Shown here piece after piece: positions 1-64,000 of a stretch of DNA of 64,000 nucleotides (its first letter is position 1; each line of letters opens with the position of its first letter). Source of the DNA: Acaryochloridaceae cyanobacterium VAR_48_metabat_390 (GTDB taxonomy: Bacteria > Cyanobacteriota > Cyanobacteriia > Thermosynechococcales > Thermosynechococcaceae). A program made the position numbers and the translations under genes. The stretch lies in contig JANPLU010000123.1 of NCBI GenBank assembly GCA_031422435.1, positions 37,671 to 101,670 of the forward strand. Reading direction: 5' to 3'. The notes beneath the pieces are model-generated. The model made no database searches. It was not told the origin of the DNA and worked only from the letters and a program-made list of their open reading frames with translations.

Positions 1-2546
1 GCCTTTTCTAAAACCAACTTCAGGGCTTCTTCTAGAGAGATATTTTCAACCGTTGTTTCTTCTGGCAGACTGGCGTTGACTTTGCCATATTTGATGTAGG
101 GGCCATAAGGGCCATCATAAATATTAATAGGTTCCCCATCTTCAGGGTGCTGGCCTAGTTCCCGCAGCGCCTGCTTCGCCGCAGCCCGTTTCCCACGACC
201 TGTTTTGGGGATTGCCAATAGCTCTAGCGCACGTTCTAAAGAGACGGTAAATAGGCTATCTTCAGCCTTAAGAGAACGAAAATCTTGCCCCTCTTTGCCT
301 TGATCATGCACGATATAAGGCCCAAAGCGGCCTAGCCCAACCTTTACAGGTCGCTCTGTCTCAGGGTGGCTCCCCAGCAGTCGAGGCAGCGCCAAGAGCG
401 ACAGCGCCATTTCAAGGGTCACGTCTTCCATGGTGACGCCCTTAGGCAGAGAAGTCCGTTTGGGGTTCTTTTGGCCAGGCTGAGGCGCATCCCCAAGCTG
501 CACATAAGGGCCATAGGTGCCCAACATCATATAGATGGGTTCGCCTGTTTCTGGATGGAACCCAACTTTTTCGGGACCCTCAATTTTCTGCTTCAGAATT
601 AGCTCGACCTGATCGGGGTTCAGGTCGGCGGGAGTCATGTCCTTGGGCAAGGATGCAGTGACGGCAGCGCCTTCGCGCTCAGCTTCGACGTAAGGGCCAA
701 ACCGACCAATGCGGACTTTTGCTTCTAACCCAGAGAGGTCAATGGTACGGGCTTCGAGAGCATCAATGGCGGCTTCACGGTCTTTGACCTGATGCTCTAG
801 CCCTGCATCACCCAGGTAAAAAGACTGGAGATAGGGTAGCCACTCCGCCTCACCTCTAGAGATGTCGTCTAGGGTTTGCTCCATGCGGGCAGTGAAGCCA
901 ACATCTACCAAATCAGGGAAGTATTTTTCTAAGAGTGCCGTGACGGCAAAGGCGGTAAAGGTGGGCACAAGGCTGGTGTTGCCCTGACGCTGGACGTAAC
1001 CTCGGTCAATAATGGTGCCAATAACGGAGGCATAGGTGCTAGGTCGCCCAATCCCTTCGCTTTCTAGAGTTTTGACGAGAGATGCATCGGTGTAGCGAGC
1101 AGGGGGCTGGGTTTCGTGACCGATCGCTTCTAAGGTTTTGCAGATGGGGCGATCGCCCTTCTTAAGATCCGGCAAAATCACTTCCTGGTCATCAAGAGCA
1201 GCATCGGGGTCATCCGACCCTTCAACATAGGCACGGAAAAAGCCAGGGAAATCAATGCGTTTGCCAGAGGCCCTAAAGCCAGCATCTTCGACGTTAATTT
1301 GAACGGTGACAAAGGTTTGACGCGCTTCTGCCATTTGGGTGGCGACCGTGCGCTTCCAGACCATTTCGTAAACCGCCAACTCCAGCGCCTTTAGACCCGT
1401 TTCTTTGGGGGTACGGAAGGGGCTACCCGCCGGACGAATGGCTTCGTGGGCTTCTTGGGCACCTTTAGATTTGGTGGTGAACTGGCGCGGTTCAGGACTG
1501 AGGTAGGGGGTGCCGTAGAGGGTTTCGACCGAGGTACGGGCAGCAACGATCGCCTGTTCTGACAGATGCACCGAGTCGGTTCGCATGTAGGTGATGTAGC
1601 CCTGCTCATAGAGACTTTGGGCAATTCGCATGGTTTCACGGGCAGAGAGGCGTAGTTTACGACTGGCCTCTTGCTGAAGCGTGGAGGTAATAAACGGCGG
1701 TGCGGGTTTGCGGGTGACGGGGCGTTCTTCAATGCCGCTGACCTGCCACTGTTTTTGGTCTAGGCGCTGCCGCAGCGCCGTGGCTTCGGCCTCGTTGAGC
1801 AAAACGACTTGACGACCTTCAATCACCTGACCCGTGTTTTCATCAAAGTCACTGCCTGTGGCGAGGCGCTGACCGTTTAGCGTCACAAGCTTGGCAGAAA
1901 ACGGCGTTTTGTCTTTTTCTAAACTCGCCTTAAGATCCCAGTAGCTGCCCTGACGGAAGGCGCGGCGCTCTCGCTCTCGCTGCACGAGTACCCGTACTGC
2001 CACAGACTGTACCCGTCCGGCGGAGAGGCTGGGGGCAATTTTTTTCCACAGCAGGGGCGAGAGCGTATAGCCCACCAATCTATCAAGAATCCGGCGTGTT
2101 TCTTGAGCGCGGACGAGGCGCTGGTCTACCTCTCGACATTTGCCTAAGGCCGCTTTAATGGCCTCATCAGTAATTTCATGAAACACCATTCGCTTGATGG
2201 GCACCTTGGGCTGCAAAACCTGAATGAGATGCCAGCTAATGCTCTCTCCTTCTCGATCTTCGTCAGTGGCAAGAAGCAGCTCATCGGCATCGGCGAGTGC
2301 TTCTTTCAGCTCTTTGACCAGCTTCTTTTTGTCTTTGGACACCACGTAGAGCGGCTCAAAGTTGGCGTGGACATTAACCCCTAAAGAAGACCACTTTTCA
2401 GCCTTGACCGCCGCTGGAATTTCGCTTGCATCCCTGGGCAGATCCCGAACGTGACCCATCGAAGCTTCAACCCGATAGCTAGAGGGTAGAAAATTCCGAA
2501 TGGTTCGGGCTTTGGTAGGAGATTCAACAATAACCAGCGTGGACAT
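1..2546 (-). CDS. topA: DNA topoisomerase I (3' end runs off the window)
   Basis: Manual minus-strand translation starts [21 protein letters not shown] and contains [51 protein letters not shown] and GIGRPSTY. Absent from the ORF track because there is no stop codon in the window. Confidence 0.97.
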
Positions 2547-2899
2547 AGGACGCGATCAACCCAAAGGAGTATGAAACAAAACCGAGCTTAATCAGCCATT
2601 GTAGGCAACACCGTTGCAAAGACCTTCCGTAGATGGACGGATTTGTTTTCGTTTTGGCTGATTGAAGCGAATGAAGAATTAGCAAAGATGCGTATAAGAC
2701 ATTAGAGAGTTACAAACGGCGCTGTTGTCAAGTCTTCTCGTGCAGAAATCATAGCGCTTCTATAATCTATATTGAATCCTGCTATCGTGCTTGAGCCGCA
2801 ATGCGGGTTAAAATTTTCAATGTGTTACATCGGCCTTAAGCTAATCATGGTTTGCTTAAGGTAATTTGCAAAGCTTAGAACGTTATTCACGGCACCCCT

Positions 2900-4492
2900 A
2901 TGGACTTTGCCAATCTCGGAAGTCAGCTTAATGCGTTGGCTATTTTGCCAGAAAGCGTCGTTACTATTACGCTGCTGGTTGTTCTTGTCAGCGATATCAC
3001 GTTGGGGCGTACTTCGGTAAAGTGGACGCCTTATGTGGCGATCTCCGGACTACTCGCTGCGGTCGTTCTGCTGGTGCTCCAGTGGGATCAGCCCAATACC
3101 ATTGCCTTTTTGGGCAGCTTTAACGCCGACAACTTCAGCATTGTCTTTCGCGGCATTATTGCACTGTCGTCTGCGATTACCATTTTGATGTCGGTTCGCT
3201 ACATCGACCAGGCGGGTAGTGACCTGGGCGAATTTATCAGCATTTTGCTCGCGGCAACCGTCGGCGGCATGTTTTTGTCCGGTGCCGAAGAGCTGGTCAT
3301 GATTTTTGTGTCGCTAGAGACGCTGAGTATTGCGTCTTACCTGATGACGGGCTACATGAAACGCGACCCGCGCTCGAACGAGGCAGCGCTGAAGTACCTG
3401 CTGATTGGGGCATCTAGCTCAGCAATCTTTTTGTACGGGCTGTCGCTGCTGTACGGTCTATCCGGCGGTCAAACCCATCTGGCAGGGATCGCAGCGGCTT
3501 TGGGCAACGGAACCGAAAATTCTTTGGGTCTACTAATTGCGCTGGTGTTTGTGATTGCGGGCGTCAGCTTCAAAATTGCGGCGGTTCCCTTTCACCAGTG
3601 GACTCCTGACGTATATGAGGGTTCCCCTACACCCGTGGTGGCCTTTTTGTCTGTGGGGTCTAAGGCAGCAGGGTTTGCCCTTGCGATTCGGCTACTGACA
3701 GACGCATTTCCGGCAGTGGTGGAGGAGTGGCGCTTTATCTTTACGGCGCTGGCTATTCTGAGCATGGTGCTTGGGAACGTGGTGGCGATCGCCCAAACCA
3801 GCATGAAGCGGATGTTGGCCTATTCTTCGATTGGTCAGGCAGGCTTCATCATGATTGGCATGGTGGTGGGCACTGAAGCAGGCTACTCCAGCATGGTGTT
3901 TTACCTGCTGATCTACCTGTTTATGAACCTAGGAGCCTTTGCCTGCGTCATTCTGTTTGCCCTGCGAACGGGTACCGACCAAATTAGTGAGTACGCAGGT
4001 CTGTACCAGAAAGATCCGCTGCTGACGTTGGCCTTGAGCATTTGCCTACTGTCGCTGGGCGGCATTCCGCCCTTGGCAGGATTTTTCGGCAAGCTGTACA
4101 TTTTTTGGGCAGGCTGGCAGGCAGGAGCCTATGGCTTGGTGCTGCTGGGGTTAGTCACCAGCGTGGTGTCGATTTACTACTACATCCGCGTTGTAAAGAT
4201 GATGGTGGTGAAAGAATCCAACGAAATGTCGGAGGTGATCAAAAACTATCCGGTGATCAACTGGCAGCCTTTTGGTATGAGGCCGTTACAGGTGGGCATT
4301 ATTTTTGCGATCATCACAACTTCTCTGTCAGGCATTCTGTCTAATCCGCTGATCACGATTGTGAATCATTCGGTGGCGGATGTGCCGAAGCTCCAGCGCG
4401 GTTCAGTCGTGGCTAGAGAGATGGGGAATAACGGGCGATCACAGCCTATTGCAGCCGTCATCGCAGCCAAATCCATCGCGCCAAAACTTTAG
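2900..4492 (+). CDS. ndhB: NAD(P)H-quinone oxidoreductase (NDH-1) subunit 2
   Basis: Multi-TM protein with [35 protein letters not shown] and [13 protein letters not shown]. Confidence 0.97.
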
Positions 4493-4798
4493 TTGAAGAC
4501 CGATTCGCTATTTTATCTTCTCTTCCAAACTGCACCAGACATTTTGTTTGATGTGTTGGGTCGTTTGCCTGCCGTTGAAAATGCCTATGATTTTTGCTCT
4601 GTTGAGCTAAAGCAGACAGACTTTCGGATAGACAGGGTTTTTGTGCCCCGTCCTGAGGCAAATGACTCAACGGTCTACTTCGTCGAAGTGCAGTTTCAGG
4701 AAGATGAGTTTTTCTATCAGCGCTTTTTTGCTGAAATTCTTCTGTATCTGCGTCAAAACCCAACCGTAACTCAATTGCCTCGGCTGGGAGACTGCTGA
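4493..4798 (+). pseudogene. Truncated Rpn-family (DUF2887-like) PD-(D/E)xK nuclease/putative transposase
   Basis: MKTDSLFY..FQ, F.SVELKQT.FRID.VF.P and YFVEVQFQ.DE.FY.RFFAEI.LYL match the N-terminus of this cyanobacterial family. The ORF stops at 101 aa, well short of typical members. Confidence 0.75.
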
Positions 4799-4971
4799 CC
4801 CGATGGGAAGTTTCCAAAGCCAAACTGTGCTTAAGCTGCTCTGCCTGTTCAATCAATGCTTACTAATCCAGCACAGCGTAAAATTATGAGAATTTGAACT
4901 TGCATTGGTTAGACATTAGTTAAGCATGGGTACGGTTTACTTTTAGTCTAGAAGACCTGTTTTATCCTGTT

Positions 4972-5009
4972 TGTGATTTAGATCGAGTAAAGGTGTGATT
5001 CGCAACACA
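4972..5009. promoter_or_regulatory. Possible tandem CRP-family binding sites
   Basis: TGTGA-N6-ACACA at 4994-5009 (1 mismatch to TGTGA-N6-TCACA) and a weaker TGTGA-N6-TCGAG at 4972-4987, 22 bp apart. Confidence 0.35.
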
Positions 5010-5192
5010 TTTTTGTGTGGATGCTTCACCCGCTGAGGATCTGCCCTAGAAATGTAGAACTGTTAAGGAAAGAAATTGTGCCTTTTTACAACAACAGCTA
5101 CATTTTCTAGTGGGCTACCGCGCGTAAGAGACAATTTTGACCTACACTAATCTCGATATTTAACTCTACCGACTGCGATCGCAACTGGTGCT

Positions 5193-6503
5193 ATGACAGG
5201 TCTTAAACATTGGAAACGCTGGGCAATTTTTGGTCTTTTGGGGCTGTGCTTAAGCTGGATGATAAGCTGCGGCAATTCTGCGCCAGAAACGAGCAAGGGA
5301 CTCGATGAAAAGGGCAAAGCCACCATCGAGTTTTGGACCATGCAGCTTCAGCCCAAATTTACCGATTATTTCAATGACCTAATTAAGGCATTTGAGCAAG
5401 AAAATCCGGCGATCGCCGTGAAGTGGGTAGACGTTCCTTGGACTGCAATGCAGAGCAAAATCTTGGCGGCGGTGTCGTCCAAAACAGCACCCGATGTGGT
5501 CAATCTCAACCCAGATTTTGCAGCGCAGCTTGCCGGACGCAACGCATGGCTTGAGCTAGACAGTAAAGTAGACGCTAAAGTTCGTAGTGAATACCTGCCC
5601 AATATCTGGAAGGCCAGCACCCTTAATGGCAAAACCTTTGGCCTGCCTTGGTACTTAACCTCTCGCGTTGCCATTTATAACAGCGATCTGCTGCAAAAAG
5701 CAGGAGTAGCTGCTCCGCCTAAAACCTACGCCGAACTCGCAGCCGTCGCAAAGGCCGTCAAAGAAAAAACGGGCAAGTATGCCTTCTTTGTCACTGCTGC
5801 ACCAGGAGACTCTGGAGAAATTTTAGAGTCCTTTGTGCAGATGGGCGTTAAGCTCATTGACGCTCAGGGTCGGGCTGGCTTCAATACCCCAGAAGGGAAA
5901 GCCGCCTTTCAATACTGGGCAGACCTGTATCAGCAAAAGCTAGTGCCGCCTGAAATGACGACCGAAGGCCATCGTCATAGCGTGGAGCTATACCAGTCAG
6001 GGCAGACAGCTCTACTGTCTTCTAGCCCTGAATTTTTGGGCAATATTGCTACCGATGCGCCTGATGTGGCAAAGGTATCGGTTGCCGCCCCTCAAATTAC
6101 CGGATCGACGGGCAAGAAAAACGTGGCGGTCATGAATGTGGTGATTCCCAAAGACACCACCAAGCCGGATGCGGCAATTAAGTTTGCGCTGTTTTTGACC
6201 AATCCCAAAAATCAACTGAGCTTTGCGAAAGCGGCGAACGTTTTACCATCAACCACCGCCTCACTACAAGATCCGTACTTCAGCAAGGTGGCGGCAGACG
6301 CAACTTCGATTGATAAGGCTCGTGTGGTTAGTGCAGGACAAATGAAAGAGGCGGAGGTGCTAGTGCCGACGCTGAAGGACATTAAGTCACTGCAAAAAAT
6401 TCTCTATGAAAATTTGCAGGCTGTGATGCTGAAGCAAAAAACGGCGGATCAGGCACTTAAGGATGCTGAAAAAGCCTGGAATCAGGAGTATGCAGCGACC
6501 TAA
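5193..6503 (+). CDS. Sugar ABC transporter substrate-binding lipoprotein
   Basis: Signal peptide with lipobox (ISC), followed by IEFWTMQLQPKF, PDVVNLNPDFA and GLPWYLT, typical of family 1 solute-binding proteins. Confidence 0.9.
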   Translation: MTGLKHWKRWAIFGLLGLCLSWMISCGNSAPETSKGLDEKGKATIEFWTMQLQPKFTDYFNDLIKAFEQENPAIAVKWVDVPWTAMQSKILAAVSSKTAPDVVNLNPDFAAQLAGRNAWLELDSKVDAKVRSEYLPNIWKASTLNGKTFGLPWYLTSRVAIYNSDLLQKAGVAAPPKTYAELAAVAKAVKEKTGKYAFFVTAAPGDSGEILESFVQMGVKLIDAQGRAGFNTPEGKAAFQYWADLYQQKLVPPEMTTEGHRHSVELYQSGQTALLSSSPEFLGNIATDAPDVAKVSVAAPQITGSTGKKNVAVMNVVIPKDTTKPDAAIKFALFLTNPKNQLSFAKAANVLPSTTASLQDPYFSKVAADATSIDKARVVSAGQMKEAEVLVPTLKDIKSLQKILYENLQAVMLKQKTADQALKDAEKAWNQEYAAT

Positions 6504-6517
6504 TCAATCAGATTAGA

Positions 6518-7567
6518 TTATTCTTGGTCAATCTCAATCCGACCCACTCCCGTTTTAGGATAGTAGTTTTTAAGAATCTGCTCATAGGTAAAGCCCTGCT
6601 CCGCCAGTTTGAGCGCCCCAAGCTGGCTCATGCCATGCCCTTGAAATGCATCTGAAACAATATCATCAGAAGCAGCATAGAGCGATTCCACAATGCCGCC
6701 CCGATAGCTCACAAAAGACCCTGCGGTTTGGTCAACGGCAGTGCGCGTGGTACCCGCTTCAGATTCAACGCCCTTATAGACCTGATAATACTCATCCGAA
6801 CCAAGGTGGTACAGCTTATTGGCAGGCTTAAAGTAGTAGGTCAGCGCATAAGATCGAGCGGCGATCGCCTGAGCCTTGAGTGCCGCCATCGGCCAGCTTG
6901 AGGAAACTTCTGCCCCTACCACGCTGTAAAGATACAGCCGGAGGTTGACATAGTTAACCGCCCAAAGTTTGCCATTATCTGCCACTAGCAAAAGCGTGCC
7001 GCGATAACCGCGATCGCCAACATATACAAGGCTCCCCTGATCGGGGACAACCCAAGTGATTTTGGGTGCTGATTTACCGCCAATAGTCATGGCCTGGGCA
7101 TCTGCCTGAACCATATAAGGTTGAGAGGCCGTTAGGCTTTGCAAAGGTTGACCCGATTGGTCAAACAACTTACCGCTGCCAGAGACCGCAATGCTGAGGG
7201 ATGGTGTACCACTGGCGAGAGCGACATGCATCTCAACAGAGGAATCAACATTAGGATAGAGCGTTGAACGCGCCAGTTGACTGCGACGCGCTAGCTCTGC
7301 CTTGGAGAGAACGGGTTGTCTCGCTGAGGAGGGTTGAGTAGAGATAGACGGTTGGGGCATCGGTAAGGCCGCTTGGGGCGTAGCACTAGGGCGGACACTC
7401 AAAAAGGGAAAGACCGAAACGGTTGGGCTATGGGAGATAAAGGGAACTGGCGTAACGGTACAGTTTTGCGCAGGGCGCACCATTGCCCAAATCGGAATGA
7501 CAACGAAGGGCAATGGCAATAGCCATAACCCGAACTTAAGAAACTTCGGTACAGTAGGTTTTGTCAT
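6518..7567 (-). CDS. SpoIID/LytB-domain peptidoglycan lytic transglycosylase
   Basis: YRGTL, YLYSVVGAEV..SWP..ALKAQAIAARSYA, YQVYKG and GHGMSQLGA...YEQILKNYYP, with an N-terminal TM anchor. Confidence 0.9.
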   Translation of the reverse strand: MTKPTVPKFLKFGLWLLPLPFVVIPIWAMVRPAQNCTVTPVPFISHSPTVSVFPFLSVRPSATPQAALPMPQPSISTQPSSARQPVLSKAELARRSQLARSTLYPNVDSSVEMHVALASGTPSLSIAVSGSGKLFDQSGQPLQSLTASQPYMVQADAQAMTIGGKSAPKITWVVPDQGSLVYVGDRGYRGTLLLVADNGKLWAVNYVNLRLYLYSVVGAEVSSSWPMAALKAQAIAARSYALTYYFKPANKLYHLGSDEYYQVYKGVESEAGTTRTAVDQTAGSFVSYRGGIVESLYAASDDIVSDAFQGHGMSQLGALKLAEQGFTYEQILKNYYPKTGVGRIEIDQE

Positions 7568-7599
7568 GGTCACGGATGACTGTAGGCGCTAGAGACAGC

Positions 7600-8205
7600 A
7601 TGAGTCAAGATATTCGCATTTGTTTTGTGGGAGATTCTTTTGTCAATGGCACGGGCGATCGCACCTACTTAGGCTGGACAGGCCGATTATGTACGGGATT
7701 AGCAAAGCAAGGCAGAGACGTCACTCACTATAATTTAGGCGTTCGCCGAGACACCAGTGTTGATATTTGGAAACGATGGGAGGGTGAAACAGCGCATCGG
7801 TTGCCCTACGGCTGCGATAACCGCATTGTCTTTTGCTTTGGCACTAACGATACAACCTGGGAAAACGGACAGCCACGAGTCGAACTAATTGATTCTTTAA
7901 GGCACTGCCGTCGGATTCTAACCACGGCAAACAAACAATACCCCGTTTTGATGATTAGTCCGCCTCCCATTGCTGACTCTAAGCAAAACGCCCTTACAGA
8001 AAAACGCTGCGAAGATTTTTTGCTCACGTGTTCGGAGTTAAAGATTCCTTATCTGGATATCTTTACGCCCTTAAGTCAGTCCCAATCTTGGCATAAGGCA
8101 GTTGAGGCAGGCGATGGATCACATCCTGGTGCAGATGGGTACGTAGAGATTGCTGATCTGATCCAAGAATGGTCAGTCTGGCAGCATTGGTTTGATGCCC
8201 CATGA
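7600..8205 (+). CDS. SGNH/GDSL-family hydrolase
   Basis: ICFVGDSFVNG, NLGVRRDTS, FGTND and DGSHP blocks. Confidence 0.9.
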   Translation: MSQDIRICFVGDSFVNGTGDRTYLGWTGRLCTGLAKQGRDVTHYNLGVRRDTSVDIWKRWEGETAHRLPYGCDNRIVFCFGTNDTTWENGQPRVELIDSLRHCRRILTTANKQYPVLMISPPPIADSKQNALTEKRCEDFLLTCSELKIPYLDIFTPLSQSQSWHKAVEAGDGSHPGADGYVEIADLIQEWSVWQHWFDAP

Positions 8206-8513
8206 TTGTAGAGTGGTTACGGATTAAGGTAGCACCAGAATACCGAGAAACGTTTGTCCAAAAAGACGATGAGATCTGGACTTCTTTTTTAAGGCAATGT
8301 CCAGGTTTTCTGCACAAGGAAGTTTGGATTAGTCCAGATGACTTTAGCGAAGTGATGATTGCAATCTACTGGGCGACAGTTGAACAGCAGCAGGCGATCC
8401 CAAAAGCAGCGCTAGATGCCGTTGAACAAATTTTTTTGGCAGCGCTAGCAGTTCCGTTTCAACCGCTCGAAATTAAGCTGTATCAGGTTCGTAAAACGAC
8501 TATCATCCGCTAA
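8202..8513 (+). CDS. Cyanobacterial ABM-like protein (TIGR03792-type)
   Basis: MIVEWLRIKV.PE.RE.F.QKD.EIWT..L...PGFL.KEVWI; ATGA overlap with the upstream gene. Confidence 0.75.
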   Translation: MIVEWLRIKVAPEYRETFVQKDDEIWTSFLRQCPGFLHKEVWISPDDFSEVMIAIYWATVEQQQAIPKAALDAVEQIFLAALAVPFQPLEIKLYQVRKTTIIR

Positions 8514-9841
8514 AGCGTAAACGTAAAGTCTCGAATAAGCATACCTGGCACCTGAGCACCGCCCAACGATCGCCCCCCGTAAGTATCCACGTCCGCCACA
8601 AATGCCTGAAAATCTGTCACTGCTTCTAAGTTCTCGCCTAAGAATGAATAGAGGCTATCATCAAAGCGCAGATCTTTGATGGGTGCCACAATCTCGCCGC
8701 CCTCTACCCAGAAACAGGCGTAGCGGGTCATGCCCGTAATGCGTCCGCTGGGGCGATCGCTCCAATTCAAATAATGCAGATTCGAGAGATACAGCCCAGT
8801 ATCGAGCTGCTTCAGAATGTCACCAGACGTAAGGGTACCCATTGAAACTTCAGGGGCACGGAGGCTTTCGCCACTGTTGGCGGCATTGCTCACTACGCCA
8901 TATTCTTTTGCAGTACGGGCATTGATCAGGGTATTAGTAAGGTTCCCTTGGTCAATCAGCAACACCTCTTCTGGCGCAATTTCGCCCAAACTATTGAAGC
9001 GGGGCACGGTACCACGACTAAAGTTTTCGCGCAGCGAGAAGAGTGGCGATAGGGCTTTACCTTCCCGCAGTTTAAGCAGGGCGCTACCACCCTGCCGCAA
9101 TGATGATTCACTGACGGCTCCCCAAGAAAACATGGAGAGCATTTCCGCCACTGCTGCGGGTGCCAAGTAGGTTCGATACCGTCCTGGCGCAATCGTTTTG
9201 ACAGGACGATCCATCACCTCAAGCTGGGCTTTGGAGGCTTCAATCTCAGACTGGAACTGTTCTTGACTCCAGTTTTGACCTGCCAGGGTGGCCTTCACCG
9301 CCTTCTCAGAGGGGGCAATCATTGAATAGTCGAGAAAAAAGGTTTCCGTGGCAAACCAATGGCGCTGTCCCGCGGAGTTGGCATTGGCGCGAAGGATAGA
9401 GCCAGAAGCATAAATTCCGGTAAAGTCTACACCCTGCACGAGGGGTAAAATGGCCTGGGGTGCATCTTCAGGAGCCAAGAGCTGTCCGGTATAGACCTCA
9501 TGGCTAGAGCCATAGTTTTGAGGCAGCACGAGGTATGGATCGACAGGGAGTTGAGGAAGTTCTTGCCGCAGGTCTTTGAGGGCTTCTAGGGCGATCGCAC
9601 TGTCCACCGCCAAACACCCCGTAAAAGAAACCGAGGCGGTTGCCGTGCGCTGATTATGGCTCAGACGAAGAGATAGATCGCCATCGGTGACGGTGCCTGA
9701 CTGGCGAATTTTGCCATGATTGAGCCGCATAAAGTGGCTTTCTTCGCCAGACAGGTCAATGGTTAGATGTTCTTCTGCGCCCAAGCTATTTAGCAGCAGA
9801 TCGCAAAGCTGATTGAAAGACTGCTCCCACTGCTGACTCAT
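8510..9841 (-). CDS. TldE/PmbA-family protein
   Basis: PGRYRTYLAPAAV and LHYLNWSDR..GRITGMTRYACFWVE; coupled to tldD. Confidence 0.88.
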   Translation of the reverse strand: MSQQWEQSFNQLCDLLLNSLGAEEHLTIDLSGEESHFMRLNHGKIRQSGTVTDGDLSLRLSHNQRTATASVSFTGCLAVDSAIALEALKDLRQELPQLPVDPYLVLPQNYGSSHEVYTGQLLAPEDAPQAILPLVQGVDFTGIYASGSILRANANSAGQRHWFATETFFLDYSMIAPSEKAVKATLAGQNWSQEQFQSEIEASKAQLEVMDRPVKTIAPGRYRTYLAPAAVAEMLSMFSWGAVSESSLRQGGSALLKLREGKALSPLFSLRENFSRGTVPRFNSLGEIAPEEVLLIDQGNLTNTLINARTAKEYGVVSNAANSGESLRAPEVSMGTLTSGDILKQLDTGLYLSNLHYLNWSDRPSGRITGMTRYACFWVEGGEIVAPIKDLRFDDSLYSFLGENLEAVTDFQAFVADVDTYGGRSLGGAQVPGMLIRDFTFTL

Positions 9842-11277
9842 GCTACGCCTCCGAAGACTTCGATGTTGTTAAAGACGCACATGGGCGATGCATGACCTAC
9901 GCGAATGGCCTGGTTAGGTTCGCCTTTGCCGCAGTAGGGGGTGCCGTACATGGCTACAGTGTGGCGATCGCCCACTTTCACCAAGCTTCGCCAAAACTGA
10001 TTTGTCACACCACGATAGTTAGGGTTGCGGACGGTTCGCGTCAACTTGCCGTTTTCGATGAGCTTGGCGTATTCGCAGCCAAACTGAAACTTATTGCGGT
10101 AGTCATCAATAGACCAAGAACGGTTTGATTCCATATACACACCAAACTCAACGTCCCTAATCATGTCCTCGAAGGTGCTGGTGCCGGGTTCTAGGTTCAG
10201 GTTTGCCATGCGATCAATGGGCGGACGGTTCCAAGATGTAGCGCGGAAGTTTGCAACCCCAGGCACTTGCGATCGGGTTTGGCTTTCTAAGCTACCTAGC
10301 CCTCGCAGCAGTAGCCCTTCTTTGATTAAATACTCACGCTGGGCAGGGGTGCCGCCATCATCAAAGGCGTAGCCTGCAAACTCGCCTGGGACGGTGGGGT
10401 CAAAGGTAACGTTCATGAGGGGCGACCCGTAGACGAGAGTGCCAAAGTCGGAGAGCTTCACAAAGCTGGATCCGGCATAGTTGCGCTCATCGCCCAAGAT
10501 GCGGTCTAGCTCTAGGGGATGCCCGATGCTCTCATGAATTTGCAGCATCATCTGGTCAGGTGCCAGCACGAGGGTGGTGGCGGTGGTAGGGCATTCTTCA
10601 GAACCCAATAGCTCCACGGACTGCTCTCCAATTTGACGGGCGCGCGCTAACACAGCGGCAGGGTCAAAAACCTCTACGCCTGCTTGGTAGCAGCGAGCCA
10701 GTTGACCGTTATCGGTACGCTTTTGCGTGACGGTGCCATCCTGAGCAGTGGAGGCGTAGTCGGTTTCCACAAAGAAAAAGCGCTGGTACACATCAGAACC
10801 GTTGCTGCTAACAAACCGCTGTTCGGTTTCGACAGTTTGAGCCATGGCGCTGGTCTGCACTACCTTATCGGAGACTTTGAGGGTAGTGCAGACTTGGGTA
10901 AGTAGCCCCACAAGGTCTGAGACGCTGATGCTATCGGAGGGCTGCTGTAGGGGGGAGGTATACTGCCCAACGGCTTTGGGGCGCACATCTGGAGTAAAGG
11001 AATGAATAGCCCACGGGGCGGCGGCAACGGCCTGCTGTTGAGCCTGCTCTGCGGCGGCTTGAATGCCTACTTGGTCGAGGCGATTGGTGGCAGCGTAGCC
11101 AAATTGACCGTTGGCGAGTACTTCGACCATAACGCCTTCGGTGCAAGATTGGCGGTTGGCTTCGGGGTTGCCATCACGGACGTAGCGGGTGGAGGCTTTT
11201 TCTGAGACTTGACGTAGGCCGACCCATTCGGCTTCTATGATTAGGTTGTTAAGGGCCTTGTGTAAATCAAACGCCAT
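9838..11277 (-). CDS. tldD: TldD-family metalloprotease
   Basis: HESIGHPLELDR zinc motif, PPIDRMANLNL, SWSIDDYRNKFQFG and CGKGEPNQ. Confidence 0.9.
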   Translation of the reverse strand: MAFDLHKALNNLIIEAEWVGLRQVSEKASTRYVRDGNPEANRQSCTEGVMVEVLANGQFGYAATNRLDQVGIQAAAEQAQQQAVAAAPWAIHSFTPDVRPKAVGQYTSPLQQPSDSISVSDLVGLLTQVCTTLKVSDKVVQTSAMAQTVETEQRFVSSNGSDVYQRFFFVETDYASTAQDGTVTQKRTDNGQLARCYQAGVEVFDPAAVLARARQIGEQSVELLGSEECPTTATTLVLAPDQMMLQIHESIGHPLELDRILGDERNYAGSSFVKLSDFGTLVYGSPLMNVTFDPTVPGEFAGYAFDDGGTPAQREYLIKEGLLLRGLGSLESQTRSQVPGVANFRATSWNRPPIDRMANLNLEPGTSTFEDMIRDVEFGVYMESNRSWSIDDYRNKFQFGCEYAKLIENGKLTRTVRNPNYRGVTNQFWRSLVKVGDRHTVAMYGTPYCGKGEPNQAIRVGHASPMCVFNNIEVFGGVA

Positions 11278-11683
11278 AAGCTATTTTTGGTGGCAACCAG
11301 ACAAATATAGGGGCTAGTCTAGCGTTTCTTCGTGAATAGGGTCACTATTACTGAAGTCGGTTTGCAATATGGGTCATGCTGAGACAGCCGCAACAAAATG
11401 CTTTCCGTATTCTTGATACCAGCCATTTAATCAGCACAAAGATGATCGTCAGTCAGGTGAGGATATTTACCCTCTTTGTAAAAGAACCTCAAGAACAGGT
11501 GGAGTTATCTGCCTTGATTTTTACGCCCACTTCGTACTTCTGTTTCGTATGCCAGGCGTTACTTCATAATTTTGCCCAGCGTATCGACCAGGTGAAATTA
11601 AGATTAATAAATTCGGTCTACAATGACGACAGCACAGCAAATTAATCAGCAATGTTTTATCCTTAAGGTTAGAGTAATAATGA

Positions 11684-11968
11684 ATGTCTCAGGATCAGCC
11701 GCCTAGCAGTAAGGATGAGTTTCTGCGCCCACGCAGTCGATATTACGGCGAATTTACGCCTACCAACTTAGTGTTTAACTCCAACCTACAGGAGTTTGCA
11801 GCTCAGGTTGGGTTTATTTGCGCCCTAGAGACCAATGGCAAGATCTCTAGCGCCGAAGCCTATCGGCAAATTAAAGATTTGTTCAAAACCCTGAAGCATA
11901 GCAAAAAAGAATTGGGCATCGGAAAGTCAAACCTCAATGGGGGGACAGAGTCGCCGCCGCTGGACTGA
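11684..11968 (+). CDS. Conserved cyanobacterial small hypothetical protein
   Basis: FL.PRSRYYGEFTP.NL.FN.NLQEFA..V..IC.LET.GKI pattern. Confidence 0.75.
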   Translation: MSQDQPPSSKDEFLRPRSRYYGEFTPTNLVFNSNLQEFAAQVGFICALETNGKISSAEAYRQIKDLFKTLKHSKKELGIGKSNLNGGTESPPLD

Positions 11969-12032
11969 GTGAATAGAGGCTAGACAGCGATATATTGAAA
12001 ACTCTTGGGCAGACCGTTGGGTGAGTCACACT

Positions 12033-12707
12033 ATGTCTGAGTTCAGCAAGTCTTCGTGGGATTTTGGGCGGTTCTTACAAACCCTCAATTACTTTGAAGC
12101 AGTCCCTCTGTTAAGTTGGGTTCAAAAAATGTTTACTGGTGCTACGCCTCCACCTACCCCACAGCCACAGGCTGGCATCATCTTTAATTTCCAAGATGCT
12201 TCACTACCCTTGAGCCAAATCTGGGGTGCGTTAGATGATGTCGTCATGGGCGGCGTTAGTGCCAGTACGCTTCAGCAAGCAGCCGACGGAGCATTATTTA
12301 CAGGCGATGTCTCAACGGCAAACTCCGGTGGCTTTGCATCCGTGCGAACTCGAAACTTTGAACCACCCTTGAATCTTTTAAACACAACAGGCTTAGAACT
12401 GCGAATTAAGGGGGATGGAAAGCGCTACAAGCTGCTGGTGCGGGATGAAGACAGTTGGGATAGCGTCGCCTATGCCTACTCCTTTGATACCGTAAACAAC
12501 CAATGGGAAACAGTGCGGGTTCCATTTTCTAAACTGGTACCTGTTTTTCGTGCTAAAACCGTCAAAGATGGCTCGTCTTTTAATTCAGGCCGCATCCGAT
12601 CTTTTCAGCTCATGCTGAGCAAATTTGAGTATGACGGGGTCTTAAATCCTCATTTTGAGGCGGGTGCTTTTACGCTACTGGTGCAGTCGATTGGGGTTTA
12701 TTCGTGA
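12033..12707 (+). CDS. CIA30-family (complex I intermediate-associated) protein
   Basis: WGALDDVVMGGVS, NSGGFASVRT, KGDGKRYK and QLMLSKFEYDG.LNP.F. Confidence 0.88.
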   Translation: MSEFSKSSWDFGRFLQTLNYFEAVPLLSWVQKMFTGATPPPTPQPQAGIIFNFQDASLPLSQIWGALDDVVMGGVSASTLQQAADGALFTGDVSTANSGGFASVRTRNFEPPLNLLNTTGLELRIKGDGKRYKLLVRDEDSWDSVAYAYSFDTVNNQWETVRVPFSKLVPVFRAKTVKDGSSFNSGRIRSFQLMLSKFEYDGVLNPHFEAGAFTLLVQSIGVYS

Positions 12708-12717
12708 CGCCATCCCC

Positions 12718-13974
12718 ATGAGCATTGTGTGGCTTTTTGTCGTGGTGGGTTTGGCCTTCTTTTTAGCCTGGAACCTTGGCGCGAATGATGTTGCCAACGC
12801 AATGGGCACTTCGGTAGGGTCTAAAGCTATTACGCTGCGTCAGGCGATCGCGTTGGCGGGGGTTTTAGAGCTGACGGGCGCGGTTTTCTTTGGTCAAGAG
12901 GTGACAGCTACTCTAACGGGGAAGGTTGCGCCCCTCCAGCTTTTTGAAGGGCACCCCCAGCTTTTTGTGGTCAGTATTGTGGCAGAGCTGTTAGCCACCA
13001 GCCTTTGGCTACTGTTTGCAACCTGGCAGGGTTGGCCTGTGGCATCTTCTCATGCGGCAGTGGGGGCGATCGCCGCCATTAACCTCATTGCCTTTGGTCT
13101 AAACGCCCTGGATGGGGCAATGGTTCGCACAATTGTAGTGAGCTGGGTTCTCACCCCCTTTGCTAGCGGACTGGTGTCTGCTGTCTGTTTCTGGATCCTC
13201 CAGCGGACGGTGTTAGCTCAGCCTTCCCCTATGGAGCGCTGGCAACATTGGAATCCCTGGCTGAGCGTTGCGCTTGTAGGGATAGTGGGCGGACTGGTGT
13301 TTCCCACCGTGGTCGAACCCGCAGCATCTTTTATGGAGGGGCATTGGCATTGGACATTACCCCATCACGACTATGCGTTAGGGCTGGGGCTGTTGGGGTT
13401 ACTGGGGTTAACCCTCTGGACTCTACCCATTCTGAACCCTGAAATGGAAGCAGAAAACATCGTCGTAGAACGGCAGCTCGCTAAATTTCAGGTCGTCAGC
13501 GCCTGCTGTATGGCCTTTGCCCACGGCTCGAATGATGTTGGTAACGCGGTGGCTCCCTTAGCAAGCTTTGCAGCGTTCTGGCAGACCCAGACGATTCCTG
13601 TGACGGGCGTTGTTGTGCCGCTCTGGACGCTATTGCTGGGGGGCGTTGGCATTGTAATTGGGCTGGCAACCTGGGGTAAAAAAGTGATTGTGACCGTCGG
13701 GGAACAGCTCACCGTACTACAGCCTAGCTCGGGGTTTTGCGCGGAGTTGGGTGCAGCCGCCACGGTTTTGCTAGCATCTCGCTGGGGACTGCCCGTGTCA
13801 ACCACCCATGCTTTGGTGGGGAGTGTCGTTGGCATTGGGCTGGTGCAGGGTGCCACATCCCTTCAGGGAGCAACGGTGCGCCAAATTGCAGCGGCCTGGT
13901 TTATTACGGTTCCGGCAGCGATGGCAGTGGCTGGAGCTGTGTTTGTAGGGCTGCGATTGCTCCTCTCGGTATAG
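12718..13974 (+). CDS. PiT-family inorganic phosphate transporter
   Basis: GANDVANAMGTSVG and AHGSNDVGNA signature motifs, plus PVSTTH. Confidence 0.92.
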   Translation: MSIVWLFVVVGLAFFLAWNLGANDVANAMGTSVGSKAITLRQAIALAGVLELTGAVFFGQEVTATLTGKVAPLQLFEGHPQLFVVSIVAELLATSLWLLFATWQGWPVASSHAAVGAIAAINLIAFGLNALDGAMVRTIVVSWVLTPFASGLVSAVCFWILQRTVLAQPSPMERWQHWNPWLSVALVGIVGGLVFPTVVEPAASFMEGHWHWTLPHHDYALGLGLLGLLGLTLWTLPILNPEMEAENIVVERQLAKFQVVSACCMAFAHGSNDVGNAVAPLASFAAFWQTQTIPVTGVVVPLWTLLLGGVGIVIGLATWGKKVIVTVGEQLTVLQPSSGFCAELGAAATVLLASRWGLPVSTTHALVGSVVGIGLVQGATSLQGATVRQIAAAWFITVPAAMAVAGAVFVGLRLLLSV

Positions 13975-13979
13975 CCTTA

Positions 13980-14110
13980 GTACACACAAGTCCGAGAAAA
14001 TCCCCTCCTCGGAGGGGTACCCGTAGGGCGGGGTGGGTTAGTCATAGCGCTACTGACTAACCCACCACTGCCCCTCCCAGGAGGGGATTTATCCTGAGAC
14101 GTTTGCGTAC
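13980..14110. mobile_element. MITE-like palindromic intergenic element
   Basis: Imperfect outer inverted repeats GTACACACAAGTC / GACGTTTGCGTAC, nested AAATCCCCTCC...GGAGGGGATTT, and an inner GGTGGGTTAGTCA...TGACTAACCCACC hairpin. Sits between convergent genes. Confidence 0.6.
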
Positions 14111-14119
14111 ACGGCATCC

Positions 14120-14797
14120 CTAGCCTCGTAGGGTATAGCCCACGCCTCGAATGGTATGAATTAAGCGCTTTTCGCCATTTTCCTCAAGTTTTAGGCGTAG
14201 GTAGCGAATGTAGACCTCAATAATGTTGGAGTCGCCCATAAAGTCGTACCCCCACACTTTTTCTAAAATCTGGTCCCGCGTTAGCACCTGCCGAGGATGA
14301 TTCAATAGATACTCCAGTAAATCAAATTCCTTTGCCGTTAATTCAATAGGGCGCTTGTCTCGAAACACCTCGCGGGTACTGTGGTTGAGGCTCAAGTCCT
14401 CAAACTGAAGAAGATCTGAGTTTGACTCATGAGTACGACGCAGATGGGCGCGGATTCTGGCTAATAGTTCTTCAATGCTAAAAGGCTTGAGTACATAGTC
14501 GTCTGCCCCCGCGTCTAAGCCTGCTACGCGATCGCTCACCTCATCTTTTGCCGTTAGCAAAATCACGGGCATTTTATTGCCTGTTGATCGCAAGCGACGG
14601 CATAGCTCCAACCCTGATAGCCCTGGCAGCATCCAGTCCAGAATGGCTAAATCTGGCGTAGATTCTCGCGCGAGGGTCAACCCCGTAATGCCGTCATGCG
14701 CCACGCTAATGCGATATCCTTCTGCACTCAGCTCTAGCTCAATAAATCGAGCCAGAGGCACCTCATCTTCCACTAAAAGGATGTGCATCATCGTCAT
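14120..14797 (-). CDS. OmpR-family response regulator
   Basis: REC domain (ILLVEDE, ILDWMLP, GADDYVLKPF) and winged-helix domain (ELTAKEFDLL, IHTIRGVGY). Confidence 0.95.
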   Translation of the reverse strand: MTMMHILLVEDEVPLARFIELELSAEGYRISVAHDGITGLTLARESTPDLAILDWMLPGLSGLELCRRLRSTGNKMPVILLTAKDEVSDRVAGLDAGADDYVLKPFSIEELLARIRAHLRRTHESNSDLLQFEDLSLNHSTREVFRDKRPIELTAKEFDLLEYLLNHPRQVLTRDQILEKVWGYDFMGDSNIIEVYIRYLRLKLEENGEKRLIHTIRGVGYTLRG

Positions 14798-14836
14798 GGC
14801 GCTGCTGCCTAAGAATCAAAATATACCCAGCTAAGC

Positions 14837-15202
14837 CTAAACGTACCACCAAGCCCAGGCAATTAAAACCGCCTGAAGCGGAAGCCTTGCCCAGTAAAGC
14901 GCAGGAATATGCGGAATGCCCGGAAGCTGAATTTGATTGACTGCCATGTTGATATTGGCCGGAAATACAGCAATAAACAGCGCAATGAGACCCCAGGCAG
15001 CGGCAGAGCTAACGGATGGAATGAGTAGACCCACGCCGCCTAGAATTTCAAAAAAGCCGCTGATATAAACCAGTGCCAAAGGGTAGGGCAGATAGTTCGG
15101 CACAATTTTGACAAAGGGTTGAGGTTTTACAAAGTGCAGTACCCCCGCACTAATGATAAAAGCGGCTAAGGTAAACCGCAAAATTTCTCTTAAAATTTCC
15201 AT
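14837..15202 (-). CDS. DoxX-like membrane protein
   Basis: AGVLHF..P..FVKIVP.YLP, SGFFEILGG, AVFPANINMA and RLPLQ. Confidence 0.85.
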   Translation of the reverse strand: MEILREILRFTLAAFIISAGVLHFVKPQPFVKIVPNYLPYPLALVYISGFFEILGGVGLLIPSVSSAAAWGLIALFIAVFPANINMAVNQIQLPGIPHIPALYWARLPLQAVLIAWAWWYV

Positions 15203-15269
15203 CAATAAGACCTAAAACCACCTGTAGCGCAGCGTAGCTGAACCGCCGCTATTTGTCTCTCTTCCTCTG

Positions 15270-15310
15270 GCGATAGATGCTGCCGATATGTAGTCTGCAG
15301 CATCTATCGC
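15270..15310. terminator. Stem-loop downstream of the DUF4079 gene
   Basis: GCGATAGATGCTGC-N13-GCAGCATCTATCGC perfect 14-bp inverted repeat. Confidence 0.45.
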
Positions 15311-15319
15311 TTAGCAGCG

Positions 15320-16054
15320 CTACTTTGTGGCAGCGGGGGCAGGACAGGTTTTATATTGCGGTGAGGCTTTATCAAAATTGCACTGGTAAACATAGCTCTT
15401 CTGCCAGCTCAGCGGAATTTCGAGGAGCGATCGCGCCCCCGTAAAGCCCTGTGTCACAAACAGCACCAGCGCCACGCAGTTGAGCACAATATGAACCGTC
15501 CGCCAGCGATTGGAGCGATCTTGATAAATTTCTCGCAAAATTGCTAAGGCGAAAATCATCAGGAGAGAAGCCGCAATGCCGTGATAGTAGTGCGAAAAAT
15601 ACCAGTACGCATCATTGCGGTAAACACCATCCTGCGCCCCTAAAATGACCAGCCCCATGCCCGCTAGGGTGGCAAAAATGCCTCGCCACAGCCGAGTTTT
15701 GGCTTTGTAGAGCAAGATTAATGCCGCAATGGTTGCCACAAAAAAGGCAGAAATAAGGCTCACTTTCGCCGCGTCTTTTTGCCAGAGTTGCCCTTCAATA
15801 ATGGGGGAGTAAATTTCGCTCGCCAGCGCCAGCAACACCACGCCAATGACAGCCCCTGTAAGCCATTGACCTAAGGCGACGTGCTCTACCCCAACGCTGG
15901 GCGGCAGCTTACTTTTATTGCCCATACGTGTTTCAAGGCGACGCTGGCGCGTTTGCCACGCCATCTTGACCACCATGCCGATAATAGGAAACACAACGGC
16001 AACGGCGATCGCCGGATGCAGCAGTACAACGTAGTCTTTCAGATTGAGATCCAT
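15320..16054 (-). CDS. DUF4079-type cyanobacterial membrane protein
   Basis: LLHPAIAV..VFP..G, EH..LG.WL, SHYYHG, WR..HI.LN and QGFTG.R.LLEIPL.WQ. Confidence 0.75.
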   Translation of the reverse strand: MDLNLKDYVVLLHPAIAVAVVFPIIGMVVKMAWQTRQRRLETRMGNKSKLPPSVGVEHVALGQWLTGAVIGVVLLALASEIYSPIIEGQLWQKDAAKVSLISAFFVATIAALILLYKAKTRLWRGIFATLAGMGLVILGAQDGVYRNDAYWYFSHYYHGIAASLLMIFALAILREIYQDRSNRWRTVHIVLNCVALVLFVTQGFTGARSLLEIPLSWQKSYVYQCNFDKASPQYKTCPAPAATK

Positions 16055-16232
16055 ACAACCCTTTAAATGAGGACGCTTACAAGTAGCGGCAACCTTATAA
16101 CTGATTTAGTGCTCTTAAAAGCCTGCCTTTGTTCAATCTAATCAATATTTCAGCATTCATTGTCTCGATTTACTGTTTTGCTTTAGATACGTCTAAGCAT
16201 CCCCGTTGGATTCCTTTTTTAAAGCGCTTTGA

Positions 16233-17234
16233 CTACAGCGCGCTCACTTCGGTAGAAGAGAGAACAGATATATCCTCCTCAGAGAGGATGCTTAGAAAGT
16301 CAATATTGGCGGTGAGGGTGGAAAGTTGGGGCAAAATTTTAGCAATAAAAATCTCGGATGCCTTTGAACGATACCGATTGGGGTTCAAAATCAGAGACAA
16401 CGTCCGCTTGATTACAACGTTTTCGATATTGACTCGCTTAAGGGCACCCAGCTTCAGCTCTTTTTCAATGGCAGATACCGAAATAAATGCGGCACCTAAC
16501 CCAGACTGCACTGCGTTTTTGATGGCCTCAATGGAGTTCAGCTCCATTTCTACTTTCAGTAAGCGCGGGTCAATGTTGCCACGCACTAAAATCTGGTCAA
16601 TGACCTTACGGATGGTGGACTGGGCATCTAGGGTAATAAACCCAAGCCGATAGAGGTCTTCACGCTGAACCGTGTCTTTTTGGGCGAGGGGATGAAAAAT
16701 GGGCAGCACTAACGCCAGCTCATCTTCTGCATAGGGGGCAATTTCTAGGGTTGATTGCAGTTCTAGGGGTACTTCTCCGCCAATAATGGCGAGATCGACC
16801 TGCCCATTCATCACGCTCCAGCAGGTGCGTCGGGTGGAGTGCACATGAAGCTGCACTGCTACTTCTGGGTAGGTCTGTCGAAATACCCCAATCAGCTTGG
16901 GCATGAGGTAGGTGCCCGTCGTCTGACTTGCCCCAATAATAAGCGTGCCGCCCTGGAGGTTATGCAGGTCTTCGATGGCGCGACAGGTTTCTTGGCACAG
17001 CGCCAAAATGCGATCGCCATACTCCAGCAATAAATGTCCTGCCTCGGTAAGCTGAGCGCGACGACCCCCTCGGTCAAAGAGGGGCACATCTAGCTGCCGC
17101 TCTAGATTTTGCACCTGAAGGCTAACGGCAGGCTGAGAAACGTAGAGGCTATCTGCGGCGCGCTTGAAACTTCCTTCCGCTGCGATCGCCTTTAGAATTC
17201 GGAGCTGATCTAGCGTAAAGGGAAGGTCAGACAT
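16233..17234 (-). CDS. rbcR: LysR-family transcriptional regulator RbcR/Ycf30
   Basis: [38 protein letters not shown] and [12 protein letters not shown] are hallmarks of Ycf30/RbcR. Confidence 0.9.
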
Positions 17235-17546
17235 AGGAAATAGACCTGACAAAGGATAGAAAAACTAGGTTCCACCCCCTGAAGCAGCTTCAGGGTAAGA
17301 TGCACTGACAGTTTACCGCGAACGATGCTGTCCCTTGCGAAACGACGCAAAGAAACGCCCTAAAATGCACCTGGATGGCTAGACCTAAGTCACTGCAGGC
17401 TAAATGTGTCCCTTAACTTGTAAATATTCCTTCACGTTTTAAGGAAAATCGATGAGTTTAGTGCATGGGCGGAGCGCAAAATAGCCGTTTAATTTTGTGG
17501 TGGCGGGCAATACGATGTTTGCGAGCTGTGAGAACCTTTAAATGAC

Positions 17547-17798
17547 ATTGAGACTTGCACGATTCTGACAACTTCGGCTAATAGTCATTACAACCAATCC
17601 ATGATCAGATGCCTGTGATTTTAAGCCCTGAGAATTATGGGCGATGGCTTGACTCCAATGTGTAGTGTGGTCAACCGTTACCAGATTTGTTGCGGCCTTT
17701 CCCTGATGCGTCGATGCAAGCGATTCCGGTCAGTGCCAGGATGAATTCTGCAAAAATAGACGATGCACTTTGCATAAAACTGTTGTCAACAAATTGAG
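17547..17798 (+). pseudogene. SOS response-associated peptidase (SRAP/YedK) C-terminal remnant
   Basis: Manual translation gives IETCTILTTSAN, a frameshift, then LQPIHDQMPVILSPENYGRWLDSNV*CGQPLPDLLRPFPDASMQAIPVSARMNSAKIDDALCI. The N-terminal catalytic Cys region is absent. Confidence 0.8.
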
Positions 17799-17843
17799 TT
17801 CATAGTAAAACAAGAGTGATTTTTAAGTAGGAGAAGACTACAA

Positions 17844-19034
17844 GTGATTAAGTACGAACGGGTAGTTAGTTATTTAAAGAAAAATGGCTACAGTGAGGAA
17901 ATCAATATTTCCGACCATTGGTTTACTAATCATGAACAATGCAAGAGAATTATTAATCAGAAATTTACAAATAGTTATAGCCAGATTTTTGAATTACAAG
18001 TGAGATGGAGATCTCCAATAGGTAGAGCTTGCGTTGAAGCGATAAGGAAGCATATAGAGCAAAAAATAGAACGGAATCGCTTGGAGGGGACGAGAAGATA
18101 CCAGCTCGGTGATTTAAGCTTTCTATATGCACAATTAGATTTGAATGATTTTAGTTTTTGCTTTAACAAGAAAAAGTACAATATCAAGTCATTCGTGGAA
18201 ATTTTCCCGACAAGTCAAATTGGGGGCTGGCACGATCTTAGAGGCATACCTCTGGATGGAATTTTTCTGCCGAGCTGTGAGTTGATTAACCTTAATTTTA
18301 GTAATGCTTCACTTATTAGAGCTAATTTTCAACAAGTACGGTTTATTAATTGCAATTTTGTATGTGCAGACTTTGATTATTCAAGAATTGCGTTAATTAG
18401 ACATGAGCAAGATACTTCATTAGGGGGGATTTCCCTTAGAGGAGCATATATAAAGGCAATAGAGCTTAATAGCCGGACGATTAGAACTCCGATGCTAATT
18501 AAGGAGATAAATTACTTTGAGCTTATTAAGTATTTACTTGAAATAGTAGTGTGGAAAAAACATCCGATAAAATATCGTGGACAATGGACGAGATTTCAAA
18601 TGGTCGATGTCCGTGAAGTCAATGAACCATTGATGAGATATCAAGCCGAGTATATTAACTGGTCTCAATCTTTACTTGGGAAAATTGACAAATTTTATGA
18701 ATTGCCGATAACAGAGAGAATAGCTTTTCTTGGATCAATTATTTTTACTAAGTATTGGAGATCGGCAGCAGTTCTGGCTTCTTTCTCTGCGATTATCAAT
18801 ATATTGTTTTCTTTTTTGTATATGGCACTCTCATCTCATTTCAAAGGTTTGTCGGGTAATTTTTTGGAAAGTCTCTATTTTAGCATTGTGACATTTACTA
18901 CTCTTGGCTATGGTGATGTAACGCCATGCGATGATTTGGGACGGATTCTAGTAATACTTGAAGTAGTTATAGGGTATATAACTCTTGGGAGTTTCTTGTT
19001 TATACTAGGACAAAAAGTATCCCAGAGATATTAA
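17844..19034 (+). CDS. Pentapeptide-repeat protein with C-terminal 2-TM potassium-channel domain
   Basis: Pentapeptide-like run (LRGIP LDGIF ... FSNAS LIRAN FQQVR FINCN FVCAD FDYSR) and YFSIVTFTTLGYGDVTP pore signature between two TM helices. Visibly AT-rich. Confidence 0.8.
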   Translation: MIKYERVVSYLKKNGYSEEINISDHWFTNHEQCKRIINQKFTNSYSQIFELQVRWRSPIGRACVEAIRKHIEQKIERNRLEGTRRYQLGDLSFLYAQLDLNDFSFCFNKKKYNIKSFVEIFPTSQIGGWHDLRGIPLDGIFLPSCELINLNFSNASLIRANFQQVRFINCNFVCADFDYSRIALIRHEQDTSLGGISLRGAYIKAIELNSRTIRTPMLIKEINYFELIKYLLEIVVWKKHPIKYRGQWTRFQMVDVREVNEPLMRYQAEYINWSQSLLGKIDKFYELPITERIAFLGSIIFTKYWRSAAVLASFSAIINILFSFLYMALSSHFKGLSGNFLESLYFSIVTFTTLGYGDVTPCDDLGRILVILEVVIGYITLGSFLFILGQKVSQRY

Positions 19035-19379
19035 TTTATATGAGTAATATGTGCAAGAAAAAATTAAGGTTTAATGGCGAGATTACAGATTCATCTCTCC
19101 ACTAAAATGTGAATTCTTAATCTGAAAAGAACGAAGGGGGGGGGTAAGATCGCTCTACGAAGACAACAATAATATGCTCGCCCCCACCGATAAAGAACAG
19201 TTGCGAATATGAAGGTGAGATGTTGAACAATCGCGATCACCCAGCTAAGTTCTGAATCTGGTGATCGCCCCATTGAGCTAGAGCAAGGAAGAATATGCTC
19301 GATACGAACATAAAATTTATGAGTCGCAAGCGCAACAAAAGTTATTCTCAAGTTGAAATCTAATAACGATTATAGAAAC

Positions 19380-19877
19380 CTATTCTTGAACTTCCACTGC
19401 TAAGAGTTGGGCAAAAAGGATTGGAGAAATTCTAAAACCAGCAATCTGAATCAGATCTTCCAGTAAAGGTTTCAATTGAGATATTGTTTCAGATTGTTTT
19501 GCTTTCAGCAAAATACCTAATACACCTGTAACATTTAGCCCTAACGATTTAGCAACTTTTCGTCCATCTCGTTCATCAAGCAAAATATAATCTGCCTGTT
19601 GCTCTAAAGCCAATGCAATCGCCTCGGATTCACCTTGGTCTAGTGTCTGTCGCAAAAGCTGGACAACCGCTTGAGATTGGATAAGAGGCTGAATCTGAAT
19701 CCACCCTTCAGTGATCGCATTGCGAATAGCGAGGGAGCCAGGGCGATCTTCGTTGACCCTAAGTTCTGCTAAGACGCCGGGAGGGATGATTATCTGGGCA
19801 AACTGCTGTTTGATTAAGTCTAGATGCTCAATAATAGCCAGATTGAGGATTGGGGATGTGTTACACACTATGGGCAT
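19380..19877 (-). CDS. DUF3368-type PIN-domain protein (putative toxin)
   Basis: IVCNTSPILNL, LDQGESEAIALALE, LLDERDGRK.A and VTGVLGILL. Confidence 0.85.
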   Translation of the reverse strand: MPIVCNTSPILNLAIIEHLDLIKQQFAQIIIPPGVLAELRVNEDRPGSLAIRNAITEGWIQIQPLIQSQAVVQLLRQTLDQGESEAIALALEQQADYILLDERDGRKVAKSLGLNVTGVLGILLKAKQSETISQLKPLLEDLIQIAGFRISPILFAQLLAVEVQE

Positions 19878-20115
19878 AACTGAAATCATCCTCTAGTTCT
19901 GATTGTCCATAGTGCCGAGAGATTCCACGTTCGCCCAGCAAACGACCAAAGGCGTATTTATCCAGTTGAGCAAGTTCTCGTGACTTGCCAAAAGACAATA
20001 AATCTTGGCTGTAAAGGGCGATCGCCAATTCTTGGAGGAGGAATTGCTCAAGCTGACCTTCGGGCAGGCGCACCCCTGAGAGAACGGATTCAGGAATAGA
20101 GAGTTGCAGACTCAT
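19861..20115 (-). CDS. UPF0175-family protein (putative antitoxin)
   Basis: ELAIALY....LSFGK.RELA.L....F..LL.ERGI; overlaps the PIN gene. Confidence 0.85.
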   Translation of the reverse strand: MSLQLSIPESVLSGVRLPEGQLEQFLLQELAIALYSQDLLSFGKSRELAQLDKYAFGRLLGERGISRHYGQSELEDDFSYAHSV

Positions 20116-20278
20116 ACACTTAATTGAACCTCAGCGCTATGCCCTCATTGTAGTAAGGTGCGATCTCCATATCAAACCACTGTTTTCAGGGAATCAGATC
20201 TTTAAGAAACGCGTTATGCCCTTCACCTACAATCGAAAAATTCTTTGCTGTACCAATTCCTACGCCGCGCCCTGACAA

Positions 20279-21154
20279 TCACGATCTCCCTAACACAATG
20301 CTTAAACTCAGATCTAGCCAAGAGGACTGAGTAATAGGGGCGCTAGTAGAGACAAAATCAACCCCTGTCTCGGCAATTGGTCGCAGGTTGCTCAAGGTCA
20401 CATTGCCCGAAGCCTCAATTTTAATGCGCGGATTTTTGCTGCGAATATAGGCGACTGCCTCTTTCATCTGGGCGATCGCCATGTTGTCGAGCATAATAAT
20501 ATCTGCTCCGTGGGCAACGGCTTCTTTCACCTGATCGAAGTCTTCGGTTTCTACTTCAATTGCCAGCACAAACGGGGATAATTGGCGCACGCGCTGAATG
20601 GCGATCGCAACTCCCCCAGCAGCAACAATATGGTTATCTTTAATCATCACGGCATCATCGAGGCCAAACCGATGATTTTGGGCACCGCCTACTGCCGTCG
20701 CGTATTTTTCTAAAACCCTTAGTCCAGGCGTGGTTTTGCGCGTATCCACAAGCTGCGTTGGCAAATCGGCAATCTGCTCCACATAGCGGCGGGTTAAGGT
20801 GGCAATGCCGCCGAGGCGCATCACTAAATTGAGCGCAACCCGTTCTCCCATCAGCAGGGCTGCTAAAGAGCCTTCTATGGTTGCAATGGTGGTACCTGCG
20901 GTAACAAGTTCACCCTCTTGGACAAAGGTTTTGACTACAGCATGGGAATCCAATTTCTGGAACACGCGCTCTAGCAATGGTAGCCCTGCTACAACACCAT
21001 TTTGCTTGAGCCGTAGTTCTGCCACCCCAGCGGTATCAGAGCTTGACAGAATTGCGTCTGTGGTGCGATCGCCCCGTCCAATATCCTCCAGAAGCCACTG
21101 GTGTAAAAGCGGATCAAGGGCGATCGCAGGGGGGAGTGGGGGCAAAACCTTCAC
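20279..21154 (-). CDS. nadC: Quinolinate phosphoribosyltransferase
   Basis: EDIGRGDRTT, DTRKTTPGLRVLEKYA, NHRFGLDDAVMIKDNH and IIMLDN. Confidence 0.96.
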   Translation of the reverse strand: MKVLPPLPPAIALDPLLHQWLLEDIGRGDRTTDAILSSSDTAGVAELRLKQNGVVAGLPLLERVFQKLDSHAVVKTFVQEGELVTAGTTIATIEGSLAALLMGERVALNLVMRLGGIATLTRRYVEQIADLPTQLVDTRKTTPGLRVLEKYATAVGGAQNHRFGLDDAVMIKDNHIVAAGGVAIAIQRVRQLSPFVLAIEVETEDFDQVKEAVAHGADIIMLDNMAIAQMKEAVAYIRSKNPRIKIEASGNVTLSNLRPIAETGVDFVSTSAPITQSSWLDLSLSIVLGRS

Positions 21155-21178
21155 AGCAGTTTCCTCAATGCCATTACA

Positions 21179-21211
21179 AAAAACCGCAGTAGGCTAGCCT
21201 ACTGCGGTTTT
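21179..21211 (-). terminator. Intrinsic terminator downstream of tRNA-Ser
   Basis: AAAACCGCAGTAGGCTAGCCTACTGCGGTTTT palindrome with an adjacent T-run on the minus strand. Confidence 0.75.
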
Positions 21212-21231
21212 GATTTTAGAACCTATTACAA

Positions 21232-21316
21232 CGGAGAGGGAGGGATTCGAACCCTCGTTAAGTTGCCCTAAACAGCATTTCCAGTGCTGCGCCTTCAACC
21301 GCTCGGCCACCTCTCC
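21232..21316 (-). tRNA. tRNA-Ser(GGA)
   Basis: Reverse complement GGAGAGGTGGCCGAGCGGTTGAAGGCGCAGCACTGGAAATGCTGTTTAGGGCAACTTAACGAGGGTTCGAATCCCTCCCTCTCCG folds as a cloverleaf with anticodon GGA and a long variable arm. CCA is not encoded. Confidence 0.97.
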
Positions 21317-21414
21317 AGGTGGATGTGAATTTCCTTGTGGAATTGGTTCACATAAGTAAGATATGTTAACAGAATCTAAGCCTCATATAAACAAGTTCCC
21401 TTAAAAAGATTTTT

Positions 21415-21783
21415 ATGGTGCCCACCTACACCGTACAGATTCGCGATCGCCGCACCAATACAGAGCACGCTGTAGAGGTTCCGGCCGATCGCTACATCCT
21501 TGAAACCGCCGAAGAGCAAGGGGTAAAACTACCTTTTTCCTGTCGCAATGGAGCCTGTACCGCCTGTGCCGTGCGCGTATTAAGCGGCGACCTGCACCAG
21601 CCCGAAGCAATGGGGTTATCTCCCCACCTTCAGCGTCAGGGCTATGCCCTGCTGTGCGTGAGCTACCCGCGCGCATCCTTACGGGTCGAAACCCAAGATG
21701 AAGATGAGGTCTACGAACTGCAATTTGGGCGTTATTTTGGTAAAGGAAAAGTGCGCCGTGGACTACCCCTAGATGAAGAATGA
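21415..21783 (+). CDS. fed2: 2Fe-2S ferredoxin with C-terminal extension (Fed2/FdC2 type)
   Basis: LPFSCRNGACTAC...LLC plus the extension DEDEVYELQFGRYFG. Confidence 0.88.
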   Translation: MVPTYTVQIRDRRTNTEHAVEVPADRYILETAEEQGVKLPFSCRNGACTACAVRVLSGDLHQPEAMGLSPHLQRQGYALLCVSYPRASLRVETQDEDEVYELQFGRYFGKGKVRRGLPLDEE

Positions 21784-22621
21784 AACTTTGCCACCACATC
21801 AAACCTTTGAACTTGAAGGCTTTTTGGACATTGCGACCGAATCCGCTCTGAGTGCAGGTGCGATTTTACAGTCTTTTTGGGGCAACCTAAAGTCAGTTCA
21901 AGAAAAAGGGCGATCTGGAGATTTGGTCACTGAAGCTGATGCCGCCGCAGAAGCTGCGGTGATCACAATTTTGAAGCGTCACTTCCCTGACCACCAAATC
22001 TTGGCGGAGGAATCTGGACATCAGGGGAGCGATACAAGTCGGTTTTTGTGGGCGATTGACCCCCTAGACGGCACGACAAACTATGCTCACCAGTACCCTT
22101 TTTCTGCCACCTCTATCGCTTTACTGATTGATGGAGTGCCGCAAGTGGGGGTGATTTTTGACCCCTTTCATCAAGAGCTGTTTCGCGCTGCCAGCGGATT
22201 GGGCGCAACGCGAAATCGTCAGCCCATCCACGTTTCGCAAACTTCAGCGCTCTCCCAGAGCCTACTCGTGACTGGATTTGCCTATGACCGACGAGAGACA
22301 ATAGACAATAACTATGCTGAATTTTGTCACTTCACCCACCTTACTCAGGGCGTTAGACGTGGTGGTGCTGCGTCCTTAGATCTTGCCTATATTGCCTGTG
22401 GGCGTTTGGATGGATATTGGGAAAGAGGTCTTTCGCCTTGGGATATTGCCGCTGGAATTGTGTTAGTACAAGAGGCAGGGGGACAGGTCAGTGCCTACGA
22501 CCAAACACCTGTTGACCTAAGCTCAGGTCGCATACTTGCAACGAATGGTTATCTGCATCACTCTTTAAGCACCGAACTCCTCAAAGTTAAGCCTCTCACG
22601 ATGCCGTTGCCTTACGCATAA
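21773..22621 (+). CDS. suhB: Inositol monophosphatase family protein
   Basis: WAIDPLDGTTNYAH and WDIAAG. Confidence 0.9.
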   Translation: MKNETLPPHQTFELEGFLDIATESALSAGAILQSFWGNLKSVQEKGRSGDLVTEADAAAEAAVITILKRHFPDHQILAEESGHQGSDTSRFLWAIDPLDGTTNYAHQYPFSATSIALLIDGVPQVGVIFDPFHQELFRAASGLGATRNRQPIHVSQTSALSQSLLVTGFAYDRRETIDNNYAEFCHFTHLTQGVRRGGAASLDLAYIACGRLDGYWERGLSPWDIAAGIVLVQEAGGQVSAYDQTPVDLSSGRILATNGYLHHSLSTELLKVKPLTMPLPYA

Positions 22622-22729
22622 CTGTTTCATGAAAACGTTGCTGTCGAAAGCTTGGTTTAACTCATTTAGTTAACCCATTTAATTAATCCGTTCATTAACC
22701 CCTTGTATTCTGACCTTGGAATAAGCTAG

Positions 22730-23692
22730 ATGTCTTTTCAAATCAAACAGGGATTGGCCGAATTCGGATACACAGACCACTATGCAGTGCTGGGTTTGCC
22801 AGTTGATGCAGCAGCGGCAGAGATTCGAAAGCGCTATGTGAAGCTGGCGCGTATTCTTCACCCTGATAGCTGCGCACCCTCCATGGACAAGGGGCAGGCA
22901 AGCCAAGTTCTTTCTAAGCTTGTAAATCCGGCTTATCAGTTTCTCTCTCAAGAAAAGGAGCGTAATGATTACGATATGTTGCTGAAATTGGTGGGGCAGC
23001 GCGCCAATTTGGAATTTGATTCTGCCCGACTTCATCATCAAACGGCAAAAGATCTGCTGACTTCAGATCCGTATCAAGCCTTTTATCTTTCAACAATTCA
23101 GAGTCTGGCGGAGAACCAGTATGGTCAGCTTAATCGAGTGGTAAATGTGATTGAGCAGATGAGTGAGCTAAACCTCATGTTTCTGCTGCGTCGGGAGCTA
23201 ATGCAAACGCCCCGCCATAGCCAGCCGTCTTTTTTTGAGGCTGCTCCCGCAGTTGTAACTCAGCCCAGCAGCCCTGAAGTATCGGTGACAACCCCTGCCA
23301 AGAAGCCAGTCGATCAGAAAACGGTGGCTCCTTCGGAGGAATTTCTGCGGCAGTATGTTCGACGTGCAGAAGAATACATTGAAAAAAAGCTTTACCAGCC
23401 TGCGATCCAAGAATTAAGGTCTGCACAAAAGCTAGATCCTCAAAACTTTCGCTGTAATCTGTTGTTGGGTGTTATCTATCTGAAGCTGAAACAGCCTAAG
23501 ATGGCTAAGGGATATTTACTAAAAGCCCAAACCCTAGATCCTCGAAACGCTGAGTTACTTCAAGAAATAAATGAGCTAAAGAAACAAGAGGCTTTGGTCG
23601 CTAAACCGGTTCAATCGGGCGTTAAAGCAGCGGCTCAAGCTGGGAGCAAGCCTTCAGGCTTTTTAGGTGGTTTGTTTGGGAGAAAAAAGTAG
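22730..23692 (+). CDS. J-domain protein with C-terminal TPR
   Basis: DHYAVLGL...IRKRYVKLARILHPD and a C-terminal TPR pair. Confidence 0.88.
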   Translation: MSFQIKQGLAEFGYTDHYAVLGLPVDAAAAEIRKRYVKLARILHPDSCAPSMDKGQASQVLSKLVNPAYQFLSQEKERNDYDMLLKLVGQRANLEFDSARLHHQTAKDLLTSDPYQAFYLSTIQSLAENQYGQLNRVVNVIEQMSELNLMFLLRRELMQTPRHSQPSFFEAAPAVVTQPSSPEVSVTTPAKKPVDQKTVAPSEEFLRQYVRRAEEYIEKKLYQPAIQELRSAQKLDPQNFRCNLLLGVIYLKLKQPKMAKGYLLKAQTLDPRNAELLQEINELKKQEALVAKPVQSGVKAAAQAGSKPSGFLGGLFGRKK

Positions 23693-23740
23693 TGGCAACC
23701 CATGGCAGCAATAAGCGGTAGCAACCAATAGCAGCAATAC

Positions 23741-24946
23741 ATGATCTATCAACCTCCGACTGGCGCTCGGGATTTGCTGCCCGTAGATGTGGCGCAAAAA
23801 CAATGGATTGAGCATCGACTCCAGGACGTGTTTAACGGCTGGAGCTATCACCGCATCATTACGCCCACTTTAGAGCGCCTAGATACGCTGGTAGCGGGTG
23901 AAGCGGTACAGCCAGAAACCGTAATTCAGGTGTGGGATGCAGAAGAGGGCATTTTAGGGTTACGTCCCGAATTAACGGCCTCGATCGCTCGGGCGGCGGC
24001 AACGCGCATGGTGGAGACGTACCCGCAACGGCTTTTTTATACCGCCAACATTTTTCGACGGCAGCCGATGGGGCAAACCTATGGGCAGCACGAGTTTTAT
24101 CAGGCTGGCGTAGAGCTGCTAGGGGCTGGAGGTGTTTCTGCGGATGCGGAGGTGCTGCTGCTGCTGGCGGATGCGCTGTCTAGCCTAGGGCTAGAGCAGT
24201 GGCATTTAGTTTTGGGGGATGCAGGGTTAACGCGATCGCTTCTGTGGGATTTCCCGAAGCCGCTGCGAGGCAAGGTGAGAGAGGCGATCGCCCAGCTCAA
24301 CTACGTAGAACTTGAGCAGTTGCCCCTAGAGCCTGCCCTGCGAAATCGCGCCCTAAAGCTGATGGACTTACGCGGTGAACCAGTTTCGGTGCTGCAACAG
24401 GTCAGCCAATGGTCTTTGGACGCTACCCAGCTTGCGGCGGTACAGCGGCTCAAGTCTGTAGTGGAGCTTCTAGAGGGACATCCCTCTGTCACCCTAGATC
24501 TGAGCCTTATTCAAAGCTTCGATTACTACACAGGGTTGGTTTTTGAGGTGGTCAGCGATAGCTTTAGCGGTCAACGGGTGTTAGGTCAAGGAGGCCGCTA
24601 CGACCAGCTTTTGAGTCTGTATCATCCTCAAGGCCAGATGATCCCAGGGATTGGGTTTTCGCTCAACATGGAAGACTTGCAACACGTCTTAATGGGCACC
24701 TTGCCTCAGCACACTGCGGTCAGTCACTGGCTAGTCGTGCCTGCTTCCCCTAATTTGGTGGCGGCGGCGTTCTGCCATGCTCAGCAGTTAAGGCATCAAG
24801 AAGGTTCTGTTCGGGTAGAAGTGGAGCTTGAGGGGCGATCGCCCGAGCAAATCCGCCTTTATGCAAAACATCGACAGATTCAGCAAATTGCTTGGGTGAG
24901 GGCCGCGAGTTCTGTCACAATTGAGACCGTAGAACCTTCGACCTAA
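23741..24946 (+). CDS. hisZ: ATP phosphoribosyltransferase regulatory subunit
   Basis: PPTGARDLLP, LRPELTASIAR, QAGVELLG, DYYTG and GGRYD. Confidence 0.93.
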   Translation: MIYQPPTGARDLLPVDVAQKQWIEHRLQDVFNGWSYHRIITPTLERLDTLVAGEAVQPETVIQVWDAEEGILGLRPELTASIARAAATRMVETYPQRLFYTANIFRRQPMGQTYGQHEFYQAGVELLGAGGVSADAEVLLLLADALSSLGLEQWHLVLGDAGLTRSLLWDFPKPLRGKVREAIAQLNYVELEQLPLEPALRNRALKLMDLRGEPVSVLQQVSQWSLDATQLAAVQRLKSVVELLEGHPSVTLDLSLIQSFDYYTGLVFEVVSDSFSGQRVLGQGGRYDQLLSLYHPQGQMIPGIGFSLNMEDLQHVLMGTLPQHTAVSHWLVVPASPNLVAAAFCHAQQLRHQEGSVRVEVELEGRSPEQIRLYAKHRQIQQIAWVRAASSVTIETVEPST

Positions 24947-24955
24947 GGCCGCTCC

Positions 24956-25597
24956 ATGTTAACGGTTGCTTTGCCCAAGGGCGCATTACTCAAAGACAGT
25001 ATTCGCCTGTTCCAGGCTGTAGGCTTGGACTTTAGCGCATTTTTAGACTCTAGCAATCGTCAGCTCCAGATCCCAGAGCCGACGGGCCGTGCTCAGGCGC
25101 TGCTGGTAAGAACCCATGATGTGCCGGTTTATGTAGAGTACGGTCAGGCTCATCTTGGTGTAGCGGGCTATGACGTACTGAAGGAGAAACAGCCCAAGGT
25201 TGCCCACCTAAGAAACCTAGGATTTGGATTTTGCCGGATGTCGGTGGCAGTGCGCGATTCTAGCCCCTATCGCTCTGCCGCAGAGTTTCCGCCCTACAGT
25301 CGGGTTGCCTCTAAGTTTGTGAACTGCGCGCGGGAGTATTTTGACCAGCTCGATATCCCCGTCGAAATTATTCCGCTGTACGGCTCGGTCGAGCTAGGCC
25401 CTATTACGGGGATGTCCGAGGCGATCGTCGATTTAGTCTCGACGGGTCGCACCCTCAAAGAAAATGGCTTGGTAGAGCTAGAGGTGCTGTATGAAAGCAC
25501 AGCTCGTCTGATTGCCCATCCGCTGAGCTATCGGCTGAACACCTATGGGCTTCAGGATTGGGTAGAGCAGCTTCAGCCTGCTAGTCTTGGGGTTTAG
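24956..25597 (+). CDS. hisG: ATP phosphoribosyltransferase (short form)
   Basis: [25 protein letters not shown] and [16 protein letters not shown]. Confidence 0.96.
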
Positions 25598-25608
25598 ACC
25601 TTATCTCT

Positions 25609-25638
25609 GTAGGGAGCGCAAGGCTTTGCCCTCCCTAC
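25609..25638. repeat. REP-like GTAG-capped palindrome
   Basis: GTAGGGAG-CGCAAGGCTTTGCC-CTCCCTAC between convergent hisG and recA. Confidence 0.55.
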
Positions 25639-25654
25639 GGAAATAATGTTGGCT

Positions 25655-26722
25655 CTATTCTTCGTCTTCGTCTTCAGAATGGACTTCCCCTGGCACAACA
25701 GAGTTAGCAGATACCACCGCACCACCATCCAGCTTTTGGCGCACTAGCCGTTCAACTTCCTTAGCAAAGTCTGGCTTTTCCTCCATGTACTTGATGGTAT
25801 TGTCTCGGCCTTGACCGATGTTGTCACCGTTGTAGCTATACCAAGCACCTTTACGGACGATGATATTGGTTTCTTCAGCAATATCCAAGATACAGCCCAG
25901 GGAAGAAATGCCTGTTCCGAAGATGATATCAAATTCGGCAATTCGGAATGGGGGCGCAATTTTATTTTTGACGACCTTGACCTTGGCGCGGATCCCAAAC
26001 TCTTCAGTCCCTTTCTTGAGGGTTTGAATACGACGAATATCTAGGCGCACTGAGGCATAAAACTTAAGGGCGTTACCGCCTGTGGTGGTTTCAGGGTTGC
26101 CGTAGCTGATGCCGATTTTTTGACGAAGCTGATTTAAGAAAAAGACCGTGCAGCCCGTTTTGCCAATGTTGCCCGTAATTTTGCGCAGCGCCTGACTCAT
26201 CAGCCTGGCCTGCAAGCCGACATGAACGTCGCCCATTTCGCCTTCAATTTCAGCACGGGGCACCAATGCCGCCACGGAGTCGATCACCACGAGATCAACG
26301 GCGGTGGAGCGCACGAGCTGATCTACAATTTCAAGCCCTGCTTCGCCGTTATCAGGCTGAGCGACGAGCAGGTTATCAATATCAACGCCGATCGCCGCTG
26401 CATAGGTAGGATCTAGGGCGTGTTCTGCATCCACAAAGGCAGCAACGCCACCTGCTTTTTGAACTTCGGCGATCGCATGGAGTGCCAGGGTGGTTTTACC
26501 GGAGCTTTCGGGACCGTATAGCTCCACCACGCGACCCTTGGGCAGCCCGCCGCCTAAGGCTAAATCTAAGGTTAAAGAACCGCTAGGAATGGTTTCAACC
26601 CGCATCCGGGTGGCATCCCCCAACCGCATGATGGAGCCTTTGCCAAAGGATCGCTCAATCTGCGTGAGTACGATATTGAGGGCTTTTTGCTTTTCTGGAT
26701 TGGCGGTGATTTCTGTAGACAT
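25655..26722 (-). CDS. recA: Recombinase A
   Basis: [23 protein letters not shown] and [17 protein letters not shown]. Start placed at [15 protein letters not shown]; an upstream ATG is also possible. Confidence 0.98.
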
Positions 26723-26940
26723 GGGTCTGTTAGCCGTCACAGTGGATAGGGTCAAATCATGAGTCTTCATTGTATGCGAGAACTTTAGCGGATCGGCTGG
26801 TTTTCGCAAAGGCGGCAGAATATCGTCTTGGGGTTGGGTGCGATCGCCAAACCACAGTATCTTTTTTACGCGCAGCAGCGCACACTGCATGAATCCTCAA
26901 AGCGCTATAATTCTTACCAGCGTCTTACTCATGTTGCTCA

Positions 26941-27204
26941 ATGAAGACTACCCGATTGTCTAGTAAAGGTCAAGTCATCATCCCCAAAGACTTACGGGAT
27001 GCATATCGCTGGGACGTTGGGCAAGAATTAATTGCCGTTGATGTGGGCGATGGAATTTTGCTGAAGACAAACAGTCCCTTTGAAGAAACTACGCTTGAAA
27101 ATGTTGCGGGATGTTTGCAATGCATCGGAGAATCCAAAAGTTTAGAAGAAATAGAAGATGCCGTTCGTCTAGGAATTCTGGAGGAATGGCGTGATCGCAG
27201 TTGA
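26941..27204 (+). CDS. AbrB/MazE-fold antitoxin
   Basis: TTRLSSKGQVIIPKDLR; overlaps the downstream PIN gene. Confidence 0.88.
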   Translation: MKTTRLSSKGQVIIPKDLRDAYRWDVGQELIAVDVGDGILLKTNSPFEETTLENVAGCLQCIGESKSLEEIEDAVRLGILEEWRDRS

Positions 27205-27580
27205 CACAAACATTGTGGTTCGGCTGCTCACCCGTGATGATGAACAACAGTACCAAAAGAGCCTCAAATTATTTCAGAGTCAGGATATTTTTATCCCAGA
27301 CACTGTCATTCTTGAAGCAGAATGGGTTTTGCGCTTTGCTTATAAGTTTCAACCCTACGAGATTTGCCAAGCCCTCAGAAGCCTATTTGGTTTGCCGAAT
27401 GTGTCCGTCGTCAGTGCCAAGTTAATTCAACAAACCTTGGAATGGCATGAACACGGACTAGATTTTGCCGATGCCTTCCATCTCGCTCATAGCCAACACT
27501 GCGCTGAACTACACACCTTTGACGAAAAATTTCGTAAAAAAGCCGAAGGATTAGCCCCCTGTAAGGTTAAAAACCCCTGA
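27191..27580 (+). CDS. VapC-like PIN toxin
   Basis: IAVDTNIVVRLL..DD, E.EWVL, DFADAFHL and TFD. Confidence 0.88.
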   Translation: MIAVDTNIVVRLLTRDDEQQYQKSLKLFQSQDIFIPDTVILEAEWVLRFAYKFQPYEICQALRSLFGLPNVSVVSAKLIQQTLEWHEHGLDFADAFHLAHSQHCAELHTFDEKFRKKAEGLAPCKVKNP

Positions 27581-27676
27581 CTTCACCTTTCTAATCTTCA
27601 AAACCTGATCATTTTATCCGAACCGCAGACGAGACTCTAAGATGAAAGGATGCAAATCCAATCGCAGGAGTGATTC

Positions 27677-30253
27677 GTGGAGTCCCAATATAGCCCCGCC
27701 AAAATAGAGAAACAGTGGCAGAAAAACTGGGCAGACCAAAAACTGCATGAAGCCGTCACAGACAGCAGCAAGCCTAAGTTCTATGCGCTGTCGATGTTTC
27801 CCTATCCCTCTGGCAACCTTCACATGGGGCACGTCAGGGTCTATACCATCGTGGACGTTATCGCTCGCCATAAGCGGATGCAGGGCTATCGCGTCTTAAA
27901 CCCGATGGGCTGGGATGCCTTTGGTTTACCTGCGGAAAATGCGGCGATCGAGCGAAATATTCCGCCTGCAACGTGGACTTACGCCAATATTGACCAGATG
28001 CGCGAACAGCTCAAGGATTTGGGCATCTCTTTTGATTGGGATAAAGAAGTCGCCACCTGTTCGCCCAACTATTACCAGTGGACGCAGTGGCTGTTTCTCC
28101 AGTTTTTGGAGATGGGTTTGGCCTACCAAAAGGAAGCCCTCGTTAACTGGGATCCGATTGACCAGACCGTCTTAGCCAACGAACAGGTCGATAGCGAAGG
28201 AAAATCTTGGCGATCAGGGGCAAAGATAGAACGTAAGCAGTTACGTCAGTGGTTTTTCAAAATCACTGACTACGCCGAGCAGCTTTTGCAAGATTTAGAT
28301 CAGCTTAGTGGCTGGCCAGAACGGGTGCGTCTGATGCAAGCCAACTGGATTGGAAAATCTGTGGGTGCCCACGTCACCTTCACGACCCAAGACGGGGATG
28401 ACCTCACGGTCTTTACCACTCGCCCCGATACCCTTTGGGGTGCGACGTTTATGGTGATTTCGCCAGAGCATCCTTTGGTTGAGAAATTAACCACCCCTGC
28501 TCAAGCTAAAGCGATTAAGGCGTACCAAGCCGAAGCGGCAGGTAAAAGCGAAATGGATCGCACAGCAGAAGGACGCGAAAAAACGGGGGTCTGGACGGGC
28601 GGCTATGCCATTAACCCCGTCAATGACGAAAAGATTCCGGTTTGGATTGCGGACTATGTATTAGTAGACTACGGCACGGGTGCCATTATGGCAGTGCCTG
28701 CCCATGACCAGCGTGACTTTGAGTTTGCAAAGACCTTTAATCTACCAATTAAAGTGGTGGTTCAGCCCCCAGATCAATCTTTGGATGGGGAGACTTTAGC
28801 TGCCGCCTATTCGGGTGAGGGCGTAATAGTGAACTCGGAACCCTTGGATGGGGTTCCAGCAGGGAAGGGTAAGGGCAAAAGTGTAGAAGCGGCGATCGCC
28901 TACCTCGAAGCCAACCATAAGGGTAAAGGCACCTCAAATTACCGTCTGCGGGATTGGCTAATCTCGCGGCAGCGCTACTGGGGCTGTCCCATCCCTGTAG
29001 TGCATTGTCCTAAATGCGGGGTGGTGCCTGTGCCCGATGTAGAACTGCCTGTGAAGCTCCCCGATAACGTTGAGTTTTCAGGGAAAGGTTCGCCCTTAGC
29101 CAAGTTAGAAGACTGGGTGAATGTGCCCTGCCCCACCTGCGGCACCCCTGCTAAGCGCGAAACCGACACGATGGATACCTTCATGTGTTCGTCTTGGTAC
29201 TTCATGCGCTACCCCGATGCTCAGAACACAGGGGCGGCATTTGATCCGGCAGTGACCAATGACTGGATGCCCGTAGACCAATACGTCGGCGGCATTGAAC
29301 ACGCGATTTTGCACCTGCTCTACTCGCGTTTTTTTACAAAGGTGATGCGCGATCGCGGTTTACTCACCTGCGATGAACCCTTCAAGCGTTTGCTGACCCA
29401 GGGCATGGTGCAGGGTAAAACCTACAAGAACCCCAAAACCGAACGTTATTTCATTCCCCAAAACATCAAGGATTTAGGGAACCCCGTCGATCCAGAGACA
29501 GGAGATGCCTTGGAGATTGTCTATGAAAAAATGTCGAAATCCAAGCACAATGGAACGGCACCTGGCGAAGTAATCGCCAAGTACGGCGCAGACACCGCTC
29601 GGATGAACATTTTGTTTAAGGCTCCCCCCGAAAAAGATCTGGAATGGGACGATGCCGATGTTGAAGGCCAGTTCCGATTTCTTAACCGCGTATGGCGACT
29701 CGTTACTGAATCCCCTGCGGTGGCGAAAGGCAGTGCGCCCTCTTCCGCTGCTAAAGCGCTAACTAAAGACGAAAAGGATCTCCGCCGCGCCGTCCATACC
29801 GCCATCAAAGAAGTGAGCGAAGACCTTCAGGATGAGTACCAATTTAACACTGCTGTCTCTGAACTCATGAAGCTTAGCAATGCCCTCAATGATGCTGGCA
29901 TCAAGCAGTCTGGTGTCTACACTGAAGGTATTGAAACCCTCATTACTCTTCTGGCACCATTTGCCCCTCACATTGCCGAAGAACTCTGGAAACAGATTGG
30001 CAAAACTGGCTCAGTCCATCAGCAGCCTTGGCCTAAGCTTGACCCTGACGCGCTCATTTCCGATGAATTAACCCTTGTGATTCAGGTGATGGGCAAAACG
30101 CGCGGCACTGTGCAGGTGCCAGCCAGCGCCACCCGCGAAGAACTGGAAACCTATGCTCGTACTTCTGAGGTAGGGCAGCGGTATCTGGAGGGGCAAACCG
30201 TTAAAAAGGCGATCGTTGTGCCTGGTAAATTGGTCAATTTCGTCCTTGGCTAA
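27677..30253 (+). CDS. leuS: Leucine--tRNA ligase
   Basis: [18 protein letters not shown] and editing-domain TTRPDT. Confidence 0.98.
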
Positions 30254-30263
30254 AATCTTGCCT

Positions 30264-31532
30264 TTAGCTAATTTTGATGGGAGGCAATTCATCCTCCGCA
30301 GGGGGAAGCGGAATGGGTGCAAACGCCTTGGCGGCCTCTTGGCTAAGCTGATGGGCGAGATCTGCCTCTTCTAATCTTTCTAAAAAGGGCAGAATATCGC
30401 TAAAGCTACGAACACCTAGCTGTTCGAGGTCTTCTATCGTAATCGTTTCATCCGATAGGCTACCGCGCCGTTGCAGTAAAATCCGAACCCGCTCTTCCTG
30501 CACATTTAAGGCAGCTTGCTGACGTAAAGTGGGGGCAGCAGCTCTTAATCCTTGCTCAAGAACTTCAGGGTTAATCACGGTTGCTTGAAGATCGGCAGCA
30601 GTAGACAGTACGGTGTTGCCTAAGCGGTTGAACAAGCGCGGTTTGCCTAAGGAGACTTCGCAAAAACGTTTTGCGGCTTCTGGCAAGAAGGGCAATACGG
30701 AACGTGGGTCTGTTGGATCGGTGCAGCCATTGTCAATTCTGGCGCTGTTGAGGTAGTTGATCAGCATTTGATACATGGTGGGCTGATCCAGTTCTTCGAG
30801 CTTCAGTTGTAGATCGAATAGACCCCGTTCACTGGTGAGTAGATCTCCGGTCATTCCCGTTGGGTGCCCTGTGAGGATAAACCAGGCGCGTCCTTTTAAC
30901 ATGCCTTGGGCATCGTGCATGAGTTGCCGCACGGCGCTGGGGTTTTGTTTGTCTAGATCATCAATGGCAATTACGACTCCTTGGGGATATTGCTTTTGTG
31001 CCCGTTCTAAAAGTGTTTCTAGGTTAACAGTAGAATATTGTGACTTGGGAATTGGTAAGTCCTTCTCGCTAAGTTCCCCGCTCACAACCCAATTTGCGCC
31101 GACTTTACTACCACGCTCTTTCAAAACCATTTCAGTGGGGATGCCCATTTGATAAAGCTGTTGCTGTGCCTTTTCGTCATCAGGCATTGCTTGTGCTAGT
31201 GCAATTAGTGCTGTGGTTGCAAGATCTAAATTTGCGGGTAGAGAGATGTAAGTCGTCAACATATCTGGACGCTTACGGCGCAAGACGGACAACACTTCTA
31301 GCAGAAAAGCACTTTTGCCAATTCCCAGCCGACCGTAGACTAAAATGCGCCGCCGCTCACGACTTTGGAACAGGTTAAATATCTGGCGCAGTTCATTTTG
31401 CCGTCCAGTAAAAATATGCTGTAAGGTCTCACTCTGAAGATCGGTTGGACTTTCGGTGAATGGGATTTCTCTCAATCCTAGCCGCTGAATGTTGCTGCTC
31501 GACTGGTCAAAAATATCATCAGCGGTGGTCAT
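30264..31532 (-). CDS. P-loop (AAA+/STAND-like) ATPase
   Basis: FTGRQNEL pre-Walker motif, Walker A GRLGIGKS, Walker B VVIAIDDLDK, G.PR motif and a likely C-terminal winged helix. Confidence 0.8.
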   Translation of the reverse strand: MTTADDIFDQSSSNIQRLGLREIPFTESPTDLQSETLQHIFTGRQNELRQIFNLFQSRERRRILVYGRLGIGKSAFLLEVLSVLRRKRPDMLTTYISLPANLDLATTALIALAQAMPDDEKAQQQLYQMGIPTEMVLKERGSKVGANWVVSGELSEKDLPIPKSQYSTVNLETLLERAQKQYPQGVVIAIDDLDKQNPSAVRQLMHDAQGMLKGRAWFILTGHPTGMTGDLLTSERGLFDLQLKLEELDQPTMYQMLINYLNSARIDNGCTDPTDPRSVLPFLPEAAKRFCEVSLGKPRLFNRLGNTVLSTAADLQATVINPEVLEQGLRAAAPTLRQQAALNVQEERVRILLQRRGSLSDETITIEDLEQLGVRSFSDILPFLERLEEADLAHQLSQEAAKAFAPIPLPPAEDELPPIKIS

Positions 31533-33172
31533 ACATACGCCTCAATTGCCTGTCGTTCAATTGCTTTTTGGGTGGCTTGATATAGATTTTCCACCTCAGC
31601 CGCTTTGTTAGGCTGGTTCAATTGATGATAATGCTCTCGTGCTTTAGTCAATTCAGCAAGACCCTTTTCTAGATGCCCCTGAGATACAAGTACGCCACCT
31701 AAGCCAGCCCTGCTTTGGGCGATACCAGTCTGATCTTGAAGGTGTTCGTAGAGGCGGAGGGCATCTCGATAGTAAAGACGGGCGTTGTCCCAATCGGAAA
31801 GGGTTTCGTGAGCGCGTCCCGTTTGGAAAAGAGCACTCGCATGGGCGAGGGGATTATCACTTGTGCTGAGTTGATTAACGCTGTTTAGTAAAAGTTGTAA
31901 CCCTTCTTGCCATTGACCATCTCGTACTAGACGACCACCTAAAACAGATTGAGTGATGGGTAAGGCTTGCGAGATTTTTTTTCGGTCGTAGTGTTCCGGG
32001 CTTATGGCATCTAAAGCTGTTTTATAGGCTTGCAAAGACTGCTCTAGGTCGGTGGAATTTTGACTGTGCTCGTAGCGACGAGATAGGGCATTACCTAAGA
32101 AAATCTGAGTCTTAATAAAGGTAGAACTGCCCAAAGCTGAAACTTCCAGAACTGACTCTAGGAGAGTAATCGCAGTATCTAAATCGACAAAATTGTCTGT
32201 CAGTGGGGCGTATTGCACTAATGTCCCTGCCAGGTTTTTTTGCGTCATTGCCCAATCTTGCGGGAACGCCTGACGGGTACAAACCTGTAAAGCCAACTGA
32301 TAGGCAATGATAGCCTTTTCAATGTTCTCAGACCGTTCGCCGCGCAGACGAGCACCATAGGCATGCCCTAGGTTATTTTGTGCCGCAGCCCATTTTTCTG
32401 GGAACGCCTCACGGGTATAGATCTGTAACGCCAACTCATAGGCGGCGATTGCCTTTTCAATGTTCTCAGCCCGTTCACCGCGTAAACGTTCACTATACGC
32501 AGCTCCTAGATTATTTTGCGTTGCAGCCCATTGATCTGGGAACGTCTGACGGGTACGTACCCGTAAAGCCAACTCATAAGCGGTGATAGCTTTTTCAATG
32601 TTCTCAGCCCGTTCACCGCGTAGACGAATACCATAGGCATTACCTAGGTTATTTTGTGTTGCAGCCCATTGCTCTGAGAACGCCTCACGGGTAAAAACCT
32701 GAAAAGCCAGCTCATAGGCGGTGATAGCCTTTTCAAGATTTTCCGCCCGTTCGCCGCGCAGACGAGCACCATAAGCATGCCCTAGGTTGTTTTGTATCAT
32801 TGCCCAATTTTGCGGAAAAGCCTCACGAGTATAGACCTGCAAGGCCAAACTATAGACCGCGATACTTAACTCTAGGTTCAGCCTCCGATCACCTAAAGGA
32901 AATTCCTGAACTAAATTACCAAAAGTTCCAAAAAATGCAGCAATATTGTCACGCTCATTTGGCAAACGATCAACTGTTAAAGCCGTAAATACTGAAGGTA
33001 AGGCGTCTAGCAATTTTTCATCTAACTTTGCCTTGTTAGACTTCAAAAACTGATGGATTTTTGTCTTATTACCCTTTGCCTCAACCACGCACTCCATAAA
33101 CGAACGCATAAAGCCTTTAGCATTTCGTGTTGACGGTATAGACTTCCCAAATCCCTTTTTCGCCATTGCCAT
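31529..33172 (-). CDS. Tetratricopeptide-repeat protein
   Basis: Four 46-aa repeats (AFP..WA..QNNLG.AY..RLRGER.EN.EKAI.AY.LAL...TR.) plus C-terminal TPRs; ATGA overlap with the ATPase gene. Confidence 0.88.
   Translation of the reverse strand: MAMAKKGFGKSIPSTRNAKGFMRSFMECVVEAKGNKTKIHQFLKSNKAKLDEKLLDALPSVFTALTVDRLPNERDNIAAFFGTFGNLVQEFPLGDRRLNLELSIAVYSLALQVYTREAFPQNWAMIQNNLGHAYGARLRGERAENLEKAITAYELAFQVFTREAFSEQWAATQNNLGNAYGIRLRGERAENIEKAITAYELALRVRTRQTFPDQWAATQNNLGAAYSERLRGERAENIEKAIAAYELALQIYTREAFPEKWAAAQNNLGHAYGARLRGERSENIEKAIIAYQLALQVCTRQAFPQDWAMTQKNLAGTLVQYAPLTDNFVDLDTAITLLESVLEVSALGSSTFIKTQIFLGNALSRRYEHSQNSTDLEQSLQAYKTALDAISPEHYDRKKISQALPITQSVLGGRLVRDGQWQEGLQLLLNSVNQLSTSDNPLAHASALFQTGRAHETLSDWDNARLYYRDALRLYEHLQDQTGIAQSRAGLGGVLVSQGHLEKGLAELTKAREHYHQLNQPNKAAEVENLYQATQKAIERQAIEAYV
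32271..32822 (-). repeat. Four tandem 138-bp coding repeats in the TPR gene
   Basis: GGGAACGCC recurs at 32262 and 32400 (138-bp period), matching the 46-aa protein repeat. Confidence 0.85.
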
Positions 33173-33261
33173 TCATCCGCTATCAGATTCTGCATTTGAC
33201 TATTTAGAGAACAGTCCTCATTGACTGCCCACAAAAGAGTAAACCCTATTTAGATCTTAGT

Positions 33262-33303
33262 GTAACCATCACAACTCAGTAGTCATTAAACGTCTGTTAA
33301 ATT
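33262..33303 (+). promoter_or_regulatory. Possible NtcA-activated promoter
   Basis: GTA-N8-AAC-N22-TAAATT versus the consensus GTA-N8-TAC-N22-TAN3T (1 mismatch). Confidence 0.35.
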
Positions 33304-33336
33304 GCGAACAAACCATTCTTGACGTTTCTTTTCAGA

Positions 33337-34026
33337 ATGACAAACCAATCCGAGCCAGAATCTAACGCCAGCATTGTGATTGAGTATGACGAAATTGCGG
33401 ATAACAAAGAAGCGCAGTTTCTGCAATGGCAGTCAGAAATTCGGGCGGGGCTACAGCAGTTTGAAGGCTACCTCAAAACTGACCTGTGCCGCCCAATTCA
33501 GGGGATGCAGGAGAAATGGTACATCGTAGTGCATTTTGACTCCCCCGCCCATCTGGGCGAATGGCTCGATTCTGACCTTCGCCACCGGATTATTGGCAAA
33601 GGTAAAAAAGAATTTGGCCCCTACCGCTACAAAATTCAGACAGGGTTTGAGGGTTGGTTTGGCAAACGCAACGGGGCAGAGGCAAACACCCCTGCCTGGA
33701 AGCAAAATTTTGCGGTGCTGTTTGGGCTATACCCCACCGTCATGCTAGAAACTTTGCTTTTCTCGCGCTTTGGGGTCTTAGATACTTGGTCACTGGCACC
33801 CAAAATGTTTGTGAACAATCTCATTAGCTGCTCTTTACTGACTTGGATTGTAATGCCCCTCACCACAATGCTTCTGAACTTTTGGCTAAAGCCTCAGCAG
33901 GCCGTCACAGAAGACTTGGGACAAGAATCGCCCTCTGCTGCTACCCCAACCAATCTCATCGGCACCCTACTTGTTTTTATCGCCTACGGATTCATGATTG
34001 CAATCTTTCAAGCTATTGCAAAGTAA
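33337..34026 (+). CDS. ABM (antibiotic biosynthesis monooxygenase)-fold membrane protein
   Basis: F.GYL...., W.IVVHFDS..HL..WLDS..R, GFEGWF, P.WKQ...VL.GLYPTVM and TM helices. Confidence 0.75.
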   Translation: MTNQSEPESNASIVIEYDEIADNKEAQFLQWQSEIRAGLQQFEGYLKTDLCRPIQGMQEKWYIVVHFDSPAHLGEWLDSDLRHRIIGKGKKEFGPYRYKIQTGFEGWFGKRNGAEANTPAWKQNFAVLFGLYPTVMLETLLFSRFGVLDTWSLAPKMFVNNLISCSLLTWIVMPLTTMLLNFWLKPQQAVTEDLGQESPSAATPTNLIGTLLVFIAYGFMIAIFQAIAK

Positions 34027-34046
34027 TCAGGCAAAGTATTCAGCGC

Positions 34047-35408
34047 TTATAGGTCTACAAGCTGTTTCGCAAGCTGGTTGTGTTTTGTGACCAGCGCCGT
34101 TAAATCAATGGTAGTGAGCTGTCCCTGATTTACTACCTTTTTGCCGTTAATAAAGCTGTAGTCTACAGAATCAATCAGACAAAAAATGACTGCTGCCACT
34201 AAATCATGGTGCGCCCCAGCAAAAGAGTGGCGATCCGTATTTACAGCAATAAAGTCTGCTGACATGCCAGGGGCGATCGCCCCAATATCGTCCCGCCCCA
34301 ACACCCTTGCGCCGCCGAGGGTCGCCACCTCCAAAATTTCCCGTGCCGTCATCGCTGTTGGGTCACAGTCGCGCACCCGCGCCAGCAAAAAGGCAGTTCT
34401 GGCTTCTTGAAGCATATTGCCGCCGTCATTAGAGGCCGAACCATCTACGCCTAAACCCACAGGTACGCCTTGGTCTAACATTTTGCGAATGGGCGCAATA
34501 CCGCTGGCAAGACGCATATTGCTACAGGGGCAATGCGCCACACCCGTTCCGGTTTTGGCAAACTTTGAAATAGAATCATCGCTCAGCTGCACACAGTGGG
34601 CGTGCCATACGTCTTCCCCAAGCCAGCCCACCGATTCTGCAAAATCTCCTGGGATCAGGCCAAATTTATCGAGGCTATAGGCCACATCCGACTGATTCTC
34701 GGCAAGATGGGTATGCAGACGCACTCCTGGATACGCCCGCGCCATCGCCGCCGACTCCCGCAGCAGATCGGAGGACACGGTAAAGGGAGAACAGGGTGCA
34801 AGGGTCATCCGCAGCATCGCGTGACGATCATTATTGTGGTATTGCTCAATCAGCCGCTGAGAGTCTTTCAAAATGTCAGACTCTTGCTCAACCAAGTGAT
34901 CTGGCGGTAGCCCTCCCTTGCTCACGCCCATGCTCATACTGCCCCGACTTGCATGAAACCGCAGCCCAATCTCGGCGATCGCCGCAATTTCATCATCCAG
35001 GGTGCAGTCATTCGGGAACAGGTATAAGTGATCGCTGGCGGTGGTACAGCCAGAAAGCATTAGCTCTGCCGCCGCCATCTGAGCGCTTACATAAACCCCT
35101 TGCGCCGTAAGCCTTGACCACATGGAATAAAGGGCTTCTAGCCAGTTAAACAGGCTACAGTTTTGCGCCGCTGGAATCACCCTTGTAAGGGTCTGGAAGA
35201 AGTGGTGGTGGGTATTGACAAGACCAGGGAGGACGATGTGGCGATCGCCCAAATCCAGCACCTCATCCGCCGTCTGAGGCAGTTCTGCCGCTATCCCCAC
35301 TTGTTCAATCACCTGATCTCGGACAAAAATTGCGGCATTGTGCAGCTCTCGTCGGGCGCTATCCATCGTGACGAGGGTGTGAATATTTTTAACCAGTAAA
35401 GTCGTCAT
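34047..35408 (-). CDS. 8-oxoguanine deaminase-like amidohydrolase
   Basis: LPGLVNTHHHFFQTLTR, SGCTTASDHLY, APCSPF, HTHLAE and GLGVDGSASND. Confidence 0.88.
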   Translation of the reverse strand: MTTLLVKNIHTLVTMDSARRELHNAAIFVRDQVIEQVGIAAELPQTADEVLDLGDRHIVLPGLVNTHHHFFQTLTRVIPAAQNCSLFNWLEALYSMWSRLTAQGVYVSAQMAAAELMLSGCTTASDHLYLFPNDCTLDDEIAAIAEIGLRFHASRGSMSMGVSKGGLPPDHLVEQESDILKDSQRLIEQYHNNDRHAMLRMTLAPCSPFTVSSDLLRESAAMARAYPGVRLHTHLAENQSDVAYSLDKFGLIPGDFAESVGWLGEDVWHAHCVQLSDDSISKFAKTGTGVAHCPCSNMRLASGIAPIRKMLDQGVPVGLGVDGSASNDGGNMLQEARTAFLLARVRDCDPTAMTAREILEVATLGGARVLGRDDIGAIAPGMSADFIAVNTDRHSFAGAHHDLVAAVIFCLIDSVDYSFINGKKVVNQGQLTTIDLTALVTKHNQLAKQLVDL

Positions 35409-35507
35409 GGGTGCTGAAAAAATAAGGTTTTAGAGATTTTCATAAATTAAAGTAGGCTTCGGAATAAGTCTGAAGCCTGCTCAACACAAGTTAGTGATAT
35501 GTAAAAA

Positions 35508-35781
35508 CTAATCTTCAACCGCAACGGATTTCGTCGATGCCATCTCAGGTTCGTCCTCAACCTTTGGTTGTGACACCACTAGGGTTAAGACCAGCGCACA
35601 AATTGAGCCTGTACCAATGCCGGATTCTAAAACGCTTTTTACTTCCGCAGGAAACTGCTTTTATGCATCTAGCAAAAGTTATGCCCAAGCCAGCAGACAA
35701 AGAAATTGCCAAAATTACAAAGGATTGGTTACCCATTTCAATTTCGCGTAAGATGTTGAACCCAGCCACTACAACGGTTCC
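35508..35781 (-). pseudogene. C-terminal remnant of an NCS2 (xanthine/uracil) permease
   Basis: Manual translation gives GTVVVAGFNILREIEMGNQSFVILAISLSAGLGITFA, a frameshift/stop, then KQFPAEVKSVLESGIGTGSICALVLTLVV...VED*. This resembles the last TM helices of XanP/UraA-type permeases and lies directly upstream of the deaminase. Confidence 0.7.
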
Positions 35782-36131
35782 ATGTCATTCATACCTTAAA
35801 ACTCCGCAGCAAAGATCGGGATTTATTCACGCCAAAGTATACCGTATACTTTAAATCCTAGGCATTTTGTATCGAATAAAGCGGAAATGACTGGCACCTA
35901 CGCTTCAGCTTAGACAACAGGCCGCAGCGTAGGCGCCAATCTATAGGAACAGCTCATTGTTGGCAAAATAGGGTTGAGAGGGACTATTGGCTATGTTCAA
36001 ATGTTTATCGAGACTGAGTACACTGATTCTTTCCGTCTCCTTAACGATGGAATTCTAGGTGCTTAAACATTAATACTTTGAGCTTAAAGTCCCAGCTTTC
36101 TTTGTACCTATCTTTTTTAGTCGAACTCACG

Positions 36132-37394
36132 TTAAAGGGGTGCCCCTAGAGCCGATCCAAATACTTTCTTGGATGCGAGGATTGAAAAAATAATGCTCAT
36201 CGCTGAGTGACAGAATAAAACAGCAAACGCAACCCAGTAGACGCCGTGCTGAACCACTGACAGAATAGCAAGTGCGAATACAGCAGTATAAAAAACATCA
36301 AAGTATAGCGAGACCTCAGGCTTATCATCGGCATTGAGTAAGATTGAGGTAACAAGCTTTAGTGACACAGGAACAACAGAAATACAGATCAAAATTAAAA
36401 CTGGAATAGCAGGAAGCCACTTTATGCCAAAAATAACAGGCACATAAAAATGTGATAAAGAGGACTGAAGCATAACAATCAGAGAAATGGAGACCATGAT
36501 GACCTTAAGATTTTTGAAATACTCAATCTTAAATTTGTGTGGATCAGTTCTAATGCCGCACAAGTGAGGATATAACGCCCAAACAAACATATTTACAATG
36601 TTCATTGTGATTCCAGAGCCAGCGTTAAAGGCAAAATAGTAAAAGCCTAGTTCGTCAACGCTAAGAAACTTGCCAATAATTAAATAATCAAGATTGCTTC
36701 TGAGTCTAGTAAGTAGTTCTACCCCTAAAACATTCTTACTAAAATTTACAATATTTTCCCAGTCTTTCAATATAAAGGCTTGAGGAGTTTTCCATGATGT
36801 ATCTAATAGGTTGACCACTGTCCATAAAAGTGTTGAACAAAACATCGCAAGTGCAATGGACCATATACCAAGGCCCAAAACGACAAAACCAACAACCATT
36901 AGGCTTGATGTAATAGACTGAGCAGCATGAATAAAGGCAAGGGCTTTCATTCTATTGCCGCGCTCAATCAGAGAAGACTTAATTAGAAAAAATGGAAATA
37001 TTAAGTAGGTTAATGCGCAAAAGCAAAGTGGAAGAAACAGATCAATACTTCCATAAAACAGAGAGATGGGATATGCAGCTAAGCACTGAATACAAAAAGC
37101 AATGATACAGGCAATCCAATTAATCCAGTAAGAACTATCGCAGATTGTCTGAAGTGATTCATCATCGGTTTGCACAATCTTTGCGGTAATTCCACTTCTA
37201 ATGAATACAAAGGCAAACTCATAAGATATATATATAATGGCCATTAAGCCATATTCTTTTTGACTAAAATGTCTGGCTAAGGTTACGGTTGTTGCAAGAC
37301 GAAAGACTCGGTTTGCCAGCTCAGCGCTACCCAGCCAACTCATGTTGCGAAAGACTCTTCCGTTAACGATTTCCTTAATTTTCTTGCTGACCAT
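36132..37394 (-). CDS. wzx: Wzx-type polysaccharide flippase
   Basis: Multi-TM PST-family pattern: LAR..S..EYGL.A, NLDYLIIGKFL...LGFYYFAFNAG and IFG.KW.PA. Confidence 0.85.
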   Translation of the reverse strand: MVSKKIKEIVNGRVFRNMSWLGSAELANRVFRLATTVTLARHFSQKEYGLMAIIYISYEFAFVFIRSGITAKIVQTDDESLQTICDSSYWINWIACIIAFCIQCLAAYPISLFYGSIDLFLPLCFCALTYLIFPFFLIKSSLIERGNRMKALAFIHAAQSITSSLMVVGFVVLGLGIWSIALAMFCSTLLWTVVNLLDTSWKTPQAFILKDWENIVNFSKNVLGVELLTRLRSNLDYLIIGKFLSVDELGFYYFAFNAGSGITMNIVNMFVWALYPHLCGIRTDPHKFKIEYFKNLKVIMVSISLIVMLQSSLSHFYVPVIFGIKWLPAIPVLILICISVVPVSLKLVTSILLNADDKPEVSLYFDVFYTAVFALAILSVVQHGVYWVAFAVLFCHSAMSIIFSILASKKVFGSALGAPL

Positions 37395-37579
37395 AAGTTG
37401 TTATATAGACCTTTTGAGTGCATTATTTCAGGTAAATTTCTGAAAAGCACTCCTCGATTTGCTTGAGAACTTTCGTTAAATGAGTCTCACCTTAAGGCAG
37501 AACTGTTTGAGCCGAAAGGATTTAGGCTTCCGACTACCTATAAAATTGATGCTCGGGCCATTTCGGCTGCAATTAGTGT

Positions 37580-38560
37580 TCAAGAGGATCTCACTTTAAG
37601 CTGTATCCCGTTGAAACGTCGGCGCAGTGCATACAGGAGTGCTAAAAAGCGTTTACAGGCATTAGCCCCAAGCCATTGATTCAGAAAAATGAGCGTCGTG
37701 AGTTTCCAGAACTCCCTTGACAGGATAATTGGGGGGTATTGGGCGATCGCCTTCCGCTGCAGTTTGGCTGCAATATCTGGTTGAGGCGTATGCCCCTGTA
37801 ATGGTTTCCAGGCGACATTAAGGGCCATAAATCCGCTGCTTCTGGCTTTTAGATATTTCATCTCTTCTGGTGCAGCGTTAAAGTTCTTCTCAATTACAAT
37901 CCGGTAGCTAGCTGCCATCGCTTCCCAATTTCTAGAGGCGCTGGAGGGCAGTTGGCGGTAGTAAACGAGCGGTTCACTAACGACTTTAAAGTCAAAGTAT
38001 GGAGCCATCCGTAGCCACAGATCCCAGTCTTCCACAAAAGACCTGAGGTTTCGATCAAATAAACCTACCTGTTCAAAGCAATTGCGGCGTATGAGTGGAA
38101 CACTGCCACAGCCCACAACGTTAAGCTCAATAAGTTTTTTCCAGACTTTTCCTTCATCCTTTGCGCCAAAAAAACGTCCCGTGAGCCGACCGCTTTCATC
38201 CATCAGCGCAGTCCAAGTATAAACCAACCCTGCTTCCGGGGATTGGTTCATCAGCGTCACCTGTTTTTCTAGCTTTGTGGGATGCCACAGGTCATCAGCA
38301 TCCAATAGCGCTACATAGTCTCCTTGAGCATTTTTGATGCCCGTGTTTCTAGCACCTGACAACCCCTGATTTTCTTGAGAGATGAGCTTAATCTTAGGGT
38401 GATGGAGTTCCGCAACCCAGTGCGCCACATCATCTGTACTACCATCATTTACAACAATGACTTCATAGTCTTCATAGGTCTGCTGCAAAACGGTTGTCAC
38501 GGTTTCGGGCAGGTATTTCATTGCGTTATAAGCAGGGATAACAATTGAAACTTTAGGCAT
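37580..38560 (-). CDS. Glycosyltransferase family 2
   Basis: VSIVIPAYN, VNDGSTD, GLSGARN, LDADD and EDWDLWLR. Confidence 0.93.
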   Translation of the reverse strand: MPKVSIVIPAYNAMKYLPETVTTVLQQTYEDYEVIVVNDGSTDDVAHWVAELHHPKIKLISQENQGLSGARNTGIKNAQGDYVALLDADDLWHPTKLEKQVTLMNQSPEAGLVYTWTALMDESGRLTGRFFGAKDEGKVWKKLIELNVVGCGSVPLIRRNCFEQVGLFDRNLRSFVEDWDLWLRMAPYFDFKVVSEPLVYYRQLPSSASRNWEAMAASYRIVIEKNFNAAPEEMKYLKARSSGFMALNVAWKPLQGHTPQPDIAAKLQRKAIAQYPPIILSREFWKLTTLIFLNQWLGANACKRFLALLYALRRRFNGIQLKVRSS

Positions 38561-38581
38561 AATATAGATAATTTTATAGAA

Positions 38582-39883
38582 TTAATTAAGCTCATGATTT
38601 TTCAGAAAAATATGATTTTTGATTTGACAAAAATCGGGGTGTTCTTCATTAAATGCAATACCTAAAACAACAAGGCCAGGCCAGTATAAATAGGTCAACG
38701 TATCAATATTATCGACCGTAGAAAATATTAATAGTATACAAAGAATGCAGATCCCCACATTGGCATATTTGTGAGTTCCCACTTTAGTAATGAGATCAAA
38801 GAAACTCCATAGAAACGCAATTGCGAAAGGAATAGCCGCAACAATCCCGTAGGCATACAAAGTTCCATACCAAGTGTGATGAGATCCGATCCCTCGAAAG
38901 CCTACTGAAGCTGGACCGTTTGCCGTCATTGTTCCATGTCCCCAAATGGGAGATTCTCTCCATCCATCTAGCGCCATTTGCTTGAGTAAGTCTCTGGCTT
39001 TATTAGAGCCACCTCGATATTCGTTGACAGCAGTCGCCAAATCCTCTATCCCATTTTGGATTTCAGATAAGAAGATGGTTCCACCTAAGAGAATTCCTGA
39101 AGTCAAGAACATTCCCCAGGAACTCATGAAGCTGCATAAAAGCCAGCTAATAATGAGAATAAGCGGAAGACAGATAATAGCGGCACGAGAAACCGAACTA
39201 ATGACCAAGGCTGCTGCTCCCGCCATGCCTAAGATTTTGAATTTTTTGTCTTTTTCTTGCATACAGAGACAAAAAAAGATATCTCCCACAAGTCCTAGGG
39301 CTGGAGGCCATGGTGCTATCATTTGAAGTCGCTTTTCACTTCCGTCAAATACTGCGCCAAATAATTTGACATCATAGTAGAGTTCTCCTCCTCCAAATTT
39401 TGAAAGTGGCGAAATAAAGGAGTAGCTGGCACTATCAAATAGGTTAGAAAGTATCGTAAAAAGTATAACGAGCACAAGACTCTGAATACAAAATATGCAG
39501 GTTGCGCGATAGATAAGCTGTGGACGTATCTCTAAATGACCAATGAGGGGAAACAGCGCCATTAAGGCGAAGGTTCTAAACCAGCGGTTGACCAATGTAA
39601 AAATAATTTTGGAGGTGGGTAGGTCAGCATTGAGTCCACCTACTACGGCGGCGATCGCCACAACTGCCATACAGCCCAACCAAACCCATGCAGGAATAGA
39701 GAGGTAGACTCTTTCGTGTTCTGGGGTTTCAGGTGTCTGTAGCCACCATTTTTTTAAGAGATAGCCTGTGAGAAATATCGCAAGTAGCGGCGCAAAAACG
39801 GAAAGTCCGCCGATGTAGTAAATGGCATAGGTACCGATGATGTAGTACCAGATTAGCGCTTCAGGCAGGTTACAGGGCTTCAT
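38582..39883 (-). CDS. O-antigen ligase/Wzy-type polymerase
   Basis: Multi-TM protein with SSVSRAA, ESPIWGHG and GSHHTWYG.LY motifs. Confidence 0.8.
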   Translation of the reverse strand: MKPCNLPEALIWYYIIGTYAIYYIGGLSVFAPLLAIFLTGYLLKKWWLQTPETPEHERVYLSIPAWVWLGCMAVVAIAAVVGGLNADLPTSKIIFTLVNRWFRTFALMALFPLIGHLEIRPQLIYRATCIFCIQSLVLVILFTILSNLFDSASYSFISPLSKFGGGELYYDVKLFGAVFDGSEKRLQMIAPWPPALGLVGDIFFCLCMQEKDKKFKILGMAGAAALVISSVSRAAIICLPLILIISWLLCSFMSSWGMFLTSGILLGGTIFLSEIQNGIEDLATAVNEYRGGSNKARDLLKQMALDGWRESPIWGHGTMTANGPASVGFRGIGSHHTWYGTLYAYGIVAAIPFAIAFLWSFFDLITKVGTHKYANVGICILCILLIFSTVDNIDTLTYLYWPGLVVLGIAFNEEHPDFCQIKNHIFLKNHELN

Positions 39884-39895
39884 AGATAAGCTGGA

Positions 39896-41992
39896 CTATT
39901 CCTGCGAGGGGAGAGAAGGATAAACGGTATTGCTCCGAAGCTGAGGACTGCTGGGCAAGAGGTCGGCAGTCATTTCTGTGGGATCTTTTTGCAGGCGTAG
40001 ACGAGCCCAACGGCGATCGCGCAGCCAAAGCGCAGCCAAGCCTAAAGACAGCAGCACAGAGGCCAAAAAAGTGCCAAGTAAGATCGGCACAACCTTTGGA
40101 GAACTGGGTAACTTAGGCAGATTGGGGCGACTGCGCATCGTCACTGGAGGGTAAGCATTAGAAATGTTGGAGTTAGCCAGATCTAGCTTGCCTAGGGTTG
40201 AAGTAAAGATCGCTTCTGCAATCTGTACATCTCGCTCTAGATTCACCAACACTGATTTTTTGTTAGAAAGGGTGGTCATCATCCCTTCAAGCTGCTGAAT
40301 CTGCTGATCTAGCGCTCCAGCCTGTCCCTTTAGCCCTTCCGCCCGTCCCTTTGTGGTGATTATCGTTTGAAACAGACCACTGCGCTGGGTTTCAGAGCTA
40401 ATGCCATTGCTGACATTGATCTGCTTCAGCGTTGCGTCATTTACCTCTCGTCCTAAAAGCTTCTTGCCTCTGTCCAAAAGCCGTATACGAGCAGACTGGT
40501 TTTCCTCAAGGGTCTCAATCACTTTCGGGTGAGTGGGTGAAAGAGAAGACTCTAAGGTACTCAGTTCAGCACTGGTTTTGCTGTAGCCCAGCAAATACTG
40601 CTGAAAAATTCCATCTGACTGAAGTACAAATGCATCCGCAGCCTGCTGTGGCGAAAGACCTAAGCTTCCTGAGAGCTGTGCAAGCTGGTTTGTAGAATCT
40701 TGAGCCTGCCCTAAGACTTCAGATTTTTGGCGGCGTAGAGACTCGATGTTGACCGATAAATCTCGCAGCTGTTCTCCCGAATCTAGCCCTGACTGAACTT
40801 TATAGTTAGAAAGCCGCTGCTGCGCTACTTTCAGACGTTCTGCCGCTAAATCTAAAGACCCCTTTAAAGTTTGACTTTTTTGAGAAACCTCCTGCTTGCG
40901 AAGCGACCCGAGCTTACTGTCAAACGCATTTTGAAAGGCGATCGCCTTTTGACGTGCTTCGATAGGACTGAAGCCAGTGACAGCAATCTTAATCAGCGTT
41001 GTGTTAGGCACCACATCAACACGAGGTTTTCCAAAGTCTTCTAGGGATTCCTTTGTTGTGTTGGCGGCAGAGGCTACCACTTCTTGCCCTTCTAGTAAAT
41101 CTTTATAGTTGGTGCGAGGGTCTGCCACCATGAAATTACTATAGGGAGAATCGTTGCTTTGGGCAGCACGACCTACCCCTGGAACCTCCAGGATGGTATC
41201 AGAACGAGCCGCTGGCAAATCCAACGTCCAAGCACTAGTGTAAACCGGACGCTTCAGCTTCAAAACAGTGATCGAAAACGCCCAAAGCAGCGTGTTTAAA
41301 ACAATCCCCAAAATCACATAGCGCTTCCATCGCCCTGTTGAAGCATCTTGTTCCTCTGCTTTAAACGACTCAGACTCATAAGTCGGCAGCGATAGGGCTG
41401 TCTCAGATGCTTTTGGATGCCCATTTAAGGCTAAATCTTGATTTAAATGCACAGGCAGCTTTGCGGTCTGTACATCTGCATCTGCCATCGAAGGGGCAGC
41501 AGAAACGGAAACTTCACGAGGCTGAAAGTCCTGAACTTCATGGGCAACATAGCCATTCTTGCCCTGAGGCAAAGAATCGTCTTTTGCAGCAATAACCTTG
41601 TCTAAAAGTCCTGGCCCATACTGCGGATACCCAAGCTGTACAAACCGAACTGCGGCACGCAGCTCTTGAGGCGGCGTATTTTTGAGCAAATAACCCAGCG
41701 CCCCAGCACGCGTTGACTTCGCAATGAGTGCCTCGTCATCATGCATACTCAGCACCAGCACTTTCACATCAGTAAACTGCTGGCTAATGACCTGAGTAGC
41801 ACTGACGCCATCTAGTCCAGGCATCTCCATATCAATCAGCACGACATCCGGCTTCAGATAGCTCACCTGCTCAATGGCGGTATGCCCATCACTTGCCGTC
41901 CCTACGACCTGAAGGTCAGGGGCTGACTCCAGAATCATCTTTAGGCTTTCACGAATTGATTTTTGGTCATCGACCAGCAAAATACGAATCAT
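39896..41992 (-). CDS. Receiver domain fused to a polysaccharide co-polymerase (Wzz/GumC-like), no tyrosine kinase domain
   Basis: N-terminal REC (ILLVDD, LIDMEMP, LSM, LLK), a linker, TM1 + PVYTS, a long coiled coil, PNLPKLPSSPK + TM2, and a short tail. Confidence 0.85.
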   Translation of the reverse strand: MIRILLVDDQKSIRESLKMILESAPDLQVVGTASDGHTAIEQVSYLKPDVVLIDMEMPGLDGVSATQVISQQFTDVKVLVLSMHDDEALIAKSTRAGALGYLLKNTPPQELRAAVRFVQLGYPQYGPGLLDKVIAAKDDSLPQGKNGYVAHEVQDFQPREVSVSAAPSMADADVQTAKLPVHLNQDLALNGHPKASETALSLPTYESESFKAEEQDASTGRWKRYVILGIVLNTLLWAFSITVLKLKRPVYTSAWTLDLPAARSDTILEVPGVGRAAQSNDSPYSNFMVADPRTNYKDLLEGQEVVASAANTTKESLEDFGKPRVDVVPNTTLIKIAVTGFSPIEARQKAIAFQNAFDSKLGSLRKQEVSQKSQTLKGSLDLAAERLKVAQQRLSNYKVQSGLDSGEQLRDLSVNIESLRRQKSEVLGQAQDSTNQLAQLSGSLGLSPQQAADAFVLQSDGIFQQYLLGYSKTSAELSTLESSLSPTHPKVIETLEENQSARIRLLDRGKKLLGREVNDATLKQINVSNGISSETQRSGLFQTIITTKGRAEGLKGQAGALDQQIQQLEGMMTTLSNKKSVLVNLERDVQIAEAIFTSTLGKLDLANSNISNAYPPVTMRSRPNLPKLPSSPKVVPILLGTFLASVLLSLGLAALWLRDRRWARLRLQKDPTEMTADLLPSSPQLRSNTVYPSLPSQE

Positions 41993-42240
41993 CGGTTCAT
42001 CCTTTTATGATTGCTGGGAACTGCCACAAGACTCGTGCTGTACCGCACTATAAAATCTCACAGCCCAGGTATTTTTCATCAGCACCATCGTAAAAGTTAG
42101 AGTTTTAACGCAACTTAGAATCGGAGCCATTTTTCTGTGGTTCCCACAGGCTTTTGAACAATTTGATGCGGGCAGAAAAAGCGCCACTGACAACATGTCA
42201 TCTACTATATCCTCTAATATCTCAACGGCAAGTTGTGCTG

Positions 42241-43446
42241 CTAGTGAAACCGGGTGGGCTGTCGATACTCAGCAGCAGCACTAGAGCGCAATGTTGGTGG
42301 TGCTGGAGTCCAACCACATAAAGACTCATAAATCTGGGTTACTTCCGTCGCAACGCGATGCCAGCTATGATGCAGGAGTATTTCTTTGTGCGCTCTTTGA
42401 GCCATCAGCTTCATCTCATAGGGATGAGACAATGCCCAACGCAAGGCATCTTTTAGTGCAAACATATCTCCTTTCTTAAACAGCAGTCCACGATCTGTAT
42501 GGATTAGCTCTCGATGGGCTGCAATGTCGCTGGCAATAATCGGAATGTTTTCGCGCATGGCCTCCAGTAAGGCAAGAGGAGATCCCTCCAAGTTTGAGGG
42601 TAAGATAAACAGCCCTGCACCGCGAATGATCTCAGCAAGGCGAGTCCCTCGAAGTTCCCCCGTAAAAATAATATTGGGGTTAACAGATGCAAGCTGATAG
42701 AGCTTTGATGGAAAAGACCCTGTTCCGGCAGTGCCACCGACTAAAACCAGTTTCCAATTTCTGGCTTGAAGGATCTGAAACGCCTGAATCAAGAGATCTG
42801 GACATTTTTCTGGCACCAGACGGCCTAAAAAGACCATGTATTTCTCTGGCTCAACGCCCAGCGATCGCACAAAAGGAAACGCTGTGTCAGATTCTGCATA
42901 ATTTGCTGGGGCATTCGGAATAAAAACGGTGGATCGGTCATAGGTTTGACTAAAGTAATGCTGCAAATCAGATGAAACCACCGTGATCTCATGGGCAAAC
43001 TGTACCGCAGTCCTTTCTCCCAAGCGAATCAGACGACTCGAAAACTGCCCCCACTTTGCGCGCTGCCAATCTAGCCCGTGACAGGTCACAACAATCTTTG
43101 ACGCCGTGACTACACGCGGTAAAACGCTGAATAGACTAGGTCCGAGCGCATGAAAATGAATGACGTCATAGCGAGGCTTAACAGCCAAAATAGAGGCCAG
43201 TGCCGATGTCAATAGAGTATCCAACCCGTTGATACCTAGACTTGGCAGCGTTACGACGTTAACACCCTGAAAGCTGTAGCGGCTCTGCCAAGGAAAGCCT
43301 GTGTATACAGACTGTGCAAAGAGGTCTACCGAATGACCGTTTTCCACAATCTTGGGAAACACTTCCGCACAATAGTGCTCAATTCCTCCTTGTCTTGGAG
43401 GCAGTCCCTTTGCACCAATTACCGCAATTCTCATCAAATTTGGCAC
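42241..43446 (-). CDS. Glycosyltransferase family 4
   Basis: GGIE, HFHALGP, GRLVPEK and PSNLEGSPLALLEAM. Confidence 0.92.
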   Translation of the reverse strand: MPNLMRIAVIGAKGLPPRQGGIEHYCAEVFPKIVENGHSVDLFAQSVYTGFPWQSRYSFQGVNVVTLPSLGINGLDTLLTSALASILAVKPRYDVIHFHALGPSLFSVLPRVVTASKIVVTCHGLDWQRAKWGQFSSRLIRLGERTAVQFAHEITVVSSDLQHYFSQTYDRSTVFIPNAPANYAESDTAFPFVRSLGVEPEKYMVFLGRLVPEKCPDLLIQAFQILQARNWKLVLVGGTAGTGSFPSKLYQLASVNPNIIFTGELRGTRLAEIIRGAGLFILPSNLEGSPLALLEAMRENIPIIASDIAAHRELIHTDRGLLFKKGDMFALKDALRWALSHPYEMKLMAQRAHKEILLHHSWHRVATEVTQIYESLCGWTPAPPTLRSSAAAEYRQPTRFH

Positions 43447-43752
43447 TCAAAGTGACTTGGCTCTACAACTTTCCCCCTACCGTCAAAACAAAGCGTAAGA
43501 AAAGCTCTATTTACGTTTAGATTCAACCTATCTTTTTAATATCAAAGCTGTAAGTCGATTTATACAGAACCAATGACTAACGCATACATACTACTTTATA
43601 TTTGTTGCTGACAATCAAATAGCTTTAAAAGAGCAGGTATTTCATCGTGAATGCTTAATATTCTTAGCATGTCTAGGCTACAAAGCGCCAATTTCAATAG
43701 TTTGCATCTTTTGATACAGTGGCTCATGTATATCGTGAAATACAGAGGTCTT

Positions 43753-44985
43753 CTAACCTTTGATATTTTTTTTAGATCTTCCCCAATATTGATACATACT
43801 TTCGTAGACTTGGCTCACGACTTCGTCAACTGCAAAAGGCCGTACGGTCTCTAAGCAAGCCTGAACAGGAAACCGCTCAGGTGATATAAGCACATGAAGA
43901 AGTGCTGCTGCAATTTCTTTGGGGGTGCGCTCTTGGCATACTACACCACTTCCTGGCATTAGGAATTTAGGTGTTTCTCCGCAATGGGTTGTAACGACGG
44001 GCGTACCTGAAGCAAGGGCTTCTAGCACCACCAGAGGCAGACCTTCATACACACTGGTTAATACTACCGCGCTAGACAGTTTATGAAGCGCTGCCAAGTC
44101 TTGTAGTGCAACTGCACCCAACAAAGTAACAGATGACGTTAAATTTAGCGCCTTAATTTCATTTTGAACAGGCTTCATCAGTTCGCCTTCTCCAGCAATT
44201 AGCAAATGAACATTAAGCGATGGTTCTGCAAGGGATTTGAGTGCTGACATGGCCTGTACCAGTAGCAGAGGGTCTTTTTGAGGATGCAGCCGCCCCGCGA
44301 ATAAAATAAAGTGTGTATCGGAAGGCAAACCTTTCTGGGATGCTAAATGCCGACGCTGGGATGCCTTATCTACGGGAGTGAGGGGATAAAATTGCTGATT
44401 ATCAACGGTATTGCGCACAAGCTGGATGCGCGTTGCCAGGTCAGGGTACTGGTGGCGGTATAGATCGATAGACTCTGAGTTGCAGGACAAGATTTGCTGA
44501 AACTGACCCAGTAAAAACCGCTCTAGGGCGAAATAGACCTTTGGAAAGCGCCGCCACAGAATTGCATTTTCGCGTCCTGAAGGGCTGTTAATCTGTTGAT
44601 GGATGTCGTTGTGAATAAATAAGGTTTTTGCGCCAGACCAGTGCCGCGTCATGAAGGTGGGTTCTAGGCGATGGAAATGCATGAAATCAGAGGCTAAATT
44701 TTTACCTCTAAGCGCCCATGTATACCGAACTGAGGTTGGCACTTGCTTGCGAACGTTATCGTTCTGGAGATGAAAGAGCGGCATAAATTGGAGCGATCGC
44801 CCCTCTAATTCCCCGTCATGCCACTGTCCTAGCGCCTGCTTTGGATCTATCCCTGTGCCGACCAGCCGAATCTCAAACTCAGGGGGTGCGTACTTGATGT
44901 AGTAGCGAATCAGCGTTTGGATACCGCCAATGGTCGATTGCCAAGGGTTAAACTGATAAAAAATGGTTAAAATTGGCTTGCGCAC
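43753..44985 (-). CDS. Glycosyltransferase family 4
   Basis: GGIQT, FAGRLHPQKD and SVYEGLPLVVLEALASGTPVV. Confidence 0.92.
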   Translation of the reverse strand: MRKPILTIFYQFNPWQSTIGGIQTLIRYYIKYAPPEFEIRLVGTGIDPKQALGQWHDGELEGRSLQFMPLFHLQNDNVRKQVPTSVRYTWALRGKNLASDFMHFHRLEPTFMTRHWSGAKTLFIHNDIHQQINSPSGRENAILWRRFPKVYFALERFLLGQFQQILSCNSESIDLYRHQYPDLATRIQLVRNTVDNQQFYPLTPVDKASQRRHLASQKGLPSDTHFILFAGRLHPQKDPLLLVQAMSALKSLAEPSLNVHLLIAGEGELMKPVQNEIKALNLTSSVTLLGAVALQDLAALHKLSSAVVLTSVYEGLPLVVLEALASGTPVVTTHCGETPKFLMPGSGVVCQERTPKEIAAALLHVLISPERFPVQACLETVRPFAVDEVVSQVYESMYQYWGRSKKNIKG

Positions 44986-45091
44986 CCCTAATTTCAGCTC
45001 CTAGTGCATAGAATGTGTGGGAATCAGGCTAAACAGGCTTCCACATCATATAAGCGCTGCTGCTAATCTGCCACTTTGCCCCGTGGAGTCA

Positions 45092-46360
45092 ATGGATTAT
45101 CTGCCCAATTTGCTCACGCCGCCCACGGTTTTATCGGTGAGTGGTCTCACTAGTTATCTCCAAACGCTGCTGGAGCAGGATAACCAGCTTGTGCAGCTTT
45201 GGCTCACGGGAGAGGTTTCGAGTGCCAATCACCATCGCAGTGGGCTGTTTTTTACCCTCCAAGACCCGGAGGCAGACGCGACACTACAGTGCGTCATTTG
45301 GAAGTCGCACCTTGAAAAACTGGCGATTGTGCCCGAATCGGGGGAGCAGGTTATCGTTTTAGGCCGAATTCGGCTTTATCCTCAGCGAGGCCAGTATCAG
45401 CTTGTGGTGTGGCAGGTGCTACCTGCCGGAGAAGGGCTACGCGCCCTACGATACCAGCAACTGCGCGATCGCCTGACAGCAGAAGGGGTCTTTGACCCCC
45501 AGTACAAACACCCCATTCCTGCACATCCACAGGTGATTGGCGTAGTTACTTCGCCACAGGCAGCGGCTTGGGGCGATATTCAGCGCACGTTGAGGTCGCG
45601 CTACCCTGGTTTGCGAGTGCTGTTTTCGCCCAGCTTGGTGCAGGGCGATCAGGCGGCAGAGTCTATTGTGAAGGCGATCGCACGACTAGAATCAGACGGT
45701 ACTGCCGAGGTGATTATTTTAGGACGGGGCGGCGGAGCTTCTGAAGACTTAGCCTGTTTTAATGATGAGCGTGTGGTTCGGGCGATCGCTACCTGCCCTA
45801 TTCCCATCATTTCTGGGATTGGGCATCAGCGGGACGAAACCTTAGCAGATCTTGCCGCAGATTGCTGCGCCCATACGCCCACGGCAGCAGCGGCTTTGGC
45901 AGTGCCTGACTTAATGGAGCTTCAGGCGCTTCATGGCGATCGCCAGATGCGGCTGCGCCATGCCCTAGAAGCCAGTGCTTCAGCGTCTCAAACCGTCTTG
46001 AATCGACTCAAGCTAAGACTTCAGCGGCTTCAGCCTGATCGCATGGTGAAGCAAGAACTGAATGGAATAGCCACCCTTCAGCATCAGCTTTTGCAGGCGG
46101 CGGGCTATCGGCTGAGTGCGCAGCAGCAGCGCCACCAGTTTTTGCAACAAAAGCTGGCAACCTTAGACCCCCGTGAAGTGTTGAGACGAGGTTATGCGAT
46201 CGCCCGTCCCTTGCAGGAAGGTAATGCAGAGGTAGGTCGCATTGTGCGCAGTGCCGCCGACCTTAGCCTAGGTCAGCGTTTACAGCTCCAGTTGGCACAA
46301 GGGTCTGTGCAGGTTACAGTAACCCACATCCCCTCCCATGAAACTTTGCCTCAGGATTAA
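45092..46360 (+). CDS. xseA: Exodeoxyribonuclease VII large subunit
   Basis: [40 protein letters not shown] and TPTAAA. Confidence 0.95.
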
Positions 46361-46608
46361 TGCCCATGAGCCGTCGGACTTTTACTTCAACGCCTGTTTC
46401 AGACGCTCAACCACCCGAAGACTGGCGCTATGAGGCTGCTGTTTCTGAAGTTGAATCTATTATTAGTCGCATTGAATCGGGTGAACTAGAGCTAGAGGAC
46501 GTATTTGAGCAGTTTGCCCAAGCGGTTCAATTTTTGGGGCAGTGCGAAGCTTTTTTGACTGCGCGACAGGCTCAAATTGGCTTACTCATTGAAACGCTTG
46601 AGGATTAG
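46360..46608 (+). CDS. xseB: Exodeoxyribonuclease VII small subunit
   Basis: YEAAV.EVE.II..IESGEL.LE..FEQF..A...L..CE..L; directly follows xseA. Confidence 0.9.
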
Positions 46609-46638
46609 AATCATGGATTAAATAGCCTCAACTTTTGA

Positions 46639-46678
46639 CCCTCACCCCCAGCCCCTCTCCCAGAGCGGGAGAGGGGAG
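46639..46678. repeat. Cyanobacterial short dispersed repeat (REP-like hairpin)
   Basis: CCCTCACCCCCAGCCCCTCTCCCAGAGCGGGAGAGGGGAG. Confidence 0.6.
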
Positions 46679-46816
46679 AAAGAAATCAAGGAAAATATTT
46701 ATGCGTCATGCTCGCCCGTAAATCAGAAATTGCCCGATAATGATTCCTCAAGCGGCATGAAGACGTTGCCAGTCTGGGCGCGGCTTAGTGCGGCTAACGT
46801 CCTTTAACGCCAGTCC

Positions 46817-48295
46817 ATGACCCAATCAACATCGCCTACTCCAGCCGCAGACCCCAAGCTAAAATTTGGCACCAAACTCGCCTACGGTGCGGGTGATGCC
46901 GGGTCTGCAATTACGGCAAATATGCTCATTTTCTATCTGTCTCCTTTTTTGACCGACATAGCAGGTCTAAGCCCTGGTATGGCAGCACAGACCCAGCTCA
47001 TCGGCAAGCTCTGGGATGCCGTTAACGACCCGATGATGGGTGTGGTGAGCGATCGCACCACCTTTGGTAAATGGGGGCGGCGCTACCCATGGATGCTGCT
47101 CGGCGGCATTCCGCTGGGGATATTTTTCTTTTTACAGTGGATTGTGCCCCACTTTAGTACCAACGAGGCGACCAACCAAATGGGGCTGTTTTGGTACTAC
47201 ACCCTCATTTCAATTTTGTTTAATACGGCCTTTACGATGGTCAACCTGCCCTACACAGCACTTACGCCAGAGTTGACCCAAGACTATAACGAGCGTACCC
47301 AGCTCAACAGCTTTCGGTTCTTATTTTCGATTGGGGGCAGCATTGTCTCCATTATTATCTTTGACTTTATTATTAAGAGCTTTATCAAAAGCCCAGCCCA
47401 GCAGTACCTCGCCATGGGCATTGTTCTGGGACTGCTATCGGTGGTGCCCATTTACTGGTGCGTTTGGGGCACTCGCAAGCGGGAGCGCGAAATGGCGGCG
47501 CGGCATCCTAATGAAGACTTGGCGGTTTCGATGCCCCTCATGACGCAGCTACGAATTGTGTTTAGCAATAAACCCTTTTTGTACGTCGTCGGTATTTACC
47601 TTTGCTCTTGGTTTAGTGTGCAGCTTACGGCGACCATTATTCCCTACTTTCTCAGAAGCTGGATGCTATCGCCTCAGGCAACGGGGGTGGTTATTTTAGC
47701 GGTACAGGGCACTGCGATGGCGATGCTGTTGGTCTGGAGTAAGTTGAGCGATCGCTATGGCAAAAAAGCGGTCTACTTTATGGGCATGGGGATCTGGGTG
47801 ATTGCGCAGTTTGGGCTGTTCTTTTTGCAGCCCGGTCAGTTAGGACTGATGTATGTGATGGCGATTTTGGCTGGGTTTGGCGTTTCAGTGGCGTATCTTA
47901 TTCCCTGGTCAATGCTGCCTGACGTGATTGAGCTAGATGAACTGACCACAGGGCAACGACGCGAAGGAATTTTCTATAGCTTTATTGTCTTTCTGCAAAA
48001 GATTTGCCTAGGGCTTGCGGTTTCGCTGGTCTTAGCCTGCCTGGGCTGGGCTGGTTACGTGAAGCCAACAGACGTTATTCCACTGCCCGTGCAGCCCGAC
48101 GCAGTACTGTGGATTATTCGGTTAGCCATTGGCCCCTTGCCCACCTTGGCGCTGATTGGAGGATTGATTATGGCGTATTTTTATCCCATCACCCGCGAAG
48201 TTCATGCCGAAATTTTGCTGAAGTTAGCCGAGCGCAAAAACGCAGCTCAGGACAATCTTCAAAACGATAATTCTCAGGATATTCCACCTGCTTGA
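46817..48295 (+). CDS. GPH/MelB-like MFS sugar:cation symporter
   Basis: KLAYGAGD, WDAVNDP.MG..SDRT, NLPYTALTPELT.DY.ERT and G.RREG.FY. Confidence 0.9.
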   Translation: MTQSTSPTPAADPKLKFGTKLAYGAGDAGSAITANMLIFYLSPFLTDIAGLSPGMAAQTQLIGKLWDAVNDPMMGVVSDRTTFGKWGRRYPWMLLGGIPLGIFFFLQWIVPHFSTNEATNQMGLFWYYTLISILFNTAFTMVNLPYTALTPELTQDYNERTQLNSFRFLFSIGGSIVSIIIFDFIIKSFIKSPAQQYLAMGIVLGLLSVVPIYWCVWGTRKREREMAARHPNEDLAVSMPLMTQLRIVFSNKPFLYVVGIYLCSWFSVQLTATIIPYFLRSWMLSPQATGVVILAVQGTAMAMLLVWSKLSDRYGKKAVYFMGMGIWVIAQFGLFFLQPGQLGLMYVMAILAGFGVSVAYLIPWSMLPDVIELDELTTGQRREGIFYSFIVFLQKICLGLAVSLVLACLGWAGYVKPTDVIPLPVQPDAVLWIIRLAIGPLPTLALIGGLIMAYFYPITREVHAEILLKLAERKNAAQDNLQNDNSQDIPPA

Positions 48296-48320
48296 CCCTC
48301 TGTACTGCACCTCTAAAGCG

Positions 48321-48662
48321 ATGAAAAAGCCAAAGTCCAATCCCCTAGAGCGTCCTGCATACATTGAATTTGGTGCTGGATCTGTTGACCCCTCCCCAGC
48401 ACGCCCTGAAGTACCGCCGAACCAGCAGCAGCTTAAAGTAGAGGCATCTCGTAAAGGCCGCAAGGGCAAAACCGTGACCGTCGTGAGTGGATTTCAGAGT
48501 TCTGCGACGACCCTTGAAGCCTTAACCAAGCAGCTTAAAAATCAGTGTGGGGCTGGCGGTGCGCTCAAAGACAACGCTATCGAGGTACAGGGCGACCACC
48601 GCGAAAAAGTTCAGCAGTTTTTAATGACGTTGGGCTATAAAGCAAAGCTGAGCGGAGGATGA
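48321..48662 (+). CDS. SUI1/YciH-family translation initiation factor
   Basis: RKGRKGKTVTVV.G, LK..CG.GG and IEVQGDH. Confidence 0.92.
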   Translation: MKKPKSNPLERPAYIEFGAGSVDPSPARPEVPPNQQQLKVEASRKGRKGKTVTVVSGFQSSATTLEALTKQLKNQCGAGGALKDNAIEVQGDHREKVQQFLMTLGYKAKLSGG

Positions 48663-48666
48663 ACGC

Positions 48667-50961
48667 TTAACTAGCAGAGGGTTCTTTGCTATCGGCAAGC
48701 AGTATATCCATTTTGTAGACAAGTTGCTCTGGGTTTAGAGGTTTAGTCAAGAAGGTATCTGCACCTGCCGACAAATAAGGCTGTGGCTCATTGAGGGCAG
48801 ATTTTGGCGCAAGGGCAATAATTCTCATGGGGTGATTTTCGCTGAGTTGACGAAACTGCTGAATCAGCTTTAACCCATTGCCTTTGGACCGATCTACGCT
48901 AACGATTGCCGCAACAGGATGCAAAAACTGAATCTGCTGTAAAGCCGTAGAGTCTTCAACAATCCAAACGACGTGGTAGCCAGCGGCGGTTAGCATCTCA
49001 CAGATGAGCGTGGCGCTTTCTTCGTTGTCTTCGATCAAAACAACCCGTGCATTTAGCTCGCTGGTATAGCGCGATCGCCCCAATTCTTCGTCGCCCATCA
49101 ACAGCTTTTGATTAGGGATCTCGACGGTAAAAGTAGAGCCTTGTCCTTCTACAGAGCTGACCTCAATCCAGCCTCGGTGTAAATCCACAAGCTGTTTGGC
49201 AATGGCTAAACCCAACCCTGCCCCTTCATAGGAGCGACGGTAGGAGGCATCTAGCTGCTGAAATTTTTGAAACAGCAGCGACTGCTGTGTAGAAGGAATA
49301 CCAATGCCACTGTCTTCGACCTGAAAAATAGCGGCGTTGGGTTCAACCCAGACGCGCAGGGTCACTTCCCCCTCCTCTGGCGTAAACTTAATGGCGTTAG
49401 AGATTAGGCTAAACAAAATTTCTTTTACGCGCCGCGCATCGGCGACAAACCGATCTCGCTGAGGCATGATTTTAAGGTTTAACCGGAGCTGAATGTCGTT
49501 TTTCTCCGCCGTTTCGCGCAGCATCTGGACACTTTGCTGCGCTAAGGCTGTGAGCGAAAACTCACTGAGATTCAGAACCGCTTTGCCTGACTCAGCTTGG
49601 GAAAAATCCAAAATGTCGTTAATTAGCTCTAGCAGATGCTCGCCGCTGTCATGGATAGTCTGGAGATAGCCGCGCTGCTTATCGTTGAGCGGCCCCAAAG
49701 ACCAACGCAGGAGCGTGGCGGACATGCCAATGACGCAGGTGAGTGGGGTTCGTAGCTCATGGCTCATGGTGGCTAAAAACTCGCCCTTAGCGCGGTTTGC
49801 AACCTGAATTTCAGCTAGCGCCTCGCTCAATTCTTGGGTACGCTGTTCGACCTGCTCTTCGAGGGTTTGCTTTTGTCCCTGGAGCTGCTGATAGAGCTGA
49901 GCCTGATGGATGGCGATCGCCAAATGTTCTGTTACCTGTTCTAAAAACTCAATCTCGCGCGCCTTCCACTCATGGGGTTGTCCGCAGTGGTGGGCAATAA
50001 GCAGCCCCCAAAGCTGATTTTGTACCAGCAGTGGCGTTACAAACTGCGCTCGTACCGCATAATCTTCATGCAGCAGCCCGACGGGGCCATCTAGCAAATC
50101 TAACGCGCTGGCGGCAGCAGCCGAATTTGCAATCCGCTCCCCTTTGCAGTATGCCTGATACGTTTTAGCGCTGGTCGCCCACTGATGCTTGGCCGGAGTC
50201 AGCGGCGCAATCGCTTCGCTAGAGCAGGATTCATAGGCAATGCTGCCACTACGAACCGTGAATGTAGCGTTTGCCCGTTTTGACTTTGGGGGTGATATTG
50301 GTGCATCAAACTGATAAATCAAGAGCCGATCCACGGAAAGGCATTCTCGAATTTTATGGACGGCGGTCTGCAAAATAACGGGCAGTTCCAGACTCTGACG
50401 AATTTGAGCCGTGACTTGGTTAATGAGCTGCTCTTGTCGTACCTGCTGATGAAGGGCTGCGTCCACAATAGGACGGCAGGTGGACGCAGAAGGAAGCTGT
50501 TGGGCGGTGAACTGCTGCTGCCCTAACAGTTCACACAGTTGCTGAATCAGTGCTTCATAGGCAGAGGCTGCACCGGAAGACTGGATTGGAATCGCAAGCG
50601 CTTGCGTGAACTGCGCCTTTAGGGCAGGCTGTTTTGTGACCTGCGATCGCAGTTTTTTGAGAAATGCAGCAATGGTTTTAGCCTCAAAGCTTAAAACAGC
50701 GGCTTCTGTCACTTCAGCGCCAGCCAATTCAGCCCGCAGCAAAACGCGAAACTCGGGCGTCACCATCACCAGAAAGCGTGAGGATGCCGTAAGGCCAGCC
50801 GCCGTCAGCAAATCATCGGTTAACGTAATGCCGCCGTTTTCATTTTGTGCAATGCTCTGGCTTAGGTTCAAAAGCGCTGCTTTAAGGGTTTCAACCTCAC
50901 AGGGCACCTGTATTTCACCTGAAGAAACAACAGCGGCAGCAGCAGAGAGTTGTGTTGTCAT
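48667..50961 (-). CDS. cikA: Circadian input kinase CikA-like (GAF-HisKA-HATPase-pseudoreceiver)
   Basis: EFLATMSHELRTPLTCVIGMSATLLRW is characteristic of CikA. The C-terminal receiver lacks the canonical phospho-Asp context. Confidence 0.85.
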   Translation of the reverse strand: MTTQLSAAAAVVSSGEIQVPCEVETLKAALLNLSQSIAQNENGGITLTDDLLTAAGLTASSRFLVMVTPEFRVLLRAELAGAEVTEAAVLSFEAKTIAAFLKKLRSQVTKQPALKAQFTQALAIPIQSSGAASAYEALIQQLCELLGQQQFTAQQLPSASTCRPIVDAALHQQVRQEQLINQVTAQIRQSLELPVILQTAVHKIRECLSVDRLLIYQFDAPISPPKSKRANATFTVRSGSIAYESCSSEAIAPLTPAKHQWATSAKTYQAYCKGERIANSAAAASALDLLDGPVGLLHEDYAVRAQFVTPLLVQNQLWGLLIAHHCGQPHEWKAREIEFLEQVTEHLAIAIHQAQLYQQLQGQKQTLEEQVEQRTQELSEALAEIQVANRAKGEFLATMSHELRTPLTCVIGMSATLLRWSLGPLNDKQRGYLQTIHDSGEHLLELINDILDFSQAESGKAVLNLSEFSLTALAQQSVQMLRETAEKNDIQLRLNLKIMPQRDRFVADARRVKEILFSLISNAIKFTPEEGEVTLRVWVEPNAAIFQVEDSGIGIPSTQQSLLFQKFQQLDASYRRSYEGAGLGLAIAKQLVDLHRGWIEVSSVEGQGSTFTVEIPNQKLLMGDEELGRSRYTSELNARVVLIEDNEESATLICEMLTAAGYHVVWIVEDSTALQQIQFLHPVAAIVSVDRSKGNGLKLIQQFRQLSENHPMRIIALAPKSALNEPQPYLSAGADTFLTKPLNPEQLVYKMDILLADSKEPSAS

Positions 50962-51263
50962 TGGCTTAACTCTCCCCAGACTGTTGATTTAGACAAACCA
51001 TCGTTGTTCTCCCTTCACTTTGAGATTTTGTTTTCACGCTTGTGCGAAGAAAAGCAAAACCTCAAGGTTATCGTCACGTTTTCATATCTTGATCTTGTTC
51101 TATCTCAATTTTGGGGTGCTGCTCCAGAATCTACTAGATCCTTTAACGGTTCAAAGTACAAATACTGATGAATGTCCTGCCAGTTTTGGGGCAATATGTC
51201 ATCCTAAGAACAGGCCATCGGCCATGTTTCAACTGTTTTTAGCCCTCCCTACCCCTTTCATCT

Positions 51264-52229
51264 GTGCAAGACGCGCTCATTATCGAACTGCCCAACCCTC
51301 AAAGCGCGATGTCGCTGGCGGGTGAGCAAGAATCTAATCTCAAAACCCTTGCAAAACAAACGGGTGCGCGGCTGCTACTGCGCGGTCAAGAACTCAGCAT
51401 TTTTGGCACAGAAGCGCAGACGACCCTTGCTCGCGAGATGATTTATCTGCTGCAACACTTTTGGCGCGAAGGGCGTGCTATTTCAGATGTGGATATTTTG
51501 GCGGCTCGCCATGCCCTCAATACCGACAAAATGGAGGAATGGCGATCGCTCCAAGATGATGTCCTCGTCAAAACCCGACGGGGAGAGGCCATCCGAGCCA
51601 GAACCTTTCGTCAAGGGCAGTATATTAAGGCCATTCGTCAGCACGCCATTACCTTTGGCATTGGTCCTGCTGGCACAGGCAAAACCTTTCTCGCTGCCCT
51701 CATTGCGGTACAGGCACTTTTAGATAACGAGTACGAGCGAATCGTTCTGACGCGCCCTGCTGTAGAAGCTGGCGAAAAGCTCGGTTTTTTACCCGGCGAC
51801 CTTCAGCAAAAAATTGACCCCTACCTGCGCCCTCTCTACGATGCACTCTACGAACTCATTGACCCAGAACGCATTGCTTCTCTGATGGAGCGTGGAGTAA
51901 TCGAAGTCGCGCCCTTGGCCTACATGCGAGGACGCACCCTCAACAATGCCTTTGTTATTCTAGATGAAGCCCAAAACACCACCCCCGCCCAGATGAAGAT
52001 GATGCTGACCCGCATTGGCATGAAGTCTCGCATGGTGGTGACGGGTGATTTAACCCAGACAGACCTACCGTCTCATCAGACCTCAGGACTGGCGATCGCC
52101 CGTAAAATCCTAGAGCCAGTTGAAGGAATTGCCTTTTGCTATCTGTCTAAAGGCGATATTGTGCGCCATCCCCTCGTCGAAAAAATTATTGAGGCTTACG
52201 AACTTTACGAAGGTGATTCTCTGTCTTAA
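51264..52229 (+). CDS. phoH: PhoH-family ATPase
   Basis: GPAGTGKT, RPAVEAGEKLGFLPGD, MRGRT, DEAQN and VRHPLV. Confidence 0.95.
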   Translation: MQDALIIELPNPQSAMSLAGEQESNLKTLAKQTGARLLLRGQELSIFGTEAQTTLAREMIYLLQHFWREGRAISDVDILAARHALNTDKMEEWRSLQDDVLVKTRRGEAIRARTFRQGQYIKAIRQHAITFGIGPAGTGKTFLAALIAVQALLDNEYERIVLTRPAVEAGEKLGFLPGDLQQKIDPYLRPLYDALYELIDPERIASLMERGVIEVAPLAYMRGRTLNNAFVILDEAQNTTPAQMKMMLTRIGMKSRMVVTGDLTQTDLPSHQTSGLAIARKILEPVEGIAFCYLSKGDIVRHPLVEKIIEAYELYEGDSLS

Positions 52230-52255
52230 CCTAAGGCGACCTCTAGCGCCAATCC

Positions 52256-52297
52256 AACGAAAGAACTAGCTGTATCTATACAGCTAGTTCTTTCGTT
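52256..52297. terminator. Perfect 20-bp inverted repeat, probable bidirectional terminator
   Basis: AACGAAAGAACTAGCTGTAT-CT-ATACAGCTAGTTCTTTCGTT. Confidence 0.75.
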
Positions 52298-52357
52298 TAT
52301 CTATTTAGAGCAGGGTAGAGAACGCGTCATGCCAAGCTCAGTGTCAAGAAGAGGAAA

Positions 52358-52460
52358 AGTCCCTTCGGCACTAGCAGCATCCATACCCCTCAATGCTGTT
52401 TGGATTAGGCCTGCTAATTTGCGCCCTGACCTTTCGGTACAGTTTGCCATTTCGGGGACT
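52358..52460 (-). ncRNA. c-di-GMP-I (GEMM) riboswitch aptamer
   Basis: Minus strand reads AGUCCC-CGAAAU-GGCAAAC-UGUACC-GAAA-GGUCAG-GGCGCAAA-UUAGCA-GGCCUAA-UCC...GGAUGC-UGCUAG-UGCCGAA-GGGACU. This gives P1 AGUCCC/GGGACU, a GNRA tetraloop, a CCUAA tetraloop-receptor strand, the CGCAAA junction and P3 UUAGCA/UGCUAG. Confidence 0.85.
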
Positions 52461-52503
52461 ACGTGGGCCATGCGGGGGGTATGACAGCCCAATCAACTCA
52501 ATC

Positions 52504-52591
52504 AATATAGCGATTAATACACCTATTCTCATACCGTATTTCTACGGGATTTTTTAGAATTTCCACCATTTTAGTTTCCGTGTTTCTTCGG
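52504..52591 (-). promoter_or_regulatory. Candidate promoter of the aptamer RNA with palindromic operator-like sites
   Basis: TATATT -10-like hexamer (52509-52504), perfect CCGTA-TTTC-TACGG at 52534-52547 and degenerate CCGTG-TTTC-TTCGG at 52578-52591. Confidence 0.45.
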
Positions 52592-52834
52592 TTGAGCGTG
52601 TACTTTTTTATAAATTCAGGATACTCAATCGACAGCTTAAGTTTTGAAAGTCTTTTCTGACAAGATTTTTAAGGTTACGCACGGTTTGATGACCATCGCC
52701 TCATAGCGAAGTTAAGTAAGATAAGACCCATAGGTCTGAGGGGTTAATTCACGTACACTAATAATCTATCGGTTACTGATCCGTGCGATTAGTGCGATCG
52801 CCCATTATTCATCTTCGGTCAATCAATTTTTTGT

Positions 52835-53842
52835 ATGGGACAAAAGCGCGTTCTTTCTGGGGTACAGCCGACAGGCAGCCTACATTTAGGCAATTATCTA
52901 GGTGCCCTGCGAACCTGGGTGAGCGAACAATACGAGTACGAAAACTACTTTTTTATTGCAGACCTCCACGCCATTACCGTCCCTCACGACCCTAAAGTTT
53001 TAGCCGAAAATACCTATACCCTAGCGGCGCTATATCTCGCCTGTGGACTCGACGGTGCCCACACCACCATTTTTGTTCAGTCTCAGATTTCAGCCCATGC
53101 CGAATTGGCATGGCTGTTTAACTGCATTACGCCACTCAACTGGCTTCAGCGCATGATCCAGTTTAAAGAGAAGGCCATTAAGCAGGGCGAGGATGTCAGC
53201 ATTGGTCTGCTAGACTATCCGGTGCTGCAAGCCGCCGATATTTTGCTATACCAGGCCGATCTTGTTCCCGTGGGGGAAGACCAAAAGCAGCATTTAGAGC
53301 TAACCCGAGATATTGCTGCTCGCTTTAATTTTCAGTTTGGCAAGCCCAAGGCTCCCGTTTTGAAAATACCAGAACCCCTCATTCGTCCAGAAGGGGCGCG
53401 GGTGATGAGCCTCACGGACGGCACCAAAAAAATGTCTAAGTCAGACCCCTCTGAGCAAAGCCGCATTAATTTACTAGATTCCCCCGATGAGATTCGCAAC
53501 AAAATCAAGCGCTGTAAAACAGACCCCATGCGCGGACTAACCTTTGATGACCCAGAACGACCTGAATGCCAAAATTTGCTCACGCTGTACATGCTGCTGT
53601 CGGGTAAATCGAAGCCAGCGGTTGCCGCAGAATGTGCCGAGATGGGATGGGGACAGTTTAAGCCGCTCCTGACGGAAACGACGATTGAGGCACTCAGACC
53701 CATTCAAGAAAAGTACCGCGACTTAACAGAAGACCGTAGCTATATTAAAACTATCTTGCAGCAGGGACGTGAGCAGGCTGAAGCAGTTGCCCAACAGACC
53801 CTTCAAACGGCTAAAGATGCCCTAGGCTTTGCGAGAGAATGA
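52835..53842 (+). CDS. trpS: Tryptophan--tRNA ligase
   Basis: SGVQPTG.LHLGNYLG, YPVLQAADILLY, VPVGEDQKQH and KMSKS. Confidence 0.97.
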   Translation: MGQKRVLSGVQPTGSLHLGNYLGALRTWVSEQYEYENYFFIADLHAITVPHDPKVLAENTYTLAALYLACGLDGAHTTIFVQSQISAHAELAWLFNCITPLNWLQRMIQFKEKAIKQGEDVSIGLLDYPVLQAADILLYQADLVPVGEDQKQHLELTRDIAARFNFQFGKPKAPVLKIPEPLIRPEGARVMSLTDGTKKMSKSDPSEQSRINLLDSPDEIRNKIKRCKTDPMRGLTFDDPERPECQNLLTLYMLLSGKSKPAVAAECAEMGWGQFKPLLTETTIEALRPIQEKYRDLTEDRSYIKTILQQGREQAEAVAQQTLQTAKDALGFARE

Positions 53843-53865
53843 ATATGAAATAACATCCAGGTTGT

Positions 53866-53931
53866 GTAGGGCGGGTTTTGCTGATAAATCTGGGATTTCT
53901 CTAAGGTTATATCAGCTAAACCCGCCCTTAC
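53866..53931. repeat. REP-like GTAG-capped palindrome
   Basis: GTAGGGCGGGTTTTGCTGATA...TATCAGCTAAACCCGCCCTTAC. Confidence 0.6.
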
Positions 53932-53993
53932 GAGATCACTTGATTGAACGGATGGCGCGATCGCCAGGACTGCTGCACTAATCTTTTAGCCCA

Positions 53994-54932
53994 ATGACAT
54001 CTGCCGTATCTACCTCTAACTCCTATGCTCCCATGTCAGCCTTTGAAACGGCGCTTCGAGCGGGCGAATTTTTAATTACGGCTGAGGTTGCGCCACCCAA
54101 GGGCGGGTGTCCTCAACACATGTTAGATCAGGCGCTTCACCTGAAAGCGTGGACTCATGCCGTCAACATAACGGATGGCAGCCGTGCAGTGATGCGGATG
54201 TCTTCTTGGGCTGCGGCGCTTTTGCTTCAGCGCCACGGCATTGAGCCAGTGTGCCAAATGGCCTGCCGTGATCGCAACCGAATTGCGCTTCAGGCTGACT
54301 TAATGGGCGCATCTGCCCTGGGTATTCATAATATTTTGGCGTTAACGGGCGACCCCATTACGGCAGGAGATTTCCCCAAAGCGCGCGCGGTATTTGACCT
54401 AGAAGCAGTGCGTCTGCTCCAGACGATTCAAAAGCTAAATGGGGGGTCAGATGCCAACGATAAGCCCTTGCCCGATGGCGCAACGCAGCTTTTTGCAGGA
54501 GCTGCCGTTGACCCGCAGCTCTCAAGCTGGTCTAGCCTTCAAAAGCGATTTGAGCGCAAAGTTGAGGCGGGTGCCCAGTTTTTTCAAAGCCAGATGATCG
54601 TTGATTTTGATCGGCTTGAAAAGTTTATGGATCAGATTGCAAATCCCCACGGCAAACCTGTGTTAGCCGGAATTTTTCTGCTGAAGTCTGCTAAAAATGC
54701 CCAGTTTATTAACCGCAACGTGCCGGGTGTCTCTATCCCCGATTGGATGATTGAGCGCCTAGAGAAAGCCGCCGACCCCCTCCAAGAAGGAATGGCGATC
54801 GCCGCCGAGCAGGTGCGGATGGCGCGGGATCTTTGCCAGGGTGTACATATGATGGCGGTGAGGCGAGAAGATCTCATCCCCGCAATTTTAGAGATGGCGG
54901 GACTTAAGCCCATCCCGCCGCGCACCCCCTGA
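53994..54932 (+). CDS. metF: Methylenetetrahydrofolate reductase
   Basis: TAEVAPPKG, NITDGSRA, CRDRNRIALQ, LALTGDP and AGAQFFQSQ. Confidence 0.93.
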   Translation: MTSAVSTSNSYAPMSAFETALRAGEFLITAEVAPPKGGCPQHMLDQALHLKAWTHAVNITDGSRAVMRMSSWAAALLLQRHGIEPVCQMACRDRNRIALQADLMGASALGIHNILALTGDPITAGDFPKARAVFDLEAVRLLQTIQKLNGGSDANDKPLPDGATQLFAGAAVDPQLSSWSSLQKRFERKVEAGAQFFQSQMIVDFDRLEKFMDQIANPHGKPVLAGIFLLKSAKNAQFINRNVPGVSIPDWMIERLEKAADPLQEGMAIAAEQVRMARDLCQGVHMMAVRREDLIPAILEMAGLKPIPPRTP

Positions 54933-54955
54933 CAAAAGTAAGTCCTGTTATAGCC

Positions 54956-56389
54956 TTATGCCTTAGCCTTCAGCATCTCTGTTGTAACAGCAGGTAAGAC
55001 CGGCATCGTGTCGGGGGGAAGCTCCAGAATCTCGTTGTACATCTGGTTGTAGGCGATCGCCGACTTTGCCCAGCTAAAGTCTTGTGCCATGCCACGCTGC
55101 TGAAGCGATCGCCAAGCATCTCGGTACTGGAATCCTTCCCAGGCTCTGACCAGACAGGTAAATAGGTCAAGGGGTTCGTAGCGGTCAAAGCAGTATCCGG
55201 TTCCGGTGCCTTCGCTGGGGATATGGTGCGTCACCGTATCCACTAGGCCACCTGTGCGACGCACCACAGGCACACAGCCGTAGCGCAGCGCAATAAGCTG
55301 ACTAATGCCGCAGGGTTCAAAGCGGCTGGGCATTAAAAATGCATCTGCCCCGCCATAGACTTTGCGAGACAGCGATTCACTATACAAAAGCTGTGTAGAA
55401 ACCCGTCCAGGGAACCGAGAGGCCAACTGCCAAAGCTGCGTTTCGTAGTAGCGATCGCCTGTCCCCAATACCACAAACTGCGCGTCGGTATAGGACAAAA
55501 ACCGATCCATCATTTGCAGAATCAGGTCTAAGCCCTTTTGTTCCACCAATCGAGACACCATCCCTAGCAAAAACGCTTTGGAATTGACCTCAAGCCCTAG
55601 CTCCTCCTGGAGGGTAATCTTATTTACTTTGCGGTTGTCTAAGGTTTCGGCAGTATAGGTTTTGGTTAGATACTTATCCTTTGCGGGGTCATAAACCTCC
55701 GTGTCAATGCCGTTGAGAATGCCGACGGTGCGATCGCTAATAAACGACAGCAGCCCCTCCAACGTCTCGCCATACTCCGGCGTTTTAATCTGCTCCCCAT
55801 AGGTGGGCGAAACCGTATTGACGCGATCGGCATACTGAACCGCCGCCGCCATCAGGTTATGCCCCTGCATATACCAAGGGCACCAGGTAATCTGATCGAG
55901 CTTCCAGCGCCAAGGCCCCTGGTAGGCTAAATTATGAATCGTAAAGACCGTGCTGATATCAGGCGACTGATGCATCCACACGGGCAACATGCCCGTATGC
56001 CAGTCGTGGCAGTGAAGCACCTGAGGCTTCCAGTAGTTCCAGCAAAACTCCGCTGCCCCATTCGAGAAAAATGTAAACCGCCAATCTTCGCTATCACCAC
56101 CATAAATATTTCGGGGGGCAAAACACGGATGCCCCATGAGGTAAAGCGGTACGTCCGTTCCAGGCAGAACCGTTTCATACACCGCAAAGTGATGAAACAT
56201 TGCATAGCCCCACCAAACGGGATCCTTTGGAATCTCCATTTTGTCGTCTAGGAAGCCGTAGTAGGGCATGAATATGCGGACATCATGCCCCATGCGGCGC
56301 AGAAACTTCGGCAGCGCCCCTACTACATCCCCCATTCCTCCGACCTTGGCGATGGGAGACGCTTCTGCCGCGACAAACAGAATTCGCAT
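54956..56389 (-). CDS. glgA: Glycogen synthase
   Basis: [25 protein letters not shown] and PSRFEPCG. Confidence 0.97.
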
Positions 56390-56624
56390 ATTGTCTTGTT
56401 ACCTTGTGCTGGATTCTATAAGGCTCCTCTGTGCTTCCCGATGGACAGTCCACAAGATCCTGTAGATAGTTTAATGGTCGAGGGTAAAGAATCCAACTAA
56501 TCATGATCGATTCCGTTCAAAAAAATTGTGGCGAGATAGATTTGCCCCAATAAAAAATGGGCTAGAACCAGTCCAGCCCATATTGAAGACCTGCATCTCA
56601 GCGTTTTGATGCTGAGCGCACAGG

Positions 56625-58094
56625 CTAAAATCCGCCGAACAGCGAGCGAAGCAGGCCAAAGGCACCGAGCGGGGATGAGACCGTACTAAATATGTCGCCA
56701 AACGAAGCCAATCCAGATTTGCCTACAATTACCACGTCGTTATTTCGCAGCGGTGGATTGCCTTCTTCACTGACCGGTGCATTAAACGAAACCTTAATGA
56801 CGCGCTCGGTCACGGTTCCATCTGGGTTGAGTCGCACCAGCTTCACAGTGCTTTTGTTGGCTCGTTTGCTGTCAAACCCTCCCGCAGAAAGCACTGCTGT
56901 ACTCAGAGGAGTATTGGGCTTAATTTTGACGGTGCCTGGACGAATAACTTCTCCCACCACGTTGACATCAATGGTGGTGGGTGACAGCGTAGCGTCGGAT
57001 AAAAACTGCTGCTCTTCTGCGGTTAAAGGGACTACCGATTTTGAAACAACGACCGTATCACCCTGCTGAAGCGGAATATCCTGCCGAATATCGCCTTCTA
57101 CCAGCAGCCGCCACAGATCAACGGACAAAAGCTGCTCATTGCCCAGACGCGATACCCGCCGCACCTGAATTTTACGAACATCGGCTTCGGGCTTAATGCC
57201 GCCTGCAAGCTGAATGGCTTGAGAAACGGTGGGTAAATTTCTAGAGGTTGATCCCGTCGATGTCCCTTGGCTTCCGGCTTGCCCAATGACTGAATTCGCG
57301 GCCTGAACCACATAAGGCCCCGGGCGGAACACCTGCCCCACAACAGCGATGTTGAGAGGCTGAGTATTGTCAGCGGCAAAGCTTGAGTTAACGGCTGCGG
57401 CAAAATCTTCGATAGAAGGTCTTTCCGATGCCTGAACGACCACAATGTCTCCATCTCGGAGGCGAATATCTTGGCTAATATCGCCCTCTCGAATCAGCTT
57501 CATGAGGTCAACGGAAATCGTGTCGTAGTTACTGGGCTGATCAAATTTAGAGCGTCGAATTTGGATGTTGCGTAGGTTTGCGGAAGGGGTCACGCCACCG
57601 GAAAGCTTGAGAAGCTGTGACACGGTTGGAATTTGATCGGTGCCCGTAAAGGGATAAGTCCCTGGTTTAACCACTTCGCCCGAAACGGCTAGGGTAAGCT
57701 GACGAGGCTTAACTAAAACTAAGGTGAGATAAGGACGCTTAAAGTACTTTTTATACTGTGCGCTAATGTTGGCCTCAGCTTCTCGGATAGTTTTGCCCCC
57801 GACAAAAACCCGTCCGACAAAGGGTAGGGTGAGGCTTCCGTCTACTAAGACGCTGTAGGGTGTGGCAAATAGCTCATTTTGTCCGAACATGTCTAGCTTA
57901 ATCTGGTCGCCTGGGCCTAAGACGTAGTCTGCCTGGTTAATATTGGATAGACTGGCGGGGGATGAATTGCCCGCACCAGGAAGAAGAGGAGGAGGAGAGA
58001 TCTGCTGGCTAGATGAGGGTGCTACAGTAAGCGCCGTTGTGGAAACAAAGGTCGATAGAGCAATCAAAACTAGCGATTGAGCAGGACGAGTCAT
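56625..58094 (-). CDS. wza: Polysaccharide export protein (Wza-type, SLBB repeats)
   Basis: DYVLGPGDQI, DG.LTLPFVG and three G(E/Q)V..PG SLBB repeats. Confidence 0.88.
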   Translation of the reverse strand: MTRPAQSLVLIALSTFVSTTALTVAPSSSQQISPPPLLPGAGNSSPASLSNINQADYVLGPGDQIKLDMFGQNELFATPYSVLVDGSLTLPFVGRVFVGGKTIREAEANISAQYKKYFKRPYLTLVLVKPRQLTLAVSGEVVKPGTYPFTGTDQIPTVSQLLKLSGGVTPSANLRNIQIRRSKFDQPSNYDTISVDLMKLIREGDISQDIRLRDGDIVVVQASERPSIEDFAAAVNSSFAADNTQPLNIAVVGQVFRPGPYVVQAANSVIGQAGSQGTSTGSTSRNLPTVSQAIQLAGGIKPEADVRKIQVRRVSRLGNEQLLSVDLWRLLVEGDIRQDIPLQQGDTVVVSKSVVPLTAEEQQFLSDATLSPTTIDVNVVGEVIRPGTVKIKPNTPLSTAVLSAGGFDSKRANKSTVKLVRLNPDGTVTERVIKVSFNAPVSEEGNPPLRNNDVVIVGKSGLASFGDIFSTVSSPLGAFGLLRSLFGGF

Positions 58095-58612
58095 TTTTTT
58101 ATCCAAACCAGGATTTAAAAGGGTTTACTGATGCTAGGCACAAATCTTGAGACGCACATCTATTCCAGGATGTTTCAAGTCGCCACCAATCTGGCATATT
58201 CATCTCAAATTTGGCAATGTTAGCTCAATGACTCTCTCAAGTCAAAGTTGAGCATATTTTTAGATAACGTTTTCTAAAAAATGAACGACTCGTCGAAAGA
58301 ATACCATTGTTCTTTGATCTCTAGGCTAGATGTTGATTTTACGGACTTTATGTTCACCATTTTATCCTGCTTTATCTTGAAAAATAGAGGTATCTTTAAG
58401 TGTATTTATTTGTAACTCGAAAGCGTTAATTTTAGAGAGAAAAATGGGTACTCTGTGCAGCCGCTAATATTATTTTCTGGCTAATGCTGCAATGCAATCT
58501 TGCAGGATAGAATACCCTGAGCCTCTGTGAGGAACATTGTAGAGCCTGTAGGCTGATGAGTCTTGGCGCATTAAACTAAAGACGTGCTGATTCTACGCTA
58601 TGACGAAACGCT

Positions 58613-60007
58613 ATGACGAGCCGACGAATTATTGACCTTTTGCGCCACGGAGAGCCTGGAGATGCAGTTGTAACGCTCTCTGGATGGGTACGCACCAAGC
58701 GGGAACTGAAGGGCTTTGCCTTTCTGGAGGTGAATGACGGCTCATCCCTTCAGGGGCTACAGGTGGTAATGGACTCGGCCTTGCCAGACTACGAGGATCT
58801 GCTGCGATCGCTCTCTACAGGCGCATCCATCACGGTAGAAGGGGTTTTGGTGGCCTCCCAGGGTAAAAACCAGCGGGTGGAGCTAAAGGCGCAGGCTGTC
58901 AAGGTATGGGGGACTGCGGATCCAGAAACCTATCCGCTGCAAAAAAAGCGCCACTCCTTTGAGTTTTTGCGAACGCTAGGGCACCTGCGATCGCGCACCA
59001 ATACGATGGGTGCCGTATTTCGCGTACGCAATGCCTGCTCAGCGGCAATTCACGATTTTTTTCAGTCGCGGGGGTTCATGTGGGTGCATACGCCCATTAT
59101 TACCACAGGGGACTGTGAGGGAGCCGGAGAGCAGTTTGCGGTCACAAACTTTAACCTCAGCCAAATTCCTAAGGCAGCAGACCAGAGCGTAGACTTTGGC
59201 CAAGACTTTTTTGGCAAACCCACCTACCTCACCGTCAGCGGGCAGTTTGAGGCTGAAATTATGGCGATGGCCTTCAGCAATGTCTACACCTTTGGTCCCA
59301 CCTTTCGCGCTGAAAACTCCAATACATCTCGGCATCTTGCCGAGTTTTGGATGGTGGAGCCAGAAATGGCGTTCTGTGACCTCAAGGGCGATATGGATTT
59401 AGCCGAAGCCTTTTTGAAGCACATCTTTAAGTCTGTTCTAGAGCAGTGCCCAGAAGACATGGCGTTTTTTAATGAGCGCATTAACCCCGCAGCGATCGCC
59501 ACTGCCGAAACCATCATCCATTCAGAGTTTGCGCGCATTACCTATACCGAGGCGATCGCCCAGCTCGAAAAGGCGACCCGCACCTTTGAGTACCCCGTCG
59601 AGTGGGGGCTAGACCTACAGTCAGAGCATGAGCGCTACCTTGCCGAAGAACTCTTTAAGCGTCCGGTCATCGTCACAGACTACCCCGTGGGAATTAAGGC
59701 GTTTTATATGCGCCTCAACGAAGATGAGCGTACCGTTGCCGCGATGGATATTTTGGCACCCAACATTGGCGAAATTATCGGCGGCTCTCAGCGTGAAGAG
59801 CGGTTGGATGTACTAGAGCGCCGTATGGCTGCCATGCACATTAGCCCCGAAGACTATAGCTGGTATCTTGATCTGCGACGCTATGGCACAGTGCCCCATG
59901 CAGGCTTTGGGCTTGGGTTTGAGCGGCTGGTACAGTTTATGACTGGAATGGCAAATATCCGTGATGTCATTCCGTTTCCACGCGCACCCTTAAGCGCCGA
60001 TTTTTAA
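58613..60007 (+). CDS. asnS: Asparagine--tRNA ligase
   Basis: [28 protein letters not shown] and [12 protein letters not shown]. Confidence 0.97.
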
Positions 60008-60022
60008 GATGTGCCAAACCCT

Positions 60023-60490
60023 ATGAAATACTGGCTCATGAAAACTGAACCCAACGTATTCTCCTGGGATGACCTCCAGAAGATGCCTGGGCAAATCACA
60101 CCTTGGGAGGGGATTCGCAATTATCAGGCGCGTAACTTTATGCGCGACGAGATGAAGCTGGGCGATCGCATTTTGTTCTACCACAGCAATATCAAGCCGC
60201 AGGCCATTATGGGCATTGCCACTATTGCCCGGGAAGCCTATCCAGATTCTTTTGCCTTTGACCCATCTAGCCCCTACTACGATCCAAAAAGTAGAGTAGA
60301 GTCCCCCCGATGGATGATGGTAGATGTGCAGTTTGAGTCTGCCTTTGACCCGCCGATTACTTTGGATGAGTTGAAGGAAGTGCGATCGCCAGAACTAGAA
60401 GATATGATGCTGTTACAGAAAGGATGCCGACTTTCTGTGCAGCCCGTGACGGCTGAGCAATGGCAGGCCGTTTGCAACCTTCGCGCTTAG
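60023..60490 (+). CDS. EVE-domain protein
   Basis: YWLMKTEP, WEGIRNYQARN, FYHS and RLSVQPV. Confidence 0.92.
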   Translation: MKYWLMKTEPNVFSWDDLQKMPGQITPWEGIRNYQARNFMRDEMKLGDRILFYHSNIKPQAIMGIATIAREAYPDSFAFDPSSPYYDPKSRVESPRWMMVDVQFESAFDPPITLDELKEVRSPELEDMMLLQKGCRLSVQPVTAEQWQAVCNLRA

Positions 60491-60553
60491 GCTTCGTCAT
60501 ATCTGGTAAGCCAATCCAGTTTTATCATCGGTTTTAGTAAAGGTCAGAGCATC

Positions 60554-61138
60554 ATGGGCTTAGCTCTATCCTCTCACTTTGGGATCTATCAATCGATCAG
60601 TCTTAGCATCCTGAGTACAGGCATAATGCTGGCAGATCCAAGTTATGCGCTTCCGGCGGATTTTGGACTACGAGCGCCTGCTCAGGTTGAAAAGCTATTA
60701 CAAACTCCTGTACAAAAGCCTCAAGTTAAGGCCGATAACCCTTCAGATAAGAGCCTTACTGTGCCAGGGTTATGGTGGGCTAATCAACAGTTTGGGGACA
60801 AAATGGTTCAAAACTGGTTTGCCTACCGCCGTCCCGAAGCGCGTAGCAGCCAGGTAAGAGCCATCGTTCGCCCAGATCTATGGAGTCGCTACACTTATTT
60901 GGAGCGCTATGCCTTTTTAAAGCGCTTTGGAGCGACCAGCAGCGCGGCTGGCTATCATCTGTTGGTTTTAGATAGACAAAATTATCTCCTCGGATCTTAT
61001 ACCTGCGAATTTCCGAGTCAAATAAAGCCTGCTCCCCTTAATCCGTGGGAACAGCGATTAGTGCCGTTAACCTTGCCGCCTATCAAGGCTCCCTGCAACG
61101 TATGGATTAGCCCCGTCTATGGCTCCGAGTTTTTCTAG
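60554..61138 (+). CDS. Hypothetical exported cyanobacterial protein
   Basis: Signal-like N-terminus and LTVPGLWW..QQFG...W....YLERY.FL..FG......GY pattern. Confidence 0.6.
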   Translation: MGLALSSHFGIYQSISLSILSTGIMLADPSYALPADFGLRAPAQVEKLLQTPVQKPQVKADNPSDKSLTVPGLWWANQQFGDKMVQNWFAYRRPEARSSQVRAIVRPDLWSRYTYLERYAFLKRFGATSSAAGYHLLVLDRQNYLLGSYTCEFPSQIKPAPLNPWEQRLVPLTLPPIKAPCNVWISPVYGSEFF

Positions 61139-61145
61139 CTGGAGT

Positions 61146-62291
61146 CTAAGCGCGCATTTGCTGCCACAGGGACTGATATTGCTGGGTCGTTGACTCAGTG
61201 ATTGGATCTAAAAGCTCACTTTTGCCAAACCAGCTTTGACTGGTGAGAAACTGTGCTGTAGCGCCTGAGGGCAAGCTTTCTTGACGGACAGAAGACACGG
61301 CATCGGTAAATTGAGAAAGCGCCTTCGCAACGTCAGGCTGCCACCAAAATTCAGCCCACTGCTTCAGCAGCTTTGTGTCGCTAGAGCCAGCCTTAGGCCA
61401 AACCCAAACATCGCTCCAGAGCGCAGTCCCTGACTGCGGGATGACAAATCCAATCTCGGCTTCATCATTTAATGCGGGCAATATATCTGTAGACCAGCCC
61501 ACCGCAGCCCATGTATCTTTAAGCAGCAAAGGCTGAAGGTAGTGACTAGAGCTATAAAATTTAGCCTGTTGATGGAGGGTTTTGAGTTCAGACGCGAGGG
61601 ATGGAATCGTCGCTAGGTTTTGAGTATTGTAGGAGTGATTGAGCTTTTTAAGGGTAAGGCCAATCACTTCACGGGGCTGATTGAGCAGGCTAATTTTGTT
61701 TTTGAGTTCCGGTCGCCACAAATCCGACCAGTCTGTCGGAGTCCAGCCGAGATCTTTGAATTTATCTTTGCGATAGGCGATGACAGTGGCACCCCAGCGG
61801 TAGGGGGCACCCCAAATTTCTCCTTTGTCAGAGAGCTGACCCTTGCGATCGCGCCGCACCATTTTCTGCCACTGCGGATCGAGGGTATTCCAGCCCGTGA
61901 TTTGGTCAGTTGCCCACGGGCGAATTAAGTCTTGGGCGATCGCCGCTTGTAGCCAATAGTCTCCCAGACTGGTGAGGGGATAGAATTTTGAAGGCGAGCC
62001 TAAAATACTGTTGCTGATTGACTCAAACAGATTGGGCTGTCGAGCAGACTCCGCTGTTTCAGGATCTGAACCTTTTTGAAGGTCTAAAAACAACTGCTCG
62101 GCACTTGAAACTAAGGACAGCTTCAAATCTGCTTCGGACTTGATGCTAGATCGAAAGCGTGACACAAGTTGGGGCGGCAGGCTTCGTGCTAAAAGGCTTA
62201 CCTGTAGCGATGACGCATTTCGACGGCACCCCATTAAGCCCTGGCTAAGCGCAACAGTGCCAAGGCTAAGCAGAAAAGAACGACGATCCAT
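61146..62291 (-). CDS. Polyamine-type ABC substrate-binding lipoprotein (PotD-like)
   Basis: Tat/lipoprotein signal RRSFLL...GC, PYRWG.T.IAY, DWSDLWRP and P.SGTALWSD.W. Confidence 0.8.
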   Translation of the reverse strand: MDRRSFLLSLGTVALSQGLMGCRRNASSLQVSLLARSLPPQLVSRFRSSIKSEADLKLSLVSSAEQLFLDLQKGSDPETAESARQPNLFESISNSILGSPSKFYPLTSLGDYWLQAAIAQDLIRPWATDQITGWNTLDPQWQKMVRRDRKGQLSDKGEIWGAPYRWGATVIAYRKDKFKDLGWTPTDWSDLWRPELKNKISLLNQPREVIGLTLKKLNHSYNTQNLATIPSLASELKTLHQQAKFYSSSHYLQPLLLKDTWAAVGWSTDILPALNDEAEIGFVIPQSGTALWSDVWVWPKAGSSDTKLLKQWAEFWWQPDVAKALSQFTDAVSSVRQESLPSGATAQFLTSQSWFGKSELLDPITESTTQQYQSLWQQMRA

Positions 62292-62437
62292 CAATGAATA
62301 ATTACAAAATCGAGCTGAACTGACCTGGATAAAATATCCTTGTCCTAATGTTTATCCTACTCTGGCAGAGGCTGACTCAAGGCGTTTTGAGCAAGTCTCC
62401 TCGGTCTAAGGAGATTTTTGACTGGCAGTACGGACTT

Positions 62438-63490
62438 TTATCCTGAGCCGTGGATAAGCTGCTGCTTTAGCTGCCGCGCTACCTCTAAGCCCACCTCAAA
62501 GGCATTCTGAATGGTTGATCCCACACACCATTCGCCGCAAATCCATAGGGGCTGACTGAGTTGTGCCGATAATGGATGCCCTGGATACCCGTTAGCGGCG
62601 ATCGCATACCGCCAGCGATGCACCTGCAATAGCTCCGGCGCTGCAAACCAAGGCGCGTATACTTCAGCGATATAATCGAGCATTTGCTGACCCACTGCCG
62701 TAAGATCTGCCGCCTCAAAATGCTCCATTGCAAAAGCTGGGGTGCTGTGAATTGCAAAACAAGAACCAGAAGGCATCTCGCGTTTTCGGCGATCGCAAAT
62801 CATCCGCGCAATGACCGGATCGTTGTGGCACCTCAACTCTGCCCAAGGAAGGCTTTGCCACGGTGCTGAGGGAGCATAGCCTGCGATCGCCGTAATGTAG
62901 GGGTCAAACTGCACGTTTTGAAGTGCCGCTATCACCGCCGCAGAAAGCCCATCTTGAACCAGAGGAATGCAAAGATCTAGCGCTTGAGGTGCCGGAATTG
63001 CCACAACAACCGCTTTCGCATAAAAGGTCTTGGCCTCTGTCGTAATTTGCCAGATATTGCCGTCGAGATGAAGGCCAGTAACGCGCTGGGTCAATTCGAT
63101 GGGTAGGGTTTTGGCGAGTTCTTTGGCGATCGCCGTCATCCCCTCGGGCGCTGCATAATACTGAGCAGCGCCTGAAGACTGTATAGGCTCTAAAGACCAC
63201 TGACCTTGGCTAAAGGAGGCGTCATAAATTTGGTTCCCTGACCAAGGCTGAACAATCTTCTGCTCAACTAACGCGTCAATATAAGCTCCATAACGCGATC
63301 CACCGTAAAGCGCGCGTTCTACAGTGGGCGCACCATGATCGACCAAACTTAACGGCAGGTGACGAGTCGCCACACGGCCTCCAACACCGCGAGATTTTTC
63401 AACCACTACCACACGATATCCAGCATTCTGAAGGGCTAGCGCACAAGCTAAACCCGTCATTCCAGCTCCGACAATGACTACATCCCACAT
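62438..63490 (-). CDS. FAD-dependent oxidoreductase (renalase-like)
   Basis: VVIVGAGMTG, EKSRGVGGR.ATR, DHGA and HRWRYA. Confidence 0.88.
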   Translation of the reverse strand: MWDVVIVGAGMTGLACALALQNAGYRVVVVEKSRGVGGRVATRHLPLSLVDHGAPTVERALYGGSRYGAYIDALVEQKIVQPWSGNQIYDASFSQGQWSLEPIQSSGAAQYYAAPEGMTAIAKELAKTLPIELTQRVTGLHLDGNIWQITTEAKTFYAKAVVVAIPAPQALDLCIPLVQDGLSAAVIAALQNVQFDPYITAIAGYAPSAPWQSLPWAELRCHNDPVIARMICDRRKREMPSGSCFAIHSTPAFAMEHFEAADLTAVGQQMLDYIAEVYAPWFAAPELLQVHRWRYAIAANGYPGHPLSAQLSQPLWICGEWCVGSTIQNAFEVGLEVARQLKQQLIHGSG

Positions 63491-63585
63491 ACATTAAAAA
63501 GAATGTAAAAGTTGTAATTCAAATCAACACCTCCCTTAAACAGCAACAAACCAGAGTCCACCCAAACCAGTTAATCCACCGTTCT

Positions 63586-63646
63586 GGAGGGGGTTTGGGG
63601 GACGCAGCCGTTCTTCAGCGGGGGGCTTGGGGGAAGACACCCCCAA
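63586..63646. repeat. Degenerate G-rich dispersed repeat
   Basis: GGGGGTTTGGGGGACGCAGCCG...GGGGGCTTGGGGGAAGACACCCCCAA internal duplication. Confidence 0.45.
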
Positions 63647-63787
63647 TATTACGAACCCACCAAACCTCGCAACATAACCCACCACTTACGACGACACCCC
63701 CCACCCAAAAGCATCGCCTCCAACCATCCTAAAAGGACGTAAAGTATGTGCGCCCCCACAAAAGATAAATAAATCTATCCATAAAGA

Positions 63788-63819
63788 AGTACCGCCCCTC
63801 ATTCCTGAAGGGCGGTACT
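63788..63819 (-). terminator. psbA terminator hairpin
   Basis: AGTACCGCCCCTCA-TTCC-TGAAGGGCGGTACT, followed by a T-rich tail on the minus strand. Confidence 0.7.
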
Positions 63820-63855
63820 CTCTTAAACTAATGATTCAATCCGTTTAGGAAAGAA

Positions 63856-64000
<145 letters not shown>

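Follow-up and report, generated by a model that had tools for sequence, protein, structure and literature searches.

A c-di-GMP-I aptamer without a downstream gene belongs to a cyanobacterial family of candidate c-di-GMP-sensing small RNAs

The c-di-GMP-I (GEMM-I) riboswitch, with Vc2 of Vibrio cholerae as its prototype, was reportedly described by Sudarsan in 2008. The systems closest to the locus studied here are given as in the excerpted text of the papers cited. A tetraloop and its receptor are present in about half of GEMM instances (PMC1950547). The merRNA of Bdellovibrio bacteriovorus is 445 nt long and, in that excerpted text, is reported by its authors from Bdellovibrio only (PMC3627812). 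EutX/Rli55 of Enterococcus and Listeria contains an aptamer that, when bound to AdoCbl, stabilizes a terminator at its end, which results in a short sRNA without the effector site (PMC5821096). The SAM-I riboswitch of Desulfovibrio vulgaris is described as also being a trans sRNA, and its downstream gene is controlled in cis (bioRxiv 10.1101/803072). Finally, LhrC1-5 of Listeria are multicopy sRNAs with C-rich loop motifs that pair with G-rich ribosome-binding regions (PMC4132741).

The locus lies in a 64,000-nucleotide stretch of cyanobacterial DNA, called the window below, and all positions are those of the window. When the whole window was run through cmscan, a match to RF01051 (c-di-GMP-I) was obtained at 52458-52364 on the minus strand, with 45.9 bits (gathering cut-off 35), an E-value of 8.9e-6, and model positions 1-87 of 87 covered. 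The same aptamer scored an E-value of 1.2e-7 against the whole genome. A sequence-only reading of this DNA had claimed a complete GEMM-I aptamer on the minus strand and had named the Rfam c-di-GMP-I covariance model as a check; the significant, full-length match in both searches bears that claim out. The aptamer is found between two protein genes, together with the following features:

52835-53842, plus strand: trpS, the divergent neighbor (PF00579, E 7.7e-84)
52504-52532, minus strand: promoter predicted by a consensus scan, with a -35-like ATGAGA (52532-52527), a spacer of 17 nt, and a -10 TATATT (52509-52504)
52464-52491, minus strand: 5' hairpin, with arm UGGGCUGU (52491-52484), loop CAUACCCCCCGC (52483-52472), and arm AUGGCCCA (52471-52464)
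52358-52460, minus strand: c-di-GMP-I (GEMM-I) aptamer including P1 (RF01051, 45.9 bits, E 8.9e-6)
52460-52455 and 52363-52358, minus strand: P1 of the aptamer, AGUCCC paired with GGGACU, 6 pairs of which 4 are G-C
52346-52357, minus strand: U-rich tract directly 3' of P1, UUUCCUCUUCUU, which together with P1 has the geometry of an intrinsic terminator
52301-52345, minus strand: 3' extension, made up of GACACU, a small hairpin with arms GAGC (52339-52336) and GCUC (52311-52308), and UAAAUAG (52307-52301)
52330-52301, minus strand: 9-codon ORF MTRSLPCSK, inside the 3' extension and not conserved
52256-52297, no strand assigned: 19-bp hairpin with a 4-nt loop, inner stem 52290-52279 / 52274-52263, and flanks AAACGAAA and UUUCGUU
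51264-52229, plus strand: phoH, the convergent neighbor (PF02562, E 1.4e-95)

The aptamer itself is like RF01051 in its full-model match, in its two-hairpin fold closed by P1, in its GAAA tetraloop, which has a partner in a receptor-like CCUAA/UAUGG motif, and in its ligand-contact motifs. P1, GGCAAAC, the GAAA tetraloop, CGCAAA, CCUAA, and UGCCGA were each located where the sequence-only reading had placed them. The fold, with P1 closing two hairpins, was recovered by RNAalifold from 59 family copies, and compensatory two-sided changes were seen at 16 of its 23 pairs. In these 59 copies the GG preceding CAAAC is invariant, and the positions of CGCAAA and CCGAA either do not vary or are conserved to 90% or more. 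We take the G before CAAAC, an A of CGCAAA, and a C of CCGAA to be putative ligand contacts that correspond to G20, A47, and C92 of Vc2. A G, rather than an A, at the G20-equivalent position favors c-di-GMP over 3'3'-cGAMP. The G found at this first contact position argues for c-di-GMP over 3'3'-cGAMP as the predicted ligand, and the aptamer would be expected to bind it. Unlike a typical RF01051 element, the aptamer lies outside of a 5' UTR and has no gene after it, and it carries two additional modules, a 5' hairpin with a run of C residues in its loop and the U-tract behind P1. A 63-aa ORF that overlaps the aptamer was considered as a protein and rejected: it has no Pfam match, and in 38 of the 59 family copies each of the three sense frames is interrupted by a stop over the hairpin and aptamer.

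The gap between phoH and trpS is 605 nt. Since phoH and trpS are both on the plus strand, the minus-strand aptamer is antisense to both neighbors and converges on phoH. A cis-acting leader would precede its target gene in the same orientation, whereas at this locus phoH is convergent. The convergence of phoH and the roughly 60 nt between the aptamer and a hairpin had been pointed out from the sequence, and both were confirmed, with 60 nt from the end of P1 (52358) to 52297. Between P1 and this hairpin, the longest ORF is 9 codons. The terminal hairpin at 52297-52256 had been described as a perfect stem of 20 bp; the stem is perfect, but it consists of 19 pairs and a 4-nt loop. It lies 26 nt past the phoH stop codon and is terminator-like on the plus strand, and also on the minus strand, where the inner stem of -16.6 kcal/mol is followed by UUUCGUUG. 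In five phoH-linked orthologues its structure has been kept while its sequence has changed. The 19-bp hairpin is likely a bidirectional terminator common to the RNA and phoH. In the window's own family as a whole, distal terminators were called in 22 of 60 tails, compared to 40 of 180 shuffled tails, which is a weak signal.

Further copies of the element were found in this genome and in its relatives. The genome has three RF01051 matches, all of which face a convergent gene: phoH, prmA (contig C105), and a LysR-type gene (contig C14). The prmA-linked copy and the phoH-trpS copy are 90% identical over 142 nt. The earlier inventory had the parts of the aptamer right, but it overlooked these two genomic paralogues as well as the C6-loop hairpin that precedes the aptamer (52491-52464). 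Among 40 relatives, RF01051 was present in 21 of the 24 other genomes of the same family and in none of the remaining 16, which belong to different families of the same class. Several relatives have 3-7 RF01051 matches each. Altogether, the family numbers 62 copies or more across 22 related genomes, in addition to those of the Pseudanabaenaceae.

The genes that flank these copies do not have the arrangement expected of riboswitch leaders. All 62 matches above the cut-off were taken, and flanking genes were assigned crudely, by greedy picking of ORFs with a length of 90 aa or more. One match, L004 (80.8 bits), was set aside as a conventional GEMM-I element; it lacks the 5' hairpin and is followed by a gene after 68 nt. 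The first downstream gene of the remaining 61 copies was convergent in 39, co-directional in 16, and not called in 6. Once copies were combined into 37 locus groups by the identity of their flanking proteins, 23 groups were convergent, 11 were co-directional, and 3 were not called. This near-random split of orientations is unlike that of 5' leaders, which are expected to be co-directional nearly always. The co-directional gene of the 11 out of 37 locus groups lies at a distance of 55-680 nt and, thus, some copies may still act in cis.

The pattern formed by the C-run and the 5' half of the aptamer occurs in at least 118 places in a species-representative genome collection. Among the matches listed, the record titles are mostly in two groups, while two titles belong to non-cyanobacterial MAGs. 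One group, Thermosynechococcaceae/Acaryochloridaceae, includes the titles Acaryochloris marina MBIC11017, Altericista sp. CCNU0014, and Petrachloros mirabilis among these matches. The other, Pseudanabaenaceae, includes many Pseudanabaena records and Tumidithrix. Pseudanabaenaceae copies share a layout of a -10 box, the C-loop hairpin, the aptamer, about 27 nt of unpaired linker (AUAUUUUGUAAUCCUACAACUGAAUAAA or a variant of it), and a canonical intrinsic terminator. In 26 of the 31 copies the terminator is called 26-67 nt past the aptamer and no ORF intervenes, a count that has no shuffled baseline. The stem sequences of these terminators vary, and 22 of them are at -12 kcal/mol or stronger. 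These copies are the clearest case of the gene-less layout.

The trpS-RNA-phoH order is kept in five further genomes, with TrpS identities of 84-96%. trpS is upstream of the RNA in nine of the ten trpS-group loci (TrpS identity 78-100%); the sequence of the tenth locus, L044, breaks off at the aptamer. The record titled Acaryochloris marina MBIC11017 has trpS upstream of the RNA too. When the locus was compared with that of a relative without phoH at this place, the conserved block extended from 52558 to 52302 and comprised the promoter region, 5' hairpin, aptamer, U-tract, GAGC/GCUC hairpin, and UAAAUAG.

Transcription is predicted to start near 52497-52490. A -10-like hexamer is located 2-20 nt 5' of the C-loop hairpin in 49 of 59 copies, a raw count with no shuffled baseline, and TATATT is found 12 nt 5' of the hairpin in 11 copies. 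A MITE-like mobile element was also considered because of CTATTC repeats beside some of the copies. It was rejected, since these repeats coincide with the -10 box and the positions of the copies are syntenic across species.

The 5' hairpin is a constant part of the family. Directly abutting P1, and with a run of at least five C residues in its loop, it is found in 59 of the 59 copies with enough upstream sequence (58 by a script rule and L024 on visual inspection; contig ends truncate another two copies). In the window the C6 run of the loop is at 52479-52474, and in the family the run is 5-12 C long. There are 33-34 distinct stems, and the arms of a given copy form 6.85 of 7 pairs with each other, compared to 3.41 when arms are exchanged between copies. 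The much better pairing of a copy's own arms indicates that the stem has been kept through compensatory change, while the C-run is fixed, with invariant columns. The run is predicted to stay exposed both with and without a folded aptamer, as its probability of being paired is 0.10 without constraint and 0.05 with the aptamer constraint. Therefore, nothing ties the ligand to the loop, and by this modeling the C-run resembles a permanent handle more than a seed under ligand control.

Several candidate partners for the loop were tried. Sequestration of the C-run by the G-rich P3 strand (CAUACCCC/GGGGUAUG pairing) was rejected because the partner strand is variable and the C-run is unpaired in 58 of 59 copies by partition-function folding. 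A search of the genome for a 14-nt sequence complementary to the loop, with up to 2 mismatches allowed, gave perfect matches only on the antisense strand of two of the RNA genes themselves, the phoH-trpS copy and the prmA-linked copy. RNAduplex was run against 401 G-runs near possible start codons, and one 13-bp match (contig C13) was obtained; it lies inside the coding frame of a glycine-rich protein and was rejected. We did not find a convincing extended complementary target for the C-loop in the genome, the only extended complement being within a coding region.

The second module is the U-tract. The pyrimidine tract discussed in the sequence-only reading corresponds to 52359-52346. It had been proposed as an anti-Shine-Dalgarno sequence, an idea that was not supported, because what is conserved across the family is U-richness alone and not CCUC. 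At least 5 U residues are found within 8 nt past the 3' strand of P1 in 71 of 92 family copies (mean 4.95), whereas a control window placed 30 nt farther downstream reaches this number in 1 of 92; since related copies are not independent, these module counts characterize the family and do not serve as statistical tests. For an outside control, 123 metagenome loci were collected with a generic GEMM-I pattern, Rfam was run on 60 of them, and 46 RF01051 matches with a tail of at least 30 nt were obtained. Only 3 of these 46 unrelated GEMM-I elements have the U-tract, and none has a C-run in the 45 nt upstream. Both modules are, thus, specific to the cyanobacterial family and not a property of GEMM-I elements generally. 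From the arrangement of P1 and the U-tract, transcription would be expected to terminate there.

Beyond the U-tract, the hairpin closed by GAGC/GCUC, with a variable interior, is the predicted fold of the 3' extension in 7 of 8 trpS-linked orthologues. The minimum-energy fold in L021 differs, yet the same arms are able to pair. Two related copies depart from this arrangement: L060 is closed by GAAC/GUUC and L051 by other arms.

RNA libraries were searched for the element. No sequencing run contained half or more of the words of the stretch, and the RNA runs listed shared 0.04-0.07 of them. Contigs from freshwater metatranscriptomes of four runs (X2, X3, X13, and X16) cover 52356-52487, which is the 5' hairpin and aptamer. 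Their summed depths are 3.6-139 at a likeness of at least 96 and up to 179 at a likeness of 88; these are assembled environmental contigs, from which strand, ends, and level are not readable and whose source may be close relatives with an identical aptamer. One contig from X1, a run of uncertain type, reaches 52497. Some contig pieces are free of mismatches across the P3 loop that is specific to the phoH-trpS copy. The stretches 52046-52332 and 52538-52824 have no contig, although uncovered parts prove nothing and no 3' end can be derived from them. A small number of contigs match phoH and trpS in their outer parts, with 3-9 differences over 33-94 nt. The RNA is, thus, present in RNA libraries, with cover that is limited to the RNA body and immediate flanks that are bare, and the promoter is a prediction from consensus and conservation.

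Two contigs with a prmA-type tail bear on the 3' end: one ends 19 nt past GGGAC and another continues for 94 nt. The first of these ends is farther downstream than a terminator made of P1 and the U-tract predicts and, therefore, counts against the isoform mechanism proposed below. Apparent adapter remnants join the contigs at 52481, 52484, and 52487, and at 11 nt past 52356 in a prmA-type tail, with read 1 on the plus strand in 4 of 4 cases. If the library is of the dUTP type, this orientation fits a minus-strand RNA, which is a weak hint. The suggestion that the element is a stand-alone RNA and not a 5' leader has gained support from the convergent genes at all three genomic copies, the terminators in 26 of 31 Pseudanabaenaceae copies, and the contig cover limited to the RNA.

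We propose, with a probability of about 50%, that the element is a self-contained c-di-GMP-sensing small-RNA gene of a family present in two cyanobacterial lineages, in which P1 and the U-tract form an isoform switch and the RNA acts in trans. P1 is G+C-rich and is joined to the U-tract, so that the folded aptamer itself could serve as an intrinsic terminator, with the body of the aptamer as its loop. Binding of c-di-GMP would lock P1 and halt transcription behind the aptamer (at about 52356-52348), which would leave a short RNA of about 140 nt containing the 5' hairpin and aptamer. In the absence of ligand, transcription would read through over the 3' extension to the terminator shared with phoH and produce a long RNA of about 240 nt. 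The 3' extension would then be the part whose presence is decided by the ligand. The exposed C-rich loop is the predicted contact for a putative partner, which may be a G-rich RNA or a protein. The same switch logic as in EutX/Rli55 is proposed because P1 and the U-tract have the stem-and-tail geometry of a terminator and because that precedent exists.

The known RNAs, again as described in their excerpted texts, can be compared with this scheme. Like EutX, the element has an aptamer inside a proposed trans-acting sRNA, a predicted promoter of its own, a proposed ligand-stabilized terminator, and proposed short and long forms. Unlike EutX, it has another ligand and another class of aptamer, and the EutX effector site is known (an EutV-binding dual hairpin) whereas the cyanobacterial partner is putative. 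It resembles merRNA as a c-di-GMP riboswitch in a non-coding RNA with no conserved downstream ORF and with a proposed role other than in cis (PMC3627812). The cyanobacterial RNAs differ from it, by its description, in being a family of about 140-240 nt that is often multi-copy and has the C-loop and U-tract modules. The likeness to LhrC consists of several homologous copies per genome and a C-rich motif displayed in a loop, and it is an analogy only: the LhrC RNAs have no aptamer and their motif is UCCC, in contrast to the run of 5-12 C and the lack of a target found in the genome for the cyanobacterial family. A role in trans, proposed here, is shared with the SAM-I riboswitch of D. vulgaris, but the phoH-trpS element has no downstream gene.

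In a more far-reaching and tentative form of this proposal, which is possible but in our judgment rather doubtful, the RNA would be a modular receptor. The aptamer would be the terminator, c-di-GMP would pick the isoform, and the invariant C6 loop would dock on a dedicated partner; with several copies retained per genome, these RNAs would be a main c-di-GMP output. In this genome, GGDEF is matched 18 times and PilZ once.

One alternative explanation is that several strongly transcribed copies take up and release c-di-GMP as a sponge or buffer with no regulatory output, in the manner suggested for merRNA. The 3-7 copies per genome in several relatives, the ratio of GGDEF to PilZ matches, and the depth of the contigs compared to their uncovered flanks (although per-cell abundance is not readable from contigs) would all agree with it, and the merRNA proposal itself has been published (PMC3627812, excerpted text). 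Nevertheless, the aptamer alone would suffice for such a role, and the invariant C-run on a covarying hairpin, the U-tract, and the conserved 3' linker would be left unexplained. We therefore regard a sponge as unlikely. Less likely again is a ligand-gated antisense RNA or transcriptional interference, by which low c-di-GMP would allow read-through into the convergent 3' end, here that of phoH, and expression would go down. An S-box riboswitch controls an antisense RNA in Clostridium acetobutylicum, P1 and the U-tract could gate read-through, and the gene is convergent in 23 of the 34 determinable locus groups, with a median gap of about 135 nt. That count, 23 against 11, is not clearly unlike random orientation, and the convergent genes vary by locus (phoH, prmA, the LysR-type gene, and others). 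Moreover, the 19-bp hairpin, with U-rich flanks on both strands, separates the RNA from phoH, and the Pseudanabaenaceae copies end in strong terminators, so this explanation appears quite improbable.

A relic riboswitch, in other words the leftover leader of a deleted gene that was retained by chance, seems very improbable. Its best evidence is a same-genus relative in which a co-directional ORF of 290 aa is found 204 nt downstream of the element, and another related genome with an ORF of 220 aa at 509 nt. However, the 290-aa ORF has no homologue in the studied genome and lies behind a terminator-like hairpin, and the gene-less layout between trpS and phoH, which had been suggested for comparison among relatives, is that of five further genomes. 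The aptamer, hairpin, and U-tract are intact with compensatory changes in two lineages, and the element is found in RNA libraries. Just as improbable is a cis leader, either of the 9-codon ORF at 52330-52301 or of the histidine-kinase gene at 48667-50961, which would be reached across the antisense strand of phoH. The 9-codon ORF does exist, as the sequence-only reading had said, and the kinase gene, some 1.4 kb downstream, has the orientation of the RNA. The micro-ORF lacks a start codon in L043 and L017, though, and its codon changes follow the pattern of the hairpin, so that the idea of a micropeptide falls together with that of a relic, given the intact synteny and the terminator before the 290-aa ORF. 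The kinase gene, in turn, would need a leader of about 1.4 kb that is antisense to phoH and passes through the 19-bp terminator hairpin, and within the 3-kb loci a kinase start was found only in the studied genome and in L030 (66% identity over 32 residues).

Gene-less riboswitch RNAs such as merRNA and EutX are already known, and what is new here is the cyanobacterial family, with its C-loop and U-tract modules and its multi-copy layout. No description of a c-di-GMP riboswitch RNA in cyanobacteria was found in the literature searched, which contains few of the subscription journals. Records titled as cultured strains, namely Acaryochloris marina MBIC11017, Altericista sp. CCNU0014, and several Pseudanabaena, carry the family, which makes the proposal directly testable. 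If the isoform switch is real, it would be a second, independent case of the EutX principle, in which a riboswitch determines which form a trans-acting RNA takes. Receptors for c-di-GMP are described as scarce in cyanobacteria in the excerpted text of PMC12448109, and a conserved, often multi-copy family of gene-less aptamers with two modules would be an RNA-based c-di-GMP output. With 18 GGDEF matches to a single PilZ match, RNA receptors could weigh in the c-di-GMP signaling of this genome. Should the modular-receptor reading be true, the family would be a main c-di-GMP output in cyanobacteria that are rich in GGDEF enzymes but have hardly any known receptor proteins.

A small hairpin was found just upstream of the predicted -35 region of the RNA element, the gene-less c-di-GMP-I (GEMM-I) aptamer on the minus strand between phoH and trpS. 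Some 100 nt away from the start of trpS, on the other strand, there is a terminator-like site at a position with no annotated feature:

Window 52534-52547: small hairpin, CCGTA-N4-TACGG
Window 52724-52737, minus strand: terminator-like site, AGACCTATGGGTCT followed by TATCTTACTT

The hairpin is followed by a T-run on the plus strand. A similar sequence occupies the equivalent position in the trpS-linked orthologues, in the related copy L060 and in the prmA-linked paralogue, another copy in the same genome. G-U wobbles are present in the hairpin of two orthologues, and these fit better with pairing in a minus-strand RNA. The hairpin might terminate antisense transcripts, serve as an operator, or form a piece of a longer RNA. 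Elsewhere in the window, at 21232-21316 on the minus strand, there is an unrelated tRNA gene (RF00005, 62.7 bits) whose variable arm is long.

Three GEMM-I copies in the related genomes are described individually:

L014, G020:C117:17519-17608: copy with the C-loop, the run of at least five C in the hairpin 5' of the aptamer
L028, G020:C117:18040-18132: C-loop copy in tandem with L014, about 520 nt apart
L004, G006:C70:2243-2329: conventional GEMM-I, 80.8 bits

The tandem pair is followed, after 159 nt, by a co-directional ORF of 447 aa, the start of which resembles an SMC/SbcC-type ATPase. L004 is the sole match in the 22 genomes that lacks the C-loop hairpin; a 392-aa ORF lies 68 nt downstream of it, and this copy may be on a foreign contig of its assembly.

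Among the matches listed from the C-run/aptamer pattern scan, L092 and L101 came from MAGs titled Gemmataceae and Rhizobium. The sequence of L101 resembles the Pseudanabaenaceae type, which suggests that its presence in a non-cyanobacterial MAG is a binning error. L092 may be a chance match, since a script scan of the locus detected only the 5' part of the pattern and no aptamer 3' half.

The unpaired linker that joins the U-tract, the U-rich stretch directly behind P1, to the distal terminator contains a conserved A-rich motif (ACAACUGAAUA, with variants). It is carried by the Pseudanabaenaceae loci L067-L141 and also by L005, L013, L033, L052 and others. In the window's RNA element, the motif seems to be split by a GAGC/GCUC hairpin. 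The A-rich motif is common to both cyanobacterial lineages.
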